Source: Histomonas meleagridis 2922-C6/04-290x (Eukaryota > Protista > Parabasalia). From it: a DNA stretch of 64,000 bases. Position 1 is the first letter of the stretch; each line of letters begins with the position of its first letter. Positions 1 to 64,000 of this stretch are shown here, in pieces. Under the pieces are notes generated by a model. It made no database searches, had not been told where the DNA came from, and saw nothing but the letters and a program-made list of their open reading frames with translations. Both the position numbers and the translations under genes were made by a program. Location of the stretch: the NCBI GenBank assembly GCA_020184695.1, contig JAANOX010000236.1:62001-126000 (forward strand), written 5' to 3'.

Positions 1-3000
1 CATTCCGAAATCATCGAGTTAGCCTTTTCAGAAGATCGAGAAATCAAACAATTAGCCATTAACAATATATCATATGAGTTACATCAATTACCTAATTCAC
101 ATCCAATTACATTTCAAGTATTATCAGACTCAGTTAAAGCCATCAACCAAAAGATCACATATCAACTTGAAGGCTCTATTTTAATTCTTAAGCATTTGTT
201 ATCATTTAATTCTCAAGTTCTTATACCGCATTTACAAAATCTTTCGAATAAATTATCAGAAATTGCATTACTTAATTCCAAAGAAATATCATTAGCAGCT
301 CAAACATTAATGATTGATATTGCTAAAGTTGATTCAACAAAAATTAGTCGTGCATCGATAAATCGATTATTTCAAAGTTTTATAACTAAATTTAATAAAA
401 ATGATTCATCGGAATTATTTTTTAATGAACAAAAACGCGCAATTAAAACATTTGGAAAACAAACTCCATTAAAGTTAATACTTGAAAATGTACAAAAAAC
501 AATTCAAACCAAAAATCGAAACTTAACAGAATTTGCATTTGATATTTTAAAGATAATATTTAAGTTATTTCCAGGCACAACGATTCCAACTAATTTATAT
601 ATAAATGCTCCAATTAATAAAAGTTATATTCAATGTTTAAAAATCCAAAATTGTATCACAACTGAAATTAAACAATATTTACGTAATATATTACAACATG
701 GCTTAAATAAAAATTCAAATGCTTATAGTATATCAATATCATTACAATTATCGAAAGCTTTTCCACTTGAATTATTTGACAATTATGAAAATATGTTCCA
801 AACATTAATACCATTAAAAGAACAATCAGAAGAAAAGATTCGTTGTGAATTAATGGAAACTATTTCTATTATACCATTAATAAAAGCGAAACAATTTTTA
901 ATAAACTCAGGAATTTATGATCCTGAGAAATCAGTGCGATTAAAAGCTTTAACATTATTAAAGCCTAGTCAAGAAATATCATTAAATTCGGAGCTTTTAT
1001 TAGCAATTAAAGATCCATCATTTAAAGTACGACGAACAGTATTAAAATTAATTGGCAAATTAATTGAATATAATCCTTATGATTATTCATATTCTATTAT
1101 TGAATATGTATCAATAATTATTTCATCGATTAGAAATTTATCAGATATGAAATTAATATCAAAATATTCATCATTATTACCAATTATAGTTAAATATTTT
1201 TGTAATTATATCGAACATTTAATCCCAAATATTATTGATACATGTTTAACATTATTATGTGGAGAAAATATTAATAATCAAATGGAAATCATTAATATCG
1301 ATAGTTATAAAGATCCAAATTCATTTTTATTTAATATTGAACAAAAATCAAAAATTGAACCTAAAAGAACACAAATATTTAAAATGATAATTTCGGAATA
1401 TTTAAATAATCGTGATATTTGTTTAATTAAAACTATTTCAAGTTTAGGGAATCGTATTTCATCATATTTAAATCGAGCATTAGATGCATTTGTACATATA
1501 TTTTCTACACGGAAAAGTAAAAAAGTATTAACAATAGCAATAAAAAGTTTATCAAATTTATCAACAAAAATTGATACAGGTATTAATTTAAGGTTATATA
1601 ATCAACAATTATTACCCATATTATTAAAATTACTTGTACAAAATCAAAATAATAAAGTATCAATTGCTATTATTAAATTATTTGGTACATCATTTGATTT
1701 TATAATTCAACCTGAAGATTCACAACAAATTCAAACAGATTGGGATGTAAATTCGAAGTCATTTTATACTGATTTTACTATTTCACATTTAATTCCATAT
1801 TTTAATAATCCTACAATACATTTATTTGAAGCTGTTACACGTATATATGATTTAGAATCAAAAGATTCCGCAAAATTTGTTAACTTAGTAATACCAATGT
1901 TTATTAAAGGTATTGATACATTTAGTGATCGATATCGTGATTCATTATTTTCAAGTTTAGAAGTTATTACACGTGAATGTCAAATAGAATCAACAGAATT
2001 CTTAAATGATATCACAAAGATACAATTAAAATATTTAAATCAATTAGGTTCTATTAAATTAGCGGCTTCTTTATCTTATCATTTATTAAGTAGTTATAAA
2101 GAAGGTGCTTCAATATTATATATACCATCAACTAAAAATATATTTAATCCAAATAATAATTATATTAAATATTTATTACAATTTTTGACTTATTCTATTT
2201 TATATCAAGATCAATCAATTGAAGCGTATTTATTAACAATTGAAAATAAAATTAAAAATAATTCTTCTCCTAGAATATATAAATATATAACAGATTCATT
2301 AATATGTTTAGTTCAAAACAAAGATTTAACTTCTTTTCAATCAAGACTATTATTTATATGTTATCAATTATTATTAAATGAACAATCGAAACAACAAATT
2401 ATACGATTTATTCCATCATTAATAAAATTTACTCAAATCCCTTTAACTAATATAAAGAATTGGGAAACTAAATTTAATATATCATTACCATTTTTATATC
2501 AAAATAATATAATTAAACCTAAAGTCCCTAAAATTAAATTATATCATCCAATAATACCATCTACGACATTAACGACACAAATATTTTCTGATTTAACTAT
2601 CCCAGATGAATTAACATTAGGTAAATGGTTAGATAACTTATGTCAAAAAGTTATAAATAATTCACCTTCAATGGTTATACGTTCATGTTCAAGTTTTGCT
2701 ACAACAATTACAGCATTTCGAGAAAAATTATTTCCTATAGCATTTTTAAGTTGTTGGCAACAAGTTACATTAGAAGAACGTACATATTTTTCACAAATAG
2801 TACAAAGTATTATTAATAACTTTCAACATATTGATCCATTTTTTATATCAATCATCGAATTATTAGATAGAGCTTCAATGCCATTATTAATTGATGACAT
2901 AGAATTAGCTAAAGCTTGTGGATCAGGTCCATTAACATTATATTTCTTACAAAGATTATTCATGAAGAATCCTAAAGATCCGCAAATCATTGAGAAATTA

Positions 3001-6000
3001 TTAGACTTAAATACTACTATGGGTCGACATGATGCAGCTCATGGTATATTAGTTCATGCTAAAGGTATTTTAGAAGATTCTAAAACAGCTCTTTGGTGTG
3101 AATTATTAAGTGAATGGGATAAAGCATTAAAACTTTATGGGAATAGTAATAAATATATTTCAAGTAAAATTCGATGTTATTCACATTTAGAAATGTGGGA
3201 TAAAATAATCGAATTAGAGAATTCTTATGAGAAATGGCCGAATTCACTTAAAGAAGAAAATGCAAAACATTTCGCTTGGGCTAATTATCATTTAGGTAAT
3301 TATACAAAAGTATTAAAATATATTTCAGAATTTCATTCTGATTTACATTTAAGTGAAATATTATTTTGTGCATTTTTCTCATTAAAAGTTGGTAAATATG
3401 AAGAATGTGAAGAATATTTAACAAAAGGATTTAAACTAATTACTAAAGATACAAGTGTATTCGTAAGTGATGATTCGATTCGATTAAATAAGAATTTACA
3501 TTATTCTCATGTATTTATTGAATTAAAAGAATCATTAAATATATTAAAAAAAGGTATTGATCATACACAAAACTTATTAACAGAAGTATGGAATAAAAGA
3601 TTAAAAGGTTTCCAACGTAATAGTCAATCATGGATACATTTAATAGCAATTAGATCATTAGTATTTACACCTGGCGAATATATTGGCGTTTATCTTAAAA
3701 TGATTTCAGTATTAAGGAAAGAAAGAAGATGGAACTTAATTGATTCGTATTTTAAAAGATTATTTTCTCAATCAATTTTACCTAATGTAGAATTAGCTCA
3801 AAGTAAAATACTTTGGGCAATTAATAAGAAAAATGAAGCAATTGATTTACTTCAATCTATACTTCAATTAATTAATTTACGGAAATCTTCAAATGAAATT
3901 GAATTTCATCAAAACTTATTAAAAGTTAATAAAAGTATATTTCCATTATTAATAAAAACATTAACAAAACAAGAAACATTTAATAAAGAAATTATTCAAA
4001 ACAATAATATAAATTTCGATAATTTAACATTAAAAGATTATAAAAAGTTATTAATTAATATTGATAATAAAAATTCAATTAAGAAATATTTTGATGAATT
4101 ATATAAAATCCCAAATTCACATTTAGAATCACGAATTTATTTAACATTAGGTCGTTATCGTTATAATCATGATGAACATACATCAAAGAATCTGAAAGAA
4201 ATTGCACAAATATATGAATTAGGTAAAGTTAGTAATCGAAATGAATATAAAATATGGTTAGGATGGGCATATACTAATTCAAGTTTAATTAATGTAATAC
4301 CTGAGAAAAGTGATATTTATAGTATTAATGCAATTAATGGATATCTTAAAGCTACACAATTACGTACATCGAATACATTAGAATATTTATGTCAATTATT
4401 TTCGATCTTTTTTAGGATGAAAGATAGTAATTATATTACGAACACATTAATTTCTGATTTAATTAAATTACCACCAAATATAATATGTCAAATCATACCA
4501 CAAATTACAGTACAAATTGCACATCCTGATATATATATTCGACAAGTTGTACATAAAATTTTATATAATTTTGGAAAAGAACATTTCCAAGCATTATTTT
4601 ATCCTTTACGTTTATATAAGTCATGTGATGATATTCAAAAAGTATCAATTGCAAAAGATTTGTTATTAAATATGGGTAAAAAACATTCGGAGATATCAAA
4701 CGACGCGGAATTATTTGTCGAAGGAATGTTACGATCAGCAATTTCATGGTTCGAAGAATGGATAGTAACATTAGATTGTTCATCACGTTTTTATAAGAAT
4801 GAAGAATATGATAAAATGGATGAACTATTAGAAAAACAATTTCGGAATTATGATTCACCGAAATGTGATTTCGATCGATTATTCATACGATTATATGATC
4901 CGATTATTCAACAATGTAAAGCACATTTTCGGACACATAAGAAATATTCATTACGAAAGATGTGGGATCAATTTAAACATTTATTTGGACTTTTAATTGA
5001 TCGAGTTAAGAAATTAGAATTAATATTATTACCGAAAGTATCTGAACAACTTGCAACAAAACGTAATTTTAAAATATCAATTCCTGGTACATATTCAGTC
5101 GAACATAAAGTTCCTACATTATATTCGATAGAACCTGCATTACAAGTATTAAGTACACAACAACATCCACGTTGTGTATATATGATCTCATCGATAAATG
5201 AAAAAGTTAAATTCTTATTAAAAGGTAATGAAGATATTCGATTAGATCAACGTGTAATGCAATTTTTCACGTTAATTAATTCATTATTAAAACATAATCG
5301 CACTACTAAAGAAGTTAATGGAATGCAAATCACAAAATATGCGATAATTCCATTAGCACCTAATGCTGGTTTAATAACTTGGGTAACTGGCGCTGATACA
5401 TTACATCAAATGATTAATGAACATCGGAATTTATATCATTGTTCACAATCGATTGAGTTAGAGATCATTATGGATATTGTTGGTAAATCGAATCAACAAT
5501 TAACTACATTACAAAAGTTAGAAACATTTAATTACATTAAAAAGAAATGTAAAGCTTATGAAATTCGAGAAATTTTATGGTTAAGATCCAAAAATTCATT
5601 TTTATGGATCAAGAAAAATCATAATTTCACAATTACAACTGCGTTAATATCTATGGTTGGTTACATTATAGGTTTAGGCGATCGACATCCATCGAATATA
5701 ATGGTGCAAAGAGAAACTGGAAAAGTTATACACATCGATTTCGGAGATTCTTTCGAGGCAGCTATACTTCGGAAAGTTTTCCCCGAGAAAGTACCATTTA
5801 GATTAACAAGAATGATAGTGAACGCTTTGGATAATGGTTCAGTCGAAGGAATATTTAGAAAGAATTGCGAAGATGTAATGTACGTGTTAAGAGAAAGCAA
5901 AGAATCAATCGTAGCTTTGTTGGAGATATTCGTACATGAACCAATAGAAGAGGCGGAAAGATTCGGAAAGGAAAAGTTGCAAACAATGATCATAGATAGA

Positions 6001-6159
6001 GTGGGAGAAAAGTTAAATGGTAACGACTGGATGCTCCCGGGCTACGACGAGAATAATATGGAGCTGAACGTGGAGGAACATGTGGATAAGCTAATACAAC
6101 AGGCAATGGACCCTTATAGATATGTGTCACATTACGCTGGTTGGTGCCCGTATTGGTAA
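1..6159 (+). CDS. TOR: Target of rapamycin (PIKK family) kinase; 5' end lies upstream of the window
   Basis: Frame is open from base 1. HEAT/FAT-like helical region, FRB-like segment (LRSAISWFEEW), kinase motifs KFLLKGNEDIRLDQRVMQ and GLGDRHPSNIM..HIDFGD, KVPFRLTRM, and C-terminal FATC ending HYAGWCPYW. Confidence 0.93.
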   Translation, partial: HSEIIELAFSEDREIKQLAINNISYELHQLPNSHPITFQVLSDSVKAINQKITYQLEGSILILKHLLSFNSQVLIPHLQNLSNKLSEIALLNSKEISLAAQTLMIDIAKVDSTKISRASINRLFQSFITKFNKNDSSELFFNEQKRAIKTFGKQTPLKLILENVQKTIQTKNRNLTEFAFDILKIIFKLFPGTTIPTNLYINAPINKSYIQCLKIQNCITTEIKQYLRNILQHGLNKNSNAYSISISLQLSKAFPLELFDNYENMFQTLIPLKEQSEEKIRCELMETISIIPLIKAKQFLINSGIYDPEKSVRLKALTLLKPSQEISLNSELLLAIKDPSFKVRRTVLKLIGKLIEYNPYDYSYSIIEYVSIIISSIRNLSDMKLISKYSSLLPIIVKYFCNYIEHLIPNIIDTCLTLLCGENINNQMEIINIDSYKDPNSFLFNIEQKSKIEPKRTQIFKMIISEYLNNRDICLIKTISSLGNRISSYLNRALDAFVHIFSTRKSKKVLTIAIKSLSNLSTKIDTGINLRLYNQQLLPILLKLLVQNQNNKVSIAIIKLFGTSFDFIIQPEDSQQIQTDWDVNSKSFYTDFTISHLIPYFNNPTIHLFEAVTRIYDLESKDSAKFVNLVIPMFIKGIDTFSDRYRDSLFSSLEVITRECQIESTEFLNDITKIQLKYLNQLGSIKLAASLSYHLLSSYKEGASILYIPSTKNIFNPNNNYIKYLLQFLTYSILYQDQSIEAYLLTIENKIKNNSSPRIYKYITDSLICLVQNKDLTSFQSRLLFICYQLLLNEQSKQQIIRFIPSLIKFTQIPLTNIKNWETKFNISLPFLYQNNIIKPKVPKIKLYHPIIPSTTLTTQIFSDLTIPDELTLGKWLDNLCQKVINNSPSMVIRSCSSFATTITAFREKLFPIAFLSCWQQVTLEERTYFSQIVQSIINNFQHIDPFFISIIELLDRASMPLLIDDIELAKACGSGPLTLYFLQRLFMKNPKDPQIIEKLLDLNTTMGRHDAAHGILVHAKGILEDSKTALWCELLSEWDKALKLYGNSNKYISSKIRCYSHLEMWDKIIELENSYEKWPNSLKEENAKHFAWANYHLGNYTKVLKYISEFHSDLHLSEILFCAFFSLKVGKYEECEEYLTKGFKLITKDTSVFVSDDSIRLNKNLHYSHVFIELKESLNILKKGIDHTQNLLTEVWNKRLKGFQRNSQSWIHLIAIRSLVFTPGEYIGVYLKMISVLRKERRWNLIDSYFKRLFSQSILPNVELAQSKILWAINKKNEAIDLLQSILQLINLRKSSNEIEFHQNLLKVNKSIFPLLIKTLTKQETFNKEIIQNNNINFDNLTLKDYKKLLINIDNKNSIKKYFDELYKIPNSHLESRIYLTLGRYRYNHDEHTSKNLKEIAQIYELGKVSNRNEYKIWLGWAYTNSSLINVIPEKSDIYSINAINGYLKATQLRTSNTLEYLCQLFSIFFRMKDSNYITNTLISDLIKLPPNIICQIIPQITVQIAHPDIYIRQVVHKILYNFGKEHFQALFYPLRLYKSCDDIQKVSIAKDLLLNMGKKHSEISNDAELFVEGMLRSAISWFEEWIVTLDCSSRFYKNEEYDKMDELLEKQFRNYDSPKCDFDRLFIRLYDPIIQQCKAHFRTHKKYSLRKMWDQFKHLFGLLIDRVKKLELILLPKVSEQLATKRNFKISIPGTYSVEHKVPTLYSIEPALQVLSTQQHPRCVYMISSINEKVKFLLKGNEDIRLDQRVMQFFTLINSLLKHNRTTKEVNGMQITKYAIIPLAPNAGLITWVTGADTLHQMINEHRNLYHCSQSIELEIIMDIVGKSNQQLTTLQKLETFNYIKKKCKAYEIREILWLRSKNSFLWIKKNHNFTITTALISMVGYIIGLGDRHPSNIMVQRETGKVIHIDFGDSFEAAILRKVFPEKVPFRLTRMIVNALDNGSVEGIFRKNCEDVMYVLRESKESIVALLEIFVHEPIEEAERFGKEKLQTMIIDRVGEKLNGNDWMLPGYDENNMELNVEEHVDKLIQQAMDPYRYVSHYAGWCPYW

Positions 6160-6351
6160 TTATTGTTAAAAATAGAGTTTTATACTTTTTTTATTTAAAT
6201 AAATTAATTATTTGTGAAAAATTAATGAGTACAAATATTTGTTTCTTATCATTTAATTTTTCGTGAAAAATCAAACCAAAAGTTCATAAGGTTTAAAGAA
6301 TGTATTAAAATGATTAAAAAAAAAGTTTCAGTGATTTCTTTGTTTTTTTAA

Positions 6352-6573
6352 TATAAATTTTATGTTCAGGATTATGGGAGAACAGCTTTATTCGGATGCA
6401 ATAACTTTGAAAGCTGTAGCGCATGTTACTCAATTAAAAAGGGAATTGATGTTAAATTCAAGGATAAAAACAGAAATACTGCACTTAAAGAATATACTTA
6501 TTATGCAACTGCAAAGATATTAACAGAAGCAGTCATTGAGTATCAACAAAAACACCCTAACTTTACCTGTTAA
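6352..6573 (+). pseudogene. Degenerate ankyrin-repeat remnant without a start codon
   Basis: Read manually: DYGRTALFGCNNF...KKGIDVKFKDKNRNTALKEY...*. Two TAL motifs; in-frame TAA at 6349 and no ATG. Confidence 0.55.
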
Positions 6574-6881
6574 ATTAAATTTTCAAAAACCAAAAATATA
6601 TTTTGTTCATTATTTAATAAAGAAATAGAAATGGATTTCCTCTGTAAAACAAAACATTATTTTTCTTCAAATATTTCCAAAACTGGTTGAATCAACTTTT
6701 TGAATAATTTATTCATTTAAGTAATGATCATTTTGCATTCAATTTTAGAGTTGTCTCGAAGCAATTTGACAAATAACCAAGGACAACTTTTTCTCTTTAA
6801 TAACCGCCAATTTTTGCCACCTTTACTTGTCCATTTTTTACGGCTTGTTTCACTTTTTGCATTAAACCTCCACACAGCAAA

Positions 6882-8138
6882 ATGTCGATTGACACACCTG
6901 TTATCATCGATGTTGGTACTGGCTATACCAAAATGGGCTACTCAACCAACAACCGACCTGACTACATCATCCCTACTTTGATTGGAAACAGAGATCTTAA
7001 GAATGTTTCCCAAGCACAAATGACAGGAACTGAAGATCTTGATTTCTATATTGGTTATGAAGCTATCCAAAACCAAACATTATACCCCAACACCAACATC
7101 ATGAAGCATGGTCAAATCGAAGATTGGGATAAAATTGAACAATTGTGGGAACAATGTCTATTCAAATATCTTCGTTGCGAACCCGAAGATCACCCCGTTC
7201 TCCTTACTGAGCCACCACTCAACTCTCCTGATAATCGTGAATACACTGCTGAAATTATGTTTGAAACATTCAATGTTCCATACCTTTATATTGGTATGCA
7301 AGCTATGTTAGCCATTGCTGCTTCTTGGACCAAAGAAGGTCAACGTTCATCCACTGGATGTGTTGTTGATTCTGGAGATGGTGTTACCCATATCATTCCA
7401 GTAGTTGAAGGTTATCCAATTTCCAATGCTATTCAACACGTTCCTGTTGCCGGTCGTGAAATGACTCTTTTCATTGCCGATTTATTAAAAGATCGTGAAC
7501 CACAAGTTCCACCTGAAGATCGTTTCAATGCAGCTCGTGACATCAAAGAACGTTTCTGCAAAGTATCCAAACATCCAAGTGTCACATTTGCCATGTTTGA
7601 TAAGAATCGTTCCAAGTACATCGAAAAGTATCGTGGCGTTTCATCTAAGACTGGTAAGCCATTTGAATGTGAAGTCGGCTACGAACGTTTCCTTGCACCC
7701 GAAGTTTGGTTCTCACCCGAACTCGTCAGCAGTGAATATACCACTCCAATTTCAGTGCTTATTGATCGTGCCATTCAATTATCACCGATCACTAACCGTA
7801 TGCAACTTTACAACAACATTGTTTTGTCTGGTGGTTCAACAACATTTAAAGGACTCGCTGGAAGGTTACAAGGTGACATCCAAGTGTTAGTTGATGAAAG
7901 ATTAAGAGAAAACGCTGAAAGAGAATCAAAGAGAATCAATAGGAAGATTGAAGCCGGTAAAGTACCCGTTAGAATTGTCGAGCATAGAAGACAACAATAC
8001 GCTGTATGGTACGGTGGCGCTATGTTGGCACAAGGTGGAAAGGCGTTCTTGAATAAGTGCCATACTAAAATGCAATATGATGAGGTGGGACCATCAATTG
8101 CCAGAGCAAGTGCAATGTTCGGCGAAAGCGCTGTGTAA
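6882..8138 (+). CDS. ARP3: Actin-related protein 3 (Arp2/3 complex)
   Basis: Actin fold motifs IIDVGTGYTKMG, LLTEPPLNSPDNREYTAEIMFETFNVP, VVDSGDGVTH, RFLAPE, VLSGGSTTF, QYAVWYGG, with Arp3-type inserts. Confidence 0.92.
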   Translation: MSIDTPVIIDVGTGYTKMGYSTNNRPDYIIPTLIGNRDLKNVSQAQMTGTEDLDFYIGYEAIQNQTLYPNTNIMKHGQIEDWDKIEQLWEQCLFKYLRCEPEDHPVLLTEPPLNSPDNREYTAEIMFETFNVPYLYIGMQAMLAIAASWTKEGQRSSTGCVVDSGDGVTHIIPVVEGYPISNAIQHVPVAGREMTLFIADLLKDREPQVPPEDRFNAARDIKERFCKVSKHPSVTFAMFDKNRSKYIEKYRGVSSKTGKPFECEVGYERFLAPEVWFSPELVSSEYTTPISVLIDRAIQLSPITNRMQLYNNIVLSGGSTTFKGLAGRLQGDIQVLVDERLRENAERESKRINRKIEAGKVPVRIVEHRRQQYAVWYGGAMLAQGGKAFLNKCHTKMQYDEVGPSIARASAMFGESAV

Positions 8139-8381
8139 AGTCATTAAACAGGTTTCCTATGATTTTTTTTAAAAAAATTTTGGTGAATCACAACATTAGA
8201 AGAAACTGTTTGGTTATGGTTTATGATATCGTGTAATCTATTGGTAATATCAAATGATTTAATGAAACATTTTTGGTAGTGAGCATTGTGAAATGTGTTT
8301 TATCATTTGTTGATTTGGTTGCAAAACTGATAAACGGTCTTTAGTCAGGCGAGCACGTTAAATAAGTAAACATTTAGTTTC

Positions 8382-9047
8382 ATGAAGAACAATCCAAACT
8401 TCCAAAATATGAGATATCAACCAAATGCTATTCCAATTTATCCAACTTATATTTTCTTCCAGCAACCAATGGGTCCAAAACCTGGTATGATTCCACAACC
8501 TTTCTTACAAAATGTTAATCAAGCTAGACCAAATTATGTACCTCAACAGCCTAATCCAAATCCACAACAGGTGCAAAAGGTGAATAATATTTCCCCATAT
8601 CCACAACAGGTGCAAAAGGTGAATAATATTCCCCCAAATCCACAACAGGTGCAAAAGGTGAATAATATTTCCCCAAATCCACAACCAATACCACAAAGAG
8701 TTGCATCACCAATAAAACAAACGAAACTACATTATACACCAGAAAACATACCAAAAAGCACCTCAATCACTTTTGGAGATGAGATTACCATACAAAAACC
8801 TGAGGCTGAACTTTTACTATTTCCATTTAATTTCGAAAAACCTTTAACTATTGCTGATTCAATCAATGCTTTTAAGCAGAAGGTTCATTTTAATGATAGC
8901 TGCATGATTAATGCAGATAAATCACAAAGCAATGAAAAAATTTCTCATTTTAGTAATTATTTTCAGATCCAAAGAGACTACCACAAAATGGATGAATTCA
9001 AGAATGACGTTGCTATGGCGTGTGATCTAATTGATAGCGAAAATTAA
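8382..9047 (+). CDS. Hypothetical Gln/Pro-rich protein
   Basis: 221-aa ORF with low-complexity N-terminal half; no recognisable domain. Confidence 0.65.
   Translation: MKNNPNFQNMRYQPNAIPIYPTYIFFQQPMGPKPGMIPQPFLQNVNQARPNYVPQQPNPNPQQVQKVNNISPYPQQVQKVNNIPPNPQQVQKVNNISPNPQPIPQRVASPIKQTKLHYTPENIPKSTSITFGDEITIQKPEAELLLFPFNFEKPLTIADSINAFKQKVHFNDSCMINADKSQSNEKISHFSNYFQIQRDYHKMDEFKNDVAMACDLIDSEN
8562..8684 (+). repeat. 39-bp coding tandem repeat, about 3 copies (PQQVQKVNNISPx)
   Basis: CCACAACAGGTGCAAAAGGTGAATAATATT starts at 8562, 8601 and 8640. Confidence 0.9.
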
Positions 9048-9547
9048 TATTTTTGGAATCCAAATTTGTGTGTATTTAAAATTTTAAATGACCTCATAGA
9101 ATATTTTGAATGAATATCACAAAAGTTGCGTCGCATATTAAATACCCTTGTTAATGTATGAACTATTTTTTTTTATGTAGATACATAAGATGAGATTTTA
9201 TAAATGTATAGTTCCTGTTTTAATTAAAAAATATTATTTTTGGCATACAGCTTTTGCCTGTTATTTGATTTGTAACAGAAATAAATATTTTTTGTCAAAT
9301 AAAATTTTAATTAATTTTGTAAAGAGAAAAAACACAAACATTGAAATGAAGCTCTTTACTCAGTGTTTGTCTTTAAATCATTACAAGCAATAAATAATGT
9401 ATTTTCTCAGCAAAACCTGTTTTTTTGCTACAATTTACCGTTCAAATCATATTCAAAATATTGTATGAGATGTATCAATCCCTTTTTTGACAAAATTCAA
9501 TTGAATTACAAATTAAACCGCCGCAATTGTTTTGCAACGATATTCTA

Positions 9548-11575
9548 ATGGGTGAATCCGATGAGCAGATATCAGAAATACTAACTAGCATTGAACAAGC
9601 AGATTTTTCAATTGCTCCTTGGATAGAACCTAATTTTTGGGCAAATATAAAAAATGACGAATTTGCACTTCAATACATCACACTTCTTCTTAAAACCATA
9701 GTAAATAAGCTCACTGCTAACGAGAACAATAACGACACCAAAGATTGTTTTAAATTTCTATTAACAATAATACATGTAGCGTTATCATACCGAAAATCAA
9801 TTAGTCAAATTCCCAATTTGCTTGATTTAACCCGAAAGATAGGTTCATTTGATTTGCCAAACTGCAAGTTTTTTTCTGTTTTTATTGCAAATTCATATTC
9901 TTCAGACTCAGTCAGAAATCTTCTTGATCTTATAGTTGACACTCAGAACATAAGTGTATTTGGTGAAGCTGTATCTTTGTTTAGCTTTCATAGTTTTCTT
10001 CTCAGTGCTAATACAAATACTGAAATAGGTTCTCAATTTATTGATTGTGTCAATGAGAAACTCCAATGTGAAATATCCATAAATTCTTCACAAGTTTTAG
10101 TCCATATCATACACTTTTATCTAACATTTTTCCCATGTCCAAATGATCAACTTAGCAAAATCCTTGATTCATTCAACTTTTTCTATTCCAAACCATTCTC
10201 CATCTCACACCGTGCCTCGCTCATGCAGAAACACATTGCCAAACTTCTCAAATATCCACGTTATCTTTATTTACAAATGTTATCCGACTTCTCCCACACA
10301 AATGAAGCCTTTGATACTAAAGTCCATCTGATTTTCCCAGCTTCCACCAATTATTTACCCAATTTACTTTATTTGGATTATCCCTCAAATTCCACATTTC
10401 AAAAATCACTTCTCGATTTTGCTCGTACCTTCATTACCACCTATTACAAAGTTCCAGCGCCTGATGTTCCCACCTTAATATCATTTCTTCAAAGTCTTAA
10501 ACTTGATGAAAAACGACTTTCGCAATTATCCGAACAATTTTCATTTACTCCAAACCCAGATTTTTCTGCGCCAACAGATACATCACGACTTCTCCTCCCA
10601 ACGTACAAACTCGTTCCCATTCGACTCTCGTTCAACTTCACTGCGACACCGGATTTAAACGTCCCCTTCCTTAACGGCCTCTACTTTTTCACTAGTACTT
10701 CTGACATGATCTTATCCAACAGTATTTTCAAGCAATTATCCACCTATTTAACAAGTATATCTGATGATTTATTTTATGAACAAAAGCTTGTAATTATTGG
10801 TGATGATTATGTATTATCGAAGTTTATTCTCTCATTAATCTCATTAATACAACAAACACCAATCCTTAACAACGCATCATATACAATATTCTTTATCCCT
10901 GATAAGCCATCACGTATCGCAGACTTCATTTCAAAAAAGGATGAAGTCTATAAACGATTTATATCTCAATTATTTAATCTCATATCGAACCTTTTACCAA
11001 CATTTAATGAAATGTCAAACACGACATTTCCTATTTTAGAACATACTGATCATCTTAACTATGAGAACAATTTATGGTTTAATGATCCTACTCCATCACA
11101 TATGTTACAATTTGGGATTCAACATTATTTACATTTTGCAAAAGAAATATGTAACATAAACATATGGCAATGTAACTTAAAATATGATGAAAAATGTATC
11201 GTTGTACCATTTATCACTTACGCAACAATATTATTAGCGAAGAAACAATATCAAATATATTACATAGGCGTCGGTACTGAGGATGGATCGTTCGTATGTG
11301 AGAAGCAACAAGAGTTAACTATTTGGTCAGCAAATAATAGTTTGAACGCGAACCCAAATGACCCTTGGCTGGTGACTACAATACAAACAAGATCAAGCAC
11401 AAAGACTGTGATGGTGACAATGCTGAGAGTAATGAACACTAAAAAATCACCATTCGAAATGGAAATAGATGGAACTAAGTATGGGCCTGTAAACGAAATT
11501 ACAATTTCGGAGTTCCCGTGCTTCCCGCAGAGCCCAAACACAAAGCCGCTGCTGAGAATAGCAACGTTCTCATAG
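9548..11575 (+). CDS. Hypothetical protein, possibly PI3K regulatory p101/p84 (PIK3R5/6)-like
   Basis: Long ORF (first ATG 9548). Segments KLVIIGDDYVLSKF...IFFIP, IADFISKKDEVY and HYLHFAKEICNINIWQCNL resemble, from memory, the conserved p101/p84 blocks. Confidence 0.45.
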   Translation: MGESDEQISEILTSIEQADFSIAPWIEPNFWANIKNDEFALQYITLLLKTIVNKLTANENNNDTKDCFKFLLTIIHVALSYRKSISQIPNLLDLTRKIGSFDLPNCKFFSVFIANSYSSDSVRNLLDLIVDTQNISVFGEAVSLFSFHSFLLSANTNTEIGSQFIDCVNEKLQCEISINSSQVLVHIIHFYLTFFPCPNDQLSKILDSFNFFYSKPFSISHRASLMQKHIAKLLKYPRYLYLQMLSDFSHTNEAFDTKVHLIFPASTNYLPNLLYLDYPSNSTFQKSLLDFARTFITTYYKVPAPDVPTLISFLQSLKLDEKRLSQLSEQFSFTPNPDFSAPTDTSRLLLPTYKLVPIRLSFNFTATPDLNVPFLNGLYFFTSTSDMILSNSIFKQLSTYLTSISDDLFYEQKLVIIGDDYVLSKFILSLISLIQQTPILNNASYTIFFIPDKPSRIADFISKKDEVYKRFISQLFNLISNLLPTFNEMSNTTFPILEHTDHLNYENNLWFNDPTPSHMLQFGIQHYLHFAKEICNINIWQCNLKYDEKCIVVPFITYATILLAKKQYQIYYIGVGTEDGSFVCEKQQELTIWSANNSLNANPNDPWLVTTIQTRSSTKTVMVTMLRVMNTKKSPFEMEIDGTKYGPVNEITISEFPCFPQSPNTKPLLRIATFS

Positions 11576-11906
11576 AGGAAACTGTTGTTGCAGAATTAAT
11601 TTGTTAAACTATTTGATCTAAGAAAATCATTTTCAACTTTTTTTCTTTAATTTTGTTGCATATTTGAATCAATCTGTGATATAAGTCTTTACTTTGCTTT
11701 TAATTGTAAAGTCTTTATGTAATTTTTAGTTGTACATAGGCAGACTAGTTCAAATAAAGAAACAAAAGAACAATAATAAAAATAAACATGTGGTTAAATA
11801 AGTTTTATTAAAGTAATTTTATTAATAATAATAAAATAAAACATTTATATTTAATAATTTTTTTAAAAAAATATAATTTAATATTAATATAAAAATAAAT
11901 TGAAAA

Positions 11907-12024
11907 GGAAGCAGCACCATACGTTCCCAGGAAGTCTCCCAGCCTAGTACTGATATGGCCCGCGATTGCTTAATTTCCAGGTTCGAAATGGAGCTGGATG
12001 TATCCAATCGGGTATGGCCGCTTC
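11907..12024 (-). rRNA. 5S rRNA
   Basis: Reverse complement GAAGCGGCCATACC...AGTACTAGGCTGGGAGACTTCCTGGGAAC..GGTGCTGCTTCC, about 118 nt with paired ends and the box C-like AGTA..GG.TGGGAG motif, followed by a TTTT Pol III terminator (11903-11906). Confidence 0.93.
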
Positions 12025-12253
12025 AATAAAATATTTGAATCTTCATCCTTAAATATTTCTTATTAATTGGAACTTTTTTGCAAAATTAAAATTTTCGTTC
12101 TTCTTTGACACTTTCGAATAAACCAAACAAAATCGGACGACAAAGATATTTTAATAACTAATTGATCGGTCATTTAATTTAAGAAAATTTCAATTGATAA
12201 ATGTTTTAATTTATTCTAAATGAACAATTAAGAGTTTAATTCATTTTTTAATT

Positions 12254-12919
12254 ATGTTTGGTTATTTTACTGATCCATTTTATGATCCATTCGTGGAATA
12301 CAGACCAATAAGAGTTTATCATCCATTTAATGCGATGAATAGATACTTTAATAATCTTGAACATCGTTTAAATTCTTTATTTGCTGATGCATTTGATGAA
12401 GAATTTAATAATATGATTGAACAAGATAAACCTAAAGAACAAAAAGAAGAAAAGCCTAAAGAAGAAGAAAAACCTAAAGAAGAAGAACTTAAGAAAGAAA
12501 TAAAAGAAACACAACAAAAGATTGTTAAAAAGCCTGAAAATTATAGACCACAAAATTATTATAGAACTTATTCATCACAAAGATACTTTAATGGTAATGA
12601 AAAATTCGAAGAAATTCGTGAACAAACTAATGATGGAGAAAAGACTTATATTTCTAAAATTAAAAGAATTGGTAATCGTTGGGTTCAAGTCGATGAAGTT
12701 GTAGATAAAGAAGGTAAGAAAACAACTAAAGAAACATGGCATAATGTAGGTGAAGATGAAATTGATGCATTTGAAAATGAATGGTCTTTAAGACGTGGTA
12801 TTGAAGCTATTGGTAGTAAAAATGAAGAAAAACCTGCAATTAAATCAGAAAATACAGAGAAAAAAGAAGAACCTAAAGAAGAAACTAAGGAAGAACCTAA
12901 AGAAACAAAAGAACAATAA
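12254..12919 (+). CDS. Myeloid leukemia factor (MLF)-like protein with K/E-rich tracts
   Basis: C-terminal block KRIGNRWVQV...KETWHNVGEDEIDAFENEW resembles the MLF core (HHIHDRAH...FINMNESDAHAFDEEW), with a DPF/F-rich N-terminus. Confidence 0.55.
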   Translation: MFGYFTDPFYDPFVEYRPIRVYHPFNAMNRYFNNLEHRLNSLFADAFDEEFNNMIEQDKPKEQKEEKPKEEEKPKEEELKKEIKETQQKIVKKPENYRPQNYYRTYSSQRYFNGNEKFEEIREQTNDGEKTYISKIKRIGNRWVQVDEVVDKEGKKTTKETWHNVGEDEIDAFENEWSLRRGIEAIGSKNEEKPAIKSENTEKKEEPKEETKEEPKETKEQ

Positions 12920-13033
12920 AATTATTAAAATTAAATTAATAAATCATTAATAAATAAATCATTATCAAGTTAAATTATTAATTTTTCGTTGTGCGTTTCA
13001 GTTGTTATGAGGACAGAAATTAGAAACCGTTAA

Positions 13034-14344
13034 ATGGTTTTGTTCACTTTTTGTTTTTTGCTTTCGTTTGGGAGTTACACAAGCCAATACTTCTCTTCCT
13101 CCGTAGAGCCAATACAAAAAGAAATAACAAGAGATAATTTTTATACACCCACATATACAAAAGCTCCTGAATTTAAACTTATGTTTAATCAAATTTTGGC
13201 ATTAGCTCAAAAACGTAGATCATTTCATAGATATTTAGAATTTGAAGAACAAAATAGAACGTTAGATTATTCTCAAATTCGAGTTCTTTCAATTGATTGG
13301 GGAATACCATTTCGTAAATCTTCGTTAAATAAGAATGAACTCCAAACAGATTTGGTGTCTTTTTACTCCTTATTATTAGGGTCTCTTAATTCAGAAGAAG
13401 ATAAAAATTTATTCGCAAGTTATGAAAAACGTTTATTTTATTATCGCTTAAAAACATCAGGAATCTCAGCAATTCAAATTGACAATTATTTCTGGCCCAA
13501 TTTAAAATTTCGTGACATGATAACTTCACAAAACTCCAATGATGATATTGTCTATTTACCATTTCAAGATTGTATTGAATATTTCGATGTATCTGAACTC
13601 GAAATTGTCAATGGCTCTGTTAAGATAACTCTTGAGCACATTTATCAAATGGTATCTGAAACTTTTAGAAATAAGATTTTGTCCAATATCCAACATTTTG
13701 AGCAATCACTGACCGAACATAAATCACTTTACACATGTCTAAGTGCTGAACTCCGTAAGCTTGATAACCAATTTCTTTACATCTCTCGCGATACATTTGA
13801 TCTCCAAGCCGAGCGTTCCTTTCCGCCGTGCATGTACCGGATCTATACCAATCTTAAGAAGACTCATTACGCCACATTCAAAGGCCGATTTGAGCTTACA
13901 CTTTTTCTCAAATCGCTTGGTCTCAATTACTTCGATCAATTCCAACTTTGGAAAAAGTACTTATTTAAGCCCGGCGAAGAATGGCACTTCGAGTCGCAGA
14001 TCAATCTTTTCTTGCGCCAACTTTATGGCCTTACTGAAGCTGAAAATCATTTTTATTTCCCGCACAAATGCACCACAATGATAAACCACGACTCGCCCGC
14101 AGCCGCGAAAATGGTGCAGGGATGTCCATTTAAGTGTCTGAGCAGGATCGATCTGAAAGTATTTCTAAAGAAAATGAGAAGAGATATTAAACATTCGGAA
14201 ATTGATAAACTGGCAGTGGACGCAGAGCAGTTTCCGATTCAGGCGTGCGCAAAGTTCTTTGCTGGGAATGCTGAGCAGGATCAAAAAGAATTTGAAAAGC
14301 CATTGCAATATTATCTTGAAAGTGAAAAGAGAATAAATAAATGA
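13034..14344 (+). CDS. PRIM2: DNA primase large subunit
   Basis: SFPPCM, GRFELTLFLKSLGL, PHKCTTMI, QGCPFK and IQAC carry the four 4Fe-4S cysteines of the PriL C-terminal domain. Exact start is uncertain. Confidence 0.85.
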   Translation: MVLFTFCFLLSFGSYTSQYFSSSVEPIQKEITRDNFYTPTYTKAPEFKLMFNQILALAQKRRSFHRYLEFEEQNRTLDYSQIRVLSIDWGIPFRKSSLNKNELQTDLVSFYSLLLGSLNSEEDKNLFASYEKRLFYYRLKTSGISAIQIDNYFWPNLKFRDMITSQNSNDDIVYLPFQDCIEYFDVSELEIVNGSVKITLEHIYQMVSETFRNKILSNIQHFEQSLTEHKSLYTCLSAELRKLDNQFLYISRDTFDLQAERSFPPCMYRIYTNLKKTHYATFKGRFELTLFLKSLGLNYFDQFQLWKKYLFKPGEEWHFESQINLFLRQLYGLTEAENHFYFPHKCTTMINHDSPAAAKMVQGCPFKCLSRIDLKVFLKKMRRDIKHSEIDKLAVDAEQFPIQACAKFFAGNAEQDQKEFEKPLQYYLESEKRINK

Positions 14345-14509
14345 ATAAATCACAAAAAATTGTTAATATTTTTAATTGTTTTTTTGCAGAAATTTCATTT
14401 TTTTTAGAAACATTAAAAATTCTTAAAAACCGTAAACATAATTCAAAAATTGTGAGTGTTGCACAAAAAGTTTGTAAAAGTGATTTCACAAAATATATTT
14501 ATTTACAAT

Positions 14510-16669
14510 TTATTTTTCTCTATCATTCATAGCCTTTAACTCCGTTATTTGCTTATCATATTCCGCAGCATATTTTTGCAAAGCTTCTTCCGACGTAAAC
14601 CCCTTCAGTTTTACGATTGACAAAAAATGCGCTTTTGATTTGTTTTGCACAACAGTCAAATAAGTCATAGTTAGCGCCGCGTTTGTACAACACAAAACAG
14701 TTAATTCAGCTTCTAATGAAGCGAATTCGAACTCTATTCTTTTCCTTGCCATTTGAGAATCCGCTTTTGTTACTTGGCAAATTACATTTTTTAATTCTTT
14801 TACAGTTTGCAGCACGTGCGTTGCCGCAATTTGTTTTTCTTTAAATATCGAATCATGTATTATTAACACTATTTTATGTACGAAAGGCGCTCTAATTCTA
14901 TTTAAGTTCTCATTCGATAACCATTCGCATAAAATCCGCATTCTTCTATCGAAGAAGTCGAGTAATTTTTCCGGGATTTTTGTACTTGTTCCATCATTTC
15001 TCCACGAGTTATTACCGATTTGTATCAAAAGATATTCGCATTCTTTAATAAGGACGTTTTCGAGATATAAAATTTGTTTTTTTAACTCTTCGCTAATACT
15101 TTCTTTAGCGTCATCGATTACGATATTCGGCTTAATGTTATCTTCGACAAGACCATTAACTTTAGTTAATAATGAGTCCAAAACATTTAAAAGTAATGAA
15201 GAAGTATTAATTATCCCACAAATTAATTGATAATGTTCATCATTTTTAATTCTCGTTGGAAGCATTTTACTAAGTGTTACTACATATTGTACAAGTAATT
15301 CTTTTAACATACGAAATAAACTTAATAATGATTGTGATATTCCAAATCCGGAGGTTTTATCAATAGTTTTTTTCATTGCTAAAACTAAGTTTGACGCACT
15401 TTTAAGTGTATGATTCGATATATTCAAGTCTAAAATCGGATTCTTTAGTGCATCGTTTATCATGTTCGTAAGATTCTTTCGTTCGGAATCAAAATATAAA
15501 TCCATATATGGAGAAAAAGCATTCGCAATGATTCCAATAAATTCATTTGCAGGTATAACTTTCTCTTCTCCAATTCCTTTGTCTCGGCGATATAACCATT
15601 CATATTTCTTTCGTATTCCATCTGAAGTGTTTTCGAAGTTTGGCATTTTCGCGTCGGGTTCAATAAAAACTGTTTTCGTTGTAGAAAAACTTTCGGCCAT
15701 TTTCCGTTCGAATTTAACTGTTAACTCAAACGCTCGAAGATATTCATTGATATCTGGCGCTTGTTTACGTAATGTGTTACTTAAATGTGAAAATGTTCTT
15801 TTGCAAAATTTGAGTGATAAATTATATGACATCCGCCATTCTTTAGGAAAAGCATTATGAAAATGATTATTATAAAAGTCAATACGTTGTTTAAACCATT
15901 GGAAACGAGTATGAATAGCGGAAAGTGGTACTTTTGGATATGAATCTTCATAAGGTGATAATAATTGATCACAAAATCGTTCAACAATTGATGAGTGGAA
16001 ATCATCATTGAACGAATCTATAACAGAACAAAGCGGTAAATTTGATGAATCTGCAGAACCACTAAACATCATTGATTCAAAATCGGTATTGACTTTATTA
16101 CGAAGAACACGTTTTAAATCAAAAAATTTGGTCGAGAATGGTTTTAGTTGAGAATCAAGCCCATATTCATGAAAATATTCAAATAATGATGTAAGGGCTA
16201 AAACATTGGCTGAACATTTTGTATAATTTGATGATGAAATGTTGGATTCAAGCTCTGTGATTGTGGTTGAAAGCATTTGAAGTCTTCGAAGAGTGGTAAC
16301 AGTAGAAGTAAGATTCTTTTTTGCATTATCAAGTGGTTTAATATTCTCACAAATTTCATTAACAGCAATTTCTGTTTCTTTTGCTTTATCACGAATGCTA
16401 TTAATTTTACTTGTGAGATCATCAATTGAATGCCTTATTTCAGCAAGAATAGTTTCACTGCTATCACCTAATGCAGAGCTTGTTCTGATCAATTTTCTTA
16501 CTGATGATGTAGTGGCTTTGTTATGATTTTGGATATTATTGATTATTATTGGTAATTCTGATAAAGATGAATCATCTGGAAGAAGACTATCTATGTATGA
16601 TATAGCATCGAAATTTGATGTGGAAAGTTCTGTATTAATTTCTGATATATTTATTTTTGTGCTCTGCAT
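14510..16669 (-). CDS. VPS53: GARP complex subunit Vps53
   Basis: FDAISYIDSLLP; EICENIKPLDNAKKNLTSTVTTLRRLQML; IHTRFQWFKQ; FPKEWRMSY. Confidence 0.88.
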   Translation of the reverse strand: MQSTKINISEINTELSTSNFDAISYIDSLLPDDSSLSELPIIINNIQNHNKATTSSVRKLIRTSSALGDSSETILAEIRHSIDDLTSKINSIRDKAKETEIAVNEICENIKPLDNAKKNLTSTVTTLRRLQMLSTTITELESNISSSNYTKCSANVLALTSLFEYFHEYGLDSQLKPFSTKFFDLKRVLRNKVNTDFESMMFSGSADSSNLPLCSVIDSFNDDFHSSIVERFCDQLLSPYEDSYPKVPLSAIHTRFQWFKQRIDFYNNHFHNAFPKEWRMSYNLSLKFCKRTFSHLSNTLRKQAPDINEYLRAFELTVKFERKMAESFSTTKTVFIEPDAKMPNFENTSDGIRKKYEWLYRRDKGIGEEKVIPANEFIGIIANAFSPYMDLYFDSERKNLTNMINDALKNPILDLNISNHTLKSASNLVLAMKKTIDKTSGFGISQSLLSLFRMLKELLVQYVVTLSKMLPTRIKNDEHYQLICGIINTSSLLLNVLDSLLTKVNGLVEDNIKPNIVIDDAKESISEELKKQILYLENVLIKECEYLLIQIGNNSWRNDGTSTKIPEKLLDFFDRRMRILCEWLSNENLNRIRAPFVHKIVLIIHDSIFKEKQIAATHVLQTVKELKNVICQVTKADSQMARKRIEFEFASLEAELTVLCCTNAALTMTYLTVVQNKSKAHFLSIVKLKGFTSEEALQKYAAEYDKQITELKAMNDREK

Positions 16670-16932
16670 TGGGTTGATAGTGATCGTTGCTTGTATCGTA
16701 GCTTTATAAAGGTCTCTCCAAACGGAGAAAAAATAATGAAATTTTTCCTAAATTTTTAATATATTCATTTTCTATTATTTGTAAATTCTACTATATATAT
16801 ACATATTATAAATATAATATTAATTTGAAAAGATATTTATATTTTTATTTTAAGTTATAAACGGGCAAGAATAATCGTTCTATATACAAAAATTGAGAGG
16901 ATCGATAATTCAAACATTAAGCCTGGAAACAG

Positions 16933-19900
16933 ATGTACCAAAATAAAGAGCAATATCTTGAAATTATAGAATACTTGAAATCAGTAAATCAAATAATCTT
17001 CGAATTAACAACAGAAAAAATTAATGTTTACATAGAAAAAACAATGCAATTATTTGATTCGAATTTACCTTATTCGTTTAATAATATTATATGTCAAGGC
17101 ATTTATTCATCATTTATTTCTCAAAGAAAAGACATTGATTTATATTTTCATTATTTAAAATTAGTGGAAGAAAAAGAAACCGAAATTCTTAAACATAATC
17201 CAAAAATTTTTAACATTTTCCGCAATTTTCTTATTAGCTTTCATACATGTGAATCAAATTATATACTTGCTGAAATGGTAAAGCATAACTTCATTAAGTA
17301 TGATTTTGGTCAAAAACTGGATGATTTATATTTTATGCATCTTTTCAACGAGGATGAGCTTTATAAAAAACATGACCTCTTTTCATCCCTTTCTGAATTG
17401 CCAGATAAAGAAGATTTAATGAGAAATGATTTTGAACTTCATAAGAAGTTAATTGAAGATGGAGTAAATCCCAATAAAATTGCAAAAATAATTCGAAATG
17501 ATGAAATCGAAAAACTTCAAGAAATATCATCGCAAGAAAGCTTTAATTTTAAACAAATGATTAAACCATCACTATATGAGAAATATTCATTTATTAATAA
17601 GGAAAATGTTTCATTAATTGACTATGCAGCATTTTTTGGATCAATTAAATGTTTTAAGTATTTACTTATGAATGGTTTTAAATTAGAAAATACAGGTAAA
17701 TATGCAATTGCAGGAGGAAATCTTGAAATATTTTACATATGTGAACAAAACCATTCTTCATTTGAAAATGCGTATGAAACAGCAATTGAATTTAATCGAA
17801 ATGATATCTTTAGATATCTTTATGAAAACAAAATTGGTAATATTAAATCTTTTGATTACTTAGGAATAAAATGTATTAAATTTAGTAATTATGAAATTCT
17901 TTCATTTTTAAAAGATAAATTTAAAGATACTAGAAAAATGATTTTCCAAGCTGTATCAAGTGGTAACACTTATATTACTAAATGCTTCCTATCAAAAAAT
18001 GCATTTAATAAAATACTTTTACCAGTTGCTGTTTCGTCTCAAAATATTGAACTGGTAAAATTCATTATTAATCAAAAAGAATTTGATATTAACCATAAAA
18101 ATATTTGTTTTTCTATATTAAAATTTGTTTTATTTCAATGATATTTGTTGATTTAATGCGGATTTTATTTAAATGATTTGATACATCACTTATAATTGCT
18201 TCTAAAAACGGTAACTTTGAAATTGTTAAATTACTTCTTGAACAAAAGGGAATTAATATTAATGAGAAAAACGTTTCTCTTGTTTGTTCAAAATTTATAT
18301 CTATAATTTCTTATTTTTAAAAATAATTTGGAATTTGTCTAAATAGCTTATAACGGCACTTTTGGAATCAGTTTGGTATAATCATACAAAAGTAAGCAAA
18401 ATACTTCTTAAAAATAACGAAATTGAAGTCAATACTAAAACTATTTAATCGTATTGTTTAAAATTTGCTTTATTAATTTAGAATTTTTTAATAATATTTG
18501 GGGATCATTTAAAATATCTAATACAGCACTTATTTGGGCATCATGTAATGGTAATATAGAAACTGTTCATTTACTTATTAAAAAAGTCGGAATTGAAATT
18601 AATGCTAAAAATATAAATACCTTTCATTTAAAATTTATTTTAATAATTTTGGATTTCAAAATAATATTTGGAAATTATTTAAATTATTTGATACAGCACT
18701 TATTTTAGCATCTAAAAATGGTCATACAGAAATACTTAAATTACTTCTTGAGCATAAAGGAATTGATGTTAATGCAAAAAATATTTTTTTGTTTTATTTA
18801 AAATTTATTTCAATAATTTATTATTTCAAAATAATACTAGATTTTTTTAATTATATTTTATGACAGCACTTATGTATGCATCTATAGATGATCATATAGA
18901 AGTAGTTAAATTACTTCTTGAACAAAAAAATATCCAAATTAATGTCAAAAGTGCTTTTCAATCTTTTTTATAATTTGTAAAAATAATTTATAATTTCATA
19001 ATATCATTTGGGAAATTTTTTAATTATTTTGTACACCACTAATATATGCATCTCAAAATGGGCATACAGAAATAGTCAAATTACTTGTTAATCAAAAAGA
19101 TATTGATATCAACATTACAACAGTTAATCTTTTTAATATGATATTCGTTTTGATATTTTGATGGAGTTTCAAAAATATTTATGCAGTTTGAAAAATTTAT
19201 AAACAGCATTAATACATGCATTGATGAAAAAAAGCACTGAAATTGTTGAAATTCTACTTGAACATGGAGCTAACATCTATAATGAAGATATTCGATTAAA
19301 TTATTGTTTCCACTTTTTAATATTGCATGTGAATATGGAAACATTGAACTAGTTAAATTACTTCTTAAGCAAAAAGATATCGATATTAATTTAAGGGATG
19401 AGAATTTATTGATTTTATTGGTAATTTCATAAATTTTATATTAGATAATATGTTTTGGTATTTACAAAAAAAATTTTTTTCGCCTCTTATTTGTGCATCT
19501 TATAATGGTTATATTGAAATTGTTATGTTACTTCTTGAACAAAAAGATATCGATATAAATGCAAAAAAAATTTGATCTTTGTATTTCTAGGTTATTTCAA
19601 AAATTTTACATTAGAAATTAATTTTTGGAAATAATTTAAATGATTTTATACAGCACTTATGGTGGCATCTATGAATGGCCACATAGAAATCGTTAAATTA
19701 CTACTTAAACATAAAGGAATTGATATAAATGCCAAAGATGTTTATTTATTTTATATGTTTGCTAATCATATAGAATGATTTTTGATAATGATATTTGGAG
19801 ATTAATTAAATTATGTCAAAATGTACTTATGATTGCATCACAACATGGAATTATTGATGTTTTTGCAATACTTTTTCAACTACTTAAACATGAAGGAATT

Positions 19901-20690
19901 AACATCAATGATGTAGATCATTTTTTATTCGTTTATTTGATTTTTCTTGATTGTATTTGGATTTTACTAAAATTATTTTTAACGGTACTGATGGTTGCAA
20001 CCTTGAATGGACATTTTAAAATAGTTGAATTTCTTCTTCAACAAAAAGGAATAGATATTAATAGGAAAAATTTTGAAATTTCATGAAATTCTATGGTGTT
20101 TATTAAGGTGATTCAATTCTGCACTTTTGTGTGCAGCTCAAAAAGGATTTTTTGAAATTGTTGCTTTATTTTTGGAACAAAGTGATATTAACATCAATAT
20201 TCAAAATTTTGTTTGATTTTATATAAAATTTATTAATGTTATTTAATATATTGTTTTTATATTTGGATTTTCATTAAATTTTATGACACTGCACTTATGA
20301 TAGCATGCACAAAAGGTTATACACATATAGTTCAAATAATATTACAACATGAAGGAGTTGATGTTAATTTAAAAGACATATATTTAGATTTTTTAAAGAT
20401 TATTTCAATTATTTAATATATCCAAATTTTATAAGGAATTATTTCGAATTATTTAATACAGCACTTATAAATGCAACTAGAGGAGGTCATATTGATATTA
20501 TAAAATTGCTTTATAAACAAAAAGAAATCAATTTATATGATACAAATGTACTTTTTTTATATATGAAATATTTCATAAAGTTTTGAAGTTTCTAAAAATT
20601 ATTTGAAATTTATTTAATTTCATTAAAACTGCACTTGAAATTGCAGGTGAAAATGGTTACACCAAAATTGTAGACTTGATTCTTCAATAA
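16933..20690 (+). CDS. DUF3447 plus ankyrin-repeat protein, predicted 923 aa after removal of 58 x 17-nt inserts
   Basis: 16933-18102 encodes a DUF3447-type region (SLIDYAAFFGSIKCFKYL, KYAIAGGNLEI). Sixteen stop-free ankyrin units follow, starting at 18183, 18353, 18523, 18693, 18863, 19033, 19203, 19310, 19480, 19650, 19820, 19982, 20118, 20288, 20458 and 20628. The last ends TAA at 20688-20690 (TAAA context). 3758-986=2772 nt = 923 codons plus stop. Confidence 0.8.
18103..20627 (+). repeat. 170-bp periodic array: 90-nt ankyrin coding unit plus 80-nt spacer built of four (17-nt insert + 1 codon) modules
   Basis: The start-to-start period of the repeats is exactly 170 nt in 12 of 15 intervals. 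Spacers have 20-nt internal periodicity: ATTT at spacer positions 1, 21 and 41, and GGN at 58-60. Confidence 0.92.
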
Positions 20691-20717
20691 AAAACATATT
20701 ACAAAGTATTCTAAATT

Positions 20718-22340
20718 TTACTTAGCCTCAAATATGTAACATGTGAGTGCATCGCAATTCAAGTTGAATCCGCCATTTCCACTGTATTGTTGACCTGAGA
20801 TAAGATCTTTGAATGATGAACCTCCACAATTAACATAAACAGTTGTTGGTAAAGTTCCTGTATTAACAACAAAAACAATTTTTGTTTGTGTTTGAGTATC
20901 CCATTTGACATTAATAAGTGCTCCATCTTTAGTTGAAACACTATTAGAGCCTCTCCACATCGCTGGATAATTTTGGCGAATGTTCATTATCTTAGCAGTG
21001 TAATCATGCAAATCTTGTTCATTATTGTTGAATCCTGAGATATGTCCGTCAGTACGTGCAACATTATCACCTGCTGTATTTCCACCACAGCCATAAGATT
21101 GCCAGCAATCAGCGATGTCACCAACTTCATCACCATAATAAATAGTTATTGGACCAGTGTAAGCAGCTAAACAACCTAACGCGATCTTATAACGCTTCCA
21201 ATATGAAGGATTACTTCTATCATAACCATATTTGTTACGGATTAAGTTACCGAATCTCCAAACATCATGATTCGTAATGAAAAGATTTGGATAAACATCT
21301 GATGAATATCCTTTTTCACTTGGTGTCTTGAATACATTTGTAAGTGTACCAACACCATAGCCACCAGCACCACTTTCTTCTTGTGCAATAACTTGAACAA
21401 GGTTATAACGTGATGGGAAATCAAATGCTGATTTAAGACCATCTTGTGAATATGTTTGTGATTGGATTTCACTAGCACCACTCCAATGTTCACCAACCAT
21501 ATAACCAAGTGTACCCCATTGTTTGCCTTGGCTCTTACGTTCATTGCATACACTTTGAACTGCTTCACGAATTTCATGCCAATAGTTATGACCGTTTTGA
21601 TAGACTTGATAACATTGATCAAGACGCCAACCATCAATTTCATATTCACGGATCCAATATGTTGCAACTTCTTTATAAAAGTCTAAGCTTCCTGGATATG
21701 AAACTGGGTTACTGCCTCCTTGTGGATATTTACCACTTGGTGATCCTTTGACATTACCTCCATGATGACCGAAAACACCATCTAAAAAGATATACATTCC
21801 ACGATCGTGGCAGCCTTTGATAAGATTACGAAGATCATCATTAGAACCGAATTTAGGATCAACATTGAAATAATCAGTTGCAAAGTAACCTGTCGATTGA
21901 AGTAATGAACCACCAGTTCCACCTGTTGAATCAAAGACTGGTGTAAGCCAAATAGCATTGACATTAAGACCTTTGATGTAATCAAGAGCATTAATGATAC
22001 CTTTGAGATTACCTCTATGACTGCTTGGACCATAGCCTGTGCAATAGCATGATGATCCATCGCCTTGGAATGATGAAACCATAATTTGATAAATTGTAAG
22101 TGAATTGAAATCTGTGTTTAATCCATTTGATGCTGTTCCAATTGTAGTTGTATCTATTGTTGTTTGTGATGTTGATGATGTCGTTTTGTGGAATGTGATA
22201 AATCCGATTGTTGTTCCAACAATTAAACCAATTCCGACACACAAAGCTGCAACCCAGTAATATCTTCTTTTTGGTTTGACTTCCTTCTGGGATTCGATAT
22301 CCTTTGAACCTAAAAGGGGCTCGTTTTGTATTTCCTCCAT
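20718..22340 (-). CDS. GH13 alpha-amylase with N-terminal membrane anchor
   Basis: GNLKGIINALDYIKGLNVNAIWLTPVF, DGVFGH, catalytic DGWRLDQ, VGEHW and FITNHD. Hydrophobic segment YWVAALCVGIGLIVGTTIGFITF. First ATG at 22340. Confidence 0.88.
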   Translation of the reverse strand: MEEIQNEPLLGSKDIESQKEVKPKRRYYWVAALCVGIGLIVGTTIGFITFHKTTSSTSQTTIDTTTIGTASNGLNTDFNSLTIYQIMVSSFQGDGSSCYCTGYGPSSHRGNLKGIINALDYIKGLNVNAIWLTPVFDSTGGTGGSLLQSTGYFATDYFNVDPKFGSNDDLRNLIKGCHDRGMYIFLDGVFGHHGGNVKGSPSGKYPQGGSNPVSYPGSLDFYKEVATYWIREYEIDGWRLDQCYQVYQNGHNYWHEIREAVQSVCNERKSQGKQWGTLGYMVGEHWSGASEIQSQTYSQDGLKSAFDFPSRYNLVQVIAQEESGAGGYGVGTLTNVFKTPSEKGYSSDVYPNLFITNHDVWRFGNLIRNKYGYDRSNPSYWKRYKIALGCLAAYTGPITIYYGDEVGDIADCWQSYGCGGNTAGDNVARTDGHISGFNNNEQDLHDYTAKIMNIRQNYPAMWRGSNSVSTKDGALINVKWDTQTQTKIVFVVNTGTLPTTVYVNCGGSSFKDLISGQQYSGNGGFNLNCDALTCYIFEAK

Positions 22341-22860
22341 TAAAAAATGAAGTAACAAAGAAGGTTAGGTGTTCCATTTGAAAAATGAGAAGGGAAGGTC
22401 ATACGGCGGTTATTTCATATAAAAAGTGCTGACGGGTAAATCAGCCATCAAAAAGTTGTAATGTGAAGTAAATTATTCCTCAATAATGACTATAGTCATT
22501 TATCTAGCTGAATTATTCTAGTCTTTGTATACAGTGGGGTAATAAGTAGTGGGTAATGATATTCTAAAGTTTTTATTTAATTATTGATTTTTGAAATTTC
22601 CTATCAAATAATTGAAGTTAAGTTGTTTCCAATAATCATCACCAATGTAGGGAGTGTTGGCGTTTGGTTAATGAGATATTTGGTTGTAAGAATTTATAAA
22701 TTTTGCTAATTTTTTAACGAAAACATATTTCCATATATAAATAAACTGACCTTATCTTCCTAATATATGTATGTATGTATATGGGATGATAACTCTTATA
22801 TAAGACCAGATACAGAAGGATTTGTTTAACAAAAATTAACGTTCTCTATACCTTTGCCAA

Positions 22861-24075
22861 ATGATGAGGAGGAACTATTATGATGTTATTTGCTTAATGA
22901 AATTTGATCGTGAAAAGGGCTCTCATATTGTAAAGCGATATCCAGAAAATTTCAATCTTGGTCAACAAGAGCAATATTATGTTTCTTGTTCTTTTCCTGA
23001 GAACTCAAATCCAACTCAAAGCAAATGTATTTATTCATTTTCAATTTATCCATATGGTTCATGTTATGTTTATTCATTTTTTTTCAATAATGAACAATAT
23101 TCCATTGTTTTTGGTTCTCAATTTTATCTTTCAGACCTATTTTTCAAATTTCTACAAGCAGTTTCGAAAGATATGAATGATGTTCAACCAGAAACAATCT
23201 TTACAAAAGTTTGTGAAATGCTTTCCAATTGGAAAGTTGAAGATGAGATTTTTTATGCACAATTTCCAAACGAAGTTTTACAACTTTCACCCGACTACAC
23301 CTATGAAATCCTTTACAAGTCTTTTAATCCAGTTCAATGGCTTGGTACAAATGTTGATCTTCGTCAACTTTGGCATATCCTATTAACCAACAAAGGCATT
23401 CTTGTGTATGGCCATGATCCATGGCATATATCTAATGCAGTCTTTTCCATTCTTTCGCTTTCATCACCAGTTCGATACAATGATGATTACCTCACGTACA
23501 CACGATTTGGCGATCCGCGCTTTGCCGAAGTCATTGAGGGGTCGACTAGGTACAAAATTGTTGGCACCACGAATGATCTTGTTCTTGAGCGTTGCAAACA
23601 ATTTGCAATTGTAATAAAACTTCCCGACAAACCACAAAAGCCAAACAACGAAATTCGCGACGAGATCGAGCGACGCGAAAATCGATTGTTAGGTCGAATT
23701 GAAGATTTCATTGATCTTAAACTTGATGAAGATCCATATTTCGATCTTCTCTATAAAGATATTAATGAAATTGATTTGCATTATGTCGAATCGACAAAAA
23801 AGAATTCGAAACAGTTGAAATACGACGAAATAATCGAATTCACGAAAACGAAAACTTTCGATGAATGGAGAAGAGCAATTGTTTATAGAGACGCATTGAG
23901 AGAAGGATTCTTGTCGATACCGCCGAAGATGGCGATAAGAGAAAGAGACAAAAATACGCTGGAAAGGATGATGGGGATTGTGGAGGCACTGATGGAAAGA
24001 TATGTCGAAGACACGCATTTCATATCAGTGTTGTCATTACATAGAAATTTGTTAAGAAATTTGTTAAAGAATTAA
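22861..24075 (+). CDS. DENN-domain-like protein (candidate Rab GEF, DENND6/AVL9-like)
   Basis: N-terminal uDENN-like VICLMKFDREKGSHIVKRYP...SFPE; core LWHILLTNKGILVYGHDPWHISNAVFSILSL. Confidence 0.6.
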   Translation: MMRRNYYDVICLMKFDREKGSHIVKRYPENFNLGQQEQYYVSCSFPENSNPTQSKCIYSFSIYPYGSCYVYSFFFNNEQYSIVFGSQFYLSDLFFKFLQAVSKDMNDVQPETIFTKVCEMLSNWKVEDEIFYAQFPNEVLQLSPDYTYEILYKSFNPVQWLGTNVDLRQLWHILLTNKGILVYGHDPWHISNAVFSILSLSSPVRYNDDYLTYTRFGDPRFAEVIEGSTRYKIVGTTNDLVLERCKQFAIVIKLPDKPQKPNNEIRDEIERRENRLLGRIEDFIDLKLDEDPYFDLLYKDINEIDLHYVESTKKNSKQLKYDEIIEFTKTKTFDEWRRAIVYRDALREGFLSIPPKMAIRERDKNTLERMMGIVEALMERYVEDTHFISVLSLHRNLLRNLLKN

Positions 24076-24954
24076 AATATTTTTTGATACATTTGTTGTT
24101 CGTATACTTGATAAATCATGTAGATACGATTTGTTGCGAATTTAAGTAGAATTTGTGTTCATTTTGCGTTCGATTCACATATTGAAAGGCATAAGAAAAA
24201 ATCACTAAATTCTTATTAAATTTTTGATCACTTGTAACATGTTTTACATTGCAAAAATATGTAAAGAATTTACATTTCATTAAGAATATGATAATACAAT
24301 AAAATTGAGAATAAAACAAAATTTTGTTTGATGTGATTACATTTTGCTGGATCATAACACATAAAATGAGATAGATTAAATATATTATAAAAAAAATTAT
24401 TTTTGATATCATGTAATGCATTATTGTATTCTTTCTAATTAAAAACAATTAATATCGAAGTGTATTAAAAAATTCATTTTATAAGTATTACTCAACTTAT
24501 TTCATACATATTGAATATATTTTGGTTTAGTAAATATTAATTAAATTTTAAAGACATTAGGCCCACATTTTATATTGTTTATTATCAATAACATATTTCA
24601 TTAAAGTGATTGCAATTATTACTTTTTAAATTTGGAAAATTAAGAAAATATGAAAGTTATGCAAAATAAATTTTCATTGTAATTCACATGGTATTATTTC
24701 TTCTTGTTTCAAGCAAATATTATTAATATGGATAATTGCATTTCGCAGTATCTAATTAATTAATTCGATTTTCATGACTCCATTTATTATTTCATAAAAT
24801 AAACATTAAAAAAATTATTTTATTAATGTACTCATTTGGTAAAAACACTTTTTTAATTAAATTAATGAAAATATTAATGAAAAATGTAATACAAATTGTG
24901 ATTTTATTATGTAGAACAACGAATTTTATACGCTTTATATAAATGGAATTGCTT

Positions 24955-26313
24955 TCATTTTGAGCGAAGATATGCTAAAGTTTCTTTAGCTTTCATGTGT
25001 AGATTGTCATTTCTAATTCCTAATGATATTACCCTATGAATAGCTATTCTGTTTAATATACAATTATTTTTTCTTGAACAATCCACAGCAAATTGCTTAG
25101 CAGTATCTATAAAAGCTGAAATCAAATCTTCTTTAATATTTTTCTCTCCAATCCTAAGAATAGCGCAAGCTAAACCACTTAAACTATATAATTGCTTTGA
25201 TTCCATTTGTAATAATTCTTTCGATTGATGATCGTGGTTTTTCATTGCATAGAAATTTAATGCATAAATTTTATAGCACTTTGATAAATATGTATAATAT
25301 TGATTTGCATATTCAATCTCTTCAGGAAGCTCAAGACTTAAGAGTTTTCCTATTAGATTAGCAAAATACATAAAAGTTTCTAACTTAGGTGAAAGATTAT
25401 TTAGTGTTTCATGTGCTGTTAAATTATTAGAAAATGTATTAAACATAACAGAAATCATTGATATTATATATGGGTAAATTTCATATATATTTGTGCTCAA
25501 AAACAAATCATATAACAAATAAAAAACATCTTGAAAAATAAACAACATTTTTTCTTGTAATTTGATAAACATTTGATATAATGTGAATATACACAAGATT
25601 ATTAATTTTTCATCAGATGATTTAAATATTGGCAAAAGTGATCGAAAAATTACTGAGATCTTGCGTTCAGAATTGTTAGAAAAGAGTTCACCACCTAAGT
25701 ATGAAATGCCAGTGAAAATTGCCTTGATAGAAATTTTGATATTTTCATCATCATTAGGTAGAGACATAAGAATAATGATGGCTGAACTAAAGAAATTTCG
25801 GTAAATCGAAATGAGGGGATTTGTTTTGAGATCAATTTGGAAATTTGGTTTATGAAGAATTTTAATAAAAATCAGTAAAAATGAAATAGAACAATTGGGT
25901 TTCGTATTTGTTTTAATGATATTATTAGAAATTTCTTGGAGTGTGTCCAACCAATTTTCTTGTGCTCTAAAGATTTGAGCAAAGACTTTGCATGAAAACC
26001 TTTGAAGATCCAAGTCAGTACTTTGAATTGCTTGAGTAATGCTTTCCTTTAGTTCATTAACAAGAATGGAATTATCGACTAATTGATTTAAAACAGATTG
26101 ACTAATTGTGAGAATTCTATTTAGAATAAATACTGCATTCCTTCTTGTATTAATTGGAATATTTTCATTTTTTATCAAGAAAGCAAAAGCTTGAATGCAA
26201 TCAACCAGTTGTTCTTTAAACATATCATTTAATTCTTTTTCTATTTTTGTATCTGGATCATCAGTACAATAATTCTCTAAAATGTTATTAAAGTATTTAA
26301 TTTTTTCTTCCAT
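24955..26313 (-). CDS. Divergent HEAT-repeat protein, importin-beta N-terminal-like
   Basis: 452-aa helical ORF. The N-terminus (DDPDTKIEKELN...RRNAVFILNRIL; FSCKVFAQIFRAQENWLDTLQEI) resembles importin-beta HEAT 1-3. Confidence 0.5.
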   Translation of the reverse strand: MEEKIKYFNNILENYCTDDPDTKIEKELNDMFKEQLVDCIQAFAFLIKNENIPINTRRNAVFILNRILTISQSVLNQLVDNSILVNELKESITQAIQSTDLDLQRFSCKVFAQIFRAQENWLDTLQEISNNIIKTNTKPNCSISFLLIFIKILHKPNFQIDLKTNPLISIYRNFFSSAIIILMSLPNDDENIKISIKAIFTGISYLGGELFSNNSERKISVIFRSLLPIFKSSDEKLIILCIFTLYQMFIKLQEKMLFIFQDVFYLLYDLFLSTNIYEIYPYIISMISVMFNTFSNNLTAHETLNNLSPKLETFMYFANLIGKLLSLELPEEIEYANQYYTYLSKCYKIYALNFYAMKNHDHQSKELLQMESKQLYSLSGLACAILRIGEKNIKEDLISAFIDTAKQFAVDCSRKNNCILNRIAIHRVISLGIRNDNLHMKAKETLAYLRSK

Positions 26314-26495
26314 TTCTCATCATTAACTCTATCGTTATAAGCGTTTGTATTGTGTAACTAAAGTAAAAAATCAGAAGAAACGCAAATTCATTCAGCACAA
26401 AGAATTCTTTCTATTAGATCTGAGTAATTAGGATGAAAATTATTTAAAAAAAATATTTATTTTTATTAAAAAAAATATATAATTTAAACAAACAT

Positions 26496-29400
26496 TTAAA
26501 TTTCATCTAATGGTATTATCTTTGTGAAGTTTGTGAATGGCTTTGCATTTGCCTGATCAACATCAGAAGGTAATGTGTAGAAACATTTCTCGCCCAAAAT
26601 TTCGAACATTTTCGAGAATATTGGTGAGTTTTCGAGTGTTTTTCTTGATCCAACCAAAATGAACTTTGTCTTCGCTCTTGTTATAGACACGTTCAGTCTT
26701 TGCCAATCTGTTATATGTACTCCGGGAGAGCTCTTTCTATTCGATTTAACAGCAGAAAACATTACGACTTCTTTATCTCTTCCTTGGAACTTATCTACTG
26801 TATGACATTCAAGTTGTTTCTTAATGACCTCAATATCATTAATAAGTGTCGGGAAATATAATTGAGCACTTCTTAATTGAAATTCAAGTGCTTCTTTAAT
26901 GAAATGAACTTGTGCTCTATATGGTGATATGATACCAATTTGAGTTGGTGAAATCCCACATAAAACTAGAGTAACAGCAGCAGCAGAAATTATAGCTGCT
27001 TCACCTCTATTCATTTTTGAACCATGGCCTTTCATTTCTAACATTTCTACTTGATCAGTATCATACATCAAAATCGATGGGGTACCCTCAATCGTTGGTT
27101 TGAGCCACCCCTGGTGTAAACGGTCGAATTCATTCAATATCTCGGGGTGCCCCACATTCAATTTCGCATCACCAATAACCGATAAACCTGTTCTCATTCT
27201 TTGATTATAAATTAATGTATTACATAACTTTAAGATGTCATCATTCATTCTATATTGTGTCCTTAAAGTAACGACAGCATGAGGATGAGCTTCACATAAA
27301 ATCCTAAAGAGTGATGGAGGCTTTTCATTCATTTCAGATCCATATCTTCTAATTGGCGAAAGTTGATAATGATCACCAACGAGAATAAATCTTTTGCATC
27401 GTGATAAAGGTCCGAGTACAGTTGGAACGTCAATTTGTGAAGCTTCATCTACGACACAAACGTCGAATAATCTTGATGATATTAACGGATGATTAAATCC
27501 TAAACAAGTTGAAGCGAATATTTTACAATTATCGAGAACATTTTTAAGTGAATCGACTGAATCTGTTTCTTCGATAATTTTATCAAGTGAATAACGTAAT
27601 ATATCGTCATGAATACTTGTAGTTTGACCTATACGGATAAAGTTAATATGTTGTTCAGCAAGTTTGATACAAAGATTATCAACAGCAGTATGTGTGAAAG
27701 AAGCAATTAAAATTCGTTCATTACGTTTCGCTAATGTACCTATTAAAGATGCAACTGTTGTAGTTTTACCTGTGCCAGGCATTCCTAATAATAACATATA
27801 ATCTTTCGAAGCAATTGCTGTTTGAATTGCTCTTCTTTGATCTTCATTAAGTCCATAATCAATTGAATCTATATCAGGTAATGGATCAAATATTGGCGGC
27901 TGTAAATCTACAACTAATTCTCGTAATCGAATTCCAGATATAATATTATCAGATGCAAATAATGATAATAAATTCGTTCGACAAATATCAACGCCTGTAA
28001 TACTTTCCCATATATCTAAACATATTCCTTCTTCATCTGGAACTAAAACGGATTCAATAACTTCAACACATATTACATTTTCTTCAAGATTAATAGTGGT
28101 TACACGTCCTCGTCCTACAATTGGTGGTACACCATTACGTGTGAACATTACAAAAGAACCTTTTGTAATTGTCGATCTTTCGATTGTTCCTTCTTTAGCT
28201 ATAAAATTCATTTCAGTATTAATACCTTCAGCTACTTTTAAATCAGAAATTGCTCTTCCATTTCTAATCCTAATATTAAGTGGTGTCATCCAAATCATAG
28301 TTTGCGCGTTATATACTACTTGCATTTCTTCTAATAGATTTCGTTCAAAGTTACGATAAAATGAAATATGATGTTCATTAGGATAATATGGTAAATTAGA
28401 TCGAAGAAACTTAGCAATTGGTGACTTAATAGTTTCACCAGTTTCCAAAAATGCGCATGCAGTAATTCCACTACAATTATTACAGAATTTTTCTGTTCCG
28501 ACTGTACTTGGTACAGTTCCATGTGCTATAGCATGTGCTAATTTATTCCTTTTCATGATAATATGTAAAAGTTCATTATGCGTTGGTGCAATATTAAATG
28601 AAACACTATCGCCGGAATAAAATAATGCTCCGCTATTACCCGATTTTTCTGGATATTTCTCTTTCATCATAAATATATACGCGGCTAATTGTAAGATATG
28701 TTCTGACCGTGGAATGGCTCCCATCGATTTACCGGACTTAATTTCAAGTGGAAATATATGTTCGTCATCTTGAAGTGTTACATCAATTTTACCTTTTAAG
28801 CCCCATTGAAATGACCAAATACTTTCTTCTTCATTAACAATGCTACATCCATATGGCGGTAAAAATTGGATGTTTTCGAAGACATGCGTCGGCTGATTAA
28901 AGTTATATTTTTCAGATGATTGAAAATTTAATTTGATGTTGTCACTAATCTTTCGGATGACTGATAAAGAATTGGAAATTTCACGTATAAAAGTGGCTTT
29001 GTCTTGCCCTATAAAATAAAGACTAAGTTTTTCAGTCTCAAGAAGATTATCAATTCGAGCTTCAAAGGAATCAATACTACCTTCAATAAGAATGATTTGG
29101 ATCAACTCATGAATAATAGTTCCTTTCAACATAAAGAAGTTGGTGCAGCCTGAAGGACTGATGTCCATTAAATACGCTTTACGATCACAGATTTGACTGG
29201 CCGCTAATTTGGTTCCTTGAATAAGTATTTGTGGTAAAAGTATGAAATAACCTTGTTCGTTGTCAATGACCATTGAATATTTGTTGTTGTAAAGTCCATA
29301 TGTTTCATCTTTTTTAACCCAATTTCCAATCACAAAAGCAGTATCACCCATTGTGATTTTAGATGAGCACCAAAAACCACGGAGATGAACAAAACGTTCT

Positions 29401-29651
29401 TCTTGTCCAATACCAGGCCATAGACGTACGATTAATTCTGACTCATAGATTTGATCATCAATACTTTGTTCAAATGTATCTATGACAATAAACAAAGGTT
29501 GAGTAGTTGATATTTCACCAGCTTCTTGACAGGATCCACTTGATGGTGGTAAATCAGAAGAAAAAGGAAGCTCCATAAGCTGATTTGAAACCTCTGTAAA
29601 AAGAGGAGACATTTCTGTCATGCTGTCATCCGAATCTGAGAGAAAATCCAT
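26496..29651 (-). CDS. DNA2: DNA2 nuclease-helicase
   Basis: PD-(D/E)XK nuclease (WGLKGKIDVT, PLEIKSGK, HILQLAAY) with Fe-S cysteines (QICDRKAYL, CNNCSGITAC). SF1 helicase motifs GMPGTGKTT, VDEASQ, VGDHYQL, QYRMN, TVDKFQGRDK, RLNVSITRAK. Confidence 0.93.
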   Translation of the reverse strand: MDFLSDSDDSMTEMSPLFTEVSNQLMELPFSSDLPPSSGSCQEAGEISTTQPLFIVIDTFEQSIDDQIYESELIVRLWPGIGQEERFVHLRGFWCSSKITMGDTAFVIGNWVKKDETYGLYNNKYSMVIDNEQGYFILLPQILIQGTKLAASQICDRKAYLMDISPSGCTNFFMLKGTIIHELIQIILIEGSIDSFEARIDNLLETEKLSLYFIGQDKATFIREISNSLSVIRKISDNIKLNFQSSEKYNFNQPTHVFENIQFLPPYGCSIVNEEESIWSFQWGLKGKIDVTLQDDEHIFPLEIKSGKSMGAIPRSEHILQLAAYIFMMKEKYPEKSGNSGALFYSGDSVSFNIAPTHNELLHIIMKRNKLAHAIAHGTVPSTVGTEKFCNNCSGITACAFLETGETIKSPIAKFLRSNLPYYPNEHHISFYRNFERNLLEEMQVVYNAQTMIWMTPLNIRIRNGRAISDLKVAEGINTEMNFIAKEGTIERSTITKGSFVMFTRNGVPPIVGRGRVTTINLEENVICVEVIESVLVPDEEGICLDIWESITGVDICRTNLLSLFASDNIISGIRLRELVVDLQPPIFDPLPDIDSIDYGLNEDQRRAIQTAIASKDYMLLLGMPGTGKTTTVASLIGTLAKRNERILIASFTHTAVDNLCIKLAEQHINFIRIGQTTSIHDDILRYSLDKIIEETDSVDSLKNVLDNCKIFASTCLGFNHPLISSRLFDVCVVDEASQIDVPTVLGPLSRCKRFILVGDHYQLSPIRRYGSEMNEKPPSLFRILCEAHPHAVVTLRTQYRMNDDILKLCNTLIYNQRMRTGLSVIGDAKLNVGHPEILNEFDRLHQGWLKPTIEGTPSILMYDTDQVEMLEMKGHGSKMNRGEAAIISAAAVTLVLCGISPTQIGIISPYRAQVHFIKEALEFQLRSAQLYFPTLINDIEVIKKQLECHTVDKFQGRDKEVVMFSAVKSNRKSSPGVHITDWQRLNVSITRAKTKFILVGSRKTLENSPIFSKMFEILGEKCFYTLPSDVDQANAKPFTNFTKIIPLDEI

Positions 29652-30198
29652 AAGAAAAGGCTGAAGGAAATCGAGCTTGTGGTTTAATTGCTTTCATAAG
29701 ACGGTTAATCAGACAAAGGCTGCCAAATAATAATTACGTTTACCATTTCCACTGACTACATTGAATATTGTTTTATGTTATAACATTTCTGCTAATTTTA
29801 ATAAAACAATAAGTGATAATAATATATGTCTTACCTCACTTGCTCAATTTGATAAATGTTTGTCTATTTTATCCGTTCATATTTTTTGAGTGATTTCAAA
29901 ATGCTTTTTCCCTTGGAGTTAACATAAATTTTCAAACTTTAAAATTCTATAATACTAAAGTCGTATATATTATAATTATCTGGTTCATTTAAACATATTT
30001 CATTGTTTATAAAATGGATAATAACTCACAATTTTTTTAATAACAACAAAGTTAATAAAATTAAAAATTTTTTTAATAAATAAATAAACGTCATTTAATG
30101 TGAAATCCAGACTTTTCAAGTATGAATTTCATTAACAGAAAATTCATTCAAATTAAAGAAAATATCAATATTTTTGGAAAATATTACTATTTCACTCC

Positions 30199-33042
30199 TT
30201 AAATGCCTATTTTAACGATATTATCTTCTTTGAAATCTTTTGCAAATGGATCTTCTTCAATATTAGATTGACGGTATCCAATCGAAATGTTGTGTTCGTT
30301 TTCTGTCTCTTGGAAGACAACTTCTAAATCTTCATCATTACTTTCTTTTTGATTCCTTCGAAGGCGTATTAACAATATGATGATTAATGTAAGAATAATT
30401 ACTGCAATTGCAGCACCAACAATAATATAAATATGTGTATTAATGAGTCCTTTTTGTTCTTTTTGTTGCTCTTTTTGTAAAATAGTATAGAAATTGGAAT
30501 AAAAACTATAATACATTGAGTATATTATAATTGTATATTCATAATAAATGAATTTTGTTTCAATATATGTGGGTTGAGAATTATAAATTGTATATAAATG
30601 TGTGGTCTTTAAAAGAGTTCTTAAAAATGAATAAGATTCAGTAATTGAAAGTGAACATGTTAAAATAATAGAATGCGACATAGTAGCATCTAAAAGAAAA
30701 GTTTCTGTAAACACATTTGATTTGGTAAAAGCATTAGATTTGGAAAATATTTCAGATTTAGTAAAAGCATTTGATTTAGTGAATACATTTGATTTGGTAA
30801 AAGCATTAGATTTGGAAAATATTTCAGATTTAGTAAAAGCATTTGATTTAGTGAATACATTTGATTTAGTAAAAACATTTGATTTAGTAAAAGTGTTTGA
30901 TTTAGTAAAAACATTTGATTTAGTAAAAGTGTTTGATTTAGTAAAAACATTTGATTTAGTAAAAGTGTTTGATTTAGTAAAAACATTTGATTTAGTAAAA
31001 GTGTTTGATTTAGTGAAAACATTTGATTTGGTAAAAACATTTGATTTAGTGAAAACATTTGATTTGGTAAAAACATTTGATTTAGTAAATGTTTTTGAAA
31101 ATGTATTTGACTTTGTAAAAGTAAACGTTGGAGGAAGGCATTGATCGATTGTTGTTTTACTGGTTAACATATTCCCAAAAGAAGTACTAGTATATGCTGA
31201 TGTTACCATAATTGTATCTGTTGGAACGTTTATAAATGCATTTTCATTAAATTCTGGTTCACTATTTCCATTATAATAGATACATTTAAGTTGATTACAA
31301 TTGGCAAATGCATAATCACCGATTGTTTGAATACTTCCTTCGATATATATTACATTTAAAGCTCTACAATAATAAAATGCATGATCGCCAAAGGAAGTAA
31401 CTGATTTAGGAATTGTAACATTTGTTAGTTTTGAACAATAATAAAATACATAATCACCGATTTCTGGAATATTTCCATTGATTTCAACTGTTTCTAAATT
31501 GGAACATGATTGAAATGCACGAATTCCAAGAGATTTAAGAGAACTTGGCATTGTGAAATTTTTTAAAGCAATACATGAATAAAATGCATATTCACCGATT
31601 GTTTCTAGTTTGTTACCAACAATTATTGTTTCCAAGTACGAACAATATATAAATGCATTGTCCATAATCGTTTTAATATTATCTCCAATATCAATTGTTT
31701 TTAAAGCTTTACATTGATAAAATGATTTTATTCCAATTGTTGTGACTGAATTAGGAATCACAATTTTTATTAGTTTTGAACATAAATAAAAAGTATTTTC
31801 TCCTATTTCTGGAATATTTCCTTTGATTTCAATTGTTTCTAATTCATAGCAATATTGGAATGTATAATTTCCAAGAAATTTAAGAGAACTTGGCATTGTG
31901 AAATTTTTTAATTTTTTACATGTATCAAAGGCAAATTCATCAATTATTTCTAATTTATTTCCGATAATAATTGTTTCCAAATTTTCACAAACTAGTAAAG
32001 AACGATATCCAATTGTTTTAATATTTGTTCCTAAATTAATCGTTTTTAAACTAATACATGCATAAAAAGCACGTGTTTCAACTGTTACAATAGAATTTGG
32101 AAGAATTATAGAACTTAATGAATTGCAACCAAAAAATACATAACCACGAATCGTATCAATATTTCCATAAATTTTAACTGTTTCTAAACTAACGCAAACT
32201 TGAAAAGCAGCACCTCCAATTGATTGGACTGAACTTGGAATTTCGATGCTTTGTAAGCTGGAACAGTTATTAAATGCAAATTCATTAATTGTAGTAATTG
32301 TATTACTAAGCTGAACTGTTAAAATTGAAATCCAATTATTGAATGCAGAATATGGTAATGTCGTAACACCACTTGAAACAATTACATTTTCTGCTAAAGT
32401 GCCATAATTTTTTAAGTTTCCAATATCATCTAAATTTGTAATTGTAAGTGTTTTTGTATTAGCATCCCATGTTGCTGAAAATGAATAAATAGAAAAAAGA
32501 GAAAAAGTAAAAGGAAGAAAACTCTTTGATATTGTTATTTGGTTTTTATTAATTTTTTTATTACTGATTAATGAAACGAAACTAAAAAGAAAAACAAAAA
32601 TTAGTATCAAAAAATTGAAATTATAAATGAGATTAGGATTTTGAATATAGTATATGTTTTCATTTTGTTTTGATCCTCCTGTGAATTTCAGTATAAAAAA
32701 TACAAAATTTTTTGCATGTGAAAACAATAAATTAGAATGGTTGAATGATTTGATTTCGGATAATTTATTAATCTCAAAGGGAATTAATTGATGAGTAAAA
32801 TCTTCATATATAATTGTTCGTTTTATGAAACAATTAATACGAGTAAGCCGGAGAAATCGATTGTATATGCTAATTTTATAATTATATGCCAAACTGATCA
32901 GTTTTGTAAACAATTTTCCTGATTCATGATTTTCATTTCGTGAAAAAGACATAATGGAAACACTATTACTATCACTTCTTGTTTTCAAAAGAGATATATG
33001 TGCTAACGCAATAAAAACCATAAAGAAATAGATATTTCCCAT
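30199..33042 (-). CDS. BspA-like (TpLRR) surface protein with Ser/Thr repeat stalk, TM helix and acidic tail
   Basis: More than 15 LRR_5-type repeats (IGxxAFxxCxxLxxIxIPxSV), TKSNVF hexapeptide repeats, TM IIVGAAIAVIILTLIIILLI, tail EEDPFAKDFKED. Confidence 0.9.
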   Translation of the reverse strand: MGNIYFFMVFIALAHISLLKTRSDSNSVSIMSFSRNENHESGKLFTKLISLAYNYKISIYNRFLRLTRINCFIKRTIIYEDFTHQLIPFEINKLSEIKSFNHSNLLFSHAKNFVFFILKFTGGSKQNENIYYIQNPNLIYNFNFLILIFVFLFSFVSLISNKKINKNQITISKSFLPFTFSLFSIYSFSATWDANTKTLTITNLDDIGNLKNYGTLAENVIVSSGVTTLPYSAFNNWISILTVQLSNTITTINEFAFNNCSSLQSIEIPSSVQSIGGAAFQVCVSLETVKIYGNIDTIRGYVFFGCNSLSSIILPNSIVTVETRAFYACISLKTINLGTNIKTIGYRSLLVCENLETIIIGNKLEIIDEFAFDTCKKLKNFTMPSSLKFLGNYTFQYCYELETIEIKGNIPEIGENTFYLCSKLIKIVIPNSVTTIGIKSFYQCKALKTIDIGDNIKTIMDNAFIYCSYLETIIVGNKLETIGEYAFYSCIALKNFTMPSSLKSLGIRAFQSCSNLETVEINGNIPEIGDYVFYYCSKLTNVTIPKSVTSFGDHAFYYCRALNVIYIEGSIQTIGDYAFANCNQLKCIYYNGNSEPEFNENAFINVPTDTIMVTSAYTSTSFGNMLTSKTTIDQCLPPTFTFTKSNTFSKTFTKSNVFTKSNVFTKSNVFTKSNVFTKSNTFTKSNVFTKSNTFTKSNVFTKSNTFTKSNVFTKSNTFTKSNVFTKSNVFTKSNAFTKSEIFSKSNAFTKSNVFTKSNAFTKSEIFSKSNAFTKSNVFTETFLLDATMSHSIILTCSLSITESYSFLRTLLKTTHLYTIYNSQPTYIETKFIYYEYTIIIYSMYYSFYSNFYTILQKEQQKEQKGLINTHIYIIVGAAIAVIILTLIIILLIRLRRNQKESNDEDLEVVFQETENEHNISIGYRQSNIEEDPFAKDFKEDNIVKIGI
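30709..31125 (-). repeat. 18-bp coding tandem repeat (FTKSNV/T/A) in the BspA stalk
   Basis: Plus-strand unit TTTGATTTAGTAAAAACA and variants, about 20 copies. Confidence 0.92.
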
Positions 33043-34181
33043 TGATGAAAATTTTGATAATATCTCAAAAAGTCTAAAAAATTAACAGTTAGAATTCAAA
33101 AATTGAAAAAAATGAGCGTAACAATTGAGAATATTTCGTCAAATCGCCATTTTTAACACAACTTTTCCACTGGATTATCCGACAAAACAATACAAAACCG
33201 TTAATGTTTTTCAATGCGATAAAAATGTGAAAAGTGTAACACAATAAATTGAACGTTAAATAAATCAATTTCGTTTTCTTAAAAGTTCGAGCAATTGTAG
33301 AAACTGATTTATCTAAATTATGTTATCATTTATCATAATGGTTAATTGATGCACAACCCTATAGAAATGGGAGACCTCAAAAAAAAATCTTCTTACATTA
33401 ATGATCTGTACAGATCTTTTGCCACAACTCACAAAAACAAAATTTGCTTGGCATAAATGCATTATTTTAATGAATGATTTTATTCCATCATCAAAATTTG
33501 TTCGATTTTTATTAGAAAGAGTATATTTCAATCTCAATGATTAAATCAATATAAATACTGAATGTTAATTATGTTTTATCTAATGGAACTTCAAATTTCA
33601 AAATCCCAACGTGGAATATTCTGTAACAAGTTGAAATAATGTGATATGGATAAGAATATAATATGATGCATAATTATATATGAGAATTATTCCATTTCAA
33701 CTTTATTATTATTTTATAATAAGTAAATCACTATTTCAAATGCAAAAAAATATATGAATTTATTAAGAATTAAGAAAAAATCATTTAATTAGCTATTTTA
33801 ATTTTTTTTTAAATATTAATAATTATATTTACCTCGGTATTTATATAACATGTAAAAAAATTTGGGTTGATTTTATTAAGGATAATTCATGTTTGGGGAG
33901 TTGCAAATTACCCAGATTCAAACCGTAAAGCACGCCTTTTTGAAAAAAACTGTATTTTATTCAAAATTGCATGATGTTCGGAATTTTTGACTATCATAAC
34001 TGCCCTTTGAAAACAAAAAAGTGCAAGGAAATTTAGCAAAAAGTGTAAAACTGTTTGACAGTTGATCATTCAATCAAAAAATGATACTGAATTTTGAGTA
34101 TTATGTTGAATTGAAAAAGTGTATTGAAATCGATATTAACCAGTTGAAATTGAATTAAACCGAAGAAGTTGAACAACACAA

Positions 34182-35057
34182 ATGGAGCTATATCAACTTG
34201 AATGGATCTATGCTGCCTCTATATTTCTTTTAACTATTATTGGTAACATTGGTCCTTTGTTTATTACTGCGCCTCAGTGGACGTCACGATTAGAAGCTAT
34301 GGCTGGTGGCGTATTTCTTGGTGCTGGTCTTGCACATCTTCTTTGCGATGCAAATGAGCACCTTCACCAGGCGAAGGATATTCATTACCCAGTTGCTCCT
34401 GCTGTTGCTGTTGGAACTTTTGTTTTACTTACTTTAGTTGAATTATTTTCATATTCAGAACACGATGCAAAAGAAAAGCTAGAACAAGGAAATGATCAAA
34501 ATACTGATGTCAGCTTAATTTCACAAGTTTCATTAATGGATGATACAGAAATCCCCATTGGAGAACGACGCGATCGAAAGATCACCCATTTCGGAACTTC
34601 ACTTCGAAACATAACAGGCGCTACCATTTCCCTATATGTTATTATGGACATACATTCTGCTATTGAAGGTTTAACTCTTGGTATTCTTGATAAAAAATCC
34701 TCAATTGCAATTTTCATTGCAATTGCTTGTCACAAATCCGTTGAAGCATTTGCTCTTTCCCTCATTCTTCTTAATGACAAGCCAACAAAAGTTTTGTTTT
34801 GGATCTTAGTCATTATTTATTGTCTGATGAGTCCTGTTGCAATCATTGTTGGTCATTCGCTTCAAAGAATTAGTGGCCAATTGGCTCTCGGAATTATTGC
34901 ATCATTTTCTGCTGGAACTTTTATGTTTGTTGGATGCCACGAATGGTCTGAAATGTTCGAGCATAAGCAAGAATGGGGCGTGTGCGAAAAGGTTTGGCAC
35001 ATTCTGTTTTTCGTTCTTGGTTTGTTATGGATGCTCATCGTAGCAATCTTTGAATGA
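34182..35057 (+). CDS. ZIP-family zinc/iron transporter
   Basis: AGGVFLGAGLAHLL, MDIHSAIEGLTLG, AIACHKSVEAFAL, SFSAGTFMFVG; about 8 TM helices. Confidence 0.9.
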   Translation: MELYQLEWIYAASIFLLTIIGNIGPLFITAPQWTSRLEAMAGGVFLGAGLAHLLCDANEHLHQAKDIHYPVAPAVAVGTFVLLTLVELFSYSEHDAKEKLEQGNDQNTDVSLISQVSLMDDTEIPIGERRDRKITHFGTSLRNITGATISLYVIMDIHSAIEGLTLGILDKKSSIAIFIAIACHKSVEAFALSLILLNDKPTKVLFWILVIIYCLMSPVAIIVGHSLQRISGQLALGIIASFSAGTFMFVGCHEWSEMFEHKQEWGVCEKVWHILFFVLGLLWMLIVAIFE

Positions 35058-35695
35058 TACATATGTAATTTCCCATTTTAATTCAATAAAATGTTGGAAT
35101 ATATATAATAATATGTTTTGATTTGAATGAAAATTTCAAAATATTTGTAATTTTTTTTAGAAAGAAAAAAATGTCTGCTGATAATAAATGAATTGCATTT
35201 TCGTTACATTTTATGCTTTAATTGTTTGTTGAAATCTTTTATGACTACTTTGTTCCTATGGTAATATTTACACTAATTTCAAAAATATTGATTTTATTTC
35301 TTTTTACAATATATTTTAAGGCATATTTCTTTTAATTTGATATGAAATGGTTACCTGTATTTCTATATAATTTATTTGTCATGATGATTTTTAGTATCCG
35401 AAACATTCTAATTAATATTTTATCCATTAGAAGTTATAAGGTAAAAATTTTGGAAATTGCATTTCTTCTAATGGATAAAGATTTTAAAAGAAATTATTAA
35501 CATAGAATTTAAAAAATGATTACATTAAAGGATATATAATGAATAGGTGATAATACTAATATTAAAATGATTTTATGTGTTAATCATTATTAAAAATATC
35601 CTAATTTTGAAATATTCTTGGTTGCTTATCCAAACATTATGTAAATTTATAAAGTTATTATAAAAATAATAAAAATATAAAAAACCCTCTGTTGT

Positions 35696-35959
35696 TTAAT
35701 GATGATGTTGCATATTTTCTTCTTGTATAATATTTTCGAGGTATACGAGCTTATGCATTGCACGCTTGTGTGTTCCAAGACGTTTCTTGAGGAATGTACG
35801 TGCTGACTTCCTTTTTTCTAATTTGATAAGATCCATTGCACGACGTTCATATGGTGACCATCCAGCAAGTTCATGGATAACTTCACGAACAAACTTTGCA
35901 CGCTTTCCGCTTGATCCTTTCCTGGTTTTGGTTGCAACCTGTTTTTCAGTTCCCGACAT
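35696..35959 (-). CDS. RPL36: 60S ribosomal protein eL36
   Basis: KFVREVIHELAGWSPYERRAMDLIK...FLKKRLGTHKRA matches the eL36 core. Confidence 0.9.
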   Translation of the reverse strand: MSGTEKQVATKTRKGSSGKRAKFVREVIHELAGWSPYERRAMDLIKLEKRKSARTFLKKRLGTHKRAMHKLVYLENIIQEENMQHHH

Positions 35960-35962
35960 TGT

Positions 35963-35967
35963 AAAGG
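35963..35967 (-). promoter_or_regulatory. M5 (CCTTT) core-promoter element before RPL36
   Basis: Minus strand GACCTTTACAATG. CCTTT (M5) is the described Trichomonas vaginalis initiation element enriched in ribosomal protein genes. Confidence 0.6.
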
Positions 35968-36039
35968 TCGACCAAACCGAAAAAACCGAAATTTTGCGGG
36001 TCCAGCAAAAACATTAAAAAATTAAAAAAAATAAAAAAA

Positions 36040-36121
36040 CGACACGAACCAGATTCGAACTGATGCGGAACAAGCCCATGGGGACTCTAATCCCACGCCT
36101 TAACCACTCGGCCATCGTGTC
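36040..36121 (-). tRNA. tRNA-Ser(AGA)
   Basis: GACACGA/TCGTGTC acceptor stem, TGGCCGAGTGG A-box, GTTCGAATC T-loop, long variable arm, G73 discriminator; anticodon at 36086-36088 (minus); 82 nt. Confidence 0.85.
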
Positions 36122-36585
36122 TCTGTAAACTTCAAAAAATGATTATAACTAGTAGTATAATTTAAAGCAACTAAGTTGAAGCTACATAAAAAATTGGGAT
36201 ATTTTCTTTTTATAACTCTTTTTATCATGCTGGATGTTTAGTTACCTTTAAAATTGAAAGTTAAACAAATTATTATGAAAATTAAGTTATTAAAAATCGA
36301 ATTAAAAATTAAAAAGATAACAAAAAATGTAAAACTTTGGAAGAAAGAGTGACTGTTTTTTGGTTTTCTTTGTAAAATATATGCGACGAAAAAAATTGTT
36401 AAATCGTGAAATGAAATGATTAGATGAATGTAAAAGAATAATGAAACAAATTAATCTCCATTTTTCGAAGCATAAAAGCATTGACATTTTAGCTTTAGTT
36501 TGAACTACATCAGGATCAAATGAGTATTCTTTGGTGTTATTCAAAATTGAGGGGGTCTGTTACGATAAAATACGTTATTTTTCAG

Positions 36586-38517
36586 ATGTCAAGAACAAGA
36601 GAAAAATTGAGGACAAAGAGAAACGTGGCAACTGATGCTTCACCAAAGTATTCAGTCAAGAACAACGTGCGTCTTACCTCTGGCTTTCGTTCTGGTTTAT
36701 CCATGCGCTCAATGCAAAATCCCCAACAAAGCATTAGAAAACCACCAGATCAAGTAATCCTCACAGACGAAGAGAGGAAAGAGGAATTCAGTCGTGATCT
36801 CAAAGTTGAAGATCCTCAAGCGCCTCAATCTCTTGTTCGACTCAAATTTAGTCAAAATCAATATGAAGAAGTTGGTGTTCGTGATCCGATGATCATTAAC
36901 TACGAACAGGTTGGAAGAATTGCTTTAATTAACAAACTAAAAATCGAACAAGAAACTGAAATGAATGAAGAAGAAGATTCAGGAGATTCAAAGCAGGACA
37001 CCAAAGTGCTCCGCAATCAATTCAACTACACAGAACGAGCCACACAAAACAAAACAGCTGCTTACATGGATCAGGCTACAATAACAGAAGCACCAACTCC
37101 CAAAAATTGCACAGGTGTTACTAATGCTCGTGTCATTGGTGATGCGTATGCTAAAGACAAACACATTTCCCTTGCGCCCAAGCCACATTCAGCCTTATTT
37201 GTGACAAGAATAATGGAACGTGTTGTTAATCAAAATCTTGATCCGAATGTTGTTTTAGATTTTAGACATTTTGATGATGCTCGTGATACAATTACCAAAG
37301 ACAAAGGTTATACTCTTCCACTTTGGGAATTTTCATATGATTCTCTTAATGGTTTTTCAACTACAAGCATTGAATGGAATCCTTCTATTCCCGATTTGTT
37401 TGGATGCACTTATTCATCCACAAGTAACCAACAAAAAGGATATCTCTGCACTTGGACCCTTAAAAACCAATCAAATCCAAGAGATATAATTGAACTCAAT
37501 TCTCCGGCGGTTTCTATGAATTGGAATCCATATGAACCGTCACTTGTAGCGGTTGGCACTTTCGATGGTAACGTACACATTTTTGACGCCCGTTTACGGA
37601 ATTCGACGCCCGTTTACAGCACATCAAAAAGTGCTAAACGTCACACAAGCAGCGTAACGGTCGTTCGATGGCAGATGCCTGATACCTCCAATAATAACAC
37701 ACTTTTATCCGCGTCACTTGATGGCCGTATTATCTTATGGACGCTCATGCAAAACGAGATGAAGCCAACTGAAATTGCGACACTTCCAGCTGGCGTTGTA
37801 AGTCTCGATTATTATAATGACAAAACAACACATTTCACAGTTGCATGTGATGATGGACGTATCTATCGAGTTCTTAAGACACGTACAACCAAAGATCCAA
37901 CATCATTTGAAGCGCATTCGCCACCATGTTTTAGCATTCATCACAACAAGTTCCATCCTAATGTTTATGCCACGAGTGGTACAGATTGGTCAGTCAAACT
38001 ATGGCGTGAAGGGGAAGATACACCTTTACAAGTTTATGATTATGCGCCAAATTATGTCAACGACGTAAAATTTGCGCCGCATTCATCGACAATATTTGCG
38101 TCGATAACATCGGATGGGGAATTGTTCATTTATGACGTAGCGGTTGACAGATATAATGAAATTTGTAAGACAGATATAATCGAAGCAAATGATGGGGCAC
38201 TTACGACAATGTGTTTCCATCCAAAACTTCCAGTGATACTTATTGGAGATGACAAAGGAAGAATACACTCACTAAAAATGAGTCCGAACTTAAGAAGAAA
38301 CACACGAACAGAAAAAGAAGAAGAAGAAAAAATGAAAATAGTAAAAACCGAATCATCAAAGAACGCAAGAGGACTACTGCCGAACTTAGCAGTGCCAATT
38401 GAAGAGGACGACGACAACGGAAACACCGCATTGGAAGAGGAAGCAAGAAAGGACGCGCTGATAAGGGACGAAACAGCAAAGTTCGAGAAGTCAATGGGTG
38501 TGTCATGGGTTAAGTAG
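36586..38517 (+). CDS. DNAI1: Axonemal dynein intermediate chain (DNAI1/IC78-like), WD40 repeats
   Basis: LRNQFNYTERATQ, LPLWEFSY, WNPSIPDLFG, VAVGTFDG, SASLDGRIILW, ATSGTDWSVKLW. First ATG at 36586. Confidence 0.8.
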   Translation: MSRTREKLRTKRNVATDASPKYSVKNNVRLTSGFRSGLSMRSMQNPQQSIRKPPDQVILTDEERKEEFSRDLKVEDPQAPQSLVRLKFSQNQYEEVGVRDPMIINYEQVGRIALINKLKIEQETEMNEEEDSGDSKQDTKVLRNQFNYTERATQNKTAAYMDQATITEAPTPKNCTGVTNARVIGDAYAKDKHISLAPKPHSALFVTRIMERVVNQNLDPNVVLDFRHFDDARDTITKDKGYTLPLWEFSYDSLNGFSTTSIEWNPSIPDLFGCTYSSTSNQQKGYLCTWTLKNQSNPRDIIELNSPAVSMNWNPYEPSLVAVGTFDGNVHIFDARLRNSTPVYSTSKSAKRHTSSVTVVRWQMPDTSNNNTLLSASLDGRIILWTLMQNEMKPTEIATLPAGVVSLDYYNDKTTHFTVACDDGRIYRVLKTRTTKDPTSFEAHSPPCFSIHHNKFHPNVYATSGTDWSVKLWREGEDTPLQVYDYAPNYVNDVKFAPHSSTIFASITSDGELFIYDVAVDRYNEICKTDIIEANDGALTTMCFHPKLPVILIGDDKGRIHSLKMSPNLRRNTRTEKEEEEKMKIVKTESSKNARGLLPNLAVPIEEDDDNGNTALEEEARKDALIRDETAKFEKSMGVSWVK

Positions 38518-38931
38518 AAAAAAATGCTGTATACATAAAGATATTTCTGATAAATTTGTAATGTTTAGTAAAATGTGTACATTATCGTTGTGATGCATCA
38601 CTATAATTATATGAACTCTTTGTTTAAAATCACTGAATAATTCAGATATTCATTGGTGCTTTACATAAAAAATGGCTTGAGGACTCTTTTTATGTCTTCA
38701 TTATCGAAAAAATGAGAACAAACAACACATATAAAAAATTTCTTTTTTTTTCAAATAACTGATATTCAAAAAATAAAAGTAATATTACACATTTTACTAC
38801 AAAAGAATTAATAAATTATTTTTGGTTCCAAGATATTTTTGTTCGAAAAGTGGATTTATATCTGGTCGGACCCTGCCTAAACGGTTCTATCGACGGCTAA
38901 AATTTACAGTATAAACGGTCGTTGTATACAA

Positions 38932-38960
38932 AGCGGTTATTTCGGTTTTGTCCGGCCTTT
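38932..38960 (+). promoter_or_regulatory. M3-like (AGCGGTTA) plus M5 (CCTTT) promoter elements before RPS15
   Basis: AGCGGTTA at 38932-38939 and CCTTT at 38956-38960, 3 nt before the ATG at 38964. This pairing is described for T. vaginalis ribosomal protein genes. Confidence 0.6.
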
Positions 38961-38963
38961 GGA

Positions 38964-39386
38964 ATGTCCAAGTTCGCACAACGTAACTACACTTTCCGTG
39001 GAAAGACCCTTGATGACCTTAAGGCCATGGAACTCCCAGAATTCGTGAAGCTTCTCTCAGCACCACGCAGGCGTTATATCTCACGCTGCTTTGGTGTCAA
39101 GCATCTTCATCTTATTACCAAGCTCAAGAAAGCACGCGAAGCTGTTAAAGGCCCAGGTGAAAAGCCACCCGTTGTTAAAACACACCTTAGGTCAATGGTT
39201 GTTCTTCCAGAATTTGTCGATAACATAATCGGCATTTACAATGGAAAGGAATTTGTTGAAGTTCAAATCAAACCAGAAATGATCGGTCATGTTCTCGCTG
39301 ACTTTGCTATGAGCAAGAAAATAGTTAAGCACAGCAAAGCTGGTGTTGGTGCTACACGTAGCTCATCAGCAACATCTCTCAAATAA
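38964..39386 (+). CDS. RPS15: 40S ribosomal protein uS19 (S15)
   Basis: YTFRGKTLDDL, VKTHLRSMVVLPE, IGIYNGKEF, EIKPEMIGH-like VQIKPEMIGHVLADF, GVGATRSS. Confidence 0.94.
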   Translation: MSKFAQRNYTFRGKTLDDLKAMELPEFVKLLSAPRRRYISRCFGVKHLHLITKLKKAREAVKGPGEKPPVVKTHLRSMVVLPEFVDNIIGIYNGKEFVEVQIKPEMIGHVLADFAMSKKIVKHSKAGVGATRSSSATSLK

Positions 39387-39744
39387 AGAACATTTATTTG
39401 AAAACATGAAAATTTGACTTTTTTTTGCTTATAAATTCCATCATGCTCACATTGATCAATCAAAAATTTTTATTTCTTTAGTTCATCCTATAAATGCGTT
39501 TATCAAATAATTTTAGTGAAAATGCTACAAGGATTTCTTTGAGGTAATTTGAATTCTTTATAAAGGAAATCATTAAATATTTCAACTATATTTTATTCTT
39601 TTCTTTAAATATTTTAGGATAGTGTAAAAGAAGGCTATGCCCAAAAGATATAATATGTTGCAACATTCTTCTTTGATCAAAAGGCTTGAAATTGGTTCAG
39701 AGTTGGTTAATTATTTTCGAACAGACTTTGTTAATTTCCAGACA

Positions 39745-40209
39745 ATGCTGATCTTTTTTCTTTCATTGATTTCAGCTGAAGATTATCCATCACTCTCATT
39801 GGACGATACATATCATGAGGTTGTAATTCCTGGCGGTAGTAATGCAACATATTGGGTTCAACCAAAACTTGATCATTCTGCAATTTTAATTCTGCATAAC
39901 ATGCTTAATATTAATTGCTCTAAAAAGAACACAAAAGACACAGACTTTGTTCCAATGGGAGAAAGTAAATTCTCAAGACCTGGAAATATTACTGAATCCA
40001 GATATTTATTCCAAGAAGAAGATCCTGTTCTTTTCCGAATTTCATGTGGAGGTGATGAATGCGCTTTCGTCATCACTCATGTACATACAGACCCTGTTTA
40101 TCACACATCCTCAGTAATGGGTGCATTCAGCATTTTCGTTTGCCTATTTTTAGTTATACTTTCTTGGACAGTTTTCTGCGGCGCATGCAGAGCCACACGT
40201 AAAAGATAA
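39745..40209 (+). CDS. Hypothetical type I membrane protein
   Basis: Signal-like MLIFFLSLISA, about 110-aa ectodomain, TM AFSIFVCLFLVILSWTVFCGAC, basic tail RATRKR. Confidence 0.7.
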   Translation: MLIFFLSLISAEDYPSLSLDDTYHEVVIPGGSNATYWVQPKLDHSAILILHNMLNINCSKKNTKDTDFVPMGESKFSRPGNITESRYLFQEEDPVLFRISCGGDECAFVITHVHTDPVYHTSSVMGAFSIFVCLFLVILSWTVFCGACRATRKR

Positions 40210-40692
40210 AGAGACTATAATATAATTTATTGCTGAATGTATTTTTCTTTAAAATTTTTGATTTCATTTATTCCATAATTAATTTATTTTTAGATTCTTT
40301 TTTCCCCACTCATTTTTCAAAAACATTTTTTTTTTAGACTCAAATGGTTAATTAAATTTTACAATTTTATGGGACTTTCCAGCTGGAAACAATATGTTCA
40401 AATAATCAAAAAAATGATAATACGTTACATTGGAAGTTTTCTCGTTTTTGGACAAACAAAGAATATTTCTTTATCATATCCAAGATTAATTAATTTTACT
40501 TTCTGTTAAATGTTTGATCATTCAAAAATACACTTCACTTATTTTCCCAGTGAGTTCCAAAATTTCTGTACATATTACAGAAACAAGTATAATCTTTCAC
40601 TTTGAAACGAGATACGTTTGAAAGCTTTCATTTGACCAATTAATTATAGAAAAATGTTGCAATGAAAATTTATAAACGTACACAATAAGGAA

Positions 40693-42108
40693 ATGTTTTT
40701 GCAATCTTTTAACAAAACCATTACTGGTTTTAGTGCAGTCAGACAAGTGCAATGCAGTCCGTTATTATCTATTTCAGTATTATCAATTTTAACAAAATAT
40801 AATATTTATCAAACACATTATTCTAATTCTTATTCTAACTTTATAAATGCACACCTAAATTCACGCGCCCAGATCGAAATCAGCAAGTCATCTTTTTTAA
40901 ATTTATTTTCTACATCAATTAAATTTGCATCTTTAGATCCATTATATCATGATGTAACTTTTAATCAAGGTCTACAATTTACAGATCAACCAGTTGTCAA
41001 AATGGTTTCTGTTAATTTTGTAAATTGTCTTTCAACAAGTAATGGTGGTGCAATTTCAGCCACAAACACAGAACTTCTACTTTATAGTGTTTTTTTCTCC
41101 AACTGTTTATCATCACAAAATGGCGGTGGTATATATCAAAATGGCGGAGAGCTTACAATTAACTCATGTCGATTCACAGAGTGTAAAGCAGAGCTTAATG
41201 GCGATGACATTTATAAAATGGGCACTGAACTTATGTATGTATATCGTACGGAATTTATTCATATTAATTCACATGGTAACAACAATAACATATATTCAGA
41301 AGCAATGATAAACTTCAATTATGTTGTTTTTACCATCGAAGAAGGCTATTGCGCTGTTTATTGCTCACAACTTTTAATTAATAATGGATATACAAATGTA
41401 ACAAGTGATTTTGAAACTTCATTGTTTGTATCATCTCAATCGCCTGCAGTCATTCGAAACTTTGAATATCAATCAGATACAACATCAGTAAAAAAAGCGA
41501 GTTCAGCTACATTCGCAAGCACATTAACATTCACTAGTTCGGCTACATTTTCAGACACATATACATTCACAGATTCACAAACATTTACGCAGTCAAATAC
41601 ATTTTCACAAACAAATTCATTTAGCGATACATATACATTCACTCCTTCAAATCAATTTACTGGAACATCAACTTTTAGTGGATCACAAACATTTTCGCAA
41701 TCAAATACATTTTCGCAATCAAACACATTTTCTCAATCAAATACATTCTCTGCTTCAAGTAGTTTTTCTGATACATATACATTTTCTCCTTCAAATATAT
41801 TCTCTCCTTCATTAACATTTACACCATCACGTTCGCCAACTCCTCCGCCAACACCAATGCCAACTGCGACGCCGACACCAGAAACTCCACCACCAACAGA
41901 AACACCATCGCCTCAGCCAACACCAATGCCAACTGCTTCACCTTATCCAGAACCAACAGTGGAACCAAGAACTTGGGAATTTAGCTCACTCGGAATTGGA
42001 CTTTTGGTTTTGGGTATTTTGATGTTATTAATTGGATTGATATTAAACATCATGCTGTGCGTTAATATGATCCAAAATAACGAAATTATACTAACACAGA
42101 AATTGTAA
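40693..42108 (+). CDS. Pmp-like (GGA(I)/FxxC motif) surface protein with S/T and Pro-rich stalk and C-terminal TM
   Basis: FVNCLSTSNGGAI, FSNCLSSQNGGGIY, FTECKAELNGDDIY; FSQSNT repeats; PTPMPTATPTP; TM IGLLVLGILMLLIGLIL. Confidence 0.75.
   Translation: MFLQSFNKTITGFSAVRQVQCSPLLSISVLSILTKYNIYQTHYSNSYSNFINAHLNSRAQIEISKSSFLNLFSTSIKFASLDPLYHDVTFNQGLQFTDQPVVKMVSVNFVNCLSTSNGGAISATNTELLLYSVFFSNCLSSQNGGGIYQNGGELTINSCRFTECKAELNGDDIYKMGTELMYVYRTEFIHINSHGNNNNIYSEAMINFNYVVFTIEEGYCAVYCSQLLINNGYTNVTSDFETSLFVSSQSPAVIRNFEYQSDTTSVKKASSATFASTLTFTSSATFSDTYTFTDSQTFTQSNTFSQTNSFSDTYTFTPSNQFTGTSTFSGSQTFSQSNTFSQSNTFSQSNTFSASSSFSDTYTFSPSNIFSPSLTFTPSRSPTPPPTPMPTATPTPETPPPTETPSPQPTPMPTASPYPEPTVEPRTWEFSSLGIGLLVLGILMLLIGLILNIMLCVNMIQNNEIILTQKL
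41520..41830 (+). repeat. Degenerate 18-bp coding repeats (FSQSNT/FSDTYT)
   Basis: ACATTTTCGCAATCAAAT-like units through the stalk. Confidence 0.75.
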
Positions 42109-42495
42109 GAATAAATATTGTTTTCATGTTAAATGTTCTTATATTTAAAAGTGTTCCACATTTAAACTATGTAGAATTCATTTAAATATTTTACGTAAGT
42201 TAAAGATTAAATTTAAATTTATTGAAAAGTATAATTTGTTAAGGATGTAATAAATTTATGTAAAATTTGATTTTCTTTGACAATTAGTATGAATACTTGC
42301 AATCAATTGATTCATAATTTGTAAAACAAAAAGTGGTAAATGTCAAAATTTGACGTCAAATCACGTAACCAGTACCGACAGTTTTTTCTTGTTTTAAAAT
42401 TTTTTATTTGATATCAAATATTTGATTTTTTTAAAGTTAAGATAGGTATTATTAAATTAATATTCTTGTTGATAATAATTATGTTAGTATTCGAA

Positions 42496-42568
42496 GCTTC
42501 TGTAGCCCAGTGGTTAGAGCGTTCGCCTAGTAAGCGGAAGATCGCGAGTTCGACTCTCGCCAGAAGCA
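42496..42568 (+). tRNA. tRNA-Thr(AGT)
   Basis: GCTTCTG/CAGAAGC acceptor stem, TTCGC-CT AGT AA-GCGGA anticodon arm (42529-42531), GTTCGACT T-loop, 73 nt, T-run terminator downstream. Confidence 0.95.
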
Positions 42569-42697
42569 ATTTTTTTGTTTTTTCTGTAATTATCTTAATA
42601 AACAACAATTGGGCACAACAACTTAACTCAATTGAGTTAAATTTAATATAACGAATCATTTATTCATTAAATTTATGATAAGATTTTTATTAAACAT

Positions 42698-43645
42698 TCA
42701 TTGAAGTGCCTTAATTTGATTTAGCATTTGTTCTGTTTTTTGTGGGTAATCCATTTGTTGCATTTGCCTTTGCGGCATTCCCTGTTGCATCATTGGACTA
42801 CCGAGAGGCATTTGCCCCATTTGAGAGACGGGACTTCCTCTTCCGATCTGTGGCATCTGCTGCATCTGATTCATTGGCATTGAATTCATTGGTGGTGGAT
42901 ATTGCATTGGCGGTGGATAATATGGATACGGATATGGATATGGATTGCTGACTCTTGGCGGACTATATACATTGGTATCATTTGACTTTTGGTCTGCCTC
43001 AATGTAAATCGAGGGTGAAAATTGAACACCATCAATAGTCACAGGATTTATACTTGCAGCATTAGCATTCCGCATATCACAATATTGGATAATAAAATAA
43101 TTCTGTTGTGGTAATTCTGTGATTTGATATATTGGACCATATTTTTCCATCTCTGTTTTAATACGATCTTTGGAGAGTTTGGTGGCAGTGGGTGTTATTG
43201 GTGTAAGCATAATTTCCAAACTTGTCTGTCGTGGATCAATTCCCGAATATTCGGGCGGCTTATATGAAAATGATGTCACTGGAGTTCGTCCATGTAATGT
43301 AAGATTTTGGAGAGATTGGACAGCGTTTATGGCTGAACGAATATCGTAATAGGTAATAAATGCAATTCCTTTTTTTTCAATTAAATTTGTTGACATAGAG
43401 TATATCTCACCGTATGGCATGTATATTTGTTTAAACTCATCAAGTTTTAAATTATAGGGAAGATTTTTTATGAAAATTGCGTTTGAATGTTTTGGTGGTT
43501 GAGAAAATATTGGTTTCACAAAATGTTTTTGCTGTGGTTCTTGGTATTGATATGGCTGCTGAAAATTTGGAGGGTACCTATAGCCATATTGAGGACTGGG
43601 CGGATATCCTCCGGCTGACATTTTTGGTGCATCGGTAACCGTCAT
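42698..43645 (-). CDS. RRM RNA-binding protein, Mei2-like N-terminal RRMs
   Basis: AIFIKNLPY (RNP2), KGIAFITYYDIRSA (RNP1 of Mei2-like type), second RRM FIIQYCDMRNA; Q/P/M-rich tail. Start is 43645 or 43621. Confidence 0.75.
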   Translation of the reverse strand: MTVTDAPKMSAGGYPPSPQYGYRYPPNFQQPYQYQEPQQKHFVKPIFSQPPKHSNAIFIKNLPYNLKLDEFKQIYMPYGEIYSMSTNLIEKKGIAFITYYDIRSAINAVQSLQNLTLHGRTPVTSFSYKPPEYSGIDPRQTSLEIMLTPITPTATKLSKDRIKTEMEKYGPIYQITELPQQNYFIIQYCDMRNANAASINPVTIDGVQFSPSIYIEADQKSNDTNVYSPPRVSNPYPYPYPYYPPPMQYPPPMNSMPMNQMQQMPQIGRGSPVSQMGQMPLGSPMMQQGMPQRQMQQMDYPQKTEQMLNQIKALQ

Positions 43646-43669
43646 ATGAAATGTTATGTGAAATTATTT

Positions 43670-44146
43670 ATGGATATTATTACAGTACTTGAAGCAGCTC
43701 ATGCACCTTTAACATTGGATGAAATTAAGGAATATTCTGGTCCTATGTTTTCTCAGGATCGCTTGGAGTCTTTAGCACGATCTGGTGAAATAAAAAAGAT
43801 TGAAGGTTTTACTGATATTTATTTTGCTGTACCTCCTTCAATGAAAAAGAGTAGCACAGTGAGAAAGTGTCAATCACCAATGAAGCAAGGTGATAGAGCA
43901 AAATGTATACAACAAATTATTGATTTAAGAAATAAAATCATTAACGTTTCGCGCGAAATTGAATCTTTGTCAGCGAAAAAAGATCAGTTTCCAACTCAAG
44001 AACAGCTTGAAGGACATATGAAGAGATTACATAAATATAACGACAATAAAGATATAGGGCAACTGATCCTTGATCACTTGTCCAGAATGGAGAAAGTTAC
44101 TATACAATCTTTGTATGAGGAATACAATCTTGATCCGAAAGAATAA
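43670..44146 (+). CDS. Swi5/Sae3-like recombination mediator with N-terminal extension
   Basis: C-terminal HMKRLHKYNDNKDIGQLILDHLS...TIQSLYEEYNL matches the Swi5/Sae3 signature (H..LHEYN.IKD.GQ.L.G.LA). Likely ATG at 43670. Confidence 0.75.
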   Translation: MDIITVLEAAHAPLTLDEIKEYSGPMFSQDRLESLARSGEIKKIEGFTDIYFAVPPSMKKSSTVRKCQSPMKQGDRAKCIQQIIDLRNKIINVSREIESLSAKKDQFPTQEQLEGHMKRLHKYNDNKDIGQLILDHLSRMEKVTIQSLYEEYNLDPKE

Positions 44147-44815
44147 TCAATTACAGATATTTTTCAAATGAATCGATTTTTTATTTGGAGAACACATAAT
44201 TTACCATCTCTGATGTTCTATAAATAAATGCTTAAAAATTTGTTTTGATGTGTTAAACATATTTTATCATATTATAGAACAACTGATTATTTTACTTAAA
44301 AAAACAAGAACGAAACAGAAGGCGTTGAGTATTTTCCATAATCAGGCATTACTTAACTATTGTTACCCCACTTCAGCCACTTCCCATTTGAATGTTTTAG
44401 AATAGTTGAAAAATTTTGATTGCTTAATTTTAGGACTGTAAAGTTCAATATTTTCAATAACCTTCAAAATTTTTGCAACAACAAATAAAAATTTGTTTTT
44501 TCCAAATAATGATCCTAATAGCTCATGTTAGTGCGTTTGTTCCTCTAGCATACAATCAGCACATATTTGTTGGAGGTGAAAAATATTATGATTTACATTT
44601 TCATAATAAGAAACACATTAATTTGCAAGAAATTATATTTTTTGGTAATAAAATAAGGCAAACATGTTATCATGTTACTTATCCCTACCAGAAATTTTGT
44701 TCATAATGATTTCTAGTCACCAAAATACACAGCTGTCGATTGTAAAAATAAAATCTTTATTTTATCAGAATTTCTTTAAATTCTTTATTTTTTTTTTCCA
44801 AGAAACGATATTAAT

Positions 44816-46508
44816 TTGATCATAATGATTTTTGCAATAATAATAATAATCATATTGATTTTCCAATTCAAATTTAACTGTTTTCCTGAAATTTATTTTA
44901 TGAATAATATTAATATTAAAAAAAAATATATTTCATTCTTATTTTTATTATTCTTTGTTAAAACATTTCAAACATTTGATGAAACAAAAAATACTCTTAC
45001 AATAACTCAAACAAGTGAATTTACAGATGATTATAAAAATGTTGCTGAACATGTTATAGTTTCTGGTGTAGAAATTATTTAGGATGCTTTTTATCAATGG
45101 ACTTTATTATTAACTGCAAAAATTGGAGACTCAGTTGTTAGAGTTTTATCATCTGCATTTAAATATTGTTCTAATTCAGAAAAAGTTGAATTTGGGAAAA
45201 ATTTGGAAACATTATATTATAATTCTTTTTGCGGGTGCAAATTTGTAAATATTATAATTCCAAGCACAATTTGTGCTACCAGAGCGCAATTTGTGCGTGC
45301 AATGAACTTGAAACTGTTATTATTGAAGAAGGCTTAACGACACTTGGAGATTATGCTTTTCAATCCTGTATAAAATTAAAAAATGTAAATATTCCAAGTT
45401 CTGTACAAAAAATTTCTACAAATCCATTTAATAGATGTACTAGTCTGCAATTTATCAATGTTTCAAAAGAAAGTCAATACTTTGCAAATTATAATAATGA
45501 TGGTATTTTATATGATAAAGGCATCTCAAAACTCATTAGTTATCCAATTGGAATTCTAGCAAAAAAATTTACAATTCCACTTCCTGTCACTTCTATAGAG
45601 ATGATGGCATTTCAAATATGTTCAACAATAGAGACTGTTATTATTGGGGAAAATGTTAATTCAATAGGAACGAATGCATTTTTTAGCTGTTCTTCCCTTA
45701 AATGTATTTATTTCTATGGGGAAAAACAACCAACCATAAGTTATAAAGCAATTTCTTCTATTCTAGCAACATCAGTTATGGTAACAGAAATATATCAAAA
45801 TAATACATTTGGTGATTTAAGTATTGTCAAAGGAATAATTGATGAATGTATTCCAATGACCAATACATTTTCTAAATCAAATACATTTACGAAATCAAAT
45901 ACATTTTCTAATCAAATATACTTACGAAATCAAATACATTTTCTAAATCAAATATATTTACTAAATCAAATACATTTACTAAATCAAATACATTTATTCA
46001 TTTGTTACAAATGGAAACAACTTTTTCTCATTCTTTTAGGTGAGCTCATTCAATGACAATAATAATAACATTTACTGTTAATAACTCATATTCTATAAAT
46101 ACATACTTATTATCTATGATTGGTTCAACATATACATATGTTATAACAAATTTCGTTTTTTACGAATATACTGTCATTTTTTACAAATCTGAGATCGAAT
46201 TTTATTCAATTTATTTCACTATTTTTTATAAACAAATGGCACCAAACGAAAATAATACTCCAATAAATCTAATAATTATTGTTGTATGCGTTATAGTAGT
46301 GATTATTATTATTATTTCATTAATTATTGTTTTTATTATTCGTAAACATAATAAAAAAGAAACGATTTCAGAACAATTTATGTCAAACGAAGAAATCGAA
46401 CAAAACAACATTGAAATCAATCGTCATTTTAATGACAAAAAAACAAGTTCTATAGAAGAAGATCCTTTTGCTATTGATTTTAGAGAAAATAATTTTGTTA
46501 ACATATAA
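44816..46508 (+). pseudogene. Disrupted BspA-like gene
   Basis: Same architecture as 30199-33042 (TKNTLTI..AEHVIVSGV, LRRs, TKSNTF repeats, TM, EEDPFAIDFREN). Lesions: TAG at 45080, frameshift near 45272, 1-nt loss near 45909, TGA at 46041. Confidence 0.8.
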
Positions 46509-46863
46509 AATTTCGTTTTTTAGGGATCTAAAAAACATATATATGAATTTACAATAATTTTTCTTGTATTTATTTATTTATTATCATCAGAAATGTTCCT
46601 AATGAATAACAAGACAAAATATTATTTTTATATTGAATATTTAGAAAACAAGGATATCATTATCCTTATAATATCTTCTATATTATAAAATTTTGTTATT
46701 TAAAACAGTGTTAAAATATAAAAATCATAAGTGATGATGATCGACCTAATAGTTTCACTCAAAAACTGCACAAAAAAAACTTGTTTGACACTTTTTTATT
46801 CCAACTATTCAATAATATATTTATCGTTTGGCATATTTTACCCTTTTACCCTTCAATAACTCA

Positions 46864-48063
46864 ATGAGTGGAAAGTCAAATTGCGTTTTTATCGCACCAA
46901 AACTATCTTTAACAGATTTAATGACAATAACAATTTCTAAGAAATCACCTGAAAATTCACTTGTACCCATTAAAATTTTTGTTAATTCCAATAGAAAAGA
47001 ATTTCAAGCTCGTTTAATCTCTGATCGCATAGTATATGAAATAGATGACAGCCTTAGTAACTTGCCAGATGCAGAAACATTAAAAATAGAAACAGAAACC
47101 AATGAAATCATTGAATTTCAATTATCACATTTAATCTTTCTCGGGCCAACAAAATTTGCTGATCTTCCACCTGACATATATGCACTCGAATTTCCAAGTG
47201 GTCTTTATGTTCGCCAAAATGATTTCCATGAAAGTTCTGTTTCCTTTTCTATCGATTCCAAATCAGTTACAATTCTCGATTATAACAATCTTGAAAGCCT
47301 TCAAACACAACTTGGTAATCTTATACGGGCAAAAGAGCAACTTGAGCAAACCAAAACCCAACTTAAAAATTCAGGAATTGATCTTGAACAACTTTCCAAT
47401 CTCAAAACACAAGTTGAACATGCAATGCGCGAAAAGCGTTCTGCTCAATATCGCCTTACTCAACAAAATCAAAAGATGACAGCTATGACTCTTCACTCCA
47501 AAAACGAAACTGAATATTTCTCAGCGATCAACTCACTTGTTACTCACCTTGAATCCAACAAATCTCTTCCTTCACCAACGCGCTTTCCACCGGAAAAATA
47601 TATTCGTCTTTTACGTTTTCGTGTTGCAGCTCTTGATGAGTTGAAAACGATTTTCCCATTTTCCGCAGCCGAGTCATCTCTTTGTTTGTCTCACTTCTAC
47701 GACGCTCCTCAAGGCATCCAATGGGATGAGAACCGTTCTTTCCTTGGCTTTGCGACGCATTATGTGAAAGAAGTCGCTCAAATTGTTGGGGTGCCCCTGC
47801 AGCATAAACTTTTTCCATTGGCAAAGTCATCAAAGATTATGAACAGACTCACAAACACAACTCGTCAAATTCCGAAAGGTGATGACGGGAAACAGATGGT
47901 TGCTTATGCGGCAATGCTAATTGAGTGCATTCAACAAATTCTAGAAGATCTAAAGGTGGAATATGTAGAGCCTGTAACAATAGTGAAAGGAATAGAATAC
48001 CTCTGGAATATAAATGAGGAAAACTTGAAATCATTGATTCCTTTTCAACCAACAAATATATAA
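46864..48063 (+). CDS. UVRAG/Vps38/ATG14-like coiled-coil protein (class III PI3K complex)
   Basis: Coiled coil, then RVAALDELKTIFPF and FLGFATHYVKEVAQIVGVPLQHKL..SSKI, resembling UVRAG LSELSYIYPI / ALGYTAHLV..LQVPLRY..S.I. Confidence 0.65.
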   Translation: MSGKSNCVFIAPKLSLTDLMTITISKKSPENSLVPIKIFVNSNRKEFQARLISDRIVYEIDDSLSNLPDAETLKIETETNEIIEFQLSHLIFLGPTKFADLPPDIYALEFPSGLYVRQNDFHESSVSFSIDSKSVTILDYNNLESLQTQLGNLIRAKEQLEQTKTQLKNSGIDLEQLSNLKTQVEHAMREKRSAQYRLTQQNQKMTAMTLHSKNETEYFSAINSLVTHLESNKSLPSPTRFPPEKYIRLLRFRVAALDELKTIFPFSAAESSLCLSHFYDAPQGIQWDENRSFLGFATHYVKEVAQIVGVPLQHKLFPLAKSSKIMNRLTNTTRQIPKGDDGKQMVAYAAMLIECIQQILEDLKVEYVEPVTIVKGIEYLWNINEENLKSLIPFQPTNI

Positions 48064-48674
48064 ACTTGATAAAACTATTCCAATGCGAAAATTTAATAAA
48101 ATATTATTATCAAAAGTGTTTTTTAAAATAAAAAATTGTTTTGGCAATTAATGAACAACATCAAAAGCAAAATTTATGAAAAAATTGTTTGAAGTACCAC
48201 AAGAATCAAAAAAGAAACTTCTGTCATAATTCATAATGTAAAGGGAGAGTGTGTTTGGTGAGAGTCAAATATTTGAAATTTTCAGAGTATATTACTCAAT
48301 GAAACGAAGGAGAGTGGAAATTCTTTAATTCCAGAAGATAAAAAGCACTTACAGAAGAATCTGGTTCCAAAGAATTATCAAATTTTCCAAGTTCATAAAC
48401 AGATACACAAAGATCACCAGTCATTACATTTAATATTATGCTGACTTATTTTCCTTTACAAAGAAGGATTTCTTCCATATATAGAAGTTTTCTCTTTATA
48501 CAGGTTAAAGCTTGAGTATCGGTGATTTATTTTTGTGAGGTGAAAAGCGCCGATACTTATTTTTGCCACACAAATCGGATAACCGATAGAAAATTTCGTA
48601 TTGAATTTTTTACTGCACCCTTTGAAATTTGTTAAAGCACTTTTTTAATAAAGGAACGGTTGGTCAAAGGATGA

Positions 48675-51600
48675 ATGAGAGATTTATCAGAGAATTGGAT
48701 CACAAATTTATTATCAGTATCAAACTCCAGCGCCATAGAAGACCACTGTAATAAGCTTGTGTCTAAGATTCATTCTATTCATGAAGGTAATTTATCAAAT
48801 TTTGTTGATGAAAGTGTCGATGATTTTCTTGAATTAACATCACCACAAATCATCATTGCAATTTTGAGTTCAAATCCGAATAACAAAGAGCATGCTATTT
48901 TATTGAATAAGATTTTAGAAACATATTTATCGATTGTTCCTGATATATTCTTTACTAATCATCCAAAGTTTATAGCGTCTGCATTAAAATGTATTGAGAG
49001 AGAAGATTATATGTTTTATACTAACACCGATTTAATCTTTTTTTATACAAATCTTAAAGAATTCATCAATTCAAATATACTTTTAATCATAACAGATCAT
49101 TTTGAAAATGATATAAATATAAATTTCGAAGTTGCTCACTCAGCACTTAAGTTAACATTTTATTTTAAAAATCGATGGGATAAAACGCAATATATGAAAT
49201 TATTAAATACATTTCTTCAATGGTTAACAAATTTAATTAATAATTTAGATCGAAATAATTTACGTGATTTTAATGATAAACAAATTATTAATATATTTAA
49301 TTTATTATTTTCAAATATTGATAATAATAACGAAACATATAATGTTATTCAAAATTTACAAATAAAATTTTGTATCGAAATGTTAAATTCGAACTTATTA
49401 AGTAAACAATTTAATTCATTACATATGTTACGAAACAAACGGAATTTATCAAATGATTTATTAAAAGAATTACAAAACAATAAAGTAATTGATAATTTAA
49501 TGGATAATTTACATAATGATTTACTTAAAAACTTTTATTGGTTATTTGAACTTATGTTAAAAAAAGAATTATTAACTATTGAACAATTATCGAAATTTTG
49601 GAATATCACTGTTACAAGATTTAGTTCTTCATTAGATTCATGGGTAACGATTTATTCTAATTTACCAACGAATATGTCGAATGAGTTTTGGACAATTATA
49701 TCTAAAACAGAACTATTTCCATTTCAAATATTTTCATTTCTACGTAAACTCGTTGGCTTTACTAAAGATAAAGAGAAAATGTTAATATTCGAATACATAT
49801 ACAAGTTAATATTTCAAGAAAAAACAGAATATTATGAATATGAAAACTCTTTAATTGAAACAATTCCATATTTTATACCAAATAATAAAGAATTTCGAAT
49901 TGACATTAAAAATCGATGTTTAAATTTATTACAAAATAAAACGAAAATTCGAGTTGCGTTAAATATATTAAAGAAAATCGCATTAAATTTTAATGAAAAC
50001 GAATCAATTGATATGTTTCATCAATTTTTAAATGTTCATCCTGACTTTGATATAGAAACAAATGAATATTTTAATTTCTTATTAATTAACTTAAGACATT
50101 TTAATCATCCATTAAATGAAGATGAATCGAATCAATTTGAACAATTATTAATATCAATTATTGAAACAAAACAAAATTTAATACAGAAATTTTTCGAAGA
50201 TATTTCAAAAACAGAAAAAATTATATTTTCTGATGATTTTTTTATAAGTTTTTTATCGAAAATATGTGAATTATCAGATATTAAAAACGAGTCATTTTAT
50301 TCATTAATAATTTCATTATTTAAACAAGCGAATTATCGATATTTTGAAGAAAGAATAAATACAATAAATATCATACAAAAAGATTTAGTAGCCATTGATT
50401 ACATATGGAAATTTTTATATTTAACATCTTCAAAACAAATTGCGAAGTTTTTATCAATATTATATTTACGTAATAATAATTATAACACCGCGAATTTATA
50501 TATCGAAAGATGTTTTAAAGAACCACTTTCATATGGAAATTTATTATCATTAATATATTCTATTAAAACTAGAGAATCAATAATACCAAAAGACAAAAAA
50601 ATTAATGAATTTATTATTGACACTGATTTAATACCAATTAAAGTTTGTGGTTCTTATGTAGGTCAATTCGTATTTAAGTCACCGATATATTATTTTAAGT
50701 TAAAGAATAAAATTTCAAAGTTTTTTATAATCGAAAAAGATAAATTCGATATAAAAATTAATAATGTTCAACCAGAGATTTCAAGTTTAATAGAATTAAA
50801 TAATGAAACTATTATAAATATTATAACAAAACAAAGAAATATATCAGAGCCTTTACGATTAATTAATTATTTGGCTCAAGAACATTCCCAAAAATTAATA
50901 AATTTGATTTCTAACAATCCAGATAAAAAATTATCGAAAATTTCATTAAAAATATTAAATTTAATACCTACAAATGAAACAGAAAAAGAAAATTTAATGA
51001 AAAATAATATAAATTGGAATGATATCTTTGATATATCCAATAAATATTTATTAATTTATCGATTAAATATCATTGGAAAATTAATACAAACGAATTGGGT
51101 ATATACGTTTATAAAAGAAGGTATTAATATATATTTACGAAAACTTATATTCGAAACAAAATTATATCAAAAACATCGAATTATATTAAAAATTATTACA
51201 ACGTTAATACATAATAAATATAATTTCTTTAATAATTTTTTAGAAGAAGATTTAATTAAAGTAATAAATATAATGAATGAAGAAATTAATAATAATAATA
51301 ATGAACAAATAATTGAAGACTTCTTAGTTATAATGCATTATATCATAAAAAAGAATTATTTCATTATACCAAATATATCAAATGAAATCGAACTAATGAA
51401 AAAGTTAATATTTCATTCGAATCCTAAAATGAGAAAATATATATTAAAAATGATCAATTTACGAAAAGAGAAAAAAGAAATATTAATACGAATATTACCA
51501 TTTTCTGATCATGAATATTGTTCCGAATATTTTAATTTATTAAAAGAAAATATATCGAAAGAAGATACTGAACTATATCATAAAATATTTAATTATTTAA

Positions 51601-54600
51601 TATCACAATTTAAAACATCGAATGATTTATATGAACAATTTTTAAATGTTAAACCTTATGAAGAATTTATAAATGGAATTATCACAATTCTATTAAAAAT
51701 AAACTTAGAAAACATTAATACAACTGAATTATTAAAGATATTATTAAGTTTAATCGCATTTAATCCAATTAAATATTATAATTTAAATGATAATTTTTAT
51801 GAACTTTTAGTAAAACTTATGAGAAATGAACAAAATACTCAAATCATATATGAAACATTAAATCGAATTCATGAAACTATAAAATATAAAACTAATGAAG
51901 AAACAAATTCTTTTTTATCAAATCCTATAAAACAATATAAAGGTTTAAAGAATTTAGGTTCAACATGTTATGCTAATTCAGTATTACAACAATTTATACA
52001 TATTAAAGAATTTCGCGATTATATATTATCAATAAATACAAAAAAAGATACATGGATATATGAATTACAATTATTATTTTTACGATTAATGTTTTATCCT
52101 ACTAAATATGTTGATACCAAAAAATTCTTTTCTTTATGGAAAGGTTGGGATGGAGAAACCATTAATCCTAATGAACAACAAGATGCTGTTGAATTTCTTC
52201 AATTATTGCTTGATAAAATCGAAGAAAAAATACCAAATTCTACGAATATATTTAAAGGTATTTTCTTACATAAAATCATTGGATTAAATAATAATAATTT
52301 CATTAAGTATAATGAAGAAAAATTTATAACATTTCCAATCGAAATCTTAAATCATAATAATATTAATGATTCATTTAATAATTTTTTAATACCAGATTTC
52401 CATAATGATTATAACTCAGAAGAAATAGGTAAAATTGATGTGTTAAGATATCATCAAATATTAAAAGCACCGAAAATCATTATAATACAATTAAAACGTT
52501 TTATTTATGACTTTAAAAGTGATCAACGTCGGAAAATAGATTCGAAATTTTATTATCCGAATGAATTAAATATATCGAAATTAATGATCAACAATAAATC
52601 AATACAATATGAATTAATAGGTATTATTATCCATAATGGTACTGCATTTGAAGGACATTATTATTCATATGTTAAAATTAATAATGATTGGTATTGTTTT
52701 AATGATATTAAAGTCGAAAAATGTAAATTTAATGAAAACAAAAACATTTCGACAATCATTGAAACTAATTCATCGACTGCTTATATATTATTTTATAAGA
52801 AAATTAAACATAAAACTAAAACTAATTATAAAATTAATGAACAAATTATGGAAATATTATCCAAAGAAATACAAAAAATTTTACAAAAACAAGTTATAAC
52901 AAGTAATTCATATTCCAATTTCATATATAATATATCGAAAAATAATTTTCCGTTTTTATTTACATTTATATATAAATGTTTAAATAACTCACAAAATAAT
53001 GAAATGATATCGAAGTTTTTCAATAAGTTACAATTACTTTTAAATGAAGAAAATTCAAATTTTATTATAAATAATTTTAAGAATTGTTGTAAGCCAATGT
53101 TATTAAAGAATTCCAATAAATTTATACGTGAAAATTATTCCAATATATTAACAAGAGCAATCCAAATTTTAAATGATCCAAAAGAAAACCAAAAATTATT
53201 TGAATTTATATTAACATTTAATAGTATTAAATATTGGAAAAACTTTGACGAATTCTTTATATCATTAAATTATTTATATAACTCATTAAATATCGATAAT
53301 TTATTATCATTAATATTCAATTTCTTAAATAACATTATACCAAATTATGTACGGAAACATCAAGTTAATAATTTATATCAACAAATTAACTTGAAAAATA
53401 TATTTCAAGTTTTAAATAATATTTTGTATAAATCAAATTGCAAAGTTAAATATAAAGAAATTATATTCTCGTTCGAATTCATTGATCATTGGTTACAATC
53501 AAATTATCATTCGATGGAATTCTTACATTTATTAAATATATTTATCATCGAATTTCCAGAATTATCAATATTTTATTTCCATTACTTAAGTAATAATTCA
53601 ACAAAATTCTCAGTCGAATTAATTTCACGTAACTTTTCGATATTAATTAACCCAAATGATGAAGATTGTTCGAATTATTTGTCTTGGATGTTTTCATTTT
53701 TAAGATCAAAATCAACAAATTATTGTGTTAAATTCATACAGAACTTAAATATTCAACAAAATATTGACTTTATACATTTAATTTTAGATTTTCAAGACTT
53801 TTGGATTCCAAATTTATTATTATCAAATGATTTAAACTTAAATGAAATTACACGAAAATTGTTAAACGTAAATAATACAAATGTATCGTTGAGTAACTTT
53901 TTGAGAATTTTACTTCATAAACTTTTTAAGATCAAACCGAAAAATCCCATTCAAACAATATCAATATTTAAATTAATGAAAAAAATTATAAAAAAAGATA
54001 ATAAATTAGCAAAAAAGTTACTTAAATATTCACAACAATTTATAGAATTACTTTATTCATATTTAAATATGTTATTAAAAGAAAATTTATCGATAAAATA
54101 TTTAGTTGAATTAATTTACACAAGTAAAAATTATAATAAAATATTTTTTTCACAGATTTCCATTACGAAATTTCTATCAGCGTTTAATAATATTAATTTA
54201 GATAATGAATTAAATGTTTATATTATTTATTTGATCATTAATTTCTTACCCAAAGAATATTCATTCGAATTAATTCAATCGGAACTATTTAACCGAATTA
54301 TATTATATTGTCTAAAAGATAAATGTCACAAATCGAATGATTTTTATTTATTTATTATCAATTTATTCAACAAAAACACATATCATTTAATAGCTAATGC
54401 AATTTGGCAAATTAAAAATCATAAAAACATTCGAAAGAATTATTATACTAAAATTACAATCAAATTATTAAAAATATATCCGAAAACTTCGAATATATTT
54501 ATGGAACTTAAAGTTAATAATTCATTACTTATAACATCAACTAAAAGAATTAACAAAAATATAACAAATGAACTTATGATATTAAAGACATTTACTGATA

Positions 54601-55094
54601 TATATAACGAAGAAGATAAATCTAAAGACAAAAATTGGATACAAAAGAAATTCATAAATCCAATTATTAAATTTTGGCAACAAAACAAATTATTCATAAA
54701 GAACTTAATCCAAAACATCCGAAATAATTTAGAAGCAATTATTAATATATTAATTTGCGTAATATATTTATCAAATGATATGTTAATATTTGTATTTGAA
54801 CAATTGTTTTTGAATCAAATAAAATTATCAAATTATAATGAAAAAGAAAGAAAAGTTATAATACTTTTACTAGAAAATATTACATTTCTGTTATCAAATG
54901 ATATAAATTATAAAGAACGAATCTTGAAAATGTTAATGAACGAATTCGTTTTATTAATTAATGAAAATGTTTTCGATGAATTTATATTATTATCTTTGAA
55001 TAGACAAATTAATTACATATTAGACAAAATACCAAATAAAATAATACAAAACGATTACAATGTTTGTTTGAAAAAATGGAAAAGTAAAAAATAG
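48675..55094 (+). CDS. Large ubiquitin-specific protease (C19, USP9/24/34-like)
   Basis: Cys box GLKNLGSTCYANSVLQQ, EQQDAVEFL, IIQLKRF, His box IIHNGTAFEGHYYSY and WYCFND, embedded in a 2139-aa helical scaffold. Confidence 0.88.
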   Translation: MRDLSENWITNLLSVSNSSAIEDHCNKLVSKIHSIHEGNLSNFVDESVDDFLELTSPQIIIAILSSNPNNKEHAILLNKILETYLSIVPDIFFTNHPKFIASALKCIEREDYMFYTNTDLIFFYTNLKEFINSNILLIITDHFENDININFEVAHSALKLTFYFKNRWDKTQYMKLLNTFLQWLTNLINNLDRNNLRDFNDKQIINIFNLLFSNIDNNNETYNVIQNLQIKFCIEMLNSNLLSKQFNSLHMLRNKRNLSNDLLKELQNNKVIDNLMDNLHNDLLKNFYWLFELMLKKELLTIEQLSKFWNITVTRFSSSLDSWVTIYSNLPTNMSNEFWTIISKTELFPFQIFSFLRKLVGFTKDKEKMLIFEYIYKLIFQEKTEYYEYENSLIETIPYFIPNNKEFRIDIKNRCLNLLQNKTKIRVALNILKKIALNFNENESIDMFHQFLNVHPDFDIETNEYFNFLLINLRHFNHPLNEDESNQFEQLLISIIETKQNLIQKFFEDISKTEKIIFSDDFFISFLSKICELSDIKNESFYSLIISLFKQANYRYFEERINTINIIQKDLVAIDYIWKFLYLTSSKQIAKFLSILYLRNNNYNTANLYIERCFKEPLSYGNLLSLIYSIKTRESIIPKDKKINEFIIDTDLIPIKVCGSYVGQFVFKSPIYYFKLKNKISKFFIIEKDKFDIKINNVQPEISSLIELNNETIINIITKQRNISEPLRLINYLAQEHSQKLINLISNNPDKKLSKISLKILNLIPTNETEKENLMKNNINWNDIFDISNKYLLIYRLNIIGKLIQTNWVYTFIKEGINIYLRKLIFETKLYQKHRIILKIITTLIHNKYNFFNNFLEEDLIKVINIMNEEINNNNNEQIIEDFLVIMHYIIKKNYFIIPNISNEIELMKKLIFHSNPKMRKYILKMINLRKEKKEILIRILPFSDHEYCSEYFNLLKENISKEDTELYHKIFNYLISQFKTSNDLYEQFLNVKPYEEFINGIITILLKINLENINTTELLKILLSLIAFNPIKYYNLNDNFYELLVKLMRNEQNTQIIYETLNRIHETIKYKTNEETNSFLSNPIKQYKGLKNLGSTCYANSVLQQFIHIKEFRDYILSINTKKDTWIYELQLLFLRLMFYPTKYVDTKKFFSLWKGWDGETINPNEQQDAVEFLQLLLDKIEEKIPNSTNIFKGIFLHKIIGLNNNNFIKYNEEKFITFPIEILNHNNINDSFNNFLIPDFHNDYNSEEIGKIDVLRYHQILKAPKIIIIQLKRFIYDFKSDQRRKIDSKFYYPNELNISKLMINNKSIQYELIGIIIHNGTAFEGHYYSYVKINNDWYCFNDIKVEKCKFNENKNISTIIETNSSTAYILFYKKIKHKTKTNYKINEQIMEILSKEIQKILQKQVITSNSYSNFIYNISKNNFPFLFTFIYKCLNNSQNNEMISKFFNKLQLLLNEENSNFIINNFKNCCKPMLLKNSNKFIRENYSNILTRAIQILNDPKENQKLFEFILTFNSIKYWKNFDEFFISLNYLYNSLNIDNLLSLIFNFLNNIIPNYVRKHQVNNLYQQINLKNIFQVLNNILYKSNCKVKYKEIIFSFEFIDHWLQSNYHSMEFLHLLNIFIIEFPELSIFYFHYLSNNSTKFSVELISRNFSILINPNDEDCSNYLSWMFSFLRSKSTNYCVKFIQNLNIQQNIDFIHLILDFQDFWIPNLLLSNDLNLNEITRKLLNVNNTNVSLSNFLRILLHKLFKIKPKNPIQTISIFKLMKKIIKKDNKLAKKLLKYSQQFIELLYSYLNMLLKENLSIKYLVELIYTSKNYNKIFFSQISITKFLSAFNNINLDNELNVYIIYLIINFLPKEYSFELIQSELFNRIILYCLKDKCHKSNDFYLFIINLFNKNTYHLIANAIWQIKNHKNIRKNYYTKITIKLLKIYPKTSNIFMELKVNNSLLITSTKRINKNITNELMILKTFTDIYNEEDKSKDKNWIQKKFINPIIKFWQQNKLFIKNLIQNIRNNLEAIINILICVIYLSNDMLIFVFEQLFLNQIKLSNYNEKERKVIILLLENITFLLSNDINYKERILKMLMNEFVLLINENVFDEFILLSLNRQINYILDKIPNKIIQNDYNVCLKKWKSKK

Positions 55095-55102
55095 AACTTT
55101 CA

Positions 55103-56245
55103 TCATTTGATTGTTGAAATGTTTTGATATAAACGTTGGATTCTATCGTCTTTGGATTCAATGGTTTTCTTTACTCTGTGGGCAATTTGTTCCATCGTTT
55201 TCTGATGTTCAGTTTTTAACGTTTCGATTTCGTTTTTGTTTTCATTTCGCATTTCTTCGATTTGCGCTTTGAGTCTTGTGATGTTTGCATTGAGTAATTC
55301 GTTTTGTTTGGTGACATTTTGTAACTCAATCGTTTTACAATCGATTTCTTTTTTGTGTTTCTCTTCGTTTTCTTTGAATGCTTTCGTTTCGTTTTCTTTT
55401 TCGTTTTGTTTTGATGATAATTTTTGTTGAAGTTCTTCAATTTGTAGCTTTAATTTGTTGCATTCGCATTTCTGAAGTTTATTTTGAAGTGACTTTTTTT
55501 CCTTATCGTTTAACTCTTTTTGTGTTTTGTAGAGATGCAATTGTCGTTTAATTGATTCAATTTCAGTGGATAATGAATTCTCTTCTTTACGGTTTCGGTC
55601 GTTTGTGTTTTGAAGTTGATCTTGAAGTGATGTAATTTCTTCATTTGCATCTAATGAAAGTTTTTTCGTGACTTCTTTTATTATGAACTTGTGTTTGTTT
55701 TCAAGGCGCGTGATTTCGTTTTTTGTTTTTTGTTGAAATTCAGAACGAAGATTTTCAATTCGAATGGATTGCCATTGAAGTCGTTCTGTTTCAAGTTTTT
55801 GTTTCATTTGTTGCTTAACCAATTCTATTTCTTGTGGAACTTTTGAGAGTTGAAGTGAAAGATCATTTTTCATTTTTTGTTCTTTTTCAAGTGCTGTTTC
55901 CTTCATGGCTTTTATCTCTCTATCACATTCTTCATTTATTTTATTGATTTCCCGTTCATTTTCTGATTTAAGATCTTGAGATTTTGTATTAAATTTTTCA
56001 TTTTCATTTTCAATATGTATATTATGATCTGATTTAAGATCTTGGATTTCTTTTGCATGCTTGTCAAGTATTTTTTGTAATTGAGGTTCAAGTGATTTTA
56101 TTATATCATCCCTACAATTTGCTAATAAAGATTGAGCTTCAATAAATTGTTGTTTTAACTTTTCATAAATTTCTTTTAATTTTTGGTTTTCTTGTGTAAC
56201 TCTTTGTAGAAACTCTTGATTTTGATCTACAATCTTTCTCGACAT
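55103..56245 (-). CDS. Hypothetical coiled-coil protein
   Basis: 380-aa E/K/Q-rich heptad-like ORF. Confidence 0.75.
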   Translation of the reverse strand: MSRKIVDQNQEFLQRVTQENQKLKEIYEKLKQQFIEAQSLLANCRDDIIKSLEPQLQKILDKHAKEIQDLKSDHNIHIENENEKFNTKSQDLKSENEREINKINEECDREIKAMKETALEKEQKMKNDLSLQLSKVPQEIELVKQQMKQKLETERLQWQSIRIENLRSEFQQKTKNEITRLENKHKFIIKEVTKKLSLDANEEITSLQDQLQNTNDRNRKEENSLSTEIESIKRQLHLYKTQKELNDKEKKSLQNKLQKCECNKLKLQIEELQQKLSSKQNEKENETKAFKENEEKHKKEIDCKTIELQNVTKQNELLNANITRLKAQIEEMRNENKNEIETLKTEHQKTMEQIAHRVKKTIESKDDRIQRLYQNISTIK

Positions 56246-56303
56246 TCATTTGAAGACGTTTATTTTTCTTAACGTTTCTTAATGTAAAAGTGACAAGTTA
56301 ATA

Positions 56304-56723
56304 ATGTGTGCTGAAGCAGTAAAAATTCGACCTTCAGCAAAACGTCTTCGAGAACTTTATCGAGAACTAGATGAAAGAAATCGCTCTTCATTAGCAAACA
56401 AATATTCTTTAAAGAATATTTTCCCTATGATTATTCTTCCAAAAGATAAAGATGTAATTCCATTACAAAATTGGTTCCTTATGCGAATGAAATTAAGTAA
56501 GCCATTTACCTCTAAAAAGACAATTCCGTCAATGCTTATGATTTATGGCTTTGTTGTTGAATGGCATGAAGATAAATATCCAAAGCCAGACTATAGCACA
56601 GATTATTTTGTAAGGTTTGAAGATGACGATCAAGTAGAAGCAGCAATAATAGCATCACGTAAAAAAAGAATCAGAGTTGGTTCGCAAATTGTTAAATGTT
56701 ACAGAGTTACTGAAGTGAGATAA
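56304..56723 (+). CDS. Hypothetical protein with possible divergent RRM-like C-terminus
   Basis: 139-aa ORF; YFVRFEDDDQVEAAIIAS..IRVGSQIVKC resembles RNP1 to beta4. Confidence 0.5.
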   Translation: MCAEAVKIRPSAKRLRELYRELDERNRSSLANKYSLKNIFPMIILPKDKDVIPLQNWFLMRMKLSKPFTSKKTIPSMLMIYGFVVEWHEDKYPKPDYSTDYFVRFEDDDQVEAAIIASRKKRIRVGSQIVKCYRVTEVR

Positions 56724-56884
56724 TAAAATAAAACAAATATACAAATAAAAATCCTTTATCTTGATATTTATTTTTTGTTTCAAAGATCAAAATATTAAAA
56801 ATTGTTAAGTGTTTTAGAAGAGAACAACACATTTTTTTAAATAATTTTTTTTCATTGAGTTTAGTGAATTAAGTTATTTTCATC

Positions 56885-57904
56885 TTAATGATTTGACTTC
56901 TGAAGCCAATCCAAAGCAACATCTCTTTCTTTAATGAGATCCTTTTCAGTGTCCTTAAGCTTTTCTTGAAGCCAATCTTGAATTGAAAGATCTCTTACAA
57001 TATGAACTTTTCCATTTTTATCGATTGTGCATGGCAATGAATACACAATTCCTGGTTCCAAACCATAAGGCCTGTCTTCAGGTACAATGACGCCAATAGA
57101 TAATATTTCACCAGGCTTTGTTCCAAATAACCAAGCTTTCATATGCTGTATAGCAGATTTTGAAGGAGAAGCTGCAGAAGTCATTCCTCTACATTCAAGA
57201 ACATCCCAAGCTCTATGACGTATCTTTTCAATGAATTCTTCCTTTAAGTATTTATCTTCAACGAAATCAACAATTGGAATATTATTTCCATTCGTTTCTA
57301 CTGTTGCATGAGTAATATCAGGAACCATTGTTTCACCATGATTACCCCAAACAATTACACCACGGACTTGGTTTTTATCAACTCCGATTTTATTAGCAAT
57401 TTCAGATATTGCTCTATTATGGTCAAGTAATGATAATGAAGTAAAGTTTTCTTTTTTAAGATTTTCACAGCAAAATGAAGATACGAATGCATTTGTGTTA
57501 TCGGGATTTCCTATAACTAAAACTTTACATGTTTGCTTTGCGAATTTTGATAACCAAATACCAATATTCATAAAAATCGGTGCATTTGCTATAAGCATAT
57601 CTGCTCTTACTTGTCCTGGCTTTAATGGAACACTGGCAACAAGGAATGCACAATCAATATCAGTAAATGCTTCTTCTGGATCTGTTGTTGCTACGATTCC
57701 AGAAAGATAAGGAAAAGCACAATCATTAAGTTCCATAACTAAACCTTCAAGTCTCTTTTGTGCTGCTGGAATTTCGAATAAATGTAAAATAATGTTTCGT
57801 TCTCCATAGAGTTCACCTGAAGCAATCCAATGAGATAAAATATATCCTATTTGTCCTGCTGCACCAGTAACTAAAATACGAGCTGGTTCTTGTTGAGAAT
57901 CCAT
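56885..57904 (-). CDS. LDH: Trichomonad-type L-lactate dehydrogenase (cytosolic MDH-derived)
   Basis: ILVTGAAGQIGYILSHWIASGELYG, specificity loop ASVPLKPGQVRAD (Leu where MDH has Arg), IGNPDNTN, VWGNHG, TSAASP, IQHMKAWLFGT. These closely follow T. vaginalis LDH as I recall it. ATG at 57904. Confidence 0.85.
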   Translation of the reverse strand: MDSQQEPARILVTGAAGQIGYILSHWIASGELYGERNIILHLFEIPAAQKRLEGLVMELNDCAFPYLSGIVATTDPEEAFTDIDCAFLVASVPLKPGQVRADMLIANAPIFMNIGIWLSKFAKQTCKVLVIGNPDNTNAFVSSFCCENLKKENFTSLSLLDHNRAISEIANKIGVDKNQVRGVIVWGNHGETMVPDITHATVETNGNNIPIVDFVEDKYLKEEFIEKIRHRAWDVLECRGMTSAASPSKSAIQHMKAWLFGTKPGEILSIGVIVPEDRPYGLEPGIVYSLPCTIDKNGKVHIVRDLSIQDWLQEKLKDTEKDLIKERDVALDWLQKSNH

Positions 57905-58718
57905 ATATAAAAGTGATGAATAAAATTTAGATTCTTGTTTCGTAAAAAATTTCATTCATTTAAAAAACGAATTCATTTTATTAAAGAATTTAATAAGATA
58001 AGATAATAATTGTATGCAAAATATTCAATCGAAAATAGTACTATAAACCATTTTTTTCAATAAGATAAAATAATACTTTTGGGACAATTTTCAAAATACA
58101 TATCATCTACTCTATTATTATAAAAAACCAATTTGTAATAACACGTGTAAAATAAAAAGACATATTTAGGAACTTAAGTTCAATATTTTGAAGGAATGAA
58201 ATAAAAAGAAGAATGATATTACAAATAAGAGAAAGATAAAATTTATTATCACATATAATTTATTTAAATTTCGTTTAGTATTTTAATTCTCAACAACATA
58301 TTTCCACTGTAAAAATCATTGAACTATTTCATATTGCTTTAAATAATGATATATCATTAAAGGATATCCTTTAATATTTAAAATTTTCAAAAAGATAAAG
58401 ATTCGATTTCAACAATGACTTATATCAGAGTTTTTTGTTTTATGCATGAAACAATAATTTTGTTAAAATAATATTAATTTTTAATTTTTTAGCATGTGCG
58501 TCATATAATATATAGTATCATCAAGGATATTGAACAATCATTTTTTAATTCAAGTTCCGTGCATTATTTTCCTTTAAGTAAAGGATTTTACTTGTTTCTG
58601 AAGAATCACCAAAAAATTTGAAAATTTATTTTTTTTTAAAGAATCATAAAAAATAGTAACTAGAAATGTTTTTTAATTCCAAGTTGCGCTAAAAAGGTTA
58701 CTTGATAAATAATTTAAT

Positions 58719-58984
58719 TCAATTATCATCAAGATCCCATGGCTCTTCCCAATATAATTCAGCAAGAAAATTGCATGCAATTTGACATTGAGAATTTTCA
58801 CAATCACAGCTTGTTCCAATTTTGGTCAACTGAAAATCATCGAATGCATTTCGACAAATTCTTTGATGTTCTTTCGACCTATATCTTTTTTCACAATAGC
58901 TTTTGAGTTTTTGTTGAACTTCTTGACTACGAGTATATTGTATTCCTTGAAATATACGTTCAAAAGAGCAAAAAGAAGCAACAT
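58719..58984 (-). pseudogene. Frameshifted small secreted 6-Cys protein, paralog of 59440-59703 (missed by the ORF track)
   Basis: MLLLFALLNVYFKEYNI in one frame. In the -1 frame: TRSQEVQQKLKSYCEKRYRSKEHQRICRNAFDDFQLTKIGTSCDCENSQCQIACNFLAELYWEEPWDLDDN*. Span is 266 nt. Confidence 0.7.
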
Positions 58985-59439
58985 CAGAGCAATCTGCCGT
59001 TGTTCACAACTGCGGAGGTTATACACAATATTTTAATGCTTTACTTTTTAAATTAAAATTTTGAATATAAATTTGATTATCTAACCGCAAAGAAAAAAAA
59101 ATAACCTTGAAAAAATTAAATTTCTTGGAAAATATTCATTTTTTAAGTTATATTAACATAGCTGCTAAATGTGTACCTGTGTTTGTCTTTACAAACAAGA
59201 TGTGTTTTTATTAATGAAGTCAATTGTTTCAAACATCAATTAATTAACCAATTTTATGGTATTTCTATAAAAAATTATTCCTCTTGACTTAAAAATATTT
59301 AATAATTCTATCTGAATATATACATTTTTTTTGAACAAAACAAGATTGAGTACTCAATCAACATATGTTTCCGGAGTTTCACTCGAATTTGATGTAATTT
59401 CTTACCATAACAAAAATATACAGAGAGTTGTTTAACGAG

Positions 59440-59703
59440 TTATTTTCGATCAATACCCCAGGGTTCTTCTTTATATAGCATAGCAATGAAATCGCATGCT
59501 TGCTGACAAGCAGATTTCTTGCACTTACAATTTGAAGGTCCGATATTGCCTTCTGGTTCAAAATTTTTGTATGAATCTAGGCATACTTTCTTTTCTGGAC
59601 CAAATTTCTCGCAAAATTTTTCGAGTTCATTCTTAACTTCAGCAGCACGATCTAATTTTACATCATCAAAAAGTAACTTGAAACAAAGCACAAAAAGAAA
59701 CAT
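59440..59703 (-). CDS. Small predicted secreted 6-Cys protein
   Basis: MFLFVLCFKLLF signal-like start; mature C-x9-C-x17-C-x-C-x4-C-x3-C, then LYKEEPW; conserved with the adjacent paralog. Confidence 0.75.
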   Translation of the reverse strand: MFLFVLCFKLLFDDVKLDRAAEVKNELEKFCEKFGPEKKVCLDSYKNFEPEGNIGPSNCKCKKSACQQACDFIAMLYKEEPWGIDRK

Positions 59704-60175
59704 TAAAACAATTTGTTGTTTGTTTGAATTTTGAAAATGTTGTCTAATTCGTTTTGTCATTTTGACAAATTTGACTCATGTTCCTAATCGATCAAAACCG
59801 TTAGATTTTTGGAAAAATTTTGTAAATTTTACAACCAAAATTGCGTTTAACCTCATACATTGTTTTCATTTGAGTCGAATCAGAAATCTAAAAGATGAAC
59901 TTTTAAAACAATAAATTTCTTGAAAAGAATCACTATATTTTAATTCAGAGCTTTCAATTTTTTATAAATTTCTGATGATTTTTTTAAACTATAAACTTAA
60001 ATGTTATAATTCATAAGCATACATTTCTTTGATTTGTTAAGAATTTCTCTTGTCTAAGGTAGAAGCTTGAACAATTGGATAATTATCCAAAAAAAAAAAT
60101 TAAAAACGAAATTTATTACCGAAGTTTTCTGACAATTTTTTTTGTGAACTAATAATAATGTCAGAAAATAACTGT

Positions 60176-61381
60176 TTATAAGTGACTTCCCAATGCTGTT
60201 CCACTTCCTCTAGTTGTCTGTGCTCTTCCATATGCCTTCTGGTTCATTCCCAAATTGTCCAAGTCGACAATATCAGAGAACTCAGAAAGCATATTTGTTT
60301 TATTGGGTTGTTGTGAAGGTTGTGGAGGTGCTGATGGGCTAATAAAATCATCCAACAAGTTTACTTGTTGATTTTGTGGTTGTTGTTGAGGAGTCGAAAA
60401 GTTTAGAAGATCATCAAATTGATTATTATTTGATTTTGGTTGACTGTTTTGAGCAGGTGAAGGATTCGAGGGGCCAAATATGTCGAGGAGTGGATCACTT
60501 TTCACGTTATTCTGTATTGATTGATTATTTGAAAAATCAGAAAATGGATCAAATGACTGACCATTATTTGAATTTCCAAATGGATCGAATGGCTCTTGTT
60601 TAACCATAGGTGCTTTAGAATGTTTCACTGGACCTCCTGGCGGAGGTGGCAAGAATGACGAATTATTTGATCTGGTTTGGTTTGATGTTTTGTTGACTGG
60701 CTGTGGCTGGGGGTTCTGTTTTTGATTTTGTACTGGTTCTTCATCGTCATATTCGTAGTCATACTCATCATTATTATTTTGTGGCGCTTTGGGTGCAGAC
60801 ATTGCTGTGCTGTTATAGTTCTTATAGTCATCTGAGTAATTTGAGGTTCTGTAATTTGAATAATTATAGTTATATCCGCCATCATTTCCAAAGGCAGTAA
60901 CTTTAGATTTAAGCTTGTTGGCTTTCGCTCGCTCAGCTTCATACATTTCGTTGTCATTTGCCATTGTTAAAATATTTTTAGCTTTTTGGCGAACAACAGC
61001 TTCTAATTGTGCTTCTTCACCAACACTATATTTTTGTGAATATGATAGAGACTGAAGGAGGCCTGACATAGATTTTGTTTCATTGCGGAATGATGTATGA
61101 CCATTTCTTAAAAGATATTCTAAAAGAATTAGTGTTTTTTGAACATGTCTGATATCTGGATCGCTGAGGCGTTCCCAAATTACTTTTTTGACTTCATCAC
61201 ACGCACTGTAGTTAAATGTTAGTTGAGCAATTTCTTGCATTTGAGAATTTGATGGACCCCATTTTTCATCATTCGTGGCTTCAAGAACAAGTTTTTCATT
61301 TTCAGTCCTTCCTGATAAGACATATGATGTAGACCTAATTTTTTCTTTTGCCCATCGCCACATTTCAGTCATCGGAGTCAA
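60176..61381 (-). CDS. Epsin/EpsinR-like ENTH-domain protein
   Basis: VLEATNDEKWGPS, HVQKTLILLEYLLRNG, VRQKAKNI, YEAERAKA; DPF, DLL and DDF clathrin/adaptor motifs in the disordered tail. Confidence 0.9.
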   Translation of the reverse strand: MTPMTEMWRWAKEKIRSTSYVLSGRTENEKLVLEATNDEKWGPSNSQMQEIAQLTFNYSACDEVKKVIWERLSDPDIRHVQKTLILLEYLLRNGHTSFRNETKSMSGLLQSLSYSQKYSVGEEAQLEAVVRQKAKNILTMANDNEMYEAERAKANKLKSKVTAFGNDGGYNYNYSNYRTSNYSDDYKNYNSTAMSAPKAPQNNNDEYDYEYDDEEPVQNQKQNPQPQPVNKTSNQTRSNNSSFLPPPPGGPVKHSKAPMVKQEPFDPFGNSNNGQSFDPFSDFSNNQSIQNNVKSDPLLDIFGPSNPSPAQNSQPKSNNNQFDDLLNFSTPQQQPQNQQVNLLDDFISPSAPPQPSQQPNKTNMLSEFSDIVDLDNLGMNQKAYGRAQTTRGSGTALGSHL

Positions 61382-62067
61382 TTGAACAACGGTTTAACAT
61401 TTAACTTTTTGTATTTGACGATAAAAAAAACATTATTGGAAACTCAATTCAAACTTTTTTTCTTCAAAAAATCATTTTATTTTCTTTATTGTTCAACTAA
61501 ATCAGACAATAATTATTTCTTAATGAACTGGCCTTAACGGATGTAATTTCAATATCTATAAAAATTATTAATTCATTTTTCAAATTCAATTCAATTTTGT
61601 AAAACACTTTTTGGTTTATAGACGTTCATCTCCGTGTTCTTTTAGAAACGTGGTGAATTAGTTGTTTGCATATTTCGTTATGAAAATACAAACTTATTAT
61701 TTTGTGAAATAGGAAATTTTTCCTAGAAATTTACACTTTTTTTCCAAAAGGTATTTTACATTAAATCGGAATATATTCGAAGGAATTAATCAAAATAAAA
61801 TTACTAAATGATTCAAAATGGAGAAATAGAAAAACTTTCTTCAAAAATATTCTCAAAAACAAATTTTGATTTTAATCTAAGAAATAAATTCATTTTATGA
61901 AAGATATTTATTTACGAACAAAGAAAAAATTAAGCTAATTGTTATTTAGGATTTTTTGGGTCAATTAAATGCTTTATATATTTATTACTTAATGAAGCAA
62001 ATGCAAATAAAACAGGTAAGTATGTGATTTTTTTTGAGAATATGGTGATTTGTCATCATATAAAAAA

Positions 62068-62691
62068 TTAATGAATGGATGGATTAGAATTAATTCTCGG
62101 AGTGTACACACGAGCTGTCTTTGCAGAAACCATTCGGAGTTTTCCATCTTCTTTAAGTGATTTTTTAAGGTTTTCAAACTTGAGTAATGTTTTTTCAAAC
62201 AAATCTCGATAAAAGGCAACAGATTCACGTGGCTGTTGAATTTTCATTGCTTTCCCATGTTTTCTTGCTTCAGCTTCTGCGAGTTCTCGTTGAAGTTGAA
62301 GTATTTGACGGTCTTTTCTCCTGAGTAATTCTGATTTTTTGTTTCCTTCAATTTCAAGTTGGTGTAACTCTTCTTTATATTCCTCTAATGTTTTGTTCCT
62401 TTCAGATATTGATTTTCTTTTAACTTCTTCCTCTAGTTTAATTTGATCTTCATGTAAAGATTCTTCTTCATCATTTTCATCATCAATAAAATCATCTGAA
62501 AATACTTCCTCTTGAACTGGTAGATCCAATTTTGCTAAAACAACATGTTTTTCTTTTTTTTCATTTTTAATATTTGGTAACGAAATAGATTCAAACATTA
62601 CTGAATCAACATCTTCATATTTTTCTACCATCTTATCAAAAGCTGATGGAGTTGGTGCTCTTACGTAATGATTTTGTTCTTCTTTCCACAT
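62068..62691 (-). CDS. Hypothetical coiled-coil protein
   Basis: 207-aa acidic and coiled-coil ORF. Confidence 0.65.
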   Translation of the reverse strand: MWKEEQNHYVRAPTPSAFDKMVEKYEDVDSVMFESISLPNIKNEKKEKHVVLAKLDLPVQEEVFSDDFIDDENDEEESLHEDQIKLEEEVKRKSISERNKTLEEYKEELHQLEIEGNKKSELLRRKDRQILQLQRELAEAEARKHGKAMKIQQPRESVAFYRDLFEKTLLKFENLKKSLKEDGKLRMVSAKTARVYTPRINSNPSIH

Positions 62692-62783
62692 TTTGGTTCC
62701 TCAAAAAACAAATTAACGTTCTCTGATTTTTTATTATTATTATTTTTTGGTTTTTTCGAATAGTATCGTCTTTATTTAGCATA

Positions 62784-63602
62784 ATGTCTGAGGAACCTGC
62801 ATACGACCTTCTTCGTCGTGTTAAGCCAAGTGATATTGAGCCACGACTATATGATTTAATTCGACTTTGCCCAAGATTATCAGAAACACTTTTAAGTACA
62901 GTTGATATCCCCATGAAAATTAAAGAAGACACAGCTGTTGGTGGTTTATTTGTTGCTTGTGAGTTCAATCGTGATCTTGATAGTCATCGCTCACCTCTTT
63001 CAAATAAATATTACCCAACGCTTCGAGATGGACAAATGATACCTGAACGATTACGTCGCATCGAAATCAAAGCGAATTATGCATTTAATGCATATCGGCA
63101 CCTTTATTTTCATGGTGGCATATGTTCAGTTTATCTTTGGGAAATAGAAACTAAAGTTTTCGGACTTGGTGTTTTTATTAAAAATAACATTAACACAAAG
63201 ATAAGAACTGGCAACTCAATCAAAGGAGTAATTGATTGTAGTGATGTTATTGAAATTGATGAAACAAACCCAAAAGTTGCAAAATATACTTTAACATCAT
63301 CTGTATTAATGAATGTATCAATTGATATCGGATTATCTAAACCACTAACTATTGGGGGAAGCACAGCAGATAGGAAAATTGTTGAAAGGCCTTGGAAAAA
63401 TGATAATGATCATATTGTAAATGTTGGAGAACTTGTAGAATCAAATTCTGCTCACTTTAGAGATTATATTGAAGCAATTTACATTTCAAAAATGAGACAA
63501 ATTATCGAATTGATGTCAAATCAAGATGGAATGGCATTACAGGCAGCAGTGGCCAAAGAATTAGCGACTTTATTTGCAAAGAAGAAAGCTTCTGGTCAAT
63601 AA
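62784..63602 (+). CDS. CAPZB: F-actin capping protein beta subunit
   Basis: AYDLLRRVKP, LLSTVDIPMK, CEFNRDLDSHRSP.SNKYYP, RLRRIEIKAN.AF..YRHLYF.GGICSVYLW, HIVNVGELVE. Confidence 0.92.
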   Translation: MSEEPAYDLLRRVKPSDIEPRLYDLIRLCPRLSETLLSTVDIPMKIKEDTAVGGLFVACEFNRDLDSHRSPLSNKYYPTLRDGQMIPERLRRIEIKANYAFNAYRHLYFHGGICSVYLWEIETKVFGLGVFIKNNINTKIRTGNSIKGVIDCSDVIEIDETNPKVAKYTLTSSVLMNVSIDIGLSKPLTIGGSTADRKIVERPWKNDNDHIVNVGELVESNSAHFRDYIEAIYISKMRQIIELMSNQDGMALQAAVAKELATLFAKKKASGQ

Positions 63603-64000
63603 AAACATCTGAAATCACCATGTATATGTGTTTGGATAGAGGAGTTTTTTTATTTCAAAAAAGTTAAAATATGAAAACTAGCAGAATGAAACTAAGATTC
63701 GATGTTTTATTTACATTTTTTTGCAAAATATTCTATGTGATTATAGGAAATAAACGATGAGCAGGAACTTAAATTTTTAAAATAGAATAAGATATTTGAT
63801 TGTGACTGAGTTGCAAGTTACTTGAGTGATTCAAAAGAAGTTATTTTTGGGTTTTTAAATTTATCATTTGTTTTTCTGAGCAAAGGCCTTGGGTTTGACA
63901 ATGCCTTTTGAGGAGTTTCTATGGTAAACATGTTGGAAAGAGAATTAATTTGAGAAAAAGATGCTGAATTTTCATGTTCTATTTTACTGCATGATTTCCT

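Follow-up and report, generated by a model that had tools for sequence, protein, structure and literature searches.

The window, by which we mean the whole 64,000-nt stretch of DNA that was analysed, carries on its plus strand an ankyrin gene of the poultry parasite Histomonas meleagridis (16933-20690) that is interrupted by 58 inserts, each of exactly 17 nt. Conceptual removal of all 58 leaves one 2772-nt ORF of 923 codons plus stop, whose sole stop codon is the terminal one, encoding a DUF3447/ankyrin N-terminus and 17 ankyrin modules of 30 codons each. The N-terminal 390 aa match Pfam DUF3447 (PF11929) and Ank families, in the DUF3447-then-ankyrin layout of parabasalid DUF3447-ankyrin proteins. 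An uninterrupted first exon (16933-18102) encodes the DUF3447 domain and the first ankyrin module; with no insert removed, the ORF continues past 18102 to a stop at 18139.

Protein searches named paralogues in H. meleagridis and homologues in Tritrichomonas. A 101-aa query of the spliced product gave no protein matches, and a 402-aa query and an exhaustive representative search returned only paralogues at no more than 68% identity and not the full-length product, no protein longer than about 400 aa having been found for this gene in the protein libraries. No further ankyrin gene was found within the window, and two 221-aa ORFs at 8382 and 12254 that at first resembled duplicates proved unrelated on comparison.

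The ankyrin modules read as protein throughout, with no stop in 390 in-frame codons versus 26 and 58 in the other two frames, and their pairwise identity by codon position (0.60, 0.79 and 0.55 for positions 1, 2 and 3) is highest at position 2 and lowest at position 3. The exons are thus under protein-level constraint.

Intervening sequences in RNA and DNA

The spacers between modules measure 80 nt (13 times), 63, 46 and 20 nt, and each consists of 12 nt of loop codons (3 nt in the 20-nt spacer) plus a multiple of 17 nt. The 80-, 63- and 46-nt spacers therefore hold four, three and two inserts, respectively, with four loop codons each, and the 20-nt spacer holds one insert and one codon. Glycine occupies loop position 3 in 13 of the 15 four-codon loops.

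This arrangement could be compared with RNA contigs from four runs, the label of which ('RNA?') was assigned by guess. The contigs span 16950 to beyond 20750, are identical to the exons with no other letters, and jump over the spacers while retaining 12 letters of each. They are known by coordinates, and the inner retained codons were deduced from letter counts, piece ends and the G pattern. Subtracting RNA records from the genome gave differences of 17, 51, 68 (six times), 102, 136 (twice) and 238 nt, all multiples of 17 as predicted, and about 20 RNA piece ends coincide exactly with the predictions of the model.

All spacers lie on the plus strand, and spacers 1-7, 9-11 and 14-16 are those of 80 nt. 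Spacer 1 (18103-18182) contains inserts 18103-18119, 18123-18139, 18143-18159 and 18163-18179 with the loop KDGD, and an RNA piece ends at 18103 as predicted; spacer 2 (18273-18352) contains inserts 18273-18289, 18293-18309, 18313-18329 and 18333-18349 with the loop KLGI, and an RNA piece starts at 18350, its last loop codon. Across spacer 3 (18443-18522; inserts 18443-18459, 18463-18479, 18483-18499 and 18503-18519; loop KRGN), 76 genome nt are represented by 8 letters in RNA contig X4 record 15, a loss of 68 nt. An RNA piece ends at 18613, where spacer 4 begins (18613-18692; inserts 18613-18629, 18633-18649, 18653-18669 and 18673-18689; loop KWGD), and spacer 5 (18783-18862; inserts 18783-18799, 18803-18819, 18823-18839 and 18843-18859; loop KIDM) was laid out by register only.

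Spacer 6 (18953-19032; inserts 18953-18969, 18973-18989, 18993-19009 and 19013-19029; loop IIGC) is followed by one with shifted sites, spacer 7 (19123-19202; inserts 19123-19139, 19143-19159, 19166-19182 and 19186-19202; loop DDGA), in which 78 genome nt become 10 letters in RNA, again a loss of 68 nt, with piece ends at 19123 and 19202 that fit the layout. The 20-nt spacer 8 (19290-19309) has one insert (19290-19306) followed by TTT, and in each of the four RNA runs the entire contig depth (100%) lacks 17 nt at 19290. In spacer 9 (19400-19479) GAG AAT is kept, 19406-19456 removed, GGT kept, 19460-19476 removed and TTT kept, giving the loop ENGF; one RNA piece stops at 19405 and the next begins at 19476, 2 letters separating them, and the 51 nt of 19406-19456 are either three abutting 17-mers or one unit.

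An RNA piece ends exactly at 19569, before spacer 10 (19570-19649; inserts 19570-19586, 19590-19606, 19610-19626 and 19630-19646; loop LYGY), and another restarts at 19817, the last loop codon of spacer 11 (19740-19819; inserts 19740-19756, 19760-19776, 19780-19796 and 19800-19816; loop VDGQ), the two spacers jointly losing 136 nt. The 63-nt spacer 12 (19919-19981) reads CAT, insert 19922-19938, GAT, insert 19942-19958, GGA, insert 19962-19978 and TTA (loop HDGL), and its RNA pieces, ending at 19921 and restarting at 19979 with 6 letters between, account for 51 nt removed. The 46-nt spacer 13 (20072-20117) reads TTT GAA, insert 20078-20094, GGT, insert 20098-20114 and AAT (loop FEGN), with an RNA piece that runs to 20077; the next piece restarts at 20285, within spacer 14 (20208-20287; inserts 20208-20224, 20228-20244, 20248-20264 and 20268-20284; loop KNGD), so that 102 nt, or 6 x 17, are lost between 20077 and 20285. 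Spacers 15 (20378-20457; inserts 20378-20394, 20398-20414, 20418-20434 and 20438-20454; loop KNGN) and 16 (20548-20627; inserts 20548-20564, 20568-20584, 20588-20604 and 20608-20624; loop EEEK) each reduce 76 genome nt to 8 letters in contig X2 record 9, a loss of 68 nt apiece. All that could be checked in the initial annotation was confirmed, and the layout of spacers 9 and 12 was corrected from the RNA piece ends.

Word counts agree with the contigs. The share of 31-mers of 18103-20627 present is 0.35-0.36 in the RNA runs versus 0.90-0.91 in DNA runs from two samples, the expectation being about 0.38 if no spacer word were present. The 17-mers are true intervening sequences, present in genomic DNA and absent from mature RNA in exact 17-nt units, and letter counts and piece ends indicate that the loop codons between them are kept. 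The processed message thus encodes one continuous 923-aa DUF3447/ankyrin protein, in which the loops match the ankyrin x-x-G-x pattern. No published description of such 17-nt inserts was found in the literature; they are a previously undescribed kind of tiny intron.

One insert escaped removal. Contig X3 record 12 is unbroken over 19010-19123 and so retains 19013-19029, the fourth insert of spacer 6, while the downstream spacers that it covers are processed. Given that the rest of its coverage is processed, this contig favours removal after transcription.

Signals in the inserts and at other loci

Insert length is 17 nt in 58 of 58 after RNA-based corrections, and copies in the same slot are only 59% identical. 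The consensus is RTTT-N10-ATTT: the first base is A in 35 inserts and G in 13, T fills positions 2-4 in 47-49, A occupies position 14 in 39 and T fills positions 15-17 in 42-51, counts that agree with the (A/G)TTT-like starts and (A)TTT ends described initially. The consensuses given there for slots 2-4 were likewise reproduced by the column consensus of eleven 80-nt spacers.

Allowing all equivalent registers, none of the 58 can be read as GT..AG, in agreement with the initial claim that no register gives such ends; a GT start is possible in 8 and an AG end in none, and 31 start AT and 38 end TT. The ACTAAC branch motif, whose absence had also been noted, does not occur in 18103-20627, nor do ACACAG or GTATGT, and matches to the fused trichomonad branch/3' 12-mer are no more frequent than chance over the whole window. 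Register ambiguity is 0-2 nt for nearly all inserts and mostly 0-1 nt, consistent with the reported lack of a pointer direct repeat, and a target-site duplication of the flanking codon was rejected since the codons on the two sides usually differ. Nor was there a stable hairpin, in keeping with the earlier reading: spacers fold like their mononucleotide shuffles (mean z -0.04, or +0.35 with 15-nt flanks). The entering-frame stops TAA 18446, TGA 19573 and TGA 20214 are located as described, and an in-frame stop lies inside 19 of the 58 inserts. The conclusion that neither canonical GT-AG or AT-AC splicing nor -1 slippage suffices is thus borne out by the missing splice ends and motifs and by these stops.

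The 17-mer carries about 7.3 bits of information in total against the genome background. Over 38 kb of ordinary ORFs in the window, 45 17-nt windows score at or above the median real insert, where codon shuffles predict 43.2, and at the lower-quartile threshold 297 were observed versus 289.7 expected, so that insert-like 17-mers are neither depleted nor avoided in these ORFs at either threshold. Given so weak a signal and equally scoring decoys, the insert sequence alone cannot specify excision.

Spacers quantised by 17 also occur in two paralogues in the same genome (L001 and L009) and two metagenome contigs (L002 and L007), with lengths of 12+17k nt (k = 0, 3, 4, 5) and 9+17 nt, and of 100, 140, 180 and 280 nt, or 5, 7, 9 and 14 units of 17+3. 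Taken over all five loci, 153 inserts in number, a purine opens 139 (A in 80, G in 59) and C opens none; T follows at position 2 in 130, A stands at position 11 in 100 and at position 14 in 114, and 137 have T at position 17. In 100 of the 153 there is a TAAT/AAT element about 6 nt before the 3' end. About half of the inserts at the other loci start GT, one among those listed for L009 with GTATGT. Inserts have so far been seen in ankyrin genes only. A Tritrichomonas foetus homologue (L003) is a single unbroken ORF, belongs to a different subfamily and says little; Logan contigs L004-L006, from a distant relative, are without such spacers.

Routes of removal

A strongly derived spliceosomal reaction is our best guess for the removal of the 17-mers, one to which we give about an even chance. 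The inserts would be transcribed and then removed one unit at a time. Given that sites slide by 3 nt and units can abut, each unit probably has its own weak signal (R-T-T-T ... A-T-T-T) together with a strict length of 17 nt. The reaction may be a derived form of trichomonad short-intron splicing with replacements for GT, CTAAC and AG, in which the purine-T 5' end, the T run, the terminal T and, some 6 nt before the 3' end, a branch region resembling TAAT would stand in for the canonical signals, and the fixed length might reflect the smallest geometry that the catalytic centre permits, as it does in other introns of such extreme shortness. The array itself may have grown through tandem duplications, both of a 20-nt unit made up of an insert and one codon and of entire 170-nt repeat units.

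What makes the derived spliceosomal reaction a serious candidate is the purine-T start, the GT found in about half of the inserts elsewhere, and a TAAT/AAT element near the fixed trichomonad branch-to-3' distance (PMC12316389). The initial annotation was right that the canonical form is insufficient, but the purine-T start and the TAAT/AAT element across 153 inserts indicate that it dismissed the spliceosome too fast. Counting against the spliceosome are the 3' T, with AG in none of the 58, and a first position that is more often A than G; RT..TT is, to our knowledge, not among the recognised spliceosomal end pairs. No known splice-site pairing easily accommodates 17-nt introns separated by exons of 3 nt or, in spacer 9, 0 nt.

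The main rival, already among the initial candidates and in our view possible but doubtful, is a spliceosome-independent excision in which an endonuclease and an RNA ligase of the RtcB/Trl1 type would cut exactly 17 nt per event by means of a molecular ruler, possibly with the aid of a protein or RNA that reads the ankyrin-loop context. An invariant length with weakly conserved sequence, single-codon and zero-length 'exons' between units, and the T at the 3' end without GT-AG or ACTAAC would all suit such a system. Moreover, the 17-mer model fails to separate inserts from decoys, and decoys are not depleted, so that a context-specific factor would be needed, and the inserts known so far are from ankyrin genes. 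On the other hand, there is no bulge-helix-bulge or stem-loop of the kind that known introns of this class need, and both the R-T 5' end, whose first base is G in about 40% of the inserts, and the TAAT element recall the spliceosome. We know of no endonuclease-ligase system acting on nuclear mRNAs at such scale. Tentatively, then, Histomonas might possess an excision system without a spliceosome that measures 17 nt and rejoins the ends, makes dozens of cuts per transcript that leave single codons, and is targeted to the loops of one ankyrin family by a cue outside the insert, such as a context-reading protein or guide RNAs.

DNA-level removal, by which transcripts would come from an insert-free copy (such as a processed paralogue, a copy outside the chromosomes, or one left by programmed elimination in some of the nuclei), would accommodate word shares of 0.90-0.91 rather than 1.0 in the DNA runs, but is very unlikely: the inserts are at about full word share in DNA of both samples, their borders are without pointer or TA repeats, the RNA contig with one kept insert would require a partly processed DNA template, and an insert-free but otherwise identical twin would have to exist for each of dozens of ankyrin genes. 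We find it barely credible that RNA polymerase jumps the 17-mers, which had been among the initial candidates; mature RNA without inserts and the want of recognisable splice signals would fit inserts that never enter RNA, but 19013-19029 is retained in an otherwise processed contig, no structure or repeat could realign the transcript, and we know of no precedent for repeated, exact 17-nt polymerase jumps. Next to no weight attaches to inserts that stay in mRNA and are hopped or frameshifted over, or to a dead, untranslated array with the protein ending at 18141, for although the frame moves by 2 at every insert, the ORF without processing ends at 18139 and protein searches found nothing longer than about 400 aa, the RNA contigs lack the inserts, 19 of 58 inserts contain in-frame stops, the modules have no stops and a coding pattern of conservation, and the transcript continues beyond 20750.

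Ribosomal bypass, which had initially been listed as a candidate, and frameshifting are refuted by the RNA data, the mature RNA being free of inserts. So are whole-spacer introns spliced through cryptic GT-AG sites, the case that had been named as fatal to the initial reading and in which the x-x-G-x codons would be dropped: the contigs keep 12 letters per spacer, and many spacers have no GT at all.

Significance and known systems

Parabasalids are a textbook case of eukaryotes poor in introns, those that they have being of the rigid GT...ACTAAC...AG form. In H. meleagridis at most one intron per gene was reported with the genome (PMC8529796), whereas the locus here has 58 intervening sequences in one gene, 17 nt each, without GT-AG and often one codon apart. 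If spliceosomal, they would redefine the limits of splice-site chemistry and of how short introns and exons can be (3 nt, perhaps 0, for exons); if not, they would represent a new RNA-processing pathway. Given that any insert left in place disrupts the reading frame, full-length protein would be made in proportion to the per-insert efficiency raised to the power 58. Either way, a large ankyrin family has been missed or truncated in annotation of the Histomonas genome, splice-junction pipelines in which non-canonical junctions are filtered out (as in PMC12316389) would overlook comparable events in relatives, and the locus provides a compact substrate on which the measuring of 17 nt by a cell can be tested.

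Among known systems, the inserts resemble bypass elements in being short, frame-breaking and stop-containing within otherwise intact coding sequence. Those elements (T4 gene 60 and the Magnusiomyces capitatus mitochondrial 'byps') stay in mRNA and need matched take-off and landing codons and structure, whereas the inserts are absent from RNA and their flanking codons differ. Ciliate internal eliminated sequences are likewise short, AT-rich and precisely removed, and interrupt coding sequence, but they are cut out of DNA and flanked by TA or pointer repeats; the inserts are present in DNA sequenced from two samples, lack pointers, and in one case are retained in RNA. The defined structure at both cut sites that characterises tRNA bulge-helix-bulge and IRE1/HAC1-type introns is not seen here, there being no structure above shuffles.

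Euglenid nonconventional introns offer a parallel as nuclear mRNA intervening sequences without GT-AG borders and with no known removal machinery. They vary in length and are defined by pairing of their ends, in contrast to the fixed length and lack of significant structure (z about 0) of the Histomonas inserts.

Ultra-short introns are known from Stentor (15-16 nt) and chlorarachniophyte nucleomorphs (18-21 nt), and these, like mikrocytid introns, have canonical GT-AG ends. Mikrocytid introns are all 16-17 nt (PMC10245619). The inserts share with this group an extremely narrow length at the lower limit of intron size (58 of 58 at 17 nt, with four other loci quantised by 17) and removal from mRNA with some retention. 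However, introns of the three groups are reported to be spliceosomal, with conserved sequences, and to occur in many kinds of genes, whereas the inserts lack both GT-AG ends and strong conservation (about 7 bits), and lie in tandem arrays with 3-nt or 0-nt exons in, as far as seen, one ankyrin subfamily.

Trichomonad introns described so far are all GT/AG with a near-invariant fused branch/3' motif, and a shift of the branch site abolishes splicing (PMC12316389, PMC6679479). Type B introns of T. vaginalis are 23-25 nt long, with a 5' motif followed by T's and by a branch site that is joined, at a fixed distance, to the 3' site (PMC12316389); in T. vaginalis and T. stableri they are GT...AG with TCTAAC/ACTAAC, at most one per transcript and about 63 genome-wide (PMC12316389, PMC6260720). 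Of the features by which type A and B introns are recognised, the AG 3' end and the fused ACTAAC/TCTAAC branch site are missing from the inserts and a GT 5' end is possible in only 8 of the 58, which differ further in their 17-nt length, 3' T, first position more often A than G, lack of CTAAC, and number, 58 in one gene with single-codon separation. Yet they belong to the same phylum (Parabasalia) and, like type B introns, are very short and of narrow length range, with a T-rich interior, a purine-T beginning and, a fixed short way before the 3' end, an element resembling a branch site, and they are absent from mature mRNA with their flanks precisely joined, as the contig coordinates, the 17-nt gap at 19290 and the word shares all attest.

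Architecture of the interrupted ankyrin gene

The ankyrin gene begins at 16933 on the forward strand with a 402-codon ORF, the product of which gave Pfam hits to DUF3447 and ankyrin, and three-frame translation recovered 16 more ankyrin modules of about 30 codons (29-33), in frames that rotate 0, 2, 1 and so forth, ending at a stop at 20688-20690. The spacers between modules measure exactly 80 nt in 13 cases and 63, 46 and 20 nt in the others, lengths that decompose into 12 nt (3 nt in the 20-nt spacer) plus four, three, two or one times 17 nt. When the 17-nt inserts were excised in silico the gene became one ORF of 923 codons whose sole stop is the terminal one, and 13 of the 15 four-codon loops so restored read x-x-G-x (KDGD, KWGD, KNGN, HDGL, ENGF, etc.), the pattern of the ankyrin beta-hairpin loop.

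The modules contain no stop among 390 in-frame codons, as against 26 and 58 in the remaining two frames, and their pairwise identity at the three codon positions (0.60/0.79/0.55) has the profile expected under constraint on the protein. In the inserts, A+T makes up 89% and T alone 57%; they are 59% identical within the same slot and 53% between different slots, where composition alone predicts 40%. All 58 are 17 nt long, and this length is conserved far better than the sequence.

The window has a G+C content of 28.5% and carries long, intron-free ORFs, among them those for Vps53, alpha-amylase and the DNA primase large subunit; no further gene with ankyrin modules was found in its 64 kb. At 45229-46508 lie two ORFs in different frames (a shift of 2), one of 275 aa that is BspA-type LRR and one of 151 aa in which a membrane segment is predicted. 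Their overlap of 4 nt comes directly after the tandem repeat that spans roughly 45880-45990, and a frameshift, an error in sequencing or a further small intervening sequence might account for it.

Inserts in DNA and in RNA

Four sequencing runs from one 2023 study, whose label as RNA is a guess, contained 0.45-0.48 of the words of 16900-20750. For the spacer-bearing region 18103-20627 the share was 0.35-0.36 in these runs, with about 0.38 expected were no spacer words present at all, and 0.90-0.91 in two DNA runs from two samples.

RNA contigs were aligned by coordinates to 16900-20750, and the removed length was taken as the genome distance minus the contig distance. Where contigs match the exons with 0 other letters, they leap every spacer that they cover. 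Spacers 3, 7, 9, 15 and 16 each lack 68 nt (for spacer 7, between 19033 and 19203), spacer 12 lacks 51 nt, and spacer 8 lacks 17 nt at 19290, an omission seen throughout the contig depth (100%) of each of the four runs; contigs that cross several spacers lack 136 nt over spacers 10 and 11 and again over 15 and 16, 102 nt over 13 and 14, and 238 nt over 13 to 16. Every removed length is the predicted multiple of 17, exactly 12 letters are kept per single spacer, and about 20 contig pieces end at the nucleotide predicted by the model, with pieces beginning at the last loop codon at, for example, 18350, 18520, 19817, 19979, 20285, 20455 and 20625. Piece ends further indicate that in spacer 9 GAG AAT is kept, followed by a single lost block of 51 nt, a kept GGT, a further 17 nt lost and a kept TTT, and that in spacer 12 CAT is retained ahead of the first insert. 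For the inner codons that are retained, identity was deduced from letter counts, piece ends, the 17-nt quantization and the G pattern, the contigs being read as coordinates and not as letters.

The inserts are thus present in DNA and missing from mature RNA, and the observation is real and RNA-supported. On this ground we can rule out frameshifting, bypass by the ribosome and the excision of spacers in their entirety.

One contig from run X3 is continuous over 19010-19123 and therefore retains the fourth insert of spacer 6 (19013-19029), with all covered downstream spacers processed. Retention brings a TAA into the downstream frame, and the insert may be a slow or regulated site. Such partly processed RNA fits post-transcriptional removal, evidence that we grade as suggestive because it comes from a single contig.

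The transcript also runs past the ankyrin stop, with contigs extending about 120 nt beyond it (20690-20813) and entering the alpha-amylase ORF at its 3' end; this ORF is convergent (minus strand, 20718-22358), and the transcripts of the two genes therefore overlap. Over the modules in 16900-20750, RNA contigs from paralogues stack at depths of 10^4-10^6, so transcripts of the ankyrin family are very abundant; these contigs show uninterrupted ordinary loops, such as K-D-N-Y-G-K before TAL.

Insert signals and specificity

The initial annotation described inserts that mostly open with R-T-T-T and close with A-T-T-T, follow slot-specific consensuses and lack spliceosomal signals. Column counts bear out both ends, and the slot consensuses were recovered from the column consensus of eleven 80-nt spacers. 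In no register does any of the 58 inserts have GT-AG borders, a GT start being possible in 8 and an AG end in none; ACTAAC, ACACAG and GTATGT are all absent from the spacer region. We likewise found no pointer repeats (border ambiguity is 0-2 nt in nearly all inserts) and no stable structure, the spacers folding no better than shuffled sequences. The three in-frame stops that had been named (TAA at 18446, TGA at 19573 and at 20214) do lie in the entering frame, as do stops in 19 of the 58 inserts overall.

Adding 95 inserts from other loci to the 58 of the window, with the standard register assumed, gave 153 inserts with the consensus RTTTNTTTWAATWATTT. At position 1, 80 inserts have A and 59 have G, with no C at all; T occupies position 2 in 130 and position 17 in 137, and A occupies position 11 in 100 and position 14 in 114. 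About half of the inserts from other loci start with GT, and one listed insert from the Histomonas paralogue locus L009 starts with GTATGT, the canonical trichomonad 5' site.

The 17-mer carries about 7.3 bits against the genome background. Under a model trained on the other loci the real inserts have a median score of 6.9, which 45 stretches also reach or exceed in the window's ordinary ORFs (38 kb); codon-shuffled versions of those ORFs gave 43.2 +/- 6.6, so there is no avoidance of decoys in them, and a 23-nt model that includes the flanks behaved in the same way. It may be that look-alikes are tolerated; if not, excision must depend on context outside the insert. The 3-nt sliding of sites in spacers 7, 9 and 12 argues against a simple ruler from exon ends.

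Spread, removal and relation to known introns

Paralogues of the N-terminal domain bear the NCBI name Histomonas meleagridis. On one such locus, L001, spacers measure 80 nt (eight), 63 nt (three), 97 nt (12+5x17) and 26 nt (9+17), with others off the 17-nt quantum (79, 73, 91, 64 and 75 nt) and in-frame stops in several modules. An ORF of about 240 aa resembling a transposase, mariner/Tc1-like by eye only, lies within this gene (L001:6400-7150). Its in-frame stops, off-quantum spacers and inserted transposase ORF make it probably a decaying copy. On L009 the gene for protein P0013 runs beyond its annotated end and has four 80-nt spacers, and a neighboring ankyrin gene (L009:496-1465) has spacers of 280, 180, 140 and 100 nt, that is 14, 9, 7 and 5 units of exactly 17+3, every 17-mer being in register with the R-T-T-T...A-T-T-T pattern; judged from the sequence, its loops would comprise 5-14 residues. 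Two metagenome contigs, L002 and L007, likewise have 80-nt spacers, and one junction on L002 is 12 nt with zero inserts. A DDE_Tnp_IS1595-type transposase occurs on metagenome scaffolds with a Histomonas-like interrupted ankyrin gene (L007:4380-5279 and L008).

Growth by tandem duplication of a 20-nt unit is suggested by the 17+3 arrays, which count 5-14 units each, and amplification of entire repeat units by the period of 170 nt; the spacers of 63 and 46 nt seem to have lost single units precisely.

The inserts are very probably removed at the RNA level. If so, a derived spliceosomal reaction would have roughly an even chance of being the means, and most of the remaining probability goes to an endonuclease-ligase or guided system. 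No argument for a factor dedicated to recognition is stronger than the specificity problem. An insert-free DNA template is improbable, and the insert retained in the X3 contig sits awkwardly with it; skipping by RNA polymerase, for which the partly processed contig is similarly awkward, is more improbable still; and ribosomal bypass, which the loss of the inserts from mature RNA contradicts, or a dead gene is the least probable of all. Because each unremoved insert breaks the frame, protein yield would vary with the 58th power of the efficiency at each insert; such a dependence may burden the cell or serve as a throttle for regulation.

No published account of such inserts was found in searches on 17-nt introns, parabasalid non-canonical or short introns and Histomonas introns, although journal coverage was partial and this is not proof of novelty. 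The Histomonas genome paper, on two strains with 28.7% G+C, gives 'at maximum one intron' per gene (PMC8529796), and the pipeline behind the T. vaginalis intron catalog drops any junction that lacks canonical motifs (PMC12316389). The chance that the excision machinery itself is new is substantial. By analogy with T. vaginalis type B introns, which are 23-25 nt long and are built from a 5' motif, T's and a TCTAAC that is joined to the 3' site with fixed spacing (PMC12316389), the TTAAT/TAAT element 6-7 nt before the 3' end of the 17-mer could be an A+T-shifted counterpart of the type B branch site; more speculatively, the usual G-G or A-C contact might be replaced by pairing between the terminal U and the purine at +1. 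Among the nearest reports are the 16-17 nt introns of mikrocytids (PMC10245619) and a comparison of parabasalid and diplomonad introns (PMC6679479), and the inserts are best filed with tiny non-canonical introns, as a new variant.
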